A stretch of DNA of 63,900 bases, filler included. It is 15 parts of 15 records of this genome, joined end to end, with 100 filler letters (N's around TTAATTAATTAA, not from the genome) between each part and the next. Parts side by side here need not be neighbours in the genome. Positions count along the whole stretch, not along the records: positions 32,405 to 41,637 come from SRR15195285_6353; 14 more parts are not named here. One strand, given 5' to 3'. The position numbers and the translations under genes are program-made. This document shows, piece after piece, positions 1-63,900 of this stretch. The notes below the pieces were generated by a model. The model ran no database searches. It had not been told where the DNA came from and worked only from the letters and a program-made list of their open reading frames with translations. The first letter of the stretch is position 1. Every line of letters begins with the position of its first letter.

Positions 1-139
1 ATGAATTTTAAAAAGATATCGACAGGCCTAGAGTATACACGCGGCCGGTGCGGCGGTTCCGGCATGGTTCCGGCGGATTAGCGCGTGCCCTCTGCCTCGT
101 GCGTGCAGCTGGACTGGGCTGCTTGGGGCGCTGGCAGCC

Positions 140-818
140 ATGACGACGCCGGAGATGAAGAAGAAGCTGATCTCGGTACGTGTTCCAGCCCTGTGGCTGG
201 CTGGGCGTTGCGGGCAGCCGGGCAGTGGTTTGTGGTGCCTTCCCCCGAGGGGATGGAGGGTCGGGGCCCCGGGCGGCCGTGCGCGGTTGTGACGCGCTTG
301 CGGTGTGTGTGGCAGGACTGCATCACATTTCTCCAAGATCCGCGCGTGACGAGCTCGCTAGAAGACCACCGCGTCAAGTATCTACAGGTGAGCAGCCGTT
401 GCTGCCTCTCCTCGGGGCTGTCGCTCCCTGTGCGGCGCCGGCAGCCAACGAGTACGCAGAGCGCTGACATGCTGCCCAATGGCTGTGCGTGACTTACTGC
501 CAACGCTGTGGTGGCCTGGCTCTGCGACAGGAGCGGATGAAGCTGACAGATGAGGAGGTAGAGGAGTGTTTTCAGGGCGCATATGGTCATGGAACAGCAG
601 CGTACGAAGCTGCCAAAAATGCAAAGGAGGCCATGCTCGCTGAGAAGAAGGAAGCGGACATGGCCAAGAAGGCAGCCAAGAAGTCCAAGTCCAAGGGCAA
701 GTCCTCCAAATCCAAGTCCAAGGGCAAGTCCTCCAAGTCAAAGGCCAAGGGGTCCAAGGGATCCAAGGCGAAGAAGGCAAAGAAAACGAAAGCTTCTAAG
801 AAGAAGAAGTCGAAGTGA
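140..818 (+). CDS. Small protein (~131 aa): Pex14_N-like helical domain followed by a Lys/Ser/Ala-rich basic tail; exons 140-175, 316-387, 531-818
   Basis: Two phase-0 GT-AG introns (176-315, 388-530) join MTTPEMKKKLIS|DCITFLQDPRVTSSLEDHRVKYLQ|ERMKLTDEEVEECF. This matches the Pex14_N pattern (LIxxAxxFLQDPRV...KxxFLxxKGLTxEEIxEA). The tail is KKSKSKGKSSKSK repeats. Confidence 0.7.
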
Positions 819-1262
819 GCGCGCTCGTGGGCCGTTTGTGGCCACTTGCCTCCCTTCCCATTGTCGCGGAGAACATCCGCGCTCTGTGACTACGAGTACT
901 TACTATAACAATTGAGCGAAGCGGTTTGCTGTTCACTCAAGACAGAACGACCACGCGCCTGGTGCCTTGAGCCGATCTTGCGCCATCGCTAGCCCTGCAC
1001 GCAGCGTAGTCTACAGTAGCGTAGCTCAAAAGTCTGGGTTCAGCATGGTCGCCACGCCCACGCACCCAGCGCATGTGCTCCTTGTCAGTACCGCGCAATG
1101 CTACAACACACGTCTAGTCGCGAGCCATATGGTTCTCTTGGTCCTCGTCATTGGATGAAGTGTGCATGGTAATTCTTGCACGTGATGTTCGATGGAGAGA
1201 ACGCTGAGTGAATCTAGCTTGGCGACTTTTATGCCCACACTGCCACAAGCCGCACAGGCCTA

Positions 1263-3038
1263 CTATACCTTAGCACCAGCTGCGATGAGCTGTCCTGCTG
1301 ACTCTTCGTTTCCCCCTTCAAGAGCAGCCTGCAACGGAGTCACTCCATCATCGCGTGCAGAGTTTACATCTGCACCGTTGCTGATGAGCAACTCAACGAC
1401 GATGTCGTGACCGTTCTGCGCCGCCATCAAGAGCGCCGATGAACCGTCCTTGGTGCTTGCGTTAACGTCTGCGCCGGCACGCAAAAGCAGCTCGGTACAT
1501 TCCCATGAACCCTCGCCTGCGGCGATCATGAAGGCGTTGAAGCCGTCGTGGCGCGCGCGGTTCGCGTAGGCGGACACTATCTTGGTGTCACATGCGGTCA
1601 GCAGCAGTCCACAAACGTCGGCGTGCTTCTCCTGTGCCGCCATGAAAAGTGCCGTCGTTCCATCATTCAAGGTCGCTTCCAGATCAGCCCCTGCGTGTAT
1701 CATCAACTCAATGAACTGAGCCTCGCCGTTTTCCGCCGCAATGATGAGCGCAGTCGTGCCATCTGGCAGAGCCCAGTCGACATCTGGTGCCACCGCTTGC
1801 GAGTGGCTCATGAGCGCACGACCGACCTTCCAGTTTCCATCTTCTGCAGCCATTAAGAGGGGCGTATAGCCATTTGCATCCGGCCTTTTCACGCTTTCCG
1901 GCGCGTGGCGAAGCAACGCCTCGATCGCGTTCAGGCTGGACCGAGCACATGCTACCTGAAGCGCCGTGACGCCGTCGCCTGAGCGACCACTGCCAAGATC
2001 GATCCCGGCAGTAGATAGGTAATCAATCAGCTCGTGGTCGTCAACTGCTGCTGCAGCGTACGGGAGGAACGACCCTAGCTCGCGGAAAGCATTTGTGCCG
2101 TAGTCCTCGTTGGCTTGGATGTACGTCGCAAGGGCCTGGAGCGCACTAACGACAGTTTCTCCGCGGAGCTCCTTTTTCTTCGTTTTCGAGGGCTCACCAT
2201 CCTTGAGCTCCGTCGGCACCAGCGAGAGCATTTTGTCGAAAGCAGCCTGGCTACGCTGTGACTGGTCGTTCTTGACGTATTGTCGGAAGATCGCCAATGC
2301 GCTGCAGGCAGCTTTCAGCTGCCCCTTCTTCGCACGCATGGCCTTCCCAGCCTCCGACTGTGGGTGGACAGGACCGGTGTTCTGGCCGGCAGCCGCCTTC
2401 TTCTTCTGCGTGCCACCGCCGCTACTGCCACCGACACCACCGCCACCAGTGGGCGACGCCCGGCTGCCCCTCGAGGAAGCGTTGCGCGACCGCGAGCGGC
2501 CTTCAGAGCGCACAGTGCGCGCGCGCCGCCCACCATCCATCGTACCCGGCCGTGCGCCTCCGCGCGACACCGGGCGCTCGCCAGAGGCCCTGAGTGGCTG
2601 CCCACCCTCAAAGCCACCGCCCTCGCCACCCCGCCGACGTCCCGCAAGCCCAGATGGCGCCGGGGTAGGCTTCGACATTTCCTCCTGCTCTACTTCCTGG
2701 CGACGCGCCTCCAGACGCGCACGTCTGAGCTCCTCTCGCTTGCGCTGACGCGCAAAGAAACTGTCGCCACCGCCGCCGCTGCCACCGCCGCCGTCGCCGT
2801 CGCCGTCGCCCCTAGAACCATCACCCGCAGTCGTCGTCGGGCGCTGCACAAGCCGATCCCTCGCTCTTGTGCTCCCCGTCCGCGCCGACTTGGGCGGCTG
2901 CACCGCCGTGGCCCTCACCGCCCTCGGCTCAAACTCAGAGTGGTTCCGTGAGCTCGCCTTCATCCCAGAGGCGGGCAGCGCAGTCTTCCGATGCCCATAG
3001 GAGGGCAGCTCACGCCCCCCCATCGCCACCGAGGACAT
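1263..3038 (-). CDS. Ankyrin-repeat protein (about 7-8 C-terminal repeats) with a disordered G/R/S-rich N-terminus
   Basis: 591-aa ORF with repeated GxTALxxAAxxG motifs (GVTALQVAC, GYTPLLMAAEDG, GTTALIIAAENG, GTTALFMAAQEK, GSSALLMAAQNG, GVTPLQAALEGG). Confidence 0.9.
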   Translation of the reverse strand: MSSVAMGGRELPSYGHRKTALPASGMKASSRNHSEFEPRAVRATAVQPPKSARTGSTRARDRLVQRPTTTAGDGSRGDGDGDGGGGSGGGGDSFFARQRKREELRRARLEARRQEVEQEEMSKPTPAPSGLAGRRRGGEGGGFEGGQPLRASGERPVSRGGARPGTMDGGRRARTVRSEGRSRSRNASSRGSRASPTGGGGVGGSSGGGTQKKKAAAGQNTGPVHPQSEAGKAMRAKKGQLKAACSALAIFRQYVKNDQSQRSQAAFDKMLSLVPTELKDGEPSKTKKKELRGETVVSALQALATYIQANEDYGTNAFRELGSFLPYAAAAVDDHELIDYLSTAGIDLGSGRSGDGVTALQVACARSSLNAIEALLRHAPESVKRPDANGYTPLLMAAEDGNWKVGRALMSHSQAVAPDVDWALPDGTTALIIAAENGEAQFIELMIHAGADLEATLNDGTTALFMAAQEKHADVCGLLLTACDTKIVSAYANRARHDGFNAFMIAAGEGSWECTELLLRAGADVNASTKDGSSALLMAAQNGHDIVVELLISNGADVNSARDDGVTPLQAALEGGNEESAGQLIAAGAKV

Positions 3039-3043
3039 CTCGA

Positions 3044-3121
3044 ACCACGCTGATCACGCTGATCACCACGCTGATCGCGCTGGGAACCACGCTGTTCACG
3101 CTGGGAACCCCGCTGGTCACA
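3044..3121. repeat. Degenerate 9-12 nt tandem repeat (ACCACGCTGATC / ACGCTGGGA) just upstream of the ankyrin gene ATG
   Basis: About 7 imperfect CGCTG-core units are visible. An in-frame TGA upstream of ATG 3038 places them in the 5'UTR or promoter. Confidence 0.7.
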
Positions 3122-3370
3122 CTGGCAATGGTGTGGCCAGTTCTCGCACGTTATGAGGGGTGGCCAACAAGCAAAAAGCGGTTGAAACCGCAGTTCCCTG
3201 GCCGTTTTTCAGGCGTGATCCAAATCAGCGGGCGGCGTCAACGTTCCGTCGTTGCGCTCCGCCGCCGCCGCCGGCTGAGGTGCAAATGTTTGTTTCTCCG
3301 AAACAGGGGTGATTGCCAGATTGGCGCAGTTTGGATCCATTGGATCTATTTCCAGTCTTCGGCGGCGCGG

Positions 3371-3470
3371 NNNNNNNNNNNNNNNNNNNNNNNNNNNNNN
3401 NNNNNNNNNNNNNNTTAATTAATTAANNNNNNNNNNNNNNNNNNNNNNNNNNNNNNNNNNNNNNNNNNNN
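3371..3470. other. Artificial contig linker (N44-TTAATTAATTAA-N44). The other 13 are at 7277-7376, 10508-10607, 14884-14983, 20891-20990, 24283-24382, 28426-28525, 32305-32404, 41638-41737, 45120-45219, 48985-49084, 53280-53379, 57114-57213 and 60553-60652
   Basis: The identical 100-nt spacer with stop codons in all six frames occurs 14 times. Confidence 0.99.
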
Positions 3471-3471
3471 C

Positions 3472-4050
<579 letters not shown>

Positions 4051-4141
4051 TTAAAACTACAGCAGTAATGTGTGCATTCACATAAGAACGGACTATGCAG
4101 CTGATTGCACACAAAAACACTCTACCTGCACCTAGCACTTT

Positions 4142-7001
4142 TTATCTAGGGCAGCATAGCGCCTCCAGATGCCCTCGCCAGCCGGGCTTCTGGCGCAGCG
4201 AAAGCCGCAGGTCTTCAAACCACAGCTCACCGTAGCACCTGCTGACAACTAGCCTGGCCCCTGATACAGCGGATTGTTCGTACAGCTGCGTGCCTTGTCG
4301 ACACACTCTCTCAAACTGTGCCATGCTGATCGAGCCGGCCTGCGTGTCCAGCCCGCGGTGGTGACCTGCAGCTGTCGTGCAACGTGGACTGCCAAGTGGC
4401 CCCGGAGTCACCGCTGCGAACGCCACCTCAACACCATCGTTCTCGTGTCTCTGGGAGCTTAGGCGAACGGCAGTGCCAGTGGCTCGCGCTGACGTTTTGG
4501 CCGAATGCGTATGGTTCTGTGCAAGAGGCTCTACCCCCAGGATATTGCACAATGAGCTGTACTTGTCAAGCTCCCACACGCTCAGCCACGACAGAGACTC
4601 CGTTCCTCGTCCACCCTCAACACTATCGTGCCACTCTGCCTGAACCAGCTCTCGAGCATCCACAAAGTTCACAGCGCTCCCAGAGCGTCCATCTCTTGCA
4701 CGGATAATTGTTGATCCCCAGCGAATCGGTAACTCGTCAGCAAGCCGCATGATTTCTGCAGGACATAGACCGTCGCCAGTGATTGCGTCCGCCCACTGGT
4801 ATACCGCGGCGATCTTGGCGCTGAGTATGTCTGCGTCGCTAAACCCATCACTACGCATTTTTTCACTCTCTGAGTCAACTTGCTGCCTCCCTGTTTGCAC
4901 AATCGGCCAATTGCAGAAGTTGTTGTAACACGTGCCAGTACAGATAATGAAAGACTAAGCTGGCTGAAGCTACAACTAAACAAATACCGGGCACGAAAAA
5001 CACGCTCTCGGTATCGCGAGCGACCAAGAGTCGCTCAGGGATACCACAATGGGTTACGGACTCACATGTTTGCGCCTTGCATGAGTCAAGACCCAAGATT
5101 GGATCGACAGCTGCACTTACTGGAAACAGCACGAGGGTGAGGAAAAAGCAGACAGTTGCTGGAACAATGGCGGCGATGCGATCGCCGCAGAAATAGTATT
5201 GCGGGTCGTCAGGTCCACCCGGTCCGAGAAGCTTGTCATTGTAATTGTTGGCAACATGATCAGCTAGCACGAACGTTGCTACCGTAGCAGCAATCAGTAG
5301 AACAAATACCAAGTACAGAAAGGCTGCATGCCAGTAGTTTTGTTCCCTATCGACAGCTTCATATCCCATGCAGAAAAAAACTGTGACACCCAGAACGACG
5401 GCAACCATCGCCCAGGCTCCAAACGCACAGCCAAGCAACGCCATACTCAACACAAGTACGCAATGCTGCGCCGATCGCAACAAGACCACAGTTACACCAT
5501 ATCTCGACCTCATTACAATCTCATTTCGGCTCATCGCATTCCCGTTCCGTCCGATCGCTTCTAGTGTGAAGCATGTGACCCCTGCACCCAGGATAGAGAC
5601 ACACAGTGAAGTCGTGATGAGTGCGCTAAAACTGCGCGACGATGAATCGAGTTGCCCCATGACAACGCCGACCCATGCCTGCAGCAGAGACTGTGGTAGG
5701 GCCTCAAAGACCAGATCGATCGCCTTGTATAGCTTCATCTTCTCCAAGATGTGCGCGCTACTCATGTGACCACTTAAACAAACACCTACGTGAACAAGAT
5801 GAGACAAGCCGAGCAGGCCCAGTACCAAACCAAGAGGGTAACTACGGAATTGCGCCATTCCTGTGCCACCAGCCATGCCAGAGTGGGCAATCAGTGACCT
5901 GAAACTGATTCCGCTGAGAGGGGTGAGACGACTGGTCTTACCAAGCTTCGCATGAAGGTCCACGCCCGCCAGAAGAGTACCACTGAGAGACCCAGACAGC
6001 AATTGAATCGTGAGGCTAGTCTTGAACCAGTTCATGTCACCGTTAATATAGAACGAAAACGTTACAGCCCAGTCGGTGGCCACATTGATCATTGGCAAGG
6101 TCAAGCTGCACAGTAAGGCGAGAAAGGCAGGAAATCGTGTCCGCCCGGAGATCTTCCACAGCCGAAGCCCTTGCAAATATGCCCGACAGTCTGCACACCA
6201 GACCACTGCGGCACCTTCGTTCGACCCATGTAGCACACCGATTCGTTGCAGCTCCGGGGCTGCCGAAGTCAGCTGTGCATTGACACTGTCTGTGGTCTCC
6301 ATCAATGTGTGGCTCGCGAAAGCAACAGCTGTGCGTTTGGATTCTACCGAACCCTGGCGCTCTGTGTGCACCATATGCGCCTCGACAGCATCCATAAATT
6401 CGATAACCTCTATCTCGCCGTCGCCGTCGTGATCCAGAGCTGTCAGAAACTCTTTGACTTCATACGCATTGACCGTCACGCCGAACCGCACGAACGCTGC
6501 CCGGAGCTCGCCAACACTCACGGTCCCCGAACCATCCATGTCCAAGGCTCGGAAGAATGCGAAAAGCTGCATATTTTGTGCGGCCATGGCGGTCAGTACC
6601 CTTTCAAGGACCGGTGGTTCGCCCTGTGCCTCTCGCTGGACTGAAAGTAGGTCCAGACGTGGCACTCCGCTGGGGGCCACGGCTACACGACGAGAGGTCT
6701 GTATATCTGCTCTCTGCTGGCGCGTCTGCTGACGGGCCCGCTGGATAGCATCCATAAAATCCACCAGACGTATTCCGTCATCTGTACCGTCGCCACCTAA
6801 ATCTTCGAGCAGTGACCCCATCTCCGCCGTGGTGAGCTCGAGATCCTGCTGCGCGAGTCCAGCATGCAGCTCGTCCTTCGACAAGATACCTGACCTATCG
6901 GAGTCGAGCGATTGGAAGAATTGGAAAGTAGTCGGCGCATGCTCTTGTTCCATGAGAGCAACTATCTTCCGCAGCGCGTCGCTGTGCTTTCTCGCGGACA
7001 T
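4142..7001 (-). CDS. EF-hand (x4) + XK-related (Xkr scramblase-like) multi-pass membrane protein; one intron at 4891-5065
   Basis: EF loops DSDRSGILSKDE, DMDGSGTVSVGE and DHDGDGEIEVIEF, plus a degenerate fourth. XK-type motifs TDWAVTFSFYINGDMNWF and DLVFEALPQSLLQAW. A GTGAGT...CAG intron joins ORF 4875-7010 to ORF 4142-4900 in frame (QT|WRQQVDSE). Confidence 0.75.
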
Positions 7002-7732
7002 TCCGCACAACCTACTACTACCACCTTTACAGAAGTCTTGGTATCATCACTCCTGCTCGGGCCACTCTGGTCGATCCCGCGCCCACGTGCCAGGCGCGCG
7101 CGCGCGTGGCGCTCCATCCATGCATCTCCGCCGTCGCGGCGCGCGTCCGCGTGCGCGCGACGACCCCGCCGGGCGCCCCCGCACAGACGACCCGCCGCGC
7201 GCCTGCCAGTGCGCCCCAGCAACATTCAGGTCTTCGAATGCATGTACTAGTACCCAGGTTGAAATTCGAAAATTGANNNNNNNNNNNNNNNNNNNNNNNN
7301 NNNNNNNNNNNNNNNNNNNNTTAATTAATTAANNNNNNNNNNNNNNNNNNNNNNNNNNNNNNNNNNNNNNNNNNNNTCCGTAGATGGGCTGCAGCGGAGC
7401 CTAGGAGACAGCGCTGCGCCATACTGTTGACTGCTGGTGCAAAAGTGGTCGCCCTGTTTCTCACCCATACGATTGACTGATGCAGCACGTTGGCTCTACG
7501 ATGGCGCCCTGACCAGCCAGCAAGCCAGCTGGCCATGAAGATGCTTGAGATGGCACCGTGTATCGATATGTGACCAGCCGTGCTACGGACTGGCCTGTGG
7601 GCAGTGCGTCGGCTCCGGAAGCGCGCCCTGACCCCCTGGCCAGCAGTTGGTCCGCTTGGGATGGCGCTCGGGCGCGGTGCTGTCGAGGGATGGCCATGGG
7701 AGTCTCGTGCTCGGAGGCGGTAGCGTACCCAC

Positions 7733-10507
7733 ATGGCATTCTCACGCGTGGGGACGGGACGTGGGCCGCTGGGGCGCACTCGCGGCGGCGCTCCCGAACG
7801 GGCTCAGCGATCGAACAAAAAACTAAGCGAGAGCCACTCCGTCGCCTCGCACTCCGGAAGCGCGCATGCCGATGGCCCAGCGACCACAGTGTACACCCAA
7901 GCAATCGGCGCTGCCAATGCACTGAGGCGCAAGCAGCGCAAAGCACTCAAGACGCTCCGAAGCAACGCGACGGAGGCGGATCTAGAACGCGTGATCGCGC
8001 GAAACGCCAGGCAGGTTGGTCTAGGGCTGCGCAGCGGAATGTGGCTCCCTACGAACGCGATCGCCAAGACATCTTCCAGTGTAAACAACCAACCAGGGAA
8101 AGGCACGAAGCGTCGCGAGCGCAAGCGCACGCGCCACTCCCCAGGCACGTCCCCTACCCCAACCCCAGTGCTGGATCCGATCGCCGCGCAGGTGGCTGCA
8201 GGTGGTGCGGTGCGAGCAATCGAGTCCCATCTCGCTGCAAACACAGCGCGTGAACGCGCATACCTGCGCGAGCGCAAACGGGACGAGGAACAGCGCGAGA
8301 GACTATCGCCAGGCGCCGCGGATGACCAGACTGTTACGGCTGAGGTTGTCCGCCTGCAGTCGCTCCTCGCAGAGACCGAGCTCGTGGTGACGACTGGGGC
8401 TGAAGGTAGGCCTGCTCCGTTGACACAACAGCTAACAGCAGAGGCTCCTGTTGCAGATGAAGCGCAGTCCGTGGCCGTGTCGTACCGGCAGCAATCGTCG
8501 GAGCGGCTCAATACGGATGTAGCACATGTGGCGCGGGAGCAGCTCAGACTCGATCCGCTAGTTTGCGTCGCTATTGATCGCGTCTGGTTGCTGGTAACTG
8601 GCTACGGGCGTAGCATGCAGCTCGACCGGGCGACATTCCTAAACTTCAACATTTTGGTTCAAAAGGCGCTTGATCTTGATAGCAGCTTTGATGTGTTCGA
8701 AGCAGAACGATCTGCTGCTGCGGAGTGGGAAGCAGACACAGTATCGCCGTCAGCAGCCCGTGTCGGCCGCACAGGTGAAGACGAAGGCTTTCACGGTATA
8801 TCAGAGAGACGGCATATGTCTCACCAGCAGTTTCACGATTCTCTATTCGAGCTTGTGGATATTTGGACCTGTGAAATATCATCACAATCCTACGCTGCTT
8901 TTCTCTGGCAGTTGTTGCAGCGGATTTCTTGCGTTTGTATTGTGTTTGACGACTCCGCGCTGGACGATTTTCGCACGCGAAAGTTTTTCTCGCACGACAG
9001 GCAGGGGGCTGCAGCGTGGGACACGGTACGGAGACACCATCACGGCCAAGATTTCGCCGCTCGATATTGCCTCAAAAATTTAGATCAGGTGCTGTCGTGG
9101 ACTGAGCAACCGACAACCTCAATCTACACCCACCCTCATCTCTTCAAAGTGAGTGACATTCACTGAAGCCGAACCTATCTTCGAGTAGACTATTTGCGTA
9201 TTCTCACTCGTTCGTGCGTTTCACTGCAACATAGGAGGTCGAGGACCAGATGCAATTGCTGCGTTCTGAGCTGCTCGAGGATGACGCGTACATGCATGGC
9301 GCAGAAGCAGTTAATACGTCTAAAGAGATCATGCGCAATAGCAGCCATTCGTTCTCTGGGCTGGTTAGTGGGACGACTGTTGGATGGCCGTTTGACGGCA
9401 GTGAAAAGCCCAACAATGGCCCTTTCGCTACGCGACACGAGACGTTTGAGGTGGTGACAGGAAGAAAAGTTATCAATCGATTTCGTGACAAAAAGGGAAA
9501 GAAAAACGAAACGCGTAGGCGGAAGGGTCTCTCGCATCGGCGCATTGGTTCGCTTTGCACCTGCCAACGCTGTCGAGCTGCTTGTGAAGTGCAAAGATTC
9601 TGGAGAGGGTCACTCGGTCGCCGTCTTGCGCTACGGGTTCGCATGGAGAGAGATGCAGCACGCACTATTCAGAATTCTTCGCGGAGGTGGCTGAAGAGGC
9701 GGCAGGCTGCTGCGATGCAGATTCAGCGCGTCTGGCGTGGCTACACCTCACGCGCCCACCTGCACCGTAGCGACAACCTTCTGGCGGTGGTAGTGACTGC
9801 GCCGGTGGATGATAAGGTGGCATGGATTTGTGCTACAGAGGAGACGCTGGAGCCTGCACTAGAGCCTAAACTGGAGCAGGCCAAATTTGACTTCTCACAA
9901 ACGGACCCCACGCAACAGAAATTCTCGCGCCTGAGCCCCCACTATAGCTACGTCGATGACAACGGGCGCGCAGACGCCACTTCCGATGCCAGCTGCATGG
10001 GGGACCAACTTTTCCTGAATGGGGTTAGCATGGCGGTGCAGCGTGCGGCCGCGCCTCTGGTGAGTGAGCTCTCTGCCGAAGCGCTACACCGAGTGCGGGA
10101 GCGAGCTCGGCAGCTGAAGGCTCATGTGGCGCCAGTCCAGATGCTGAACCTTGCGGACGGTGTTCGTTCTGACGCTGATCGACTTGACTCTGCGCTAGGC
10201 CATACGGCGTCTGTTGCCGTGGCTGGTCGTGAGTGGATGCCGACCCGGACCTCGTCACAACGCGCGACATCTGACCCGCAGTTACTCTCAAAGCTGCTGC
10301 TGCGGAGCCGCTCGTCGCGCAGCACCAGCAGGACGGCAGGAATGCGCAGGCAGAAGCGGGCTCACGAAAGCTCGTGCCGGCCGACATCTGCTCCTTCTTC
10401 TCGCCACACGTCTCAATGCAGGTGGAGCACTACTAGATCTAGTAGCTACAGTACAACGGAAAAGCGTTTGATCATCGAGGCGCAACCAGCGTCCAAGGAC
10501 TCATCAA
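7733..10507 (+). CDS. IQ-motif protein with a degenerate EF-hand-like helical domain (3'-truncated); intron 9149-9234
   Basis: A phase-0 GTGAGT...TAG intron fuses ORFs 7733-9166 and 9250+. IQ motifs VQRFWRGSLGRR, IQNSSRRWLKRR and IQRVWRGYTSR. The block FHDSLFELVDIWTCEI...YAAFLWQLL looks conserved. Confidence 0.7.
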
Positions 10508-10901
10508 NNNNNNNNNNNNNNNNNNNNNNNNNNNNNNNNNNNNNNNNNNNNTTAATTAATTAANNNNNNNNNNNNNNNNNNNNNNNNNNNNNNNNNNNNN
10601 NNNNNNNAACGTGTATCTATGAGGGAGGCGGGGGCGAGGGCGGGCGGGGCGGGCGGGCGGGGGGGAGAAGTTGTGGAGGGGAGGCGGTGAGCCGTCAACA
10701 GCTGTACGTGCGGGTTCTTGGAGGAGCGCTGCAGCGGGGAGTGTTGGGCCCGCGCAAGAGAACGCTCTTCCCTCACCCCGGGGCGGTTGTATGGGAGGGG
10801 GCGTTCTTTGGGCGGCGGGGGGCGGTTGGATGTGGGGGGGCTTGTTCGTGTTGTGGAGATGACACGTCCGACGGAGATGGTGGTGGCTTACCGGGCGCGA
10901 C

Positions 10902-10926
10902 GTGTGTGTGTGTGTGTGTGTGTGTG
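10902..10926. repeat. (GT)n microsatellite
   Basis: About 12 GT units, probably intronic. Confidence 0.9.
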
Positions 10927-11151
10927 CGTAGAACGGAAAGTACGCGGTCTCCAGCGGTGGGGACATCGGCGTGCCGTGGAATGACGACGTAAGGCACCAC
11001 CCCTCCTTCTGGTCTCTGCACCCGTGCCCGTGCCCCGTATCCGCCCTGCCGCCCGCGCGGGACATCGCGCGATCGATGGCCGACCGCGGCGCCTCTGGCT
11101 GACCGCTGCCGCGCTGCTCGGCTGTCCTGTCGCGACTGTGCGTGCGTGCAG

Positions 11152-13889
11152 TACAAGTCCAAGGGCTACGAATACTTCGATGTGTGGGCGCCGGAGATCG
11201 CGACCCACTACGGCGAGGTTTTCTGGACCGACCAGGGCGTGACCCCGCTCCCCGATGAGATCATCAAGCGCTTCGACGGCAAAGTTATGGTGCGTGTTCT
11301 GCAGGCAGCTGCCTTGACTCGTCGTGTGGGCGCACGTCAGTCGTCTGCACGTGCGAAGCGCTCTGCCTGACACAATGGCTATGCATCCGACAGGCCATCA
11401 TGGGCTACGAGCAGGACCAGGTCATCGTCGACCCGCTCGGCAACCCCGGCCAGAACCCAGAGAAGGACACCTCCGTCCCGATCAACTGGGCGTACAACCA
11501 CCACTACATGGCCTGGATGACCGGCAAGCACTCCGAGATGAAGGAGGTCCCCGTGCAGGAGGACTCCTACGGCAGCGGCGCCCACGGCAAGACGACCGAG
11601 ATGCGCGCGGTCGCCAAGGAGGACCAGTCGGGCCGCCTCTGGGCCGACGTCGCAGAGTCGGCCCAGATGTTCTCCGAGGGCAACGGCGGCGAGAGCCGCA
11701 AGTCCTTCCACGGCTACCCGAAGGGCCAGGCCCAGCTCATCGAGTCCCCAACCGGATGGCACATCACCCCGATGCAGATCGACACGCGCAACCGCGTCCA
11801 CGGTGTCACTGCGGCGGACGTCCACAAGTGCACGAACTTCTCTGGCGTCGGCGAGAACGGCAAGAAGTGCGCTGGCTACGAGCCCCGCCAGGCGCGCTAC
11901 GGGCGCGGATGGGGAGGCGTGCGCGAGGCTCCGAAGGACCCGGGACACTACTCCGGCATTCTTGAGTGCCCCTGCAACTCTCGCTACGGCGGCGACCCGA
12001 TGTTCTACCCGCATGCCGACACGAAGCAGCTGGAGGACAAGATCATGGCGATCACCTCTGGCAACTGTGGTTCTGGCCAAGACTTCAAGGCCGCGCAGGA
12101 CTGCTACGACGCCATTGCGGGCCTCGGCTTCAACGCAACCAAGATTTCCAACAAAACGGAGTCTGACGCAAAGCAGCCCAGCGGCTGCATCCTCCTCAAG
12201 AATGCGGACGGTTCCGCCGATGCCGTCTTCAACACCGCGGGCAGCGGCAAGTGCCTCGCTTCGGGCACCAAGGTCGGCGCCTCCAAGAGCGAAGTGACCA
12301 ACGTCACGGTCGGCATCAAGATGACCACCAGCGGCAACGCCACAATGACCCGCAGCGCCAAGGGTGTGTTCTGCTCAGAAAACCATGCTGGTGTCCTCAA
12401 GAGCTTCACCGCCAAGGATGCCACAGTCGCCTCTCAGACCGCCGCCCTCCAGGCGTGCGAGGCGTTCTGCATGACCGAAGAGAAGTGCAGCGCATGCTCC
12501 GTTGACCACATGAACAGCGGCATCAACCGCTGGGTCGCTATCCCGTCCTGCGGCACCCAGTCAAAGTGGGCTGGCGCTATTCCTGGGGACGTCTCCGTCA
12601 AGGCCGTGGCTGGTGACGTGGAGATCACCCTCTCCGGCCCGGCTGACGCTTGGTTTGGCGTCGGCTTCAACGCCGTGACCATGGCCAACTCGCCGTACAC
12701 CCTCATTGTCAACTCTTCCGGTGTTGCCGAACGCAAGATTGGCACCTGCGGCTCCGAAGCCGAGCACTGCCCGGGTACCCCCCTCGCCACTTCGATCAAG
12801 GTGGTATCCGACACTGTCGTCGACGGTGTGCGCACTGTTGTCGTCACCCGGCCGGCCGCCGGCGCCACCAAAGACCACTACACTTTCGGCGAGCCGACCA
12901 TCAACTACATCTCCGCTCAGGGCTGGGACCAGATCTTCGCGCAGCACAAGGTGCACGACTCCGTGACTGTCTCACTCATGGAGCCAACCGGCGCCACATG
13001 CGTCTGTACTACCGGGACGACCGGCCAGCTCTGCGCCACCAACGGCACCTCCTGTGGCAAGTTCCAGAAGAACTGCGCACCGCACTCCCCCACCCTCGGC
13101 AACAAGGGTGAGTCCTCTGGCGACCTCCTGTCTCAGCGCAACCCAACTTGCAACTCGGCACAGTACGCCGGCGGCCTGTCCTGCTGCCACCACAAGCGCA
13201 TCATGCTGGACGCCGACCAAGACTGGGACCAGGCCGACAACAACGGGGCCGTGCTGCGCTACCACATGAAGTTCCGCTTCTGGTTCCAGGAGTACACCCC
13301 CGCCACCAACACCTCCACGCCCGTCCCGGCGTCCCACCTCGACCTGCCTCGCATCTACTTCCAGACTGAGGCAAACGCTGGCGAGTACGACATCCCACCG
13401 GCCTTTCACCTCGACGACACTGACAAGATTGTCGGCTACCCGGAAGTCGGCCCGTACCCGGAGCTCACACCAGGCTCGAGCTGCACTGGCAACTGCCCGC
13501 ACGGCGACGACTGCAGCTGCATCCACACTATCACCTACAACCACACGGTCGGGAACATGCGCCTAATCTACGCTGGCGGCCACTGCCACGCGCCCGCCTG
13601 CATTGGCATCTGGCTCTACCGCAACGATCCTGGCCACGAGATGGAGCTGCTCTGCCATCAGGCTCCGATCTACGGCAAGGGCACCGGCGTTAACTCAGTC
13701 GCGGGCATGTACGACGAGGAGGGCTACCTCGCCCTCCCGCCGTGCTTGTGGGGCGACGACGAAGGCCTCCACCCGTCGATCCTGCTGCCGGCGAAAACGG
13801 AACTCGTGTCTGTCAAGAAGAACAAGAACACCCACCAAGGCCACTTCGGTGAGATGGCCAGCTGGCAGATGCGAGGACGCAACTTCTAA
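11152..13889 (+). CDS. Cys-rich SURNod19-like / copper type II monooxygenase-fold protein with an inserted DOMON domain (5' exons missing); intron 11290-11393
   Basis: Exon 11152-11289 splices in frame to the 829-aa ORF. Motifs YNHHYM, GGESRKSFHGYP, MQIDTR, LECPC, LSCCHH, YAGGHCH...ELLC...PIYG.G...EEGY and GHFGEM. DOMON-like ITLSGPADAWFGVGFNA.TM. Strong C/G third-position codon bias. Confidence 0.75.
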
Positions 13890-14494
13890 GGGCTGCGATG
13901 CGATCGTGACAATCGGGGCGCGAGGATGCTAGCAGAAGCTTGTAGAAACGGCACGCTGGTGCTGTTGAGGAGATCGCCCCTAGTGAATGCAAAGTTGTTT
14001 TGTTCATTGTACCTTGCTGGGTATTTGGGGCCGTCACACATCTTGCGGCTCGCTCAACGCCCTGTGGCTCATACTAGTTATGAATAGCAAGCCTGTCCCT
14101 GACTCAGTCCGAATCACTATTGTATAGGAACTGTGGTTCGCGGACGAGAGTATCTTACTCCGGAGAGCCGAAATGTCGAAATTACAGATATATCTGGTTC
14201 CGTGTCATGTCCGGTGACACTAATACAGGCCGAGCGTGTACGGCGTGTCCCCTTGCGTGATTCCACACTCGGAGGGGGGTCCGCTGACCTCTCCGCCGAC
14301 CCTGGTATTGGTGGTGGTGTACGAGACAGTGTCCGGTCTGGTACCAGCGATCGTGGTGCGTCGCGTCATGTCCCACAACACACAGGGCGGAGGTTGTCTC
14401 AACGTATGCCCTATGCTCGTGCCCAGTGTCATGGATGGATCGCCATAATTGATCGATCAAAACCCCAAAACTTTTATTTGTAGCGAAAGCAACA

Positions 14495-14883
14495 CTAAAG
14501 TAGCTCGCCGTTCACGAGTTCGAAGCATCCGAGGACGAGTCCTAGCTGTGTGGCAACGAACTGCACGACGAAAAAGTCCTTCAGCAAGTAAGCCACGTAA
14601 TCGAAAAAGAACTCTTCCACGAGCTCGTTCGAGAGCGAAAGAATCTGGTGTTGTCCACCGACGGTGGAAACCAACACACAGATGACCAGCCAACATGCTA
14701 TCACTGCTTGGATTGACCCCAAGACAAAATCACAGCAAGTGTTGCGCAGACACTCAGTTTCGAAATCATGCTCTCCATCGACGGTTTTCCTAAGTTTCGT
14801 CTCCAAAAGCAGTGATCACCAATTGACGATGTTCTTCCGGATTTCTAATTGAGCTGGTACGTTTGTCCGTCTGTAGGCCGCGC
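14495..14883 (-). CDS. Possible 3' fragment of a membrane protein with two hydrophobic segments
   Basis: ORF 14495-14806 contains AVIACWLVICVLVS and FFVVQFVATQLGLVLGC. It lies at the contig end, convergent with the upstream gene. Confidence 0.35.
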
Positions 14884-15265
14884 NNNNNNNNNNNNNNNNN
14901 NNNNNNNNNNNNNNNNNNNNNNNNNNNTTAATTAATTAANNNNNNNNNNNNNNNNNNNNNNNNNNNNNNNNNNNNNNNNNNNNCATGGAAAAGCAAAATC
15001 ATACATGTATGTACCCCTTATATTCAAATGCACGAATTATCATTTTTTAAACCCCATATTTTTGAAAGCACACGGTTTCTGAAACGTCGGCTACCGGAGA
15101 CGGCAGAGCTTGTCTTCGGTCTCCACTTTGCGCATCGGGCCTGGCGTGGTGTGGAGCACGGATCGTACCACCACGTCCACCTCAGGCAGCTTTGGAGTTC
15201 AATGCTGTGCCACTATCTTGACTTTGGTCAACCACACACTCGCTTTAGGGCCGAGGTGACTCGCA

Positions 15266-18200
15266 CTACTCAACCTGCAGCCCTAGCTCACGCTTAAGAC
15301 GTGCAACCTCCGATTTTACCCTTGCCATCTCCGCATGCGTCCCCATCTGCTCTAGTCGCGCTACCTCGGCAGTTTCGTATCGCACTGCAGCGCTCGGGGT
15401 GCGTGCCAGTGCCAGTGGTTCTGCAGCGTCGTCATCCAACGCCTGCAGAATCTCGAGCTCACGTCGGTTGCGAGCAAGGTCTTGACGGGACGGGGTGCGA
15501 GACAGCCAGATTCCTAGCTCGTCAGATGTCTCTTTTGCCTGCCCTGCGTGCTCAGGGGCTAGCTCATCCTGCAGCTGGAGAATTTTCTGTCGTTGTGCGT
15601 CCGAAAGATTCGGATTTGAAAGCAACTCCGAATAATGATGCAATTCCGACGAGCCAGTGTGATTGCCCGTGTCCTCCACGCCTTCTTTACTGCTGCCTTG
15701 TGGTGCAGCAGGAACATGCTGCCCGGGGCTACTAGGAGCGTCGAAATTCTGTGTAGTCATCCCCGCACCACGAATCTGAATCCTGGCCTCTCTGACTGCA
15801 ACGGGCGCCGGGCGCGATTCTCGTGTCCTCTTCTGGCGACGGATGACCAGCTTCTTTGTACGCTCTGTCCTCTCCTCCTCTGTCAGCACAAGCTCCGCAG
15901 CATCGGTATCCTTGTAGTAAAACTACCGGTACAGTGCACAACGGAGTGCACAGCACATGCAAACATGCACAACGTTAGATTTGCATTCCACACAATCACA
16001 AAACCCAAAGGCTCATCAAGGGAGTTGCGAGCGTACAAGGCAGTTGTCTCGATACAATTTGACGCCACCGGTGTAGTCCCATTGCATGAATTGCATATCA
16101 GCTGCAGTATCAGTCTTCTTTCCCCTGTATAAGCTGGCGCATGCCACCGAAATTTGGTGTGCAGGAAGGCCACCGTCTCCGAGAGCTGTGGCAATAGCAT
16201 TGCGCATCCGGTCCGCTGTCACGTCGTACCCAGTAGTTCTGAGCGTAATTTCGAGATGCTCGTCTGCCAGAGCAAACGACTCTGGATGGTACCGGATTAC
16301 GCTGATCACCTTCGAGTCCACTGCCTTGTCCTCAGGCCTATCGCGTACTGTCAGGCCGATTTTTTCAGAACCGTGGACAACACCATCAAAGGCTTCGTCC
16401 AGTGTCTGGTCGTCGCGAAATACAGCGCCGCCTAGTTTGCACAGCCGCAAATAGGGTGCGGCAGCCGCTTCAACTGCTTCGGCTTCTTCCAATTTTGCTG
16501 AGACAATTTCCTTGAAGTCTAACATGCCTATGCAATCTAGCGCATGGGTTTCGATCTCGACCTCAAACAGGAACTCGGAAAGGTCGTCCTCGTGTCCATG
16601 AAAACGATACACAGGCAATGTTTTCGGGCCTGTTGTAACTGTGGCGACCGATGTTACTTTGGGTCTTGGTCCAATTTTGAACTGCAGCATGGTTCGAGCA
16701 TCCATAATCTGCACTTCGTCGGTAATCATTACAATTTGATGCGTGTTGTTGCTGCTGCAAATATGCAGCTCTTCGAAACCAACAGAGTAACACGAGATCT
16801 CGTACGTGTCGTCTCGAAACGCAGGAATGTGGAACATTGCAGCAACACTTTCAGCTGTAGAGCACCCGCCAATAGTCTCCAGGGTGCGAGATACCTGCAA
16901 ATTCATGCGCAGGCCTGCATCGTACTCTAGCACCTTGCGTGCGATCCGAATCGGATGTTCCGAGCAGTTGACAAAGAATATGTGGCCTGAGCGCATACTC
17001 TCATCTAACTCTTGCGACTTCAACATTTCGCACAGGTGCTCGACGGCTCCCGGCCCGACCGTTTGTTTAAGTGACGCATGCATCCACTGCGGCGTCAGAG
17101 TTCGGTACTGACCACACATCTTGTGCACCGCAATGCCGGACACACGCTCGTTTTGTTGATTGTACAGCTGTAAAGACTCAGTTTCTGGTATGTGTAGCAC
17201 ATCTGACATCTGATCTAGAACTGTCTTCAATGGAACTCCGACGTCGCACGTCAGGTGCCCAGTGATATCACACCCACATTCGCTGTAGTGGATATGTGCT
17301 GTAGTGGATGTATCAGAAGGACTAGTCTGGAGTGCATCGTTCCAGACTTCTCCGGGCAGCTTGACATCAAGCTGGCAGATTGCTCCACGTAGGTGAAGAA
17401 TATCCTTTACCAGGGTATCACCATCACACTTGAACATAACTGGAGTTGTCCCCGAACTGTCGCGCAGAGTTCGATCCAGGCGCTGGATCGGCTCGAGCCG
17501 CACGAGTCGAATATCATCAAGCGCAAGCTCAAGGTTGAGCTCACGATGAACCTGCTCGAGAGCCCCATCCCACGAAAGCATCTCCTTCACCCACAAGATA
17601 TGCATATGATCGCCGTTGCATACAGCAAATGAAATGGCATCACGCCGGCGCTCCTCTTCTGCTTCCTTCACTAGCGCAGCATCGCGCGCAGCATCGTTCT
17701 CCCGCACTATGTCTGCCAACACTTGCTGCGGGATGAACGTGTCAGCCACAGCGTCGATGTTGCACGCTGGCTCGCGACGGCGGTACATCAACATGTAGGC
17801 CGATGCTTGTGGGACCTCGTAGCCATACGTGTTGTAGTCATATCCACCGAAAGCACTCTCCCACTGACTACGGCCTAGTGGGCCCGTGACTGTTGCGTCG
17901 TTAAACTCGAACCACTGATTTTTCGCGAAGTCGCGAATGTAAGCGTAGTAGTGCCCCGCCCCCGCGGTACCTGTGTGAACGAGAATCGCGTACAGGTCGT
18001 AGTTCAGAGCGTCTGGTGCCTCGAGACCAATTGCAGAACGTCCGCGCATTAGAATGCTCGAACCATCCTTGCCAAAATGGCTGCTTTCAGTCTCGTCCGC
18101 AGAGCCAGAACCTCCAGCACCGCGAAGAGCTGGTGCTTCGTCCAAATACCTTGCAACGTCTAGGGTCTCTGGGAATGTAACTTTGTCTCCAAGCTTCGTC

Positions 18201-20547
18201 GCCTGCTCCGTGCTCCAATCAAAAACAAACCTCTGCATATTCACAGCGAGAAGGTACGGCACTTTTGACAGAGCGGCGCCTTTCTCGGCATCCACTTTCA
18301 CCTTGCACTTTTCACAGTACCACTGATTGTCCCCGCACAGACGCTCGGACTTGTAGTAGTTGTCGAGGCCTTCCTCAATCGATCCAATTGAGTGGGGGTC
18401 TCCGTGTTGTTTGACAGGAACGATTACGGCGCGGAACTCTTCTTCGCGACTACTTTTGAAGCCACACGCTTCACAACGCACATATTGGTTCTCCCGACCG
18501 GCAAAAAGGTTTTTCATCACGCCTGCACCCGTCGTGCCGCGAAAGTTATTTTCGAGTGAATCACAGAAGATATTGAAAAGCTCATTGACGTCGTGCTGCT
18601 GGAATGCCTCCGCTCCAGTCCAGCCAAATGATGTCGTTAGTTGTTTCGTGTCAACTGCCGCAGTCTCTGCATTTTGTAGAAGGCAGAAGAGCTTTTGAAG
18701 CTGGTAGGGAATTGAATCTTCCTTGGATTCGCCTCGCGCTGCATCCCATTGCCATCGATACAAAGCCAGTCGAAGCTCCGGAGTCATGTACAGTGCCTGT
18801 AGCAGACTGTTCATGTAGCACGTAGCACCTTGGTTCCTCAAGCCGGTGAGGTCGTGAGCTGACTCGAGCTCCGTGGTTGCGGCGACGATTTTCTGTCTCA
18901 TTGTCTCCACCAACTCACGCGCTCGCGGTCGCCCGATCGCAGCTTCCAAGATCGACACCTGCTCTTGGAACAATTCTTCGAGCCGCTGGAAGTGCAACAA
19001 GGTTGCTAGTCGGCGTTGCTTTCCCCGCGCTGCCTTCCACTCAGCAAGCATCTTGAGCGGGGCTTCCATTAAGGCCGTCACGATTGCTTCAAATTTCTGC
19101 TCTTCCGGCAGAATGACTCGCTCCAAGAAGACCACCTGTCCATTGTCACCGTTCACCACGTACGAGGTCGACGGGTAGTCGCCAACGCGGACAATGCACT
19201 CAGCACCAGGATAAACGGTGATGCACGCGCTCGTATAGCGATATGGGTACTGGCGGATCGAGCCGACCGGATCTACTGCAAGCCGCTGATGCTCCTCCGG
19301 TACCTCGACATCGGCTGCGGCGCCAGTGAAGTTGTAAAAATGTACCAGGCTTGGGTCTGCAGATGTCGAATCGGGACTCGCTTGACTGCGCCTCACAAAA
19401 ACCAGCTGGCAATCATCGTCGTTGGTCCGGTACGATGTGCGCGTGCTGCCAGCATACACCACAAAGGTTGGGCGATCCGGACAAAGCATTGCGATGGCGC
19501 ACTGCCCTTTGGATCCCTGCTTGCATCACGCGCGCGTGTGGTTAGCGTCACACTCAACAAGAAGCTCTTTCGTGTCTTGGCACGTGCTTGGCATGTTGGC
19601 TCACCGGCGTGTATGGCACGAGAGGCCGGTCGGTACACGGCTGGCTACTCCCAGCTAGGTAAACATCCATCGGCTCGTCTGAAAGGTTCATAAAACGCAC
19701 ACGAATCTGGCCGTCCGCACGGGGGGCTGGTCCGAAGTAGCCGTAGTGGTTGAGCTCTCTCAGCTCGACATCGATTAAGTCAGAACTGATATCGCGCAAG
19801 TCCATACCTTGGTGCAGGAGACGATCCTCGATCTCCTCCAGTGCCATAGTCTAAGAAACAGCCATGCAAGATGCTGGTGATAATCACAGATTCCACGACA
19901 CGGCAGGTATATGCAAGAACATATATAGGCAATCTGCAGCACGTACCAGTTGGCTGTAACCGTACGTCTTAGAAGGTCCCGAGCAAACGATCGTCTCCAA
20001 TGCGCGCACAGGGTGTACACTACCACTTTCCAGCATGGCGCCCATCGTTTTGCGCACCACTTCTCCGCTGAACTCAGAACCTCGCTCCTCTACCTCGCGC
20101 AACACAGCGTCCTGCGTGGCACACGGTGGGATGTCAGCAATCGCAAGAGAAGTCGGCTTCGCAAGACTGTGGCACACCGAGACTTACCACGACAAGTCTG
20201 TTGTGCGTGTCGGTGCCACCAGAAATCGGGTTTGCAGCGACATACGGGCGAGGCTCAATCGGCGCATCTGCAGGCACAGGCGCCAGTGCCCCAGCACGTC
20301 CGCTACCGCGCGCCGCTTGTTCGAGGCCGCCTGGCGATGGCCGAGGGCTCGGGCTCGTGGGGAGCGGCGAGAAACCATCCGCGCGGGGCAGAAGATGGAG
20401 CAGCTGTTCGAGGCCATCCGGTCCATCTTCCGTCGGGGGCTCGGAAGCACCTTGCAGGGACAGCGCCATCGCCCGCGCTAGCTCCTCGTCATCCCACGCC
20501 TGATCGCCGATCTCGGTGCTCATATCGCTGTCTGTCGACGACGGCAT
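15266..20547 (-). CDS. USP47: Ubiquitin carboxyl-terminal hydrolase (peptidase C19, USP47/USP40-like), multi-exon, with an N-terminal UIM
   Basis: Cys box GLRNQGATCYMNSLLQALY, QQHDVNEL, CEAC/CEKC fingers and His box LVHTGTAGAGHYYAYI...WFEFNDATV...SAYMLMYR. The spliced C-terminal exon FYYKD...LTEEER...EARIQIR resembles the USP47 tail. UIM DDEELARAMALSLQG is in exon 1 (donor GTAAGT at about 20187). Confidence 0.85.
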
Positions 20548-20870
20548 GATACTCTATGGGCACTGACTCAGCCTCAATCAGACCGCCGCTGCGTACCCAG
20601 GAAGCCTGCAGCACTGAGGGGACCTCCCTGCAGTCTCCGCCCAGCACACCCGACTCGTCACGCTCGAGCAGCACCCACACCCACTCCAGCTGCACCGCCA
20701 GCACGGCAACCAGCAGAGCCAGCGCTGTGGGTAGGCTACGCGGGTCGAGCACAGCGCACGCCCCACCGCCACCACCACCGCCAGCACTAGCAGCAGTAGT
20801 GTCAGCGGCAGCGGCAGCGCAAGGCAGCAAGCGCAAGGGGCCACCCCGCCCGCCGCCGACCGCCACAACG

Positions 20871-20890
20871 CAGCAGCAGCAGCAGCAGCA
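20871..20890. repeat. (CAG)n repeat at the contig end
   Basis: CAG x6+ running into the linker. Confidence 0.85.
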
Positions 20891-21284
20891 NNNNNNNNNN
20901 NNNNNNNNNNNNNNNNNNNNNNNNNNNNNNNNNNTTAATTAATTAANNNNNNNNNNNNNNNNNNNNNNNNNNNNNNNNNNNNNNNNNNNNATCAAATCAC
21001 ATTGTACTTAAACGCTGTGTATGGTCGCCCGGCGCCGGGCTGCGGCGGCGGCGCGGACACGCGCGCGCGCGCGCCGGAACGAGCGGCAGGCGGAGGGCGA
21101 GGCGGAGGGGACAGGGCCGCCGGGCTGGGAACGCTGCGGCACAGAGAAGAGCGTTGAGGCCCTGCTTGCTTGCTGGCCGGGCTCAGCCAGTGCCGAGCGC
21201 AACGGCGAGGGAGCGCTGCATAGAGAGCCGAAGACTCAGCGGGGCTTGGTGGGTGACATCGGCGGTAGATCGGAGAGGGCGTGG

Positions 21285-22332
21285 ATGCGGGTCGTGTTTG
21301 CGGGCTGCGTTGGGGTCTGCCTGCTGGTTTCGTCTCCGCTCCGCAGCGATGCTGCCGACTGCCCCGCAGGGCAGACAGGTGAGTGTACGGACGACGGCTG
21401 TTGCACTGACGATCAGCAGGTTGCGTGGAACCTGACCGCCTTGGCAGGGGACAAGCATGTAGTGGGCCCACGGGCTGGCAAGCAGTACCTGTTCAATTTG
21501 CTCAGCAACGTCGTCAATGTTCCGAAGGTCTGCCAGGTGTGTATGTGTATGTACGCGCATGTGTGTGCGCGCGCTCGCTTTCTCCTCTAGCTCTTAGTTT
21601 CCCATACAAGGCTGATCAAGAAGTCCACTTGGCATAGGAGTTTGATCCGCCGCTCGTCGAATTCAACGCATTTGAATACGACAGTTCCACGAACAAGTCA
21701 GAAGACACGTGCAAAGCGATTGGCTGCAACATCAATCCGCTGAAGATCACCTCATACGATGGGCTTCACGTGAAACATATTGCTGGGGCACACCCGGGCG
21801 AATTCTTAGGCCTGCAGTTCAAGTACAACAACCCGAGTCTCGGAGAGAGCTTTCTCGTTGCTGACCTGGTGTGTCTCGCGCTAACCCCTAGATCTCAGCC
21901 ATTCATTTTGCACGTGCAAAACTGACCAAGCGATGCGGTGAATAGCTGTGCCAGTGCCACTGGCCAGCCAGCAACCCGAGTGGGGTCGGATCCCCCGAGA
22001 ATTTGCGCCAAGAAGGCGCTGACAAGAAGTGGCGAATCACGTGGAAGACAAAGTACGTGTGCCGGCACTGCTCCAATGAGCCACCGGGCGGGGAGCCGAA
22101 GGCGGAGCCAAGCGGGACCGGCTGGGTGATCACCCTCGTGGTGATCCTCTTGCTGCTAGCGGCGGTGGGCGTCGGTGGGTTCGTGATGTGGAAAAAGAAC
22201 GGACGCCTGCCGTTCGGGCTGCGGCTTCCCTTCATGCCTTCGCGGTCTGGGCTGGATGAAAATTTGAACGCAGAGCCGGCCTCTGACGGCTGGCGCGCCG
22301 ACTCACGTGCCTCGATCGGGGGTGCTGAGTAA
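21285..22332 (+). CDS. Type I membrane protein, ATG27 / cation-dependent mannose-6-phosphate receptor (MRH)-like; exons 21285-21536, 21638-21868, 21946-22332
   Basis: Signal peptide MRVVFAGCVGVCLLVSS, then WNLTAL, YLFNL, C..IG, LQFKY and RITWKTKYVC, a TM segment GWVITLVVILLLLAAVGVGGFVMW and a short tail. Both introns are phase 0 and keep the frame. Confidence 0.7.
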
Positions 22333-22745
22333 AATGGATGGGCGTGTGGAGCCAGCTCCAATTTTCCTTTGCCACCCGTTGAAAACACCGGGCATAAGGC
22401 GCATTGCCGGACTTGTGCTGTAGGAGCCCGTCGCGCAACGACTTGAGGCCGTTCAAAATCACCTGGCGCGTTTGCTCCTCCTTTGGGGCTTTGCCTTGGA
22501 ACACTTGTAGGGACCCAAACCCTAGATGAGTGCTGCTGGCGGCGGGGGTCGCGTACAGGCGCAACTTAGTACGACAATGCATTAACAGCACCACCACAGT
22601 CGCCGCAAGCGCAGCTCTTCCATTGACGAGTACTTGAGTGGACCAAATCACATACACGTGTACGATTCGACGGACGATTCGACCGCCTTGCTGAACTCCA
22701 AGGGGCTCGGATACCGAACGACGAATGCTACAGAGCGCTCTATAA

Positions 22746-23620
22746 CTATGCACCGGTAGCAGAATCGTCGGTCGGCGCCAGTTGGCCCTTCTCCTCCTTT
22801 GACCCGGCCTCCTTCGGAACACCCTCAGCAGTAAAGAGCTTCAGCGTGTTCAGGCCAACAGTCACGCCGGTGCAAATCCAGAAGACCAGGTCCCAGTCCC
22901 AATCGAAGACCGTCTCATCATCCTTGTAGTTGTATGGCTCCACAGTGGAGGCATAGAAAGAGAGCGATGCCCAGATGAGGTTGACGATAGCCCAGAACGA
23001 CAGAGCTTGAGTATTCATATTCAGCGCCTTGGCGCCACGGTATTGGCCGACGGTCTGCTCGAGGAAGAACATGGTGTGGAAGAAGCCCTACGGCCGTTGG
23101 CGTTGTGTTCAGGGCATGGAGCGTGAGTGCTACATGTTTTGCACAAGATAGCGCGGGAATGGCGGAGGCGCACCGTCGCAGTCATCATGAGCTGGGATGG
23201 CGGACCCTCCTTCAGAATACAAATGAAGATAAGGTTGATGCCACCAAATGTGTAGCCCAGAGCCGCGAGCAAGGCGGTGAGCCTGCGGGCGGCGGACGAC
23301 AGCAGCCGATTCGTCTGGATGTTTCAGCTAGGCACAAGAAGGAGGGGGCACGGGCATGCTCACTGGCCCTTGCCCACGGGACTTTCGGGAAGCTCAGTAA
23401 AATACGCCGTCAGCGTCTTCTCGCGGAAGAGGCTCATCGACACGAAGTTGAGCGCGCCGAAGCAGATCCCCGCGAACTGCACGCACCACGCCCGGCGCAG
23501 CTGCTCAGCATGTGGTGGCGATGCCTTCACGCACGTTCAGAACAGCCTCTGAGACAGAGCGGTGGCGCTTACAAAGAGGACCGAGACCCAGTCCGTCCCC
23601 AGTTCGTCCGATTCTGCCAT
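22746..23620 (-). CDS. Multi-pass (about 5 TM) membrane protein of unknown function, 3 introns
   Basis: ATG at 23620 (MAESDELGTDWVSVLFVS). Introns at about 23477-23534, 23283-23363 and 23088-23173 join hydrophobic exons (FAGICFGALNF, LLAALGYTFGGINLIFI, ALSFWAIVNLIW, LVFWICTGVTVGL). Confidence 0.65.
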
Positions 23621-23735
23621 GTTGCTGTTCAAACGCTCACGAGTAGGCCTGTGTGGAGCAGGGCCTTCAAGTAGTGGCGACGGTGCCACGCGGGGACTCG
23701 CGTGCGTTGACCGACACCTGAGGCGCTACACGTAC

Positions 23736-23749
23736 CGTACAGCTGTACG
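23736..23749. promoter_or_regulatory. Perfect 14-bp palindrome CGTACAGCTGTACG in a divergent intergenic region
   Basis: Self-complementary and about 115 nt upstream of ATG 23620. The core ACAGCTGTACG recurs at 10698-10708. Confidence 0.4.
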
Positions 23750-24254
23750 CGTGCGTCAACGCGCGCGGCGACAGGATTTCGGTGCACCGACCTCCGCGAC
23801 TCCGGTTCGGCAGGACGCGGATTTTCATAGAAGGGTACCGAGGTAGGTAGGTGCAGAGTCCCAGATTCGGAATTCTAGACTGATAAATCAGAATCACAGG
23901 GAATTCGCATACACGATAGCCAGGTACACCCTGGTACAGTAGGATTCCTAGCCGCATTCGTTTTGGACTTCCAATCAACTTCTCTCGAATTTTGACATCC
24001 GCGCCAACCGTCGCCTTTCAATGAGTGCACTGGGTCTCTGCACTCTGGGCGTCTGGGTGACCACTGACCGACTGAAGAGTCGAAAGAGCGGACGGAGGGA
24101 CGGAGCCGGGCGTGAGGGTGCCTGTCCGCGCGGCCTGCGGCTGCGCATTCGTTGATTCTCTGTACCTGGAGGCCGAGTGCAGGCGGGATCAGCTTGAGGG
24201 AGATCGGTGGCCAGGCTTTTCCTCAGAATTACTGTGCGAGTGTGTTGGTGCAAG

Positions 24255-24282
24255 ATGGAGCCGGAGCCGGAGCCGGAGCCGG
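24255..24282 (+). CDS. Probable 5' start of a gene beginning M-(EP)n, truncated by the contig end
   Basis: CAAG-ATG followed by (GAGCCG)x4. EPEP motifs also occur in other proteins in the window. Confidence 0.4.
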
Positions 24283-24382
24283 NNNNNNNNNNNNNNNNNN
24301 NNNNNNNNNNNNNNNNNNNNNNNNNNTTAATTAATTAANNNNNNNNNNNNNNNNNNNNNNNNNNNNNNNNNNNNNNNNNNNN

Positions 24383-25024
24383 CCGCACAGCCTGGTCAAG
24401 CGCCGCGAGCTGCCAGTCGTCCAGACCATCGACCCACTCCCGCACGCTGCTGATCAACAGCTCGGGCTGTTCGACCATCAGACCAGTCGTGGTCTCTGGA
24501 CGGCTGCCGAAGCGATCTTCCATCCAATCGAGGATTGGTGTGTAAGTCTCTTCCTGCAGCGCATGGAGCTGGTGCGACAGCGTGTAGCGTTCTGGGTCTT
24601 CCCAGAACCAGACGGTGTCGGTCTCGAGGTAGGGCATGACGCCGTCGATGATCGATTCGCGGGTCTTGGGCACGACGTCGAGCGCGGTCATCGCGAGCCG
24701 GTTAAGCGGCATAAGGTGCGGCATGATGTGCGTCTCCTGCGACTCCCACTCTGCGGCGATGGCCACGGCGGCCGCCTCGGTGGGCAGTAAAACCTCTGTG
24801 CGCTCCGGCGTCTTTAGTGTGCGGCCATCCAGCGTCACCACGAAGCGATCGCTGCCATCCTTCGCAGGAGCGATGTCCGCCTGCTTGTAGAAACGCCTGA
24901 CGCGGTCGGTGGCCGTGGCTGTGGAGAGGCAGTGTCGATCGCCAATCGCAAGCGGCGCGGCGCAGCGGCAGCGCCCGTAGGCGAGGATCCGAGCGCCAGC
25001 GACGCGCGAGCGGCTACCGAGCAT
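24383..25024 (-). CDS. ATP12: ATP synthase F1 assembly factor 2 (ATP12/ATPAF2), 3'-truncated
   Basis: RRFYKQA...VTLDGRTLKTP...AVAIAAEWESQ...PHLMPLNRLAMTALD...YLETDT...LQEETYTPILDW, preceded by an Arg-rich mitochondrial-type presequence from ATG 25024. Confidence 0.92.
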
Positions 25025-25455
25025 GGCCCCTTCTGCGACGACTACCCAGGCCAAAGCGACTGCGCGGCGCCCAGCCGAGCAGCGGCCCCGCGCTACAGTA
25101 CCACCGGGTTGCAGCACGTGCAGCCTGACGCGGGAGTATAGTACTTGTACTAGTCCGGTTCCGTCGTCCAGTCTGGCGCGGCGCAGGCAGTCACGAGTCA
25201 GTGAGTCACACTGTCACAGTCAGCACAGAGCGCACGCCGCACAGGCAGCCGCGGTCATTCACGATTCAGAGATCAGACCCTGGCGAGTACCACTACCAGT
25301 ACAGTATGAGTATCCGCCTACCCGCGGTACCCGCCGGGGGTACAGGCAGGCAGGGGGACAGCTCGGCGAGGGCGCGCGCGGCCTCACCCGTGCGTGGCGC
25401 TGCGTAGAACGAACTGCGGGTGGGCAAGAGCCCTCTCCAATAGGGGCTGCTGGCC

Positions 25456-27038
25456 ATGCAGTCCATCCACGAAGCAGAAGAGTATGTGAGGCACCATCAG
25501 ATCGCCGGGGTCTTCGCGTTCGCTGTGACGTTCGGCGCAGCTGCTGTGCTGGTCCAGGACGTACTTGATCCGTGCGCCGCAGTCCGATTACCGCCACCCA
25601 GCCATGCTCGTGCTGACGTTCAGCTTGGAATGGGATGCAGGAATCACGATGTGGCAATGTTGATTCGCCTTGCAAAGTGGAGCGGTCTCACTGTTGTAGC
25701 TGTCTTCGGAGTCGTCGGCTTCGGTGTGGCGTGGATTCGTGGGATCGCAGACGATGCGGACGAGGAGGACGGGCCAGAGCAGAACTACGACATTCACGAG
25801 GTGCTCGGACAAGGCGCGTTCGGTAAGGTAGTCCGCGCGACGGTCAAACACACCATCAAGGATGTTGACTCCGCGACAATCCAAGAGAAGAACCGGAAGG
25901 GTCACACTACTCACCACGATGAGCAAGATTTCGCAATCAAATACCTGCATATCGAGAACGCAAAGACGGCCACAGACGGCATTATGGAAGCCACCCGGCT
26001 CGTCCGGTGCAACCATCCGAACATCGTCAATCTACGGGAGCAGTTCTTCCGCAACTGCTGGAGTGAAATGACCTTGGTACAGCGATTGACCAAGTCCCCG
26101 TTCCAGCTGTGCCTGGTGATGGAGCGCTGCGACGGGGACGTCATGCAGCTGATCCAGTCGTGGGTAGGCGCCTACAATGACGGCCAAAAGCCGTGGGGCG
26201 AGGAGCCAGCAGTAGGGGAGAAACTGCGAATTGTCGCGCAGATCACATCGGCCGTTGCCTGCATCCACAGCACAAACCCGGCGCTGATCCACAGGGATCT
26301 GAAGCCAGAAAACGTGTTCATCGCACATCAGAACCACCCGCACACCGGCAAAGATCACCTGCATGTGAAGATCGGCGATCTTGGGTTGGTGGCTCGTCAG
26401 GAGGATGATGCGAATACGAAAGGTTTTGCTGGCACTCCTGGTTACATTGCGCCGGAGCTGTATCAATACTGGAACGGTGATGCGGACGAATATGACGAGC
26501 GATGTGATATCTGGTCGGTTGGGATGATCCTGGCGGACCTCTTGCTGCCGGCTCCCTTTGCGAAGTGTGGCGGAGGCTCTGCCGCTTTTCAAGTGCGCGC
26601 CTGGATGCATGGCCTTGATTTTGAGAGCGAATTGGCTCGTAATTAGAGCCTCGCTTGCTGCGGACTCCTATTGCAGGTACTAGTAGACTCGGCAGGTGTC
26701 GATGCAGATGATGAGGAGGACGAGGCCGATGCATCGAAAACCTGTCTGCGGCTGGGCGCAAAGGAGCCTCTACGTGCTATCGTTGATGCTGTGCAGGTGC
26801 GAAACCTTCAGTGCAACGCAGCCATCTCGGTATTGCGGTAGCTACACGCGTAACTGTGTCGCCGAACAATTGGTTGCTGAATTGCTTCTGGTTGCAGGCG
26901 AGCAACTGTGGACAAGATGCCGTGACACTTTTGACCAAGCTTCTCGAGATTAACCCCTCAAAGCGCCCACGCGCACAACAGCTCCTTACCCACAACGACG
27001 TGTTGGGGCGTGTGACTCCACCCATCAGTGTTTTTTAG
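25456..27038 (+). CDS. Ser/Thr protein kinase (NEK-like) with two N-terminal hydrophobic segments; introns 26593-26676 and 26797-26897, probably also 25561-25623
   Basis: LGQGAFGKV, FAIK, IHRDLKPENV, KIGDLGL, GTPGYIAPE and DIWSVG. The last exon supplies LLEINPSKRP. Confidence 0.9.
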
Positions 27039-27128
27039 CCGATGGCACGTCAACAAAGATTCATTCCGCCAAGTTCGTCGAGAATCATACACATAGCACA
27101 CTACACTCCGCGTCGCCTCAGTGCTCAC

Positions 27129-28020
27129 TCAATCTTCTGGCGAAACAGGCGAAACTGGCGATGGCTCATCGTTAGCAGGGGCGGAAGTCGAGCGCGCCCG
27201 CGCTTGCGCTACATTTGTTGCCAGCGACCGAGCTAGTGGTGTGAGTGTCGGTAGGTGGACCTCCTCTGCAGCCTCACCCGGATCGGCACTCCTCGCGAAC
27301 TTTGGAGGTGAGAGCTGCTGAGCCTTGCCACTCTTCGTGCTAGCAAAAGAAATCCGCCCGCTGGTTCGCTCCGGCGTTCGTACGCGTGGAGGGGTAGACC
27401 CGCGTTTCGCAGCCTTAGCGACGGCCAGCGTCGCCGCCATGTCGGAAAGGTTGACATCGCTCGGGCTGACTCTGCCGTCCGCGACAGGAACATCGATGGT
27501 TTCGCTCGCGCTAGCACCTGGATGTACTTCTGCACCGCCCGCGAACCCACCCATACGAGCTATAGAGCGTGCAGTCACTGCACCGTTCCCAAGTTTGGTG
27601 GGCTTGAGCGTCACCTGGCACAGCACCGTCGCACATTGTCAGCAACGAGTACCAGGTGCGCCGCACGGCAGAGCTTGCGGTTGAGAGGCAAAGCATTCTT
27701 CTGTACCTCTTGCACATAGCTTTTAGGGAACCACCTCGGCTCGCTGTCTTCGTCACTCAGCAAGAATCCGGAATACCTGCAGGTTCACAGTGGCGTGCGG
27801 TCTCAGTGGCGTGACAGTCGTCCGTGCCAGGTATGCGGCTAGAGAGCTTGAAGCGGCTGACGCACCAGCCTGTCTCTGCCTTCTCCTGCACCACTGCTAC
27901 AATATCGCCTTCAACCAGTTCCAGCAGCGTACCCGTGCTGCCCTGTGGCGCGTAGGTGGTATGACATTTCGCGTACAGCAGCACGCCTAGGAGCTCAGTC
28001 TCGACGTCGTCTTCCGCCAT
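27129..28020 (-). CDS. SH3-domain protein with a disordered C-terminus; introns at about 27777-27865 and 27615-27707
   Basis: The spliced sequence YAKCHTTYAPQG..LELVEGDIVAVVQEKAETGW|YSGFLL...RWFPKSYVQE fits the SH3 consensus. Confidence 0.75.
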
Positions 28021-28794
28021 TTGCTCCGACGCTGCGTCCGTTGGCGTGCTCCGCGTGTGCTGCCACCTCCCGCGAAGACCTGCCGCGAAAGCCCACCCAG
28101 CCGGCTGCTAGCGTCCCATCCAGAGCCACTGCCCTCCACAGCACACCCCACTTCCCTCGGCCAGCAACCCACCACCGCAGCAGCGGCAGCAGCGCAGTAG
28201 CGGTAGGGCTGCGTTGGCCAGCCAGCAGGTGGGCGCGGCGGTCCTGACCACCACCCACCACCTGACTGCGATGGGCGGTGTGTGACGGACGATCGAATGT
28301 GTCCGCAGGCTGACGCTGAGTGTTGTTCGTGAGTGACGAGGACTCGCATCGAGGAGGTCAACTCGAGTCAACGTCAAGGTGCATCCAAGTACAGGGGGGG
28401 GGCAAGGATAAGAAATCCAGTTAGANNNNNNNNNNNNNNNNNNNNNNNNNNNNNNNNNNNNNNNNNNNNTTAATTAATTAANNNNNNNNNNNNNNNNNNN
28501 NNNNNNNNNNNNNNNNNNNNNNNNNCATCCTACTCAAACGTGTGCAATGCACACGGGTCGGGTGGGAATGTAGTATTTACAAGTAACCTGGGCACTCAGC
28601 CTCTCTCTACACCGGGTACAGGCCTGTAGCCGTAAAGTTAAAAGTAGACGACGAGACGAGCGCGACGCCGGCGTGCGTGCACCGGCGGTAGGCCACCCAC
28701 GTCCTCTAGGCGCCGCCGCCAGCGCGGGGCGGGCGGAGGCGGTGCGTGGGGCGCGTGGGCGGACTCGCTGCCAGTGGGCGCTGGTTAGGTGGCG

Positions 28795-29971
28795 ATGGAG
28801 GGTACGGAGGGCTTGACGTGGGCGCAGAAGGTGGAGCTGTTCACCGACGGCTTTACGGTGCTGCGCGGAGCGGTGCCGGAGGAACTCGTGCGCAGGGCCA
28901 AGGACGCCATCGACAGCACGGGCGCGACGACGGTGCGGCCGGGCGAGAAAGTGGAATACGAGCAGATCAACCTCAACACCCGGGCGCAGAGGGCGAGCGA
29001 CGTGGCGAGCTCGCCGGAGATCACGGACCTCTTCAACAAGAGCGCCATTCGCCCGACGCTGCAGGCCGCGATCGGCGACGTGGCTGCTGCGCAGGGCGCC
29101 CAGATCGCGCTGACCTTCCCGACGGAGCCGTCCACGCGCTGCATGCAGTCCGGTTGGCCGGAGGCGGACATCCCACACCGAGGCTGGGCGGGGCACCTGG
29201 ATGGCGTGTGGAACGGCGGCCACCCGGCACCCCAGGCGAGCGATGACCCAGACTTCGACGAGGATCTCTTCGTGAACGGCCAGCGTGGTGTGAATGGCTG
29301 CCAGCAGGTCGTGGGCCCGGGTGTGAACCTGGGCAACTACACGTGCCTTGTTGGTGTCACTCTGTCCGACCAGTCGATCCAGGGCTCCGGCAACCTTGGA
29401 CTGCTGAAGGGAGCGCATCATCGCATGGTGGAGTTCTTCCGTAAGCAGAAACAGATGGGTGGCCCACTCGGCCCAGGTGGGTTCGACTCATCAAGCGATG
29501 TGGTGGATTGGTGCATGCTTGTGATCTGCACTGATGCTCTTATTGCATGCAGGTGGGCCGTTGTGGCCACGATTCGACCATAATGCGCCAAACGGATGGG
29601 GCGTCCGTCACTATCCTGACTTCGTGCGCGAGGCGTTTCTCGAGGGTGCAGAGTACACAGAAGATGGCAAGTGCTGGCCCAAGCCGACCGAGGTTTTGCT
29701 AAGCCCTGGTGATGCCGTAGTTGCGCTTTACCATGTACCACACAATGCGACACGCAACGAGGGCTCCACCGCCACTCCTCGATACCAGCTCTATTTCCGA
29801 GTGACGAACGGAAGCCGTGCTGCATACAAGGAGTTCGACCACAGCACGGAGGACACGCTGCTGGACCCATGGAAAGACTGGGAGGGCCTCCGGGCGGATT
29901 TGCCGAGGCTGCGCCAGGAGTTCGGAGCTGCATCGGCAGACCAGGCAAGTAGTCGCAGCGCGCGGCTCTGA
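28795..29971 (+). CDS. Phytanoyl-CoA dioxygenase (PhyH)-like Fe(II)/2-oxoglutarate oxygenase; intron 29477-29552
   Basis: LTWAQKVELFTDGFTVLRGAVP, HxD motif (GHLDG), LVGVTLSD, GNLGLLKGAH and PGDAVVALYHVPHN...RYQLYFR. Confidence 0.85.
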
Positions 29972-30169
29972 ATACTGGCGCTGAGAAAGGCACGGATAGC
30001 TATCGCCCATGTTCATGATCATCTGACATGGCCTTGTATGGGAGAGGGGTACATCAAGACTTGGATCGTGATTGATGACCGTGCTCGCCCCACCTGCGTC
30101 CTCGCCCTGCTCGTATACCACATTCCATCATTACGCTCGTATCTATCTATATCCGCACCCCAAACGTAG

Positions 30170-32052
30170 CTAGAAGTCATCCTTCGGCATGCAGCGCGTG
30201 GCGTTGTCTGTCGTGATCGATCCATCGCTCCAGTAGATGCATTTGCCACGGTTTGATGGTCTCGTTGGGTGATCAGGGCTAAGATATTGACCCACAGCCA
30301 CCTTGGTGCCGGAGGCGAAATTTCGTGTGAAGAGGCAGCCACTTGCGTTCTTTGGGACACCATGTGCACCTTTGGTCATGTCGCACACAGCCCCAGCCCA
30401 CTTCGCCGTCACCACCGACATGTCGCCCTTCGGCTCGCCAAGCGGCTTGGTGAACTCAGGAAACTACGAAGTGGTGACAGTACATCCAGTCATCAAATGA
30501 TTTTGGGTGATCTCAAGAGCACAGCAACAGTAGTACTGTAGCAATCAGGCACATGGACCTCGGGTATGGCGCGGACAGACCTGCTCGAGCCAGAGCGCGC
30601 AGGCCCCAGGTCCGGTGCCACCCCATCCACTCCCACCACCAAAATATGAATACCTGTGTAGCCAGTAGCAGTGATGAGTATAGCTCTGGCCAAACCAAGT
30701 CAATTGATTGTGGCGTACTTGTTCATTCCTAGCATGAAGTCTGCCATCTTTCCATCCGCTGGGGTGCGAAAGTACTGCGCGTGATAGTCGAGCAGGCACG
30801 GCTGGTCGTAAAGCCCACAGGTTTTCTTGCCAAATGCAGCAATTGCTTCCGTGCTGCCACCTGATATCAGCACATGATCACTGGTATCAAATTGGGACAA
30901 GCCGAATCCTAGTAATCAGTAGGTAGCTTTCAGAGACCGGTTAGTGATTCTGCTAGTATGGGCTTACCACGCTCCATCATCCCACCCACGCACAGCTTCA
31001 TTGCGTCTGGTGTTGGGTAGTTCGAGATCAACGTCTTGTTCGGGCCAAGGCGCTGCGCCAAGACTCGCACAGCGTCTTGTAGACCTGCCGCCTGCAAAGC
31101 CGGCCGAGTGAGAAAAATGAGAAGCAAGACGAAGGAAACACAGAGCTGTGCATACCCATGCGGCCTTCTTCTTGGTCGAACAGGATCCGATGATCCCTGA
31201 GCCAAAGCCGCCACGATTACCGTCGATGAACGCACCATTGACATGACCTGTTGCCGTCACGTTCGTGACTCGCTCGATCCACTTCTCGCGGGCCTCGGAG
31301 TTGTTGAAATCGTATGCCAGATAGGTGAGGTGCACCAATTTACCGTTGCAGCCTTTCTGCGCCCCAATCTCGCCTCCGTGCCCGACCTGTTGCTGTCCGT
31401 CTAGTGGTGGTGGCCAGTCGTTGCACAGCGTGTCATTGGTATACACAAACTTCCCGTCCAGATTGCCTGGTGAGTCGCACTGTAGCGCAGACTCATTGTG
31501 CTCACGGAACCAGTGCCCCAAGCTGTACTCCGTGCGAGCCCAGTCGCTCTCCGTGTAAATGTAGCAGTCGGTTTGCGGGTTGATCTCCTTGACCTTCCGG
31601 CAGCTCTCGGCAATTTTCGCTTCTGCCTGGTCCAGCTGGGGCTCTTCGAACGCTTTGTGGTATTTTTCGAAGACGACGAACGGCTGCTTCGCAAGCGTGT
31701 GCAGCGCCGCATCGTTCCACTCGCCAGAATAGTTCGCACAGTGCACGTACTGCAGTCGAAAAAGAAGAAATCAGCCGAAGAAAGAGGCGCCAGACCGACC
31801 GACCGGGGCACCAACAGAATCCCACCAGCAAACATACACCATTCAGCCGCTTGACAAGGGAGAGGACAAAGGCACTCAGTGTAGTAGCACAGAGCGCGAA
31901 CAGGACCAGCATGCTCCAGCGCGCGGGCGGGTGTGGGACGGATCATCTGGTCGGTGGATACGCACGGTCTGCAGGGTGTCCCAGGACCATGGCGGCAGTG
32001 CAATGGTGGGTGGGAGCATGAGGAGCAGCCAGACAGAGCAATCGAGCGCCAT
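30170..32052 (-). CDS. Secreted putative glycoside hydrolase, GHL15/GH168-like TIM barrel; about 5 introns
   Basis: Signal peptide, then PPWSWDTLQT|YVHC, LAKQPFVVFEK, KVKEINP, YDFNNSEAREKW, GAFIDG, GGMMERG, DFMLGMNK|YSYFGGG, FPEFTKPLGEPKG, FTRNFASGTKV and IYWSDG. Confidence 0.75.
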
Positions 32053-33000
32053 CACCGACCCCGTCTGCCTAGCACGCGTCATCGCTGATACACAGCCGGG
32101 CCCTGACTGCGTGCGTGCCGACGTAGGAGGAGGGCACTCGCTGTGGCAGAGCCAGACGGAGGGCACCGGCCGGCGCGCGGGCCGCCGTCCGTATCCGGCG
32201 CGTGCGCGGCCGCCGGCGAAAGGCGGCTGGCGCGCAGCGGCGAGGGATGGATCGGACCCCGCGCGCGCGTGGCGGGGTTGCGTTCGTTTGCCGAGGGGGG
32301 ACCCNNNNNNNNNNNNNNNNNNNNNNNNNNNNNNNNNNNNNNNNNNNNTTAATTAATTAANNNNNNNNNNNNNNNNNNNNNNNNNNNNNNNNNNNNNNNN
32401 NNNNTGCCACACGGGCTGACTAAGGGAATAGAACTCTCGATCCCGAGCAGAGCCTGTGGAAATCGAAGTTTCTGGTTGGATTGATGGATTCCGAGTTGAC
32501 TTTGCGGATCGTCCTTGATCAACAACAGTCCAACACCGTGCCGAGGCTGTGCGAATTACTCGGCCGTGCAGATGCGCGTGGATTCACACATTAGAACATG
32601 TCATGATCAACAACGGGGATTAAACATTGAATGGCTCATGAAGAATTCAGTCCACAGCTCGCGCGAGGCAGTCAACGGGAACAACGGGAACAACGGAAGT
32701 TCTCAGTAAGTTCTCTATAGATAATACAAACATTCCGGCGCTTGAATCAAAAAATCAACGCCGTTGGCGCCGCCGGTGGAGCAGTCGGTCGCAGGCTGCG
32801 TTGAAACCGTGTTGAGTATGCAAAACACACTGATACATACCGTGCACCCCTCTGTTCACCTCGAAATCGATGGTTTTTCTCAAGGATTACTCAGTAAATT
32901 AGCATTGTTTTGACTCTGCTGGGATTGAAATCTGACCCAACCTGTGACAGTCGGCACGGAGGCTGGCGGACGGCGGAGGGCGCAGCTTGCGACGCGTTCC

Positions 33001-35687
33001 ATGATGTTGCGCCACAGTGCGGTGCTATGTTCGGCTGCCGTCGCCGCCGCTTTGGCCGCCGAGAGCGATGCCACCGCCGTTGCGAAGCTTCCGCCGCAGT
33101 GCGCCGCGCCGACGACTGGCCGTTGCCCGATCCCGATCCCGAGGAGTTCGTACGCAAACTCTGCTGGTCTGTTGACAGCGGCGGAGTGCTGCGCCCAGTG
33201 CGTGGCCGATGGCAGCCTCTGCTTCGGCTGGACCTGGTCGGGCCCGGGCCCGGACACTGAGACGAGCAAGCCCGGTGGCGGGAGCTGCAATCAGTTTGAT
33301 GCGCCGCTCAGCACTACGCACAGGCAGCCGAATAGGAATTGCACGTACGGCTTGAACGCTCGCGACCTGCCGAAGCCATTGCCAGTGCCGCCAAAAAAAC
33401 CGCCGTCAGGAGCCAAAAATGTCTTGTTCCTAGTGGCTGATGGTGCGTGCTGCCCAAGCTTCCCCCTCGCTCATTTGCCGCGCTCGCGCGCTGAGGTTGA
33501 GGAAGTACAAACTAAAATCATCGCAACGCCGAACACGTTCAGACATGCGGCCGTCGATCAACCCGTTTGCGATCGAGGGTGAGGCGCCACGGTACACCAC
33601 GCCGGCGCTCGATGAGCTCGCGAGAACGGGCACCCTGTTCACGCGAGCCTACATTCAAATCTCTTACTGCGCCCCTAGTCGAAATTCATTTATGTCGGGT
33701 AGACGGCCGGACTCGACAAACATCTATTCTTTCATCGGCACATTCCGCGATCCCTCGTCTGGACAGCATTGGGTCTCCCTGCCGGAACAGTTCGTTCAAA
33801 ACGGTTACAATGTCGGCGGCTCTGGCAAGCTATTCCACGTAAGCACCAGCGTTGGCGCGTGCTGGCGCTCGCGACACCGTCCCGCTGTCCCTTTGTTGCT
33901 CTTGGTGCAAAGAGAACAGCCTGCTGAGTTGTGCATGCGATGAGGTGCACGCAGCCAGGTGTGCCAGCCAACTACGACCAGCCATGGTCATGGACGGTGC
34001 CATACCAGGAGCTTGGTGACAACGCAACCAATACGTGCGAAGATTACTGCTGCGGTGTGAACGACGTCAACAGCACGCATGGTAGTGGGCAGGAGGGCCA
34101 CGGTCACTACTGCGCGTACGAACTCGCCCCGGGCACGTACCTATCGGATCAACGCGACACATTTGTGGCCCTGGAGAACCTCCGAAAGATGGGCACAGAC
34201 TACAAAAACACTGGCAAACCGTTCTTCGTTGGGCTGGGTTTTCACAAACCGGTGAGACGGCCATCTGTAGCTGCAGATTGTGCTGTGCGCTTGTCTGGCA
34301 ATTCGCACATCGATCATTATATCAACTATTCCGTGCGACAGCTGCTGCAGTAGCATTCATTCTGAGTTGTTTGCTGCATGTCTTGTGTTGGTATGGTTGC
34401 TCTTCGATGACGTGACGGCCCGTTCCGGTGACGCCTGCAGCACTTGCCTTGGCATTTTCCCAAAGAGTATTGGGACAAAACCCCGCCGAATCCTCCGGTC
34501 GCCAAGCACCAGGCATTCCCAGCGGACGTCCCAGCCATCGGTTGGCATGAGTGTGCTGAGTGCTCAAGCTGGAGCAATCCGGCGAATACAGCTGAGAATG
34601 GACGCATTGCATATTTCAACACGAAAGGAGAAGGCATGGCGCTGCCGAACCAGCAGTGGCAGTCGAACATGCGACGCGCATATTACGCGGCGATTTCCTA
34701 TGTAGACGGCTTGATTGGCGACACGCTGAGCGAGCTGACCGCATTGGGCCTAGACGATTCTACCATTGTGACATTCACAGGAGATCATGGATGGTCAACA
34801 GGCGAACACAATGTCTGGTGAGCTTACATAAACATCAGCACGGACCGATCAAGATGCAAAGCACCACGCTACACGTAGTGAGCGATCGTGTTTGATACTT
34901 CTTGCTACGCTGAGATCCCGATGTTCGTGGTTGCTGTTGGTTTGTTGCAGGTGCAAGATGACCAACAGCGAGGCAGGTACTCGGGTTCCACTCTTCGTCC
35001 GTGCACCCTGGATCAAGCAGTCGATTGGGCTGCGTGCCCCTCACCTGGCCGAACTTGTCGATCTTCTCCCCACGATCTCTGACCTCGCTGGGCTGAAGCT
35101 CCCGGGTGGTGAAGGAGGAGCACGGCTCGGCGGCGTCTCCTTGAAACCGATCATGGCTCAACCAGATATGGCTTGGTCGAAGGTGGCTATGTCACAGTTT
35201 CCGCGATGTTGGCAAAACAACACTGGCTTTGATATGAATCAAGTGCGTTCGTGCATTGTTGTGCGGTCTTTTGTCTTTGGCTCGCCGTGTCTTTGTGCCT
35301 GCCTATCTATAAGATGTGCTGGTGTGCGTGCACCCAACACAGATCCTTGGTCCTGGCGACGAAGTCAACAAGACCGTCAGCTTGACGAGCATGTCAGACT
35401 GCCACTGGGTTCGTCCAGATGCCCTCGACTTTATGGGCTACAGTATGCGCACAGACACACACCGGCTGGTGCAGTGGATGGTGTGGGACGGTGCGGAGCT
35501 ACAGCCCAAGTGGGATCACATCGTTGGCTTAGAACTTTATGACCACTCGTCGAATAGTCAGCTCGACAACTCATACCTAGACGACACAGAGAATGAGAAT
35601 CTGGTAGCTGTGCCAGCCCATGCCGCTCTCCTCGAGCAGCTACAAGCGCAACTCCGAACGGAGGCCGAGAAGTGGCTTAAGCACTAA
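33001..35687 (+). CDS. Secreted iduronate-2-sulfatase-like sulfatase (S1 family) with an N-terminal Cys-rich PAN/apple-like module; introns 33443-33542, 33839-33954, 34252-34440, 34818-34950, 35243-35342
   Basis: NVLFLVAD|DMRP, the FGly motif CAPSRNSFMSGRRPD, GKLFH|PG, GLGFHKP|HLPW, AYYAAISYVDGLIG, GDHGW..GEH..W|CKMTN, ELVDLLPT, MGYSMRT and ELYDH. All five introns restore the frame. Confidence 0.92.
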
Positions 35688-36130
35688 TGTGGTATCAACC
35701 AATTTCATCTTCTCGATCTTTGGTACTAATATGTTGCTTGCACAGCACACCTACGCGGCAAAGCCTATTGATAGCACCCTCCCCGAACGGTCACGATTCG
35801 GCGTTTGCTTCTTGGAAATCGATTCTCGCAACGCGTAGATCCCAGATTGTACTCACTGTACACGTGCTGTACAATGGCTTTGGGTAAGGTGTCTGAGATC
35901 ACCCTTCCGGGGTTCCGATGTTAGGATCGCCTAGGAGCTTGCAACTCGGAGTCGGAGGGCCGGGACTGCATCGCTTCAGGGCAATTACATGGGATAGATG
36001 TACTCAGGTGGCGATGGGCCTTCGACTCCACTTGTGTCTTTGGACGCGGTGCGCACTTCACGATCTTGGCAGGCCAGAGCTAGAGTGTTATCGTTTCAGT
36101 ATACGCGGTATACAAGCACACACAGCGTTT

Positions 36131-36185
36131 TGTCGGGTACCCAAACTGGGCGTACCCAAACTGGGCGTAGGTTGGGTACCCGACA
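36131..36185. repeat. 55-bp element: perfect 14-bp inverted arms around a 15-nt tandem duplication
   Basis: TGTCGGGTACCCAA (36131-36144) pairs with TTGGGTACCCGACA (36172-36185). GTACCCAAACTGGGC occurs twice (36137-36166). Confidence 0.85.
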
Positions 36186-36708
36186 TGCGGGGAGGGGTGG
36201 CCGCACACCTCGGCTAATTGAACCTTGAGACCGGGTGGATGGGTGGTAGACAAAACGCTGTTCAACTTGGTGATCGGAACAAACGGCTTCACAAGTTGAA
36301 GAAACCCTGCAGGCTTGCTCGGTGATGTTAAGGTTGTTTAAATCCAGGTTCCGATGTTTCATTTGCAAGGGCTGTGAACATAGTAGGAGCGCGTATCCCT
36401 ATGGACCACTGCAAGAAATCTGTTCCTGAAGTTTTCGTCGACCTAGCGGCTTCAACCTGTCGTCTGTGCGTGCGGAAGATTGCGGTGATTCAATTTACAC
36501 ACACTAGCAGCGATCCGTACACGATCCAGATGTTGTACGACTAGCATATGACACCACCAGTGTCTTGAGCGTGCTATTCCATCGCCCCATCAGCAACTGG
36601 ACATCAGTGCCCTTGAGCAGGAGGAGGAGGAGGAGGTGCACACAAGAGAGTCGCGAGTGTTCCTGGTCGCTTGCGGTCGCAGCATTTACAAGGTAGCTTG
36701 CGCGCAGC

Positions 36709-39700
36709 TCATGACACAAGGCCTAACACCTCCTCCCCCGCTTCTTCTTCGCCGTCTCTACCACCACTAGCCCCTGCGGTCAGCTCAGCAACTTCATCCG
36801 CAACGTCTTCGGCCACCGCCTCGGTGCTCCCTTCGATTTCATCTTGCATGACTCCCATTGCAGCATCTTCCAAAGCGCACCTGCAACACGTGCAACAGTA
36901 CTCAGTACAGATGAATGTGGGCGCGCTGCTCCCGCTTGCGGTAGCACACTTTGCGACGACCGAGTACAGCTAGCAAATAGAATGATAGACCGGTCGGTAT
37001 AGTTGGACAGACCCATGTGGTGCTGTACTCACCCGCCGAAGATTAGGCCAAACACGAATTCAAATGTTCGTCCAAACATCACAGCCTTCAGTGGATCGAT
37101 CAGAAAGTTGCGCCAGACCAGGGACATCCCGACCGCTGTAAGCCACTCTGCTGTCTTCTCTTCGGAGAACAACACTGTCGTTGCAGCAACTACGACACAC
37201 GATGCCACCGAAGCAACCAAGCTGTATATTATTGGTACTAACCTGGCGCAACCCATCTTTGCCCGTATCTGTAGAGGGCTGACGTGGTGAAACCATATTG
37301 CCACTGCTGCTAGAAGACTGGTCTTATCGATTTGCTTGCCAGATAAGTCACAGCTGAGAAACCAATCGATTTCCGTTTGCGACGGCGGGTGCCCAACGTT
37401 AATATCTGTCAGCAATGCGCGAAGTTGGGCTTCATCCAAGCCGCCGCTGCTGTTGACATCGTAGGATGCAAAGTGTGCGCCAATAAAATCCATTTCATCT
37501 CGTAGGCTGCGCCACATTGCAAGTGACTGCACGAGATCGCTTTTCGAGATCTTGGTCTGGCCTCTCGGATGCTCAGCTAGCACAAGTACGAGATCGATAT
37601 CTGAGTCTGAAACCTTGCACGAGCCACCACCCACATCGATCATAATCGCTCTCAATTCACGCCTCGTGAGCATATCTGGCCAGCCCTTGAGGGCCTGTTG
37701 GACCCAGAGCTCGTGCACGCCCAACTGCAGAGCGATTGCACGGCGGCGCCGACCTGCAGCGTGTGCTGCGGCCAGGTCAACGTCGGCTTCGATTGCTCGT
37801 CGCATCATTACGCGTGGCATCCACAGCAGCACTGCACGGCGCAACTCCTTGCGCTTAAGCGATGCAGCCTGGTCGTGTTCATTCGGACCCAAAGAACATC
37901 CGCTCTCGGCAACTTGCATCACCCAGTTTACCTCGTCATGGGATGGTGAATCTCCGTCTAGACGTTCGAGCAAACTAAATACTTCATCTTGAGAGAAGTC
38001 GGTGCTCCTGTCGAGATCACATTCGTCAAGCATTTGATCTAAGTGTACTAGCTCGGTCTGCACTGCCATATGCAGCGCAATTGCTGTCTTTACTTCCTCT
38101 ATGGCAATGAGGTCAGGAGTGTGAATGTTTGCCGCGTGCAGAACGAAGTCGACTGCGGATTCATCCACCAGCTGAGGATCGTTCGGGTTCAGAGCAGGGA
38201 TGGAAGCACTAAGATCGTCTTTCTGCCTTCGATGCTCTACGGAATGAATGAGCTGTTTCAGCTGCTGCTTGTCCAGGATCGGCTTCCAAGTTTCAGCGTT
38301 CTGAGCAATGACTGTGTCAACCACCGTGAGCCAGCTGTCCACATTGGTGCGTACGCGGCACCTGATCCCTCCCTGCTTCCCATGACGCATACAAGGAGCA
38401 GCAACGGCTCGCCGGGCATGCACGCGTGGATAAAATACAGCCACTGCTTTCCAAACCTCCGCACGCGACAATGTTGTTGCTTCAACACCAAGTTTCCAGC
38501 CATCAAAGGTCGTGCTGCGAACACGTGAGATGATGTGATTCGCTTCTTCGGCTGTGGGAGGTACACCATCGTTGACATCAGCCAGAAGCTGACTCAAGCA
38601 TGTCACGGGCACAGCTCCAGAGTGCGCCTCGTCTAGTCTTTCGAATGCCTCGTCAACAAGCTGCTGCTCGGTTTGCAAGGCGAGGTACAGAGGCACTGCT
38701 GTTTTGAGCTCATTCAGGCTGATGCAACCTGTCTTGTCTGCGTCACAAGATGACATGACGAAATCGACTGCAAACGCAGACACCGGCTTCGGGGAGTTAA
38801 GCTCTTCCATCAGTTGTCTGACATCGTGCGCTTTGATGCCACCGCCTCCCTCGGGCACAAACTTTTCCCATTGCTGCTCAATCCAGATCTCCTGGCGTCG
38901 CCTGATGTGCCCATCCTGCTCATGCCTCTTCTTGCTACGTGGATCCACCACCTTCGCCTGGCGTGGTGCAGTCAAATCCGTCGTCGACTCATCGTCGAAT
39001 GCGTACACCTTTTGTCTGCTACGGAACAAGCAGGGCAGCGACACCCGGATGCACTTCTTACGGAGAGTGCACCACGCGTGCATCGGCTCAAGACATTTGT
39101 TGTCTACTTCCTGCGTGGCATTAGGCTCCTTAGGATCTGCAGGTGTCTTTTCAGCAATGCCGACCCCTTGCTCAGTCTGTCGGATTGTGCGGCCAATGAC
39201 ACCAGCCTTCAAACTGAGGTCACCCTCTACGGTGCACAGAGACGCCCAAAAGTGATGCACAGAACTGATAGGTTGGAGCACGAGCACGAGCACTCGGATC
39301 AGGTCATGGAGGTCTTACCAAAAGGGCGGCGCAGCCATGCAAACACGAAGTTCTATCGCACAGAGACAGATCGCCAGAATGTCAAGAACTATCCGCTCAA
39401 AAAGGTCACTGCCAAGCACGGGCATATCTCACCAGCGTGCCGCATATTGGTATACTGACTGCAGCCGCCAGCAACGAGGCCAGCAGCCCGTTGCCTTCGC
39501 ACTCTCTATCGCACTGCTCCGCGCATTCCGTGTCCCCGCCGCTGTAAGTCTCGTCCGGGCCTGCACCAGCCGCATAGTCAATTCTATTTACTTGCACTGC
39601 ACCCGAGTAGAGAAGTAGACTTACAGGCGTCGTAGCAATCAGGATCTGGCTTGGTAAAGAATAGCACCTGTCGTGAGTGAAAAAAGTCAACAAGCCATCT

Positions 39701-41637
39701 CACTGCTCAGATAGATGTACAGTGACCGATTTGATTGGTCTACGTACGTTCAAGACCATCGTAATCAATGTTGCCCCCCAAATCACAAGTAGCCGCTGAG
39801 ATTTCAGATATGGATCACCGCGGTAGCCGAAAACCATTGCGCCAACAGGCCATTCAGTTCTGAGCTTGATACAGCATTGCTTAAACCACGAAACGTCGGT
39901 ACTATCCAACAGCTGGCGCTGATGCACAAACTCTGATGCTCGGTGCTCGTAATCACGGCGCCGCTGCTCTTGTGCCGAAACTTCCTCTACGAGATCGTTG
40001 TATATCTTCAAGCTAAGCATCGCAGTGAATATAGACAGCACCAGTGTAGAAAAAGCTGTAATTGCTGACACTGGGTTGTTAGTTATCCATTCTTTAGAAA
40101 AAAGCGCTGTCACACTCATCCTGTTGAAAGTAGGGGCTATTTACCAAGCATACGCAACATGCAAACCAGGATATTGAGAGGCACAGACTATAAGATGTGC
40201 TACCTATGCAACGAAAATTCTACCTTCATCTGAAAGGGTCGACAGCAGCTTCTAGCAGCTTGAGGAGATTACTGAGCGTGCAAGTAAGAGGCTCACCTGG
40301 TCCAATGAAGTTGGAGAACGAAGTAAGGTGCGTGAATGCACACGTGGCAGAAGTTTCGTTCCTGACCACTAGCTCACCATCCTCTCTCCACAGTTTAGCT
40401 GAAGCATCCCAGAAGCTGCACAGAAGTGCATCACCAAGGTACACTTTACGCAGTAGACCCCGCATGCATTCACACTCTTCCGGCCATTGTGCGCAGTCCT
40501 CAGCACCTCCACGGATTCCGGAGCATCCAGGAATCGCTTCTTCAGCCCGAAGTGCTGCATCACACGACTCCGGGGTGGATGGACAGAAGAGCTGCTCATC
40601 GGTTTCTCTTCGCCGAAGCTCTTCTCGCTCGAGCTGCAGAGTCGCGGTAAAGTTGCCAGCAGCAAAACCACAGGAAGCAGCAGCTGCTTCGCCAGCAACA
40701 CTCACCGCTTCCGTTGTCATGCTTGTCCGATTCCACAGGCGGGATATGTACTCCTCAACCTCGTCCAGCGTCCGTCCGTCAAGATTTGCAGAGAAGTGGG
40801 GTCTACGAATTATTGGAATGGTCACGAGCAGCGGATCACTCAGATCACGCACCTCCAGTTCGGTACTCGCTTGGAGCTGTCGCCGACCGCCGGGTGCAAC
40901 ATTGAATTTGATGGTTGTCACACCAGAGGAGCGCTCAGCGTTTGAACCGTCGGTCATTGTGGCTGGTGTCCAGAACAATGGGCCAGCTTTCGCATATACA
41001 ACGACTGTCGAAGACACGACAGCGCCGTTCGCCGCCGCCAGTGCACCAGGCGGTACTGAAACCACACCTGCCAAGGTCGTCCCTTCCAACTGCTCCGGGC
41101 TGTCTTTGGCAACCACGAGCTCAAATGTGTCCGTCTGTAGCACGCTTGGGGGTGACCCAACATCTAAGCTGTTCGAAATACTTGCTGAAATGGACAGCAC
41201 CACATTCTCCAGGCGCTCGCCCCTGTTTTCGTTATCGTCAGCAATCGATGCCTGGGATTCCACAGTGACAAACAAGGAGCTTGTTGCTGAAGCAGCTGCG
41301 TCCACTTGGTAATCAAGCACCTCACCCTGTCTTGTCATCTCTTCAATCAACTCGATGGCCGTGTCCGCTGCTACTGCATCGATTTCATCTGGACGTTCAA
41401 CCACCGCGGCCAAACTGACGCTGACAGTTTCCAGCGTTCCTGCTGTGAGGTTACCAGATCGTCGAACAACGTCGTCGAGTGAATTTATCAGCTCAGTCCG
41501 GATCGCCACCGCATCTTCTCTAGATAATTCTGCCCCAGTGAGATTGCTGTTCAGCGCCTCTGACAGCTCTGTCACGAGTTGAGGCGCGTCTTCGATAGTG
41601 ATGTTATTCAACAAATCTGTGACAAGTTGAGATGTGT
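36709..41637 (-). CDS. Polycystin-1/REJ-like GAIN(GPS) membrane protein with 5 TM segments and a large cytoplasmic EF-hand array (5'-truncated, about 5 introns)
   Basis: GPS motif CSFWD...W..DG....ATCAFTHLTSF; PTFNRM...NNP then TM1; EWPVGAMVF...SQRLLVIW (TM2); TM3 LLASLLAAAVSIPICGTL|NFVF; EF loops DADKTGCISLNE, DEAHSGAVPV, DLDRSTDFSQDE and DVNSSGGLDEAQ; final TM pair ...FSEEKTAEWLTAVGMSL...IDPLKA; acidic tail. Confidence 0.75.
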
Positions 41638-41746
41638 NNNNNNNNNNNNNNNNNNNNNNNNNNNNNNNNNNNNNNNNNNNNTTAATTAATTAANNNNNNN
41701 NNNNNNNNNNNNNNNNNNNNNNNNNNNNNNNNNNNNNTCGCATCCG

Positions 41747-41776
41747 GAGAATTCTCACTTTGAGAATTCTCACTTT
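41747..41776. repeat. 15-nt tandem duplication GAGAATTCTCACTTT x2
   Basis: Exact duplicate upstream of the PhyH gene. Confidence 0.85.
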
Positions 41777-41912
41777 CAATCATCACTTTCGTATAGCCGC
41801 GGGCGGCACACGGGCGCCTCGGCACGTGATCTACACCCGAGGGTACGGCACGCAGCCACACACGCAACGCCCCGGGACGAGCGGGGGCGGCAGGCTACTT
41901 CCTCACGGCGCG

Positions 41913-42909
41913 ATGGAGTCGCTGCAGCTGACGAGCGCAGAGGTCCACTCACTCCGGCGCTCGCTGGTGGAAGACGGATACTGCATCATCCGCCAGGTCA
42001 TGGATGGAAATCTCGTGCAGCGCGTGCGGGACTGGAGCGATGCGCTCCTCTCAAGCCCGGACCACCCGGAATGGAGCGTCAAATTCCAGGGTATGCGCTC
42101 TCTGCCATGAACTACCGGTGCGATGTGTCGGGCCCTGACCTGCGTCCCTGTTGGCCGGAGCAGGGGACGTCGAATTCTGCCAATCCCCGCGCGCAGTCAG
42201 AGCAGCTACGGGTGCGCCCGGCGAGCAAAGTTCCGCACGACGCCCCTTGGCAGCAAATCACTCGATACACCCGATCGTAGAGGAAATTTTTGATCTACCC
42301 GCAGCGAAGTCCGTTTGCGATGCGATTGGCCTCGAGAATCTACGTTCCGACAACGAGACAATTATCTTGCTGAGCAAGTACCCGGGTGCTCCGCCGCTGT
42401 ATTTTCACCAAGACCTGATGAATTGGGATCATGCGTCCGCCACAACCCCGTGGCCGACCAGGGTGTTTCTGAACTACTATACCGTTGACACGGACCGGTC
42501 CAACGGATGCCTGCGGGTAATCCCGGGCAGCCATCGGAAGCGCCATCGGCTGCACGATGTGCTGCCGGACGCGCACGGGCAGGAGCTCACAGAGGCCAAG
42601 GACTTATCAGCTGAAATCTTCGGGAGCGACATCCCGGACGCAATTGACGTGCCGTTGGCTGCTGGTGACCTAATCATCGGTGACGCACGACTCCTGCACG
42701 CGGCTTGGCCCAACACGACTGACACACGGCGCACCTGCGTGCTTGCCTGGCACAACGTCTTCGACTTTCCAAGCCCACCATCTTGGTGGACTGGCGATAT
42801 TCCAGACGAGGTTCAGCAGTACAGCGCCGAGGACGAAGTGCCGCCGACGACACGGAAACCTCGGAGGAGCGCACAGCACGCGGCAGCAGAAGCAAACGCT
42901 CGACTGTAG
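41913..42909 (+). CDS. Phytanoyl-CoA dioxygenase (PhyH) family protein; intron 42091-42163
   Basis: LVEDGYCIIRQV, PLYFHQD, YYTVDTDRSNGCLRVIPGSH and AGDLIIGDARLLHAAWPN...RR. Confidence 0.9.
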
Positions 42910-43083
42910 CGGCTGAGCTAGCTATCTGGTCGGCTAGTAGTTCAGGAGCAGTGCAGAAAAGGCGGAATGCGATACAAGCAGTGATGCAGTGTACAGCGTC
43001 TGAATTCAGCAAGCCCTTTGCGCAGCTATCGTAGGGGCGAATCTCGCTCCTCACCGCAGCACACTCGTGGACAGGTGAGCTAG

Positions 43084-44652
43084 CTAAGCTGTCTTCTGCT
43101 CCCGCGCCTGCTCTATACCCTGGTCTACAGCCTCAGGCTCGGCCGCAAGCTCAGGCTCAGGCACAGCACCATCTCCGTCCGCTTCGGCAGGTCGGCTGGC
43201 ATTCCACTTCTGACCTTCCGATATATTTCTGCAAGCGTGCAAGAACCGATCCCGGTCGTACTCCGCCTGGAAAGCAAAGTTCGCCTCCTTGTCCTTCCGT
43301 GTGTTGAAGCCAGCTTCGTTCTGAGTACTCACTGTCATTTTGAAGTACTCACCGTGCAGCGTGAATTTCTCCATGCCTCCTTCAATTGTACAGTTCGAAA
43401 GATCCTCAATTGATGTGGTCCGGGTTTCAGGAGCAGCGGTTTCGTCTTGTGTCCAGGCATCGAACATTTCTTTGGTGTCGAAGACCAGCAGCTTCTGGTC
43501 CCTGATTGCGATGAACCGTTGGGGGCAGTAGGCCGTGAATTTGGGCTTCTGCTTCAACGCGACTGCCGTGGGTTCATCTTCCTCGTTAGCTCCTCCTGCT
43601 GCTCTCTCTGCTATCGCCGGTACCGATGCTGCGCCAGCGCTAAGATGGTGGGCCTCGAAGGCCTTTACGGCGGCTTGCTGAGACTCCCCGAGACTCACGT
43701 GCGGCCGGCGCTGCTTGACAAAGGCCATCGCCTCGTCCGCAGTCATCCCTCGATGCACCAGATAGCAGCACACCACAGCGCAGCTGCGCCCTCTGCCGGC
43801 CTTGCAGTGCACATACACTGTGTTCTGCTGCGCCATGTGTTTGTCGAGGAATACACACGCTTCGTCAAACTGTTCCGGCGTCGGGCGGTTGAAATCCTCT
43901 ACCGGAAAGATCATCTGATCTACCCCCTTGCTGACCCATTCTTCAGTAGAGACCGGGGTGTTGAGGTAAGTCGGCTGCAGCTCGTAGGCTTTGTTGAGGG
44001 TGAGCACGGCGCGAACTCGGCTGAAGCCATTCGCGGCAACGGTAGCCTCAGTGAGAGTTTCAAGATGGCCCTCCGGCTGGAGCGGGAGGGCACCGAGGAC
44101 TATAGTGCCGTACGGGAGCAACAGCGGCGTCCACCAAGGCCGCCCGCCCTGGGAAAAGGTTGCGTTTGGCAGCGAGAGGAACTTGTTGTAGGTCAGCGAC
44201 ACGTTGTACACGAGGCTCTGCTTGGTTGTGCCCGCGCCGTCGCTCGGAGGCGCGTCGGCGGCCGGCGCGTCGGCGGCCGGCGCGTCGGCGGCTGGCGATA
44301 GCGCGTCGGCGGCTGGCGCGTCGCTAGGTGGCGTGTCGCCGCCGCCAGGTGGCGCAGCAGCCGCAGCCTCGTCATCCGTGCCGCCTAGCGAGCCCTCCCG
44401 CTCGAGTGTGATCATCGGCGGCGGGGTGTCGCCGTAGATCGACCTCCGGTTCCCGTCGCCCGCCCCCTCACCCTCACCCTCACCCTCCTCCACTCCTCCA
44501 GGCTCCCGCTCGGGCGCCAGCACGACCTCCGTCTCCACCCCTTCACCGCCACCGTCAGCAGCATCAGCAGCAGCAGCATCCTCCACCGCTGGCACCGGCG
44601 CCGGTGCGGCCACCTCCCCGCCGTGCTCCGCCAACGCCGACTTGTCCTCCAT
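43084..44652 (-). CDS. PTPMT1-like dual-specificity (lipid) phosphatase with an acidic N-terminus and a C-terminal PH-like domain
   Basis: IVLGALP, VLTLNKAYE, PVEDF, P-loop VYVHCKAGRGRS and VKQRRP. The C-terminus QRFIAIRDQKLLVFD...FAFQAEYDRDRFLHAC is PH-like. ATG at 44652. Confidence 0.8.
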   Translation of the reverse strand: MEDKSALAEHGGEVAAPAPVPAVEDAAAADAADGGGEGVETEVVLAPEREPGGVEEGEGEGEGAGDGNRRSIYGDTPPPMITLEREGSLGGTDDEAAAAAPPGGGDTPPSDAPAADALSPAADAPAADAPAADAPPSDGAGTTKQSLVYNVSLTYNKFLSLPNATFSQGGRPWWTPLLLPYGTIVLGALPLQPEGHLETLTEATVAANGFSRVRAVLTLNKAYELQPTYLNTPVSTEEWVSKGVDQMIFPVEDFNRPTPEQFDEACVFLDKHMAQQNTVYVHCKAGRGRSCAVVCCYLVHRGMTADEAMAFVKQRRPHVSLGESQQAAVKAFEAHHLSAGAASVPAIAERAAGGANEEDEPTAVALKQKPKFTAYCPQRFIAIRDQKLLVFDTKEMFDAWTQDETAAPETRTTSIEDLSNCTIEGGMEKFTLHGEYFKMTVSTQNEAGFNTRKDKEANFAFQAEYDRDRFLHACRNISEGQKWNASRPAEADGDGAVPEPELAAEPEAVDQGIEQAREQKTA

Positions 44653-45219
44653 CACCCCTCGCCACGAACACGCCGGTCCAACCTGCAGCGGCAGCGGCAC
44701 TGCCCGCGACTGCAGACGATGTAACTCCTTGACAAGCAGCTTCAAACCGCAGTTGCAAACCAGCAGGGCGCCAACGCCAACGCCAACGCTAACGAACTTC
44801 GTTGCAGGGGGGGGGTAGCAGCCTGGCAGGGGAGGGTGCCGTGGCCTCGGCTCGATTTTTTCTTCAGTCAACTTTTAGATATATTATATATGAATTGTTA
44901 CTGGGAATTTGCATGGAAAAAAACATTCGCGCCGCTCCCGCTCGCGTCGGCGGCAACGCACACTGCGCCACTGGGGGGGGAGCTTGGCCTTCCTCGATCG
45001 ATCCACGGTGCAGGGATCCTCCCGGTGGCCGAGCCTCGCGGCGCCGGCGGGTCGGTGCTCCATCGGCGCCGCGGTTTTCTGGTGACCAGTCCACAGAGGT
45101 CCGAGACCGGGACAATCCTNNNNNNNNNNNNNNNNNNNNNNNNNNNNNNNNNNNNNNNNNNNNTTAATTAATTAANNNNNNNNNNNNNNNNNNNNNNNNN
45201 NNNNNNNNNNNNNNNNNNN

Positions 45220-46057
45220 GAAGCCCAGGCAAAAGCGGAAGCTGAAGAAGCACGCAAAGCAAAGGCAGCCGGAGAGGCGGCCGAAGCCGCAAGAGTTGCG
45301 GCGGCTGAGAAAGCCAATGAAGAAGCCAAAGCTAAGGCTGAAGAAGCCGCAGCCGCTGCTGTTGCAGCGGAGGTGGAGCGCGCAAAGGCCTCGCTTGATC
45401 GCCCTGAGCTGAAGGATCAGGCGAAGGCTGAGCTAGGAACCGATCACCACGATGCTGGAGATGATGCACCTGTGCCTGTCCCTGTGCTAGCTGAAGGGCA
45501 TGTCGCTGCAATTGCTGAACGCTCGGAAGATCAGAAGAAAAAGGACACGGAAGAGGCACACAAGGGTGAAATGGGCAAGAGGCTCAAAGCAGCAGGTGCA
45601 AAAGTTGGTGCATTGACAGCGTCGCTGATGTGGGACAACCTCAATGACCTAGATCTGCACTGTGAATCACCAACGGGGTCGCATATTTTCTACGCTTCGA
45701 GGGTTGGCACGTGTACAGGTGTCTTGGACGTTGACGCAAACGCAAGCGAAAAGCACTCGACAGCGCAGCCCATCGAAAACATTCTTTGGCACAACCCACC
45801 TAAAGGCCACTACCGAATTTGGGTTGAAAAGTACGTCAACCTCTCCCCGTCGTATCCTCACAGTTGAGAGGCTCTGTATAGCGTTCAAACAGCATCGTCA
45901 CATTCTTGCACGTGCCCACAATGTTCGCAGCTGCGACGGCACCCGGGCTGATGGCGAAACTCCGTTCAATGTACGCCTGACAAAAAACGGCGTGGCTGAA
46001 GATAAGCATTTCGACGACATTGAAGAATATGACGAGTGTGATGTTTTCGAATTGTGA
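45220..46057 (+). CDS. 5'-truncated protein: Ala/Glu/Lys-rich coiled coil plus a YfaP/DUF2135-like domain; intron 45831-45930
   Basis: LTASLMWDNLNDLDLHCESPTG..IFY...LDVDAN...PIENILW..PPKGHYRIWV. The intron restores the frame (VE|NCDG). Confidence 0.75.
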
Positions 46058-46098
46058 GCTGCCTTCTTTATGTTTTCGAATTGTGAGCTGCCTTCTTT
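46041..46098. repeat. 29-bp tandem duplication spanning the stop codon
   Basis: ATGTTTTCGAATTGTGAGCTGCCTTCTTT x2. Confidence 0.9.
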
Positions 46099-46471
46099 GC
46101 TGCGATCGTCCGCTGCGCACAGTGACGATGGTAATTCATGTCTAGATCTAACAACTCAACTGAACGCATCGTGGTGCCTTGCGAGTGTGCAGTGATTTGT
46201 AGCTTGGGTGTGTCATCGTGCTGTACTGTATCGACCATTCACCAAACGTGTGTCGACATTGTTTAATTGTCAAGTTACAATGAAACCATCAAGCAATTCG
46301 CAACAGGCATGGAACCAGCTTTGACCCCGAGCAGACTTTCTTCCCACGACCTGGGGCATAGGCAGATCACGCGCTGATTAGATGATTCTAGAGCGAACAT
46401 GAAGATCTTCATCATCAGACAGCACTTGTGTCAGGGGCACTTGACTTACAACAGCGTGACAAAAAGGGCTG

Positions 46472-48817
46472 TCACCTCATTAGGTCTCCCTTCCCGCCGC
46501 ATACAGCTTGCTCCATCTTCTCCTGCATCGTATGTGATAGCCTGATGCGCCCAAGCAACGACGCATCTACATGCTCCTGCCGCCGTCGCTCTCGGTACGC
46601 TGGTGGTGACTGCGCACGCTCACCATAACTTAGTAAAGTACCGGCAGGTGGCATCCCAAGTGCCAAGGCGCGTCTGTCAACCTCACGTGAAGGGGGTGGG
46701 CTGGAACTGCTGGCCAGACCAAGTAGAATCGGCGCTTGGTGTTGTAACTGACGCGCGACCCAATCTGAATTGTCGTGAACCATCGGTTGAGTGATAGCCA
46801 TTCGATCATCGTGGCTCTTTGCAAGCGGAGACAGTCGTCTATTGTATGGAGACTGCAGTCGCATCTTCTCTGTTGCTGCAGCTATTTGCTGCAACTCGAG
46901 GTGCCTCAGCACCTGAGTGTGTAGTTCAAGATCAATTTTCGAAGGTCGAGATCGTGGGTCTCCAGTCTTGCCCGTTTCAAAGGACACTTTCTCTCGACTC
47001 TTCGTAGTGACTCCAGGACCATGGCCACGGTAGAGTGTAGCAGGAAACTTCATCCCACGTGCGTGCGCATCTGTGCCACCAAGCGAATTGAACTTGCGTC
47101 TCAGTGTCCGTCTGAGCTCCGTCTCGCCATCTGAAACATCTCGACGAGCTACCTTCTCGCGTGCCTTCATCCGGGCCAGGCTCCCAAATTTGGACCTAGT
47201 ACTGGATACCGATGACGCAGTCGCGGCACGAGGAATAGCCATGCCGCTGCTTTGCCAGACAGACGCGGCATTCTCGGCGCTAATCGCGTCCCGCACTTCA
47301 CGCAGCACCCCCTCGTTTACCTGACCAAGATCCACGACGAGCTCTCCAGGTTTGCCTGGTGCGCTTTCGTCCACAGAGTGTGGGCACATCTTCGCCAACA
47401 TTGCCACCACCGCTTTCTGCCGTGGCGATGGCAGCCGCTCCAGCCTCTCAGCTAAGTCACGACGCTGTGACATTACATCCTTTCCTGTCTCCTCACGGCC
47501 TGGCGGCGGTGTCCTCAGAACGTTTCGCAAATGCAGCGAGCGAATGATATCCTCGCCCTCACCCCAGTCCCAAGTATCAGGGGCATCGTCGAGCGACGTG
47601 AAAGTGCCACCGTCACTGCTTGCAGCGAGATGGGCACCTCTAGAGGATGCACGGCTGCCGCTCGCAGTCTGGTGGCCTGCCTGGGCACTCGCCCGCACGC
47701 CGGTGTACTCTGCCGCACGCAACGCAAGTTCGATCGTCCGTGTGCAAGCGGTGACGTCTCTTTTGCAACGCGCAACTCTCTCCGACACAAATGACTGTGC
47801 TGCCAAACGCCTAAGCAGCTTCTTCCGCAGGTACTTCCGCAGAATACGCTTCATGTGCTCGACCTCAAGTGCACGCACGATCTGCCGCTCCTCCTCCTCT
47901 TGGTGCACCTTAATCAACCGCACGGCAGTGCGCAGGATCCGGCGCCGCTTGGCGACCTTTTGTCTTCTGATCCGGAACTCTTTTACGCGGTCCTGCCGCC
48001 TTGCATTTCCCTCCGCAAATGCCAAGGCCCTCGCAGCATCCTCCCTCCGCCTTGCTGCCACCGCTCCTGCCTGAATTCGCGCGCGTCGCGTGCGTACAGC
48101 CTCCTTCGCCCCAGCAGCGAGCTGATACAGCAGCTCGCAACGTCGCCTCTTCTCTCTAAAGTATGCGCGTTGCAGTCGGACCACCGAGACCAGCATAAGT
48201 TCACCACGCACGACGGCGAGCCGCGCGGCGTACACCCGCCAAGCCGTCTGCAGCGTGCGCGCAGCTAGGCTCTCCTTCAGCATGCATCGCTCTCTCCCAC
48301 CGCGCCAGCACCGCTGCACAAGCCTGGCAGCAGTCACCATCCTCCGCGCACGTTGCCGCCGATAGACACGGTAGTGGTGCCGGATGAAGTTTGCACGGCA
48401 TGCTCGGGCGATATCCTCCATGCGGTCGATTTCCAGCTTGATCTTAGCAATGCGATCTTCTTGGGTCGCGAGCCTGAGGCGCACCTTCTTTCGCTGCCTC
48501 GGACGCTTCTGCGGCGTCGATGTGCCCGTCCTGCTATCCTCAATCCGTCGCTGGCGTGCGATGGCCGCATGATTTTCGACGACTGAGGCCGCCACAGTGA
48601 GCTTGGCGAGATCAGCTCGCCGCTTTTTCTCACGTGCGGCCTGCGCCTCCGCGCTGCGCTGGGCCCGTGCCTCTTCCGAGCGCAACGCCGCCGCCCGGCG
48701 CGCTGCCTTGACCCGGTCGGTCTGGCTGGCCAGGTCGTCGGGCGTGCGGCTGCGCTGCTCGGCCTGCGCCTTGAAAGAGACCCCACGGTCCACCTTCCTG
48801 CCATCTCCGCTCCCCAT
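46472..48817 (-). CDS. Basic coiled-coil IQ-motif protein with an ET (extra-terminal)-like domain
   Basis: 781-aa ORF. IQ-like motifs LVQRCWRGGRER and LQTAWRVYAAR. ET-like segment MSQRRDLAERLERLPSPRQKAVVAML...ELVVDLGQVNEGVLREV. Confidence 0.7.
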   Translation of the reverse strand: MGSGDGRKVDRGVSFKAQAEQRSRTPDDLASQTDRVKAARRAAALRSEEARAQRSAEAQAAREKKRRADLAKLTVAASVVENHAAIARQRRIEDSRTGTSTPQKRPRQRKKVRLRLATQEDRIAKIKLEIDRMEDIARACRANFIRHHYRVYRRQRARRMVTAARLVQRCWRGGRERCMLKESLAARTLQTAWRVYAARLAVVRGELMLVSVVRLQRAYFREKRRRCELLYQLAAGAKEAVRTRRARIQAGAVAARRREDAARALAFAEGNARRQDRVKEFRIRRQKVAKRRRILRTAVRLIKVHQEEEERQIVRALEVEHMKRILRKYLRKKLLRRLAAQSFVSERVARCKRDVTACTRTIELALRAAEYTGVRASAQAGHQTASGSRASSRGAHLAASSDGGTFTSLDDAPDTWDWGEGEDIIRSLHLRNVLRTPPPGREETGKDVMSQRRDLAERLERLPSPRQKAVVAMLAKMCPHSVDESAPGKPGELVVDLGQVNEGVLREVRDAISAENAASVWQSSGMAIPRAATASSVSSTRSKFGSLARMKAREKVARRDVSDGETELRRTLRRKFNSLGGTDAHARGMKFPATLYRGHGPGVTTKSREKVSFETGKTGDPRSRPSKIDLELHTQVLRHLELQQIAAATEKMRLQSPYNRRLSPLAKSHDDRMAITQPMVHDNSDWVARQLQHQAPILLGLASSSSPPPSREVDRRALALGMPPAGTLLSYGERAQSPPAYRERRRQEHVDASLLGRIRLSHTMQEKMEQAVCGGKGDLMR

Positions 48818-48847
48818 GCTGCAGCAGCATCAGGGCATGCTATAGTG

Positions 48848-48871
48848 CAGTACAGTACAGTACAGTACAGT
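48848..48871. repeat. (CAGTA)n pentanucleotide repeat about 30 nt upstream of ATG 48817
   Basis: CAGTA x4 plus CAGT. Related GTACAGTAC/TAGTAC runs occur near other gene starts (about 25135-25153 and 57088-57104). Confidence 0.8.
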
Positions 48872-49084
48872 GACACGGAGGAGCCACCGCGCCCAGTAGT
48901 CACATCTCAAGAGGCCATCGCGACGGAGGGAGGCAGCAGTTCCCTCGAGGAATACTACAATCGGAGATTTTAGTATGAGAACGGNNNNNNNNNNNNNNNN
49001 NNNNNNNNNNNNNNNNNNNNNNNNNNNNTTAATTAATTAANNNNNNNNNNNNNNNNNNNNNNNNNNNNNNNNNNNNNNNNNNNN

Positions 49085-52000
49085 CCTCGTGCTGCTCCCT
49101 CATCTGCCCCTCCACCTTCGCGATCGATTCCTTCAGCTCGCTGGTATCTGGGCTGCTCCCAGACCCGTCGTCGTTCTTCGGCTGCAGCACGTCCTGGAAG
49201 TCCATTTGGTTCGCTAGCACCTCCAGAAACTCGGGAAAGTAGTCGGGGTTCTCGAGCTCCGCCGTGGTCATGAGCGCTTCCTCGTGAATCATCACCTCCG
49301 CTTTCCGCTTCCGGACGTCCACCTCCGCCGTCTCCATCGTCTTGTCGTAAATCTCCGAGACGATCGCGATCAGCACATTGAACATCACAATGATCACCAG
49401 GAACAAAAACACCAGGAACGTCGCCAGCGCGATGTATTCGAACTGGCTGATGTCAAAGTCGCCAACCATCGCCATGGTCGTCGTTAGTATCCCAGGCAGC
49501 ACAGCGGTGATAGTGGCGTTGCTCGTGATGAAGGCGGCATTGCCCGGCATCGAGACAGCGAAGGACGCGGTGAATCCCCAGATCACTATGGACATGACCG
49601 ACACAAAGCCGATGACCGCTGAAGTCGTCTCTGTCATGACCTTGATCAGTGGCCCTGTGAGCATGAATGGCTGCAGCAGCTCCAAGAGAGAGAAAGAGTT
49701 GAGCAGCACACCAATAGCACCCACTTGCTCCAAGAGAAAGGTCGCATCACAATAGTGCGCCACAGAGGCGATGTACAGAGCAGCAATGCCCCCGAGATTG
49801 CAGAGGTTCCATCCACTCTCAAAGTACTCACAGAGCGCGGCCCGGCTGCTGCCACTGTCACTGCAGCGACAGGCAGCAGCAGCAGCAGCAGCTTGCTCAT
49901 CGGTGGTGCTGATTGGATTACGGTGCGGCAGGAGCAGATACACACGTTCCTCTTCCTCTGCCATTGCCTCCATTGCCTTCGCTTGCATGTAGATATCGCG
50001 TAGTTCACGGAACAACATGAAGCTGTTTGTCAGCACTAAAGCAACCTGCAGCACGTCGCACCACATCGACATCGTCAAGCTCAAATCGTCGAGCCGAAAT
50101 TCGCTCCAGTCACTATCACTATCACTGTCATTCCCATTGTTGTTCCCGCTGTCGTTCCGCTTCTCATGCGACAGCTGAGTGCTCATCATGAGCGTCACTG
50201 CTGCTAGCAAGAGGTGCAGCATGTAAATCAGCAGCGTCCGAAGAACTCGGCGAAGTCCATACGTCTTCCACTTGTACTCAGTAGCCACCTCCATCAGCTT
50301 TGTGTTGAGGAGACTGTTGAACGCCTCCTCTGAGAGGGTGGCGCCAGCCTGATAGACTTGCGTGTACGGAGGCTGTGGCTTCGTAGCAGTTGGTGCGCCG
50401 ACGAAGCCGCGCAGAGCAACGACTGTAAGCTGCGTGGTGCATCGAATCGCTCCACTCTGCTTTTGTTTCTCCGTCGCGTTGAACGGCATCGGGTGCTCGT
50501 TCCACTCTGCCTTCTCAAGCTGGGGGCTGCATGTGCCTCTGACGGCAAACCGGTCGTGGTGGTGGGCGAGATAGTGATAGACCCGCTGCGTGCGGAAGAG
50601 ATGATAGTAGCTTGGGTCCTGCAGTCTCTCGATCGACCACAGCAGTGACCCAGACAGATGCTTCGCTATGAGCTCGAGCGCTCGTGTCAGATGGCACGTG
50701 TTGGCCAGAGGTAGCTTGGGATTGAGCGCTGTCAGCAGCATATGTGTATTGCCAACGCTTTGTTTCTCGACTGCAATATCGAGCGCCGTCTGCCCGTTGT
50801 GATTGACCAGCAGCTCGTAGTCAACGCCACCAGGTACCTTGGCCGTACTCTCATCAAAGTTGACGAACGAAAGCCAGTGGTTTATGCAGTCCCACAGGTG
50901 CCCTTCGGACCGTTGTCGAAATCCACCTGACGCAACGTGATGCAGCACAGTGGCGCCGCTCTCACCATCGCGGAAGTTGATCACGTGCGGCCATTGCGCC
51001 AGCAGCAGCGGGATGGCCTGAGGATTCAGTTCGCTGAGGCGGTTGAGCTGCTCGAGGGAGAAGTTGCCGTCCTGCTCGAAGCTGCGGATGAAGGCGCTGA
51101 CGTCGATGAGGCAGAGCTGGCTGCCGACTACCGCCTGCAGGACGAGCGGCTGCGGGGGACCGTTGCCATCGCCGTGCTCGGCAGGTGTTCCCGCTGCGCC
51201 GTCCGCCGGTGATGGGCTCGCCACCCAGCAGAGAGAGCCGACCGGAGAAATGTCCGTCCTGGGCATGGGCCCGGCCGGCAGCATCAGCGAGCGGAAGCAC
51301 CTGCTCCAGGCTGGCTCCTCGCCAGATTCGACGTGCACGATCGCAAAGTCTTCGCTGTCTCGTTTGCAGACCAGCACGTACTCGCCGTCCGGCGACATGT
51401 GAAGGAAAGACCAGTGATCCCATCGCACTTTGAAGCTCTGCAGCTCCTTCCACCCGTCCACCTCCATGATCTGGACGGAGCGGGTCTCGTGACGCCAGTA
51501 CGCCAGCCGCTCGCCTCCATGGTAGAACTCAGCGCCCTGTATGAAGCCTTTGCAGCCAGGCAGCTCGTGCAGCGCCTCGCCGCTCTCCAGGTCGCGCACC
51601 AAGCCGTTGTGGGTTTCCCCCCAACAAGTCGTGACGAAGAAGCGGTTGCTCGGGTGTACCAGGCAGCTGTGGAAGTTGCCACCCTTGGTGACGGGGATCT
51701 TGTGCAGCAGCTTGCCGGTTGTGGCGTCGTAGATCCACGCGTGTTTGCCCCAGATCGTGAGCAGCTTGCCGTCGGGGCTGTAATCGATGCCGCCAGTCCA
51801 GCTATCGTCACCGCACGAGAGCTGCCGCAGCTCCTGGCCCGTGTGCACGTCCCGCAGGGAGACCCGCTTCATCTTCCGCATAGCCACGGCCACCTGCGCG
51901 CCAGCCGGCTGCAGCGCAAGCGCCACCCACCAGGCGCTGATCTCTTCTCCCGCGTCCGTCTGCCACAGCACCTTGCTGTCGGACCGCCGTAGCGCCGCCA

Positions 52001-53279
52001 GCCGCCTGCCGCTCGCCAGTACCGCCACCGTGTCCGAGGCCACCGCGGCGCTGAGCCGCTCCTCGCCCGGCAGCATGTACGTGGCGAGCGGCCCTCGCGG
52101 CAGCAGCTCGTGCACCAGCACTGGGTTGCCCTGGTCGCCGCCCGTCGCGAGCAGATCGTCCGCCGGGCTGAACGCGCAGGCGTGCCGCTCCTTGGTCTGG
52201 ATGGCGCGGACGCAGACCGCCGCCGCCACGTCCCAGATCGCGAACTGGTTCGACGGTTCATAACCAGCGCACAGGAAGCGGCCGTCGTGGCTGAAGGCCG
52301 TGGAGGCCAGATGTTGCGGCTCTGCCTGCGGGTTCCTGAGTATCTGCGGCGGGTTGCCCCATCCGTTGGCGCTCGAGAAGATGGCCAGCTCCTCCCTGCT
52401 GTTTCCGCACATCCCCACTGCCAGCATCGTGCCGTCGGGGCTCATGGCCAGGCTGTGGGCCTCTGCTCCTGGCACCGTCAGCGTCGTCAGCGGCTCGAAG
52501 CCCGACTGCACCTTGTACAGCCGCACCTGCTTCTGGTTCGGCTTGCCTTTCCGCCCGGTGACTGCCAGCACCTCCTCCGAGAACGCCAGGCAGTTGTGAC
52601 CGCCGCCGTGCTGCACCGCGGGGAAGTCCTCGATCACCTTCACGGCGCTGTTCGACCGCGACTCGCGGATCTCCAGGACCGCCGTCTCCCAGCGTACCGC
52701 CGCCACCCGCGCCCCGTCGCGGCTGAAGGCCACCCCCGCGAACCGTACCCCCGTCCCGATCTCCCACAGCAGCTCGCACCGCGGCTCCTGGCCCTCGGCC
52801 CCGCACTGCGTGAACTCGTACATGACCAGGCCGCCACGGGCGGCGATGCAGAGCAGCTGCCCGTCGGGCGACACGGCCGAGGTGTACACCGCGCCGCCGT
52901 CGTGCTCCACGCCGCCGTTCGTGCATGCGCCCGTGCGCAGGTCCCACAGCGAGAGCTCCTTGCACTCCTTATGGAACCCGCCGTGCACCAGCGTCTGGGC
53001 GTCGGGCGTGAAGTAGAGGCCGCCGCGGATGCTGGCACCCGCGGCGGTCTCGTGCAGCACGCGGTCGGCCGGAGCCTTGGGCGGGCCGCCGGCGTGTGCG
53101 GCGTGCGTGGCACCACCTCCGTGCGGCGAGTCGTCGTCCGCAAAGTCCACGCTGCCCAGTACCTTCAGGAGCGTCTCGTCGTCTGCGACCGCTTTCGCGG
53201 AGCTGACCACCTGCCGCAGGTGTGCGACCTCCGCCTTGTGCCTCTCCATCTCCTTCTCCGCCTTGTGCCTCTCCACCTC
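49085..53279 (-). CDS. WD40 beta-propeller + ankyrin + 6-TM TRP-like cation channel (both ends truncated, no introns seen)
   Basis: Many WD-type repeats (FTPDAQTL, VSPDGQLL, FSRDGARV, MSPDGTML, FSHDGRFL, FSPADDLL, YSPDGKLL, MSPDGEYV). ANK motifs GATVLHHVA and GQTALDIAV. YKWKTYG pre-S1, YFESGWN, GPLIKVM, pore MVGDFD and S6 FLVIIVMFNVLIAIVSEIY. Confidence 0.85.
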
Positions 53280-53525
53280 NNNNNNNNNNNNNNNNNNNNN
53301 NNNNNNNNNNNNNNNNNNNNNNNTTAATTAATTAANNNNNNNNNNNNNNNNNNNNNNNNNNNNNNNNNNNNNNNNNNNNAGTCAAAATTTACATAATAAT
53401 CATAGTACAAATACATAGAAATGAACACGAGTCTTCATGTGTTAAATCCCTGTGCCACGGACGCGCGCGCGCGGGACGCGCCGCCGCGGGGAGCGCGCGC
53501 GTGCGCCGTGCGGCAGGGCGAGGCG

Positions 53526-54497
53526 ATGTGGGTGCTCAGTTTAGCGCTGGCCGCCGTGGCAAGCGCTGCTATATTCATTGGCAGCAGTGAAGCAGCCTCC
53601 GACACCGGCTCCATTCGCTGCTCGAACGCCACCAGTGGCTGGGGCTCCAATGTCACCTGCCCTGCCGGTTCTCTCGGCTGCGTGGCCAGGAAGATCGGCT
53701 CACCTCGCAATGGGTTCCCATGGAGCTGCAAAATGCCTGCTGTCAGCGCTGGGTCGCCACCAGGCAAATATACCGTCTGCAGTACCGGCGCACCGTTCCC
53801 ACTGTCGACCGGTAAAAAGAACGTGCTTATCATCGGCGATAGTGTCTCGAACGGGTACTTCCTGGAGGGAACGCCCGGCACGAACGTGCCGGAGTTGCTG
53901 AGCGACGTTGCGCTTACCCAGCACGCGCCCTTTTCGCCGGGCAGCGGGGGCGCTGGACCAACGAGCCACGGGATGGACTGCCTCGACGTGTACTTGCAGC
54001 TCGCGAACGGACAGGCTGCACACTACGACGTGATCACATTCAATTTTGGGCTTCATGATCTGGGCAACACGACGGCAGACTTGGCGACCTACAGCAAACA
54101 GCTGAGCGACATTGCCGACAGACTGGTTCGCACCAAATCGAAGCTTCTCTACCTGATGACCACGCCTATGATGCCCGAGTGTTGTGGTGGTGCGGCATTG
54201 CTACCCTCCAGCGAGGGCGCGCCAGTTCCAAAATGCAAAGAAGGCGCGTCCGCGACGTACCGCTGCGACTCTGTTGTGGTCCAGCTGAACGCCGCTGCGG
54301 CAAAAATCATGGAAGCGCGGAACATCCCGACGCTGGACCTGCATAAGACGGTGACGGACATATGCGCACCGCAGCCACCACACATCTACACAAACTGCTC
54401 GATATGCAGGATGGAGCCTTGCTCGTACCACTACAATCCTGGGGGATACGCACATATCAGCAAGCCCATCGCCACCGCAGTACGCCAGCTACTGTAG
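53526..54497 (+). CDS. Secreted SGNH/GDSL hydrolase (esterase/acetylesterase-like)
   Basis: Signal peptide MWVLSLALAAVASAA, block I LIIGDSVS, block III FNFGLHD and block V CSYHYNPGGY. Confidence 0.85.
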   Translation: MWVLSLALAAVASAAIFIGSSEAASDTGSIRCSNATSGWGSNVTCPAGSLGCVARKIGSPRNGFPWSCKMPAVSAGSPPGKYTVCSTGAPFPLSTGKKNVLIIGDSVSNGYFLEGTPGTNVPELLSDVALTQHAPFSPGSGGAGPTSHGMDCLDVYLQLANGQAAHYDVITFNFGLHDLGNTTADLATYSKQLSDIADRLVRTKSKLLYLMTTPMMPECCGGAALLPSSEGAPVPKCKEGASATYRCDSVVVQLNAAAAKIMEARNIPTLDLHKTVTDICAPQPPHIYTNCSICRMEPCSYHYNPGGYAHISKPIATAVRQLL

Positions 54498-55024
54498 CGC
54501 CTACATAGTTGGAGGGCTCTATGCCCTGCGTGGGGTCCACTGCCGCGAGTTCCTAGGAGCTGATGGTTATTGCTGGCGTGGCCGCGACTCACCGTCGATA
54601 GTTCATTTCAAAGAATGAATACTGACTGAGTCAAAATATTTGACTGAATCACACACCAGTGCATTTACACGTGGTGTTTGTTGCCCACAACTGCTGATGA
54701 AGTTTGCAAGCGCACCCCACCATCCCAGGGCGTCTCTCGTGTCGTGGGCGCCGGTGGAGACTTACCGCACGCCGGATTGCCGATTCCTTGATGATATTGT
54801 CAGAGACCTGACTGGGAGATAGTACTGTGCAGTTTCTGAGACACTCAGGATTGAGCCGGATCATACAATGACTTTGGTTTCTGGGTGTCTCAGAAAATGC
54901 AGCGTAATCTAAATCGAACGGTAATGTAGCACGCTGTCTTGATTGCACGTGGTCCTTCTTTGCCGACACTATCTTGTGGCACGTGTGGGCAGTTCGATTC
55001 ATTGGTCAACAGTTGCGTGTCACT

Positions 55025-56852
55025 TTAGTACGGCTTACCACACGCGCTGACCTGGTCGCAACTACATCGGCTTGGGCAAACTAACGACCCGCTTTTCGCA
55101 AGCCGATCATTTGTACTCCAAATCGAGTCGATGAATTCAGGTGATTGCGAGTCGACTGAACTGTTCCAATTCCACAACGCTGCAGCACCGACGATCGCGC
55201 GCGGCCAAATCATCCCACCGTAGGATTTGGCGTATTCGGCATCCCTACTGCGGTTGTATAGCTCGCCACCTTTTTCTGGGTGGTACTGATGCATTGCGCC
55301 GCACTCGCGTGGGTTGCAGTACGTGTCTGTCCATGCTGTCATCTCGCCGCCGAGCAGCAAAGACCGTTCAGCAGTTGGTACGCTGCGTCCAATGTCCAGC
55401 CTGCAGCAACACGACACCGCCGTTGAATGTCAGCCCACTAGATGTCAGCCCACAAAGACACTTGCAGCACAATCCGAGTATCTACTGCTAGCGATTGCGT
55501 CCGAGTACTACCACGAGCTTCCACGGTCAGATGTGATACTGCCGAGTCTGGGCTACGTACCAAATGTCGGCCCAATTCGTCGGCGATCCAGCCATCGGCA
55601 CGGTAAAGTACATGGACGCATTGCATTCTACGGCTCGATGACCTGTTGCAGTTACTGCAGCCACTGGCTGCATGTATGAGTACACAATGGTGTCTTGCGT
55701 CGCAGCAGCGGTCTTGAAGAGAACTTGCTCCCACCCCGCAGGCGTCTTATTGAAGTCATCCGCGACCGCCTCTACCACTCTCCTTTCGAGCACGGCTGTA
55801 GCGTTTTCGTCGCAATCGTCACCAGCGTTGACAAACGTCTCGTCCGCTCCAATGTGAAACACCTGGTCTTCAAACAATGTTGCCATCTCGCCCAGTACCT
55901 CGTGCAGCACTCGGAAAGTACCCGGGGTTGCCTTGAGCTGCGACGGCATGCAACCGTCGGGATACGCACACGTCGCGCAGAATTCCAGCCCACCCGGTGT
56001 TGCGATGGGCTTGAACCCCAACGCGTGTCCAGGCATCTCGAATTCTGGCACTATCCGCACACCGCGATCTTTCGCATAGATGAGCAACGCGCGGATTTCG
56101 TCCTGTGTGTAGTGACCAGCATTGGCACCCACGAGTGAGGCTGTGAGATTCGGATATAGCTTCGACTCAACGGCGAATCGGCAGAAGTCGCTCAAGTGCA
56201 GGTGCAGAACGTTCAGCTTCACGGCGGACATCGTATCAATTATGTTATGCAGCAGACTGAGGGGAGCAAATCTCCTCCCTGTGTCCACCATAAGTCCCCG
56301 CCACACAAACTCCGGCGCGTCGGACACCGTAAGGTTCGCTGCAATGAACAACCCAGACTCCACGTTCACGAGCTGAGCAAAAGTAGTCATTGCGTACATG
56401 GCCCCGTAAATGCTCTTCGCGTGCCCCACTGCCTCCGTGCCACTCACAGAAAGCGTGTACGCAACGTCAGTTGCAACACTCAGCTCGTCCGAAAAGTTTT
56501 CAACGTTAAGGTCCAGTTTGCGCAGCACCTGCAGATGTGCACCAGCGGCCATGGCTGTCCGGCGCGCTGCAGCGGTCTCCGCTGGTGCGACAAGCAACCC
56601 AAAGCGCCGCACGGCTCGCTCCAGGCGAGAGCGGCCAGCAGCGTCCGAGCTGACAGCTTTAGGAGCTGCAGCTACATGTGCTGCTGAGTGCACCGCTGCA
56701 GTGAAGTCGACATGCAGGGCGCAGCCGCTGCCCGTCGCAATCTGCGCGCGCTGAGGTATCGGCAACACCGGGATCTGCTGACACCCTGCAATTCTGCCGA
56801 AGTGTACTACGGCGGCGAAAAATGACAGCGACAACAGTAGCACCGGCGACAT
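55025..56852 (-). CDS. Beta-N-acetylhexosaminidase, GH20; intron 55401-55560
   Basis: Signal peptide, WRGLMVDTGRRF, KLNVLHLHLSD, GVRIVPEFEMPGH, catalytic HIGADE, and a spliced last exon with LLGGEMTAW...IWPRA. Confidence 0.93.
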
Positions 56853-57021
56853 CCGCGTCTGCGACCCTCCGCGACCTTCGCTTGCGCAACGCTCACGCTC
56901 AAGAGCGACGGCTACAGCAGGCCGGCGTGAGCAAGGCGTGCGATGCGCGCGGTGTCTACCGCGCGCGCGCGCGCGTACACAGAAAGTACGCGTATACCGG
57001 TACCGCGCGTACACCAAGGCG

Positions 57022-57049
57022 GCACCTCCATATGCGCATATGGAGGTGC
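57022..57049. repeat. Perfect 28-bp palindrome GCACCTCCATATGC-GCATATGGAGGTGC
   Basis: Exactly self-complementary with no loop, about 170 nt upstream of the GH20 ATG. Confidence 0.9.
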
Positions 57050-57572
57050 AGCCCCGGAAAGCGGGAGTTATCCATTCATGCATTATCAGTACGTAGTACA
57101 GTACGCAAATTCANNNNNNNNNNNNNNNNNNNNNNNNNNNNNNNNNNNNNNNNNNNNTTAATTAATTAANNNNNNNNNNNNNNNNNNNNNNNNNNNNNNN
57201 NNNNNNNNNNNNNCAGGTAGATCAGAATAATAAGATCTATCCCGCATACGGCATAGGGGTAACATTCGAATATTGTCTCTATGTGCGGCGGCACCTACAC
57301 CTACCCGCGCGCCGCGGTATATATATGTAGGAATCCTACACGCGTGTGTCGTCGCGCTCGGACCGTCGCGGCGCCGGGCGGGCGCAGCTCGCGCGCGTGC
57401 GGGGCGCGTGCGTGTGCGGACAGAGCTCCGTCGCACGCCCGCGGGGGCGGCGCGCTACGTCTGTATAGCGTCGCTACTAGTACGTAACGTAGGGTGCGTC
57501 TGCCACTTGCAAAATCGAGGACGTCCAACCGGTTCCTTCTTTTAGCTTGCCGCTGCGTCGGGAATGGTGCGT

Positions 57573-59169
57573 ATGGATACACGCTCTGCGCCGGGTGTCG
57601 CTCAGCGGATCCTTCGTGTCGCGCTGGCTGCTGCTCCTGGTGCCGCTGCTGTGGCCGCCGGCGCCAGAGCCGCCACCACCTCAGCCTCCCCGTACGATTT
57701 CGAGTGCTCCTACAACGGCCATGCGATTGGCGACGGTACCTGCAAATGTGCGCCGCAGTGGACGGGCGCTTACTGCCATTCATTGAACTTGGGGCCTGCC
57801 CGGAACGGCTCTGGTCTTGACCAGCTTCACGCGCCACCTCACATCTCTACTTGGGGTGGCTCTGTTCTCTACGACGCAACAACAAAACTGTACCACATGT
57901 ATGCTTCTGAGATCATGAACCATTGCGGCATTCACCGTTGGGTCACCAACAGCATCGTCGTGCACGCTACGTCTGCTGGCGGCCCAGACTGGAAGTTCAC
58001 CCGACAGGGTGAAGTCAAGGGACTCTTCACACACGAGCCAATCGTTGCTCGCGCACCGACGGGGGAGTACGTCGTCTATGTCACGCACTACCCTGGGACG
58101 CCATCGGATTGCCCCGTCTGCAGCTGCACCGACGGGAGCAGCGCATCTGGCGGCTGCATGAATGAGTGTGGGGGTGGGAAGAACAAGACGCTTTTCAGTT
58201 ACTTTACCTACTCGAAGCAGCCAGACGGTCCATGGTCAGAGCTTGCATCGCTATGCGCCACACAGCAAGGAGGTGACGACAGCTGCTTGAAGTGGCATGA
58301 CCCCGCCCCGACCACTGTTGGGACTGACATGAACCTTGCCCCTGTCATTCTCCCGAACGGATCTGCTCTGATGTGGACGCGGTGGGATGTCTGGTGCGGA
58401 AACCACCTTTTTGAAACTATTTTGAGCTAAAAGCGATCATTTACGGTGACAGGCTTGGGACAAACCAGGAACGGCTGAAAAAACGGCGTTATTCCTCAGG
58501 ATGGCGGACAATTGGAAGAACGCAAGCAGCTATCACGATATGGGGCAGGCTCCTGACTTCAACACGAAGCCACCGACGCCATGGGAAGGCGAAGACCCGT
58601 CACTTTGGGTTGATAAAGACGGACATTGGCATCTGGTCAGCCACAACGGCGTCCGGGGTGCAGACTACCTACCACATAATGCGAGCGGAGACTGTGGCCG
58701 TCACTACTTCAGTGCTACTGGCGCTGCCGGCACCTGGCATGTTGCACCGCTGCCGAAAGCTGACCTCGGTGCGGAAACCGCCGTTCATGTTGTCCTGCCG
58801 TTGGACATCTCAACATCATGATTGTTTTTGTATTCGCAGGAGGCTGCGCCTTCCCTCGCGTCGACATCCCATTCCTGGGCGAGGATGGCCACACCATCAC
58901 TAACTACACGTTTTATCGACGCGAACGGCCACATGTCGTGCTGGGGCCGGACGGCATGACCCCAGTGGCGCTGACTACGGCTGTAATCGACTCGCCAACT
59001 TCTCCGTACGAGGTAGGTCGTCCTGTTTACATCCGACTCGTCACCTGCAATTAGGAGGCAATTTGGACGCTCATCTCGGTCTGGTTGGCTGCGAAATCTT
59101 GATACTTGGCAGGATGGAGGACGAGATTCATCGTACACACTGCTGCAGCCAGTGCGTGGTGGCGAGTGA
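57573..59169 (+). CDS. Secreted EGF-like + five-bladed beta-propeller glycosidase-like protein (GH43/arabinanase-levansucrase clan); introns 58394-58499, 58769-58839, 59013-59112
   Basis: EGF-like CSYNG...CKCAPQWTGAYC, then STWGGSV...YHMYASE...CGI..W.TNS..VHA, FTHEP, EDPSLWVD..G.WHLVSH, RRERP and SYTLLQP. All three introns restore the frame. Confidence 0.8.
58394..58499 (+). mobile_element. Candidate introner-like element (106-nt intron with imperfect terminal inverted repeats)
   Basis: The 5' end GTGCGGAAACCACCTTTTT resembles the reverse complement of the 3' end, CTGAGGAATAACGCCGTTTTT. The next intron (58769) starts with the same 11 nt, GTGCGGAAACC. Confidence 0.5.
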
Positions 59170-59674
59170 GCTTTCCATTTGATCTGATGATCGCGAAGTG
59201 GACTACTGATGTGGTGAGTACTTTGGCGCGTGCCAAATCCAGCATAATTATCTAGCGGCAGGGTCACTACGGTCAACGACCAACGCTTGGTTTGGCAATG
59301 ATCACAGACGTCGACGGCGTGCAGCTTATCGAGCCTGCGATTGTTGATTAATTCAATTTTAGTACGGTCAAATTGGTTCACGGGAAGTACGACTGCAGCC
59401 ACCTCTCGAGGCTCGAGTAAACAAAGCCGGCTGCTGACGCGCCGCAATCGTGACTTCGTGAGGGCACGAGTGCAGCGTCCTGGCACCCGTCCCTTGGTTG
59501 CTACTAGTCCACACCACGTCTTCGGCCCACAGCCGCCGCCAGCTGCACTAGAGCTATCCTCCTCGCCGACTGGCAGCTCCAAGAAGCCCATGTCGGAATG
59601 GCTGATATCATTCGCCGGCTCAAGCTCGTGGGGTGGTACATGTCGATCTGACAGAAAACTGAAAACTTGGGACT

Positions 59675-60163
59675 TCACGACGACGAAGAGGACCCGTCAG
59701 CAGGCACCCAAACACGATAGATAGCGTACGCTCCGCCGAACAGAGCCATCACACCCAGGAAGGACAAAAGTTTCAGCCAATTGCTGCTTGTGGCTGGAGA
59801 ACACATACACACCAACTGGGAGTGAGCAAACGAGTGAATGAGCGAGCGTGAGAGAGGGGGAGAGAGAGAGAGAGAGACAGAGAGGAAACGAAGAGGCAAT
59901 AGTACACACACACCTGCACAGCAGCTCCGTGTCGGTGTAATCGTCCTGCGGAGACGATTGAACCGGTTGGCTACTGTTCTGACCTCCTCCATCTTTGTAT
60001 CGATATCCGTCATGTCTGCTGGTGACGGCAGATGCTGCTGCGTGATCCGATCCTGTGCTAGGCCCCGAAGCTCTTCGTATTGGACGTGCGCTGCCAGCAT
60101 GAGGTCGTCCTCTGTCGCACTCGCTGAGTCACGACTCATCTCGCAGTGTTCCTGGTCCGGCAT
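59675..60163 (-). CDS. Small protein with a helical N-terminus and one C-terminal TM segment; in-frame intron at about 59795-59911
   Basis: MPDQEHCEMSRD...MEEVRTVANRFNRL. A GTGTGT...CAG intron containing a (CT)n run is followed by TM LLSFLGVMALFGGAYAIY. The 3' end is uncertain. Confidence 0.5.
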   Translation of the reverse strand: MPDQEHCEMSRDSASATEDDLMLAAHVQYEELRGLAQDRITQQHLPSPADMTDIDTKMEEVRTVANRFNRLRRTITPTRSCCAGVCVLLPLRFLSVSLSLSPPLSRSLIHSFAHSQLVCMCSPATSSNWLKLLSFLGVMALFGGAYAIYRVWVPADGSSSSS

Positions 60164-60653
60164 CTCGGGTAGCACGTGGTTCAAATAGACCCCACCGTTC
60201 ACTGCCTGCTGATTCGTGTGTGATGGATGACAGAGCTTCGCGTCCGACCGTCCCCACCACCACCGACGCAGGGCGTCCTGGTGGGTGTGTCGGTGAACAT
60301 ACCACGGTAAGTTGCGTGGTGCTGTGCAGTGGGTGCACTTGGCGCGCGCCACGTGCGAGCACAAGGACACGTCCTGCGGCCCAGTTGACGGGGTTTAGGA
60401 GCCTGCGTGAGGTGGCGGCAAACGACTGCGTGTCCCAGCCTCTCCAGCCCGCGTAGTACGTGCCGATGCGATTGCGTCGCGGTGTGGCCCGCGCGTGCGC
60501 GGTTGAATAGCCTCGTCGAGGAGCAATCTTCGGTCCTGTAAGTCGTATTGCTNNNNNNNNNNNNNNNNNNNNNNNNNNNNNNNNNNNNNNNNNNNNTTAA
60601 TTAATTAANNNNNNNNNNNNNNNNNNNNNNNNNNNNNNNNNNNNNNNNNNNNG

Positions 60654-62777
60654 CCTGCAAAACTCACCTGGTGGTTCACGCGGCCACGAGATCCGAAGGC
60701 ACTCAAATGGGGAGGATCTGGCAACGTCAGTCGCAGCGCTGTGCGCACGCCCTACCCAGAAGGGAATCCTCCACTCAAAGGTGGTGAGGTCACGCGCGTA
60801 ATGAGCTCGAGTTTCTTACGGGTGCCTCTTGAAATCAAACAGGAGGCGCGAGACCGGAGCTCAAGGCTTGATAAGTTCTCAATCTCGATGCACGTCCGAT
60901 TTGAGACGCTCCCAAAGGCCAAAGAGACAACTGCTCTGCTCGCGACGATGCAGGAAGATGTGGCAGGCAGCAAGGTCAGTGCCTTTGTGTTCATCGATTC
61001 GAAGGGTCATGTGCGCTTTGGCGACGGGACGGCGCTGTTCGGCACGAACGACGGCGTTACAAAGGTCCGACCGATGCACTGGTACGTCATCAGCGTCGCA
61101 GTTGATGCTGTTGAACAGAGGTGTGCCAAGGTCTGGATAAACGGTAAACTGCACTGCACAGTGGAGCCGGGATCACACCAGCTCAAGCGTCAAGGAATGC
61201 ACTCGCTCAACGAGACGCTCTGTGTGTTTGGCTCTAGTGAGAAGAAGCAAATGTTGGGAGTGAAGCTCTTGACGATGATGACGCTGCAGACGAATTTCCT
61301 CGACGACGTGCGTGCGAAGGCGGTTTATGATGGGGCCGAGGAAGGGTTCGTAGCTGAGAAAGGAGGGACCAAAGCAGGAAGCGTGCAGCTAGCACGGCTT
61401 CACTCAGCAATTGGATACACCGAGGGAGAAGCGCGGATTGCACAGCTCAAAGCCACTTTCGCGTCGATCAGAAAGTTTACTCGCGCCGAAGTTGTGCATG
61501 CGCTGACAACCGTCTACAAGCCAAGCGGTAAGAAGCTTGACGAATTTACGGCCGATGGAATGATACTGACCGTCGAGAACGCAAGTGAGTCTATGCTCGG
61601 CTCTCGTGCTGAAACAACCGACGGCAAAGGGAAGGGAAAGCTTGTAGGCTACAAGGTTGGAGGCGTCCGGGTCGGTGACACCAGTGGTGGCCTCGCAAGC
61701 GACGGGTTCTGCCGAGTCAATTTTGCTGAGGGTCACCCGGGCGGGCGCGGAAAGGGAGGCTGGAATGTACCGATGGCGACCATTCGCGTGTTCAGCAAGT
61801 TGTCGGCTCCCGACCCGGCCACGTTTCGTGCTTCCAAGACTGAAGCTGACGAGCTGATCCGCGACTTCGAGGCTGGGGGCTTTGCCATCCTTGACCCAGA
61901 TGCCGACGGCAAGCACAAGACTGTGCCGTTTGGAACAAAAGGTTACGATACTTGCATATACTGCAACATGAGTGGCCCGTCGACGCAGTCCGGAGCAAAC
62001 TACTGCAGAAAATGTCGCAAGTGCGAAGTATGCTGTGGTGCGGCACCAGGGTGCGCATATGGAAGCCCTGGGCTCGCGCGAGAGGATGTGGAGGAGGCAG
62101 AGCAGTCGGTTTTCGAGATACTGCGGGTTGGGATCCCGATGGCTTGCTTCGATGCCATAGTGGCAATCCTGCCGCAGATACAGGAGGAGCTAAGCGCCCC
62201 AGTCCAACCAAGAGGCGGCGGCTACAGACGGCGGCCACAGGAAGCAGGCAGTGTGTCCGTCACCGCGTCCGATTTCCTTGTTGTCCGATTGCTGGAGCCA
62301 ATTCCGAAGGAAGGCGAGCAGGACGGGAAGAGAGAGGAGACAGCTGGGGCACAGGAAGGATCGAAGATGGACGCGGAACTGGACGGATCGAAGGTGGTGG
62401 AGGGAGAGGAGGGGGAGGAAGGTGAAAAAGACGAAGGCGGCGAAGGCAAGGATACGATGCGCTTCGACCCATCCTCGTTCCCTGCAGACTTACAGACTGT
62501 CGTAGAAGGCGAACATCTCACTGACCTCAGGGTGCTGGCCCGATTTGGCATTTATCACAAGTCTTCGCTGGTCGCCGCGGTCTCCAACCTCGTACAAGAG
62601 GTGGGCGATGTCGGCGTGGCGATGACAGCGTTGCGTGCAGCCATAACGCGTGCCGATCGACCAGAGGCAGAACACCAGACAGATGATGCGTCGACCGATG
62701 ACGAAGGTGCAGCGGCTGCGATGGAGCCATCTGCCGAAGATTCCGATGGCACCTTGCTACAGCGACAGCAAACCTGA
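60654..62777 (+). CDS. 5'-truncated large protein: LamG/concanavalin-like domain, Cys-rich zinc-finger-like motif and acidic C-terminus
   Basis: The frame is open from the contig start. FSISMHVRFETLP...WYVISVAVD...KVWINGKL is LamG-like. Cys cluster CIYC...YCRKCRKCEVCC. Confidence 0.7.
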   Translation, partial: PAKLTWWFTRPRDPKALKWGGSGNVSRSAVRTPYPEGNPPLKGGEVTRVMSSSFLRVPLEIKQEARDRSSRLDKFSISMHVRFETLPKAKETTALLATMQEDVAGSKVSAFVFIDSKGHVRFGDGTALFGTNDGVTKVRPMHWYVISVAVDAVEQRCAKVWINGKLHCTVEPGSHQLKRQGMHSLNETLCVFGSSEKKQMLGVKLLTMMTLQTNFLDDVRAKAVYDGAEEGFVAEKGGTKAGSVQLARLHSAIGYTEGEARIAQLKATFASIRKFTRAEVVHALTTVYKPSGKKLDEFTADGMILTVENASESMLGSRAETTDGKGKGKLVGYKVGGVRVGDTSGGLASDGFCRVNFAEGHPGGRGKGGWNVPMATIRVFSKLSAPDPATFRASKTEADELIRDFEAGGFAILDPDADGKHKTVPFGTKGYDTCIYCNMSGPSTQSGANYCRKCRKCEVCCGAAPGCAYGSPGLAREDVEEAEQSVFEILRVGIPMACFDAIVAILPQIQEELSAPVQPRGGGYRRRPQEAGSVSVTASDFLVVRLLEPIPKEGEQDGKREETAGAQEGSKMDAELDGSKVVEGEEGEEGEKDEGGEGKDTMRFDPSSFPADLQTVVEGEHLTDLRVLARFGIYHKSSLVAAVSNLVQEVGDVGVAMTALRAAITRADRPEAEHQTDDASTDDEGAAAAMEPSAEDSDGTLLQRQQT

Positions 62778-63155
62778 AGAAGACACATACGAAGAGCAGC
62801 ATCCGAATGCGAAAGCACGCAGGCGTTCAAGGCCCAGAACCAGCTTAACGACGAAGACAAGGCCGCTGTTGTGGCGGAGGCTTACACGGTTGAGGTGAAA
62901 AAACTCGAACACTCGACAACTATACAACTGAGCGAACCTGCCACGAAATTGAAGGAATGGAGACTGAGTGGGAAACCAAGCATAATGCAGCACCGATCAA
63001 AGACAGTACGTCACAGAAAGAGTTGGAAGAGTGTATGGCAAGGCTGTCATCTCCACATAGAAAAACAACCGCGATTGTATATTGATAGGGTATAACGGCT
63101 CAAGTCTACAAAAGAGGATATAGGCGAACGTGCAGCTGATTGTTGCTAGTACATT

Positions 63156-63900
63156 TTAGAGAGAGAAATCACGCACTCTACTTGACCATGCCCCGAATGC
63201 CCGGCGCCGCAACTGGGCGCGCCGGTGTTGATGCAGCAACACTGTTACCAGCAATACTTTTTGCTGGCTTGCTACCGCCTTTGCCTCACAAATGAAGACG
63301 AGTGTTTGCCACCGGGAAAAGGTACGCCACATCCACCATCTACGTCCGCTCTGTGCAGCGATGCGATTGCACACTCCGAACTGCCTTTCTACCTCCAGCT
63401 CGGAGCTACGGAGCTCCTCCCGAAGCTCTGCCGCCACATTTTGCAGTGCAGCTACCACATGCGAATGAGATGCCCGAGCCGACTCGTGGGCCGTAGCGAG
63501 CTGTCGTGCTGCCTCGACTTCCCTTCTCGCCTTTGACTCCACCTCAACATGCAGCTGCTTCTCCAGCAAGGCGCAATCTGCCACAGCTTTCTGAGCTTTC
63601 CGCTCAGCCTGCTCTGCTCTCGTAGCTTCCGTTTCCAACGACGCCAGTGCGTTACGTAGGGCGTCTCGCTCTTTGTTGCGTTCTCTCTCCGCTATGACAC
63701 GAGCTTTGGTCTCGCCCTCAGCTCGACGATACCATGCCTCGGTCTCCTCCTTCGCAGCAGATATTGCAAGCTCGGAGGGTCCAGCTTGCGATCTGCTCGG
63801 GCCGCAGTTACAACTGTGCACTTCCGCAGGAACAGCGTGTGAACGATCTTGCCGCCGTTCCTCGCGGAACGTGAGCGTTGTCAAAGCTTCCTCTGCCTCC
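63156..63900 (-). CDS. 5'-truncated coiled-coil protein with Sfi1-like C-terminal motifs
   Basis: Heptad-rich A/E/R/L ORF ending in WRTFSRWQ and RRAFGAWS (xxxFxxW motifs). Confidence 0.55.
   Translation of the reverse strand, partial: EAEEALTTLTFREERRQDRSHAVPAEVHSCNCGPSRSQAGPSELAISAAKEETEAWYRRAEGETKARVIAERERNKERDALRNALASLETEATRAEQAERKAQKAVADCALLEKQLHVEVESKARREVEAARQLATAHESARASHSHVVAALQNVAAELREELRSSELEVERQFGVCNRIAAQSGRRWWMWRTFSRWQTLVFICEAKAVASQQKVLLVTVLLHQHRRAQLRRRAFGAWSSRVRDFSL

Follow-up and report, generated by a model that had tools for sequence, protein, structure and literature searches.

The window analysed here is a stretch of 63,900 nucleotides composed of 15 short contigs joined by linkers, one of which carries, on the minus strand between positions 36709 and 41637, a gene whose seven exons (Table 1) join into a single open frame of 1432 amino acids with no internal stop. 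The gene is 5'-truncated, because the contig ends at 41637; the protein P0010, which is 99.8% identical to the window protein over 447 aa, extends it by ~800 N-terminal residues, and the 4.9 kb present here form the 3' part of a gene whose product has ~2,230 aa. The product consists of an adhesion-type ectodomain, a GAIN domain, a five-helix membrane domain of the polycystin-1 (PC1) type, three calmodulin-like modules and a short acidic tail, its hydrophobic segments lying at model residues 468-492, 560-582, 613-640, 1302-1333 and ~1341-1380. Elsewhere in the window, no other contig was found to carry a paralogue.

The splice phases agree throughout, every site being canonical, and each of the six junctions is spanned by contiguous homologous proteins, including those that flank exon C (P0007, 63.7% identity over 637 aa with 3 gaps) and the junction of exons E and F (P0013 and P0011). 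The acceptor of exon D was placed at 39561/39560 because use of the upstream acceptor would insert 12 residues that P0007 does not have. Together with 39227/39226 for exon F, it fits P0007 and P0013, a fit that rules out the candidates 39597/39596 (exon D) and 39137/39136 (exon F). The gene is expressed, as spliced contigs at no less than 99% identity occur in seawater metatranscriptomes, and the RNA corroborates part of the exon structure: two of the six junctions show up as GT..AG joints, that of intron 1 in a single contig of run X1 and that of intron 6, between exons F and G, in contigs of X1, X3 and X4, i.e. in three runs from three studies. On the other hand, no spliced RNA was found across 39025-39875, which leaves exons B to F unbridged by RNA contigs, and the contigs of run X2 are unspliced and cross exon-intron borders. 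At the 3' end, RNA contigs read on from 36877 to 36400 with no splice, reaching 309 nt beyond the stop codon. Together with the F/G splice, this agrees with the initial annotation, according to which the protein ends in an acidic tail (17 D+E against 1 K+R) with no channel domain; four homologues likewise end in an acidic tail. An acceptor for the last exon at a "gctag" site, which gives a basic frame, is ruled out by the RNA joints.

Table 1. Features of the gene, in window coordinates
Feature	Position	Strand	Content and support
Exon A	40297..41635	-	5'-truncated at contig end; GAIN: helical subdomain, beta-sandwich, helical Cys-containing insert
GPS motif	40313..40423	-	Pfam PF01825; aligns to the ADGRF1 GPS
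Intron 1	40137..40296	-	GT..AG, 160 nt; RNA joint 40136 to 40297; junction contiguous in P0007, P0011, P0013
Exon B	39748..40136	-	Post-cleavage stalk, TM1, cytoplasmic loop 1, GDP..QR, start of TM2; hydropathy and family profile
Exon C	39625..39667	-	43 nt; end of TM2 and start of extracellular Cys-rich loop; canonical splice sites
Exon D	39433..39560	-	Extracellular Cys-rich hairpin and first half of TM3
Exon E	39319..39352	-	34 nt; second half of TM3 and F.WL..P at cytoplasmic face; contiguous in P0005, P0013, P0011
Exon F	37033..39226	-	657-aa cytoplasmic loop, TM4 (37161-37256), most of TM5
Calmodulin-like module 1	38394..38897	-	Four EF-hand-like motifs; hhalign against modules 2 and 3: 99.5, 99.1
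Calmodulin-like module 2	37734..38393	-	Near-canonical loop 37983-38018; hhalign, loop scan
Calmodulin-like module 3	37239..37733	-	Near-canonical loop 37425-37460, Q at position 12; hhalign, loop scan
Last intron	36881..37032	-	GT..AG, 152 nt; RNA joint in X1, X3, X4; contiguous in P0002-P0005
Exon G	36709..36880	-	End of TM5, acidic 57-aa tail, stop TGA 36711-36709

The GAIN fold and the GPS with an intact H-L/T site, both named initially, are recovered. The GPS scores 28.1 bits against its Pfam family (cut-off 22.5), with the H-L/T codons at 40330-40322 and TM1 beginning ~30 residues beyond them; aligned to the GPS of ADGRF1, it lacks two of the four usual cysteines. The AF2 model of the window's own exon A (pLDDT 86.2, pTM 0.76) gave 11 Foldseek matches at E<=0.001, headed by the GAIN domains of BAI3, BAI2, latrophilin and CELSR1 (E 1.4e-7 to 2.9e-6). 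From the intact H-L/T motif alone we infer that the protein cleaves itself. The ectodomain of P0010 contains a CBM96-like carbohydrate-binding module and Cys-rich repeats, which were read by eye, self-BLAST of P0010 having returned no repeat rows; no match to REJ was found in P0010 at E<=1.

Downstream of the GPS, TM1 (40000-40074) is followed by a cytoplasmic loop 1 of ~67 aa with no PLAT domain, and exon B matches no Pfam family above the cut-off. The likeness of the membrane region to TM1-5 of PC1, postulated in the initial annotation, is borne out by structure comparison, which was carried out on a compact relative, P0091, ~22-27% identical to the window protein. In the AF2 model of P0091 (pLDDT 78.8, pTM 0.73), TM4-5 are packed against TM1-3 at pLDDT >90, cytoplasmic loop 1 is helical, and the region equivalent to exon D forms a beta hairpin. 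Among 48,161 chains, PC1 (8z6b_A) ranked first with Z 12.3, against 7.3 for rank 2, and in a second structure comparison seven PC1 chains scored Z 12.2-13.6, with the next row at 5.2, although Z values of 12-13 fall in the range that helical bundles can reach. The first-ranked superposition aligns 195 residues at an rmsd of 4.8 A and 16% identity, pairing residues 37-398 of the model with 3063-3610 of PC1; overall, the core matches PC1 residues ~3061-3622 (TM1-5) at 16-18% identity. Foldseek placed two PC1 entries on top, with probabilities of 0.90 and 0.84, and all other rows at or below 0.08. The protein is also, as stated before, not a 7TM receptor, since it has five hydrophobic segments, and with the P0091 model GPCR chains reach at most Z 5.2 and a Foldseek probability of 0.04.

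At the level of sequence, the family profile yields weak, non-significant matches to PC1 (E 1.1-1.4, over TM3-TM5); apart from GPS matches to adhesion GPCRs, PC1 is nonetheless the only membrane protein that it matches. The window protein fits this profile in two pieces around the insert (residues 423-684 and 1305-1373), the TM4-5 module scoring 78 bits, and the motifs picked out by the earlier reading turn out to be columns conserved across the family: N..NP before TM1, GDP..QR before TM2 (94-98%), F.WL..P after TM3, with family column P227, encoded in exon E, at 100%, and WL...DPLK in TM5 (P 100%, K 93%). Searches of PDB sequences by phmmer with exon A, exon B and the TM4-5 piece found no PC1 and returned only the ADGRF1 GPS (E 0.16). 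The ESM Atlas contained no usable match for the TM4-5 piece and, for P0091, nothing better than sub-0.9 leads. A profile without the GPS, with EF-hand members included, retrieved calmodulins only and gave no residue-level alignment of the family to PC1.

The loop between TM3 and TM4 was initially described as ~600 aa with about three repeated blocks of EF-hands; the repeats stand, as three homologous modules, and the length is corrected to 657 aa. Alignments between the modules by hhalign have probabilities of 99.1-99.5% (E 2.7e-23, 4.1e-19 and 2.7e-20), and a profile of the family aligns along full-length calmodulin with its four EF-hands (positions 120-248 against 13-136, E ~1e-10). Three Pfam families score above the cut-off, namely EF-hand_7 (50.4 bits), EF-hand_6 (33.9) and EF-hand_1 (32.7), the best stretch for the first two being module 3. 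The loops themselves are eroded: one of ~12 is strictly canonical (38709-38744, in module 1) and two are near-canonical, whereas the paralogues P0004-P0006 have 4-5 canonical loops. The single canonical loop is kept in the orthologues P0002 and P0003. In each module, the best-conserved element is not the loops but the last helix, which is basic. Because most EF loops of the window copy are degenerate, the integral Ca2+ sensor claimed earlier seems plausible in a weaker form, and Ca2+ sensing may be weak or lost in the window protein.

The relatives form a broad protist family, in which 17 of 31 long members, and also P0009, carry REJ. The initial annotation found no PLAT domain, and none is matched in Pfam by the window ORFs, P0007 or any of the 31 long relatives; the same search of the window ORFs and the 31 relatives gave no match to PKD_channel. 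The content of the TM3-TM4 loop varies, with EF-hands in P0038, P0055 and P0097, a C2 domain in P0024, and cNMP-binding, C2 and ankyrin domains in P0031. The co-occurrence of the GAIN and EF-hand parts in one chain is upheld by P0013 and P0011, each of which has the GPS and TM1-3 and reaches into the EF array. Furthermore, P0005 runs from TM3 to the tail, and TM1-3 and TM4-5 occur together in 15 proteins. Homologues of the EF exon in a longer, fused form were not found, which is weak evidence.

We therefore propose, with a probability of about 60%, that the gene encodes a large marine-protist surface receptor with type-I orientation, one that belongs distantly to the polycystin-1/REJ superfamily, combines a GAIN domain, a five-helix core and a calmodulin-like loop, and has no pore. 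We infer a signalling mechanism in which the GAIN domain would cleave itself and the ectodomain would stay non-covalently attached to the membrane stalk, so that ligand binding or pulling on the ectodomain could alter how the five helices pack. Within the bundle, the motifs of highest conservation (GDP..QR, F.WL..P, DPLK) are predicted to lie at the cytoplasmic face, and directly on this face would sit the calmodulin-like array, anchored to TM3 at one end and to TM4 at the other. By virtue of this anchoring, the array would link the receptor's state to cytosolic Ca2+ or recruit targets in a Ca2+-dependent manner, and the receptor itself would form no polycystin-type pore.

Several other readings must be weighed against this one. 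The degeneracy of the EF loops invites the suggestion that the array is a scaffold or docking platform and that signalling proceeds without Ca2+; a single strictly canonical loop, the Q at position 12 of the near-canonical loop in module 3 and the preferential conservation of the last helices would all agree with it. However, the paralogues retain 4-5 canonical loops, P0002 and P0003 keep the canonical one, and other second-messenger sensors are inserted at the same site in relatives, and we regard a Ca2+-independent scaffold as unlikely. It is also conceivable, if improbable, that the protein is an auxiliary subunit of a separate channel of the TRPP/PKD2 type, which it would gate or traffic, with the calmodulin-like modules providing Ca2+ feedback. 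In PC1, contact with PC2 is made by TM6-11 and the C-terminal coiled coil, neither of which the window protein has. In favor of such a role are the homology to the N-terminal half of PC1, as indicated by the structure match of P0091, and the binding of smaller proteins by PKD1-family proteins, described as a means of regulating ion channel activities (PMC1934368).

The idea that the five helices themselves transport or conduct, e.g. in oligomeric form and under Ca2+ control exerted through the loop, draws on the extreme conservation of TM4-TM5 and on the polar and charged residues (R, N, D, K) around DPLK in TM5, but no pore-like fold was matched, the only match being a peripheral, non-pore part of PC1, and we consider this very improbable. 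Equally improbable is an artefact of the gene model, by which adjacent genes for GAIN-TM1-3 and EF-TM4-5 would have been wrongly joined. The region 39025-39875 is indeed not bridged by spliced RNA contigs, and the locus is divided among separate ORFs in the databases (P0001, and P0008 versus P0003 on one contig). However, P0013 and P0011 join the GPS and the EF array within single chains, P0005 covers TM3 to the tail, 15 relatives hold both TM groups, the P0091 model packs TM4-5 against TM1-3 with high confidence, and the splice phases fit at canonical sites.

Under the receptor reading, the PC1 TM1-5 fold would exist in an ocean protist as a stand-alone receptor core, encoded by an expressed gene and lacking both PLAT and the channel half. 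To our knowledge, the function of this domain in PC1 is not understood, and the family could supply small, natural, channel-free versions for the study of signalling from GAIN to the membrane. The variety of sensors found in one loop points to the cytoplasmic face of TM3-TM4 as the working surface of the module. A broader scenario, which we hold tentatively and with the odds somewhat against it, is that GAIN plus five helices is an autonomous, ancient receptor core with a wide distribution in protists, that polycystin-1 arose when this core was fused to a TRPP-type channel, and that the TM3-TM4 loop is a site into which second-messenger sensors are plugged (calmodulin-like arrays, C2, or cNMP-binding domains with ankyrin). 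Such a scenario would bear on the evolutionary assembly of polycystin-1, and would define a class of adhesion receptors, neither GPCRs nor channels, that join extracellular contact with the intracellular state of Ca2+, lipids or cyclic nucleotides.

In this context the window protein may be compared with PKD1 and the other named members of the PKD1/REJ family (PKD1L1-3, PKDREJ and sea urchin SpREJ1-10). It shares with PC1 a GAIN/GPS with H-L/T directly before TM1 and, through P0091, the five-helix N-terminal domain; unlike PC1, it has no PLAT in the TM1-TM2 loop and no channel-like TM6-11, and it carries the calmodulin-like modules in the TM3-TM4 loop and the CBM96-like module in the ectodomain. 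REJ, present in many relatives, was not detected in its N-terminus as represented by P0010. The sea urchin already provides family members that lack PLAT or a channel domain: SpREJ1-10 have 1-11 TM, with PLAT in only five of the ten and channel domains in only four (PMC1934368). Ectocarpus Esi0130_0068, a male-gamete-specific algal REJ/GPS membrane protein, is likened here by description only. It is 1427 aa long, and its 976-aa ectodomain precedes 6-7 predicted TM. Its size is compatible with a compact five-TM form, and the excerpt of its description, unlike our analysis of the window protein, reports no EF-hand array (PMC4700764). In a limited literature search, no GPS/REJ protein turned up whose TM3-TM4 loop is described as containing an EF-hand array. 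With the adhesion GPCRs (ADGRL, ADGRB, ADGRF and others) the window protein has in common the GAIN fold, the GPS motif and presumably the non-covalent NTF/CTF arrangement, but they possess 7TM in place of the five PC1-type helices. Finally, each of its modules aligns with a whole calmodulin, as in calmodulin/CDPK-type domains, from which the modules differ in being arranged in tandem within a loop of a membrane protein, tethered at both ends, in the degeneracy of most of their loops, and in the conserved basic helix with which each of them ends.

The gene encoding the polycystin-1-like receptor is real and expressed. It lies on the minus strand of a contig occupying positions 32405-41637 and is truncated at its 5' end, because it runs off the contig at 41637. 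The window itself is not one genomic stretch, as it comprises 15 short contigs with 14 linkers (N44-TTAATTAATTAA-N44) between them, and features beside the linkers anywhere in 1-63900 end by contig boundaries rather than by biology. The gene model was built from stop-to-stop ORFs and the sequence, with the exons joined by a script; it has seven exons, all with canonical GT..AG borders, which together give 1432 codons with zero internal stops.

Exons of the receptor gene and the basic helices that close the calmodulin-like modules
Feature	Position	Strand	Basis
Exon A	41635-40297	-	ORFs and canonical borders
Exon B	40136-39748	-	ORFs and canonical borders
Exon C	39667-39625	-	ORFs and canonical borders
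Exon D	39560-39433	-	ORFs and canonical borders
Exon E	39352-39319	-	ORFs and canonical borders
Exon F	39226-37033	-	ORFs and canonical borders
Exon G	36880-36709	-	ORFs and canonical borders
Module-end basic helix	~38394-38460	-	Invariant columns of alignment A1; approximate ends
Module-end basic helix	~37734-37800	-	Invariant columns of alignment A1; approximate ends
Module-end basic helix	~37239-37300	-	Invariant columns of alignment A1; approximate ends

Two introns are directly visible in RNA, in which 25 of 27 contigs are at least 99% identical to the window. The F/G intron (152 nt, GT..AG ends) is skipped in contigs of runs X1, X3 and X4, seawater metatranscriptomes from three studies, and the A/B intron (160 nt) in one X1 contig. 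Record 1 of X1 continues unspliced from 36877 to 36400, reading through the stop codon at 36711-36709 and ending 309 nt further on, and therefore no later coding exon exists in these transcripts. Run X2 is uninformative on splicing, because its contigs cross exon-intron borders unspliced (39304-39488, 39875-40195 and 40269-40730); this "RNA" library contains pre-mRNA or DNA of the gene's organism. No spliced RNA was found over 39025-39875 among the contigs of X1-X4, and the evidence for the junctions other than A/B and F/G comes from homologues whose sequence runs uninterrupted through them. P0007, which aligns over 637 aa at 63.7% identity with 3 gaps, spans A/B to D/E; P0011 and P0013 span A/B to E/F, and P0005 spans D/E, E/F and F/G. 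P0002 is likewise contiguous over F/G.

The N-terminal part absent from the window is supplied by P0010 (1269 aa), which is 99.8% identical to exon A (window 40295-41635) over 447 aa, continues into the same intron and adds about 800 residues, for an expected full length of about 2,230 aa. As judged by eye, P0010 opens with a signal-like segment, followed by four ~50-aa repeats rich in Cys, then a CBM96-like module (PF24517, 61.1 bits), two mutually identical Cys modules of ~100 aa each, and the GAIN domain; a domain search of the 1269-aa protein detected no REJ domain. The model of exon A, predicted from the 49-row alignment A3 (pLDDT 86.2, pTM 0.76), combines a beta-sandwich with a helical subdomain and an insert that is likewise helical. 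Foldseek returned 11 matches at E<=0.001, headed by the GAIN domains of BAI3 (E 1.4e-7), BAI2, latrophilin-3, CELSR1, latrophilin-1 and GPR110. The GPS scores 28.1 bits in Pfam (cut-off 22.5) and can be aligned to that of ADGRF1, with two of the usual four cysteines and the H-L-T site (codons 40330-40322) retained, and we infer that the receptor cleaves itself. GAIN domains are known from Tetrahymena and Dictyostelium (PMC3321182), and the GAIN-7TM linkage has been placed in stem holozoans (PMC12716839).

The five-helix membrane part is likely to be homologous to that of polycystin-1 (PC1), a relationship unproven at the sequence level and supported by the model of a compact relative, P0091 (427 aa; all five helices, short loop), folded with 63 family rows (pLDDT 78.8, pTM 0.73, helices above 90). 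PC1 chains take the top two places in Foldseek (E ~1, probability 0.90 and 0.84), and all rows other than PC1 have probability <=0.08. VIA-align against 48,161 representative chains ranks PC1 8z6b_A first (Z 12.3; rank 2, Z 7.3), superposing 195 residues at 4.8 A rmsd and 16% identity (model 37-398 on PC1 3063-3610); PC1 3061-3622 we take, from the UniProt topology, to be the stalk plus TM1-5. On re-examination of the Foldseek list, seven PC1 entries reached Z 12.2-13.6 (4.4-5.1 A, 185-210 residues aligned, 16-18% identity) and the following row 5.2, where, as the tool warns, helical bundles can attain Z ~13 through arrangement alone. The PC1 match stands 5-8 Z units over the next row, the whole domain is covered in order, and the GAIN and REJ context agrees. 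Besides GPS matches in aGPCRs, PC1 is the sole membrane protein matched by the family sequence profile, weakly (E 1.1-1.4) and over TM3-TM5.

With P0007 as the phmmer query, 141 of 1.84 billion representative proteins matched at E<=0.001, most of them over the GPS and TM1-3. Among the 31 long ones, which include two GPS-kinase proteins (P0110, P0137) with the GPS alone in common, Pfam finds REJ in 17, EF-hand families in nine, C2 in two, a cNMP-binding, C2 and ankyrin set in one, and PLAT and PKD_channel in none. A TM4-5 profile located this module downstream of TM1-3 within the same proteins; an iterated search starting with P0091 yielded 67 proteins that cover TM1-3, 16 that cover TM4-5 and 15 that cover both. 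The conserved columns are H-L-T, GP, N..NP.G, GDP..QR, four loop cysteines, P in TM3, F.WL..P, WL and DPLK; the motifs named in the initial annotation prove to be such columns and, by the family profile, are present in the window protein. The TM3-TM4 loop ranges from ~110 aa (P0091, P0040) to 657 aa in the window protein, and carries EF-hands in P0038, P0055 and P0097, C2 in P0024, and the cNMP-binding/C2/ankyrin set in P0031. PKD1-family members with 1-11 TM, some lacking PLAT or channel domains, are known from sea urchin (PMC1934368), and an REJ+GPS protein with 6-7 TM from male gametes of Ectocarpus (PMC4700764). We found no literature report of such proteins carrying an EF-hand array or other sensor domain between TM3 and TM4. 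We class the window protein as a variant of the PKD1/REJ kind in a previously unreported form; it belongs to a broader, apparently undescribed protist family.

The 657-aa loop contains three mutually homologous blocks (hhalign probability 99.5, 99.1 and 99.3; E 2.7e-23, 4.1e-19 and 2.7e-20). A six-homologue profile aligns to the whole of calmodulin (profile 120-248 with CaM 13-136, E ~1e-10), and therefore each block is a calmodulin-like module of four EF-hands. The window protein has a single strictly canonical EF loop (38709-38744) and two near-canonical ones; its paralogues P0004-P0006 keep 4-5 canonical loops. Each module is closed by a nearly invariant basic amphipathic helix, which may be a built-in, tethered target helix.

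The receptor architecture comprises a GAIN domain, presumably extracellular, a putatively cytoplasmic TM1-TM2 loop, a TM2-TM3 loop (a beta hairpin in the P0091 model) that would form an extracellular Cys-rich hairpin, an EF-hand array and acidic tail both predicted to be cytoplasmic, and a TM4-TM5 turn of ~7 residues, probably extracellular. Such a receptor could sense force or a ligand and might couple this to Ca2+.

The convergent neighbour (33434-35687, plus strand) resembles a sulfatase gene with several exons (PF00884, 47.2 bits at 33434-33940). On the next contig, a plus-strand ORF (42139-42906) scores 65.2 bits as a PhyH-like dioxygenase, and a long minus-strand ORF (43087-44874) encodes a dual-specificity phosphatase domain (DSPc, 64.2 bits).
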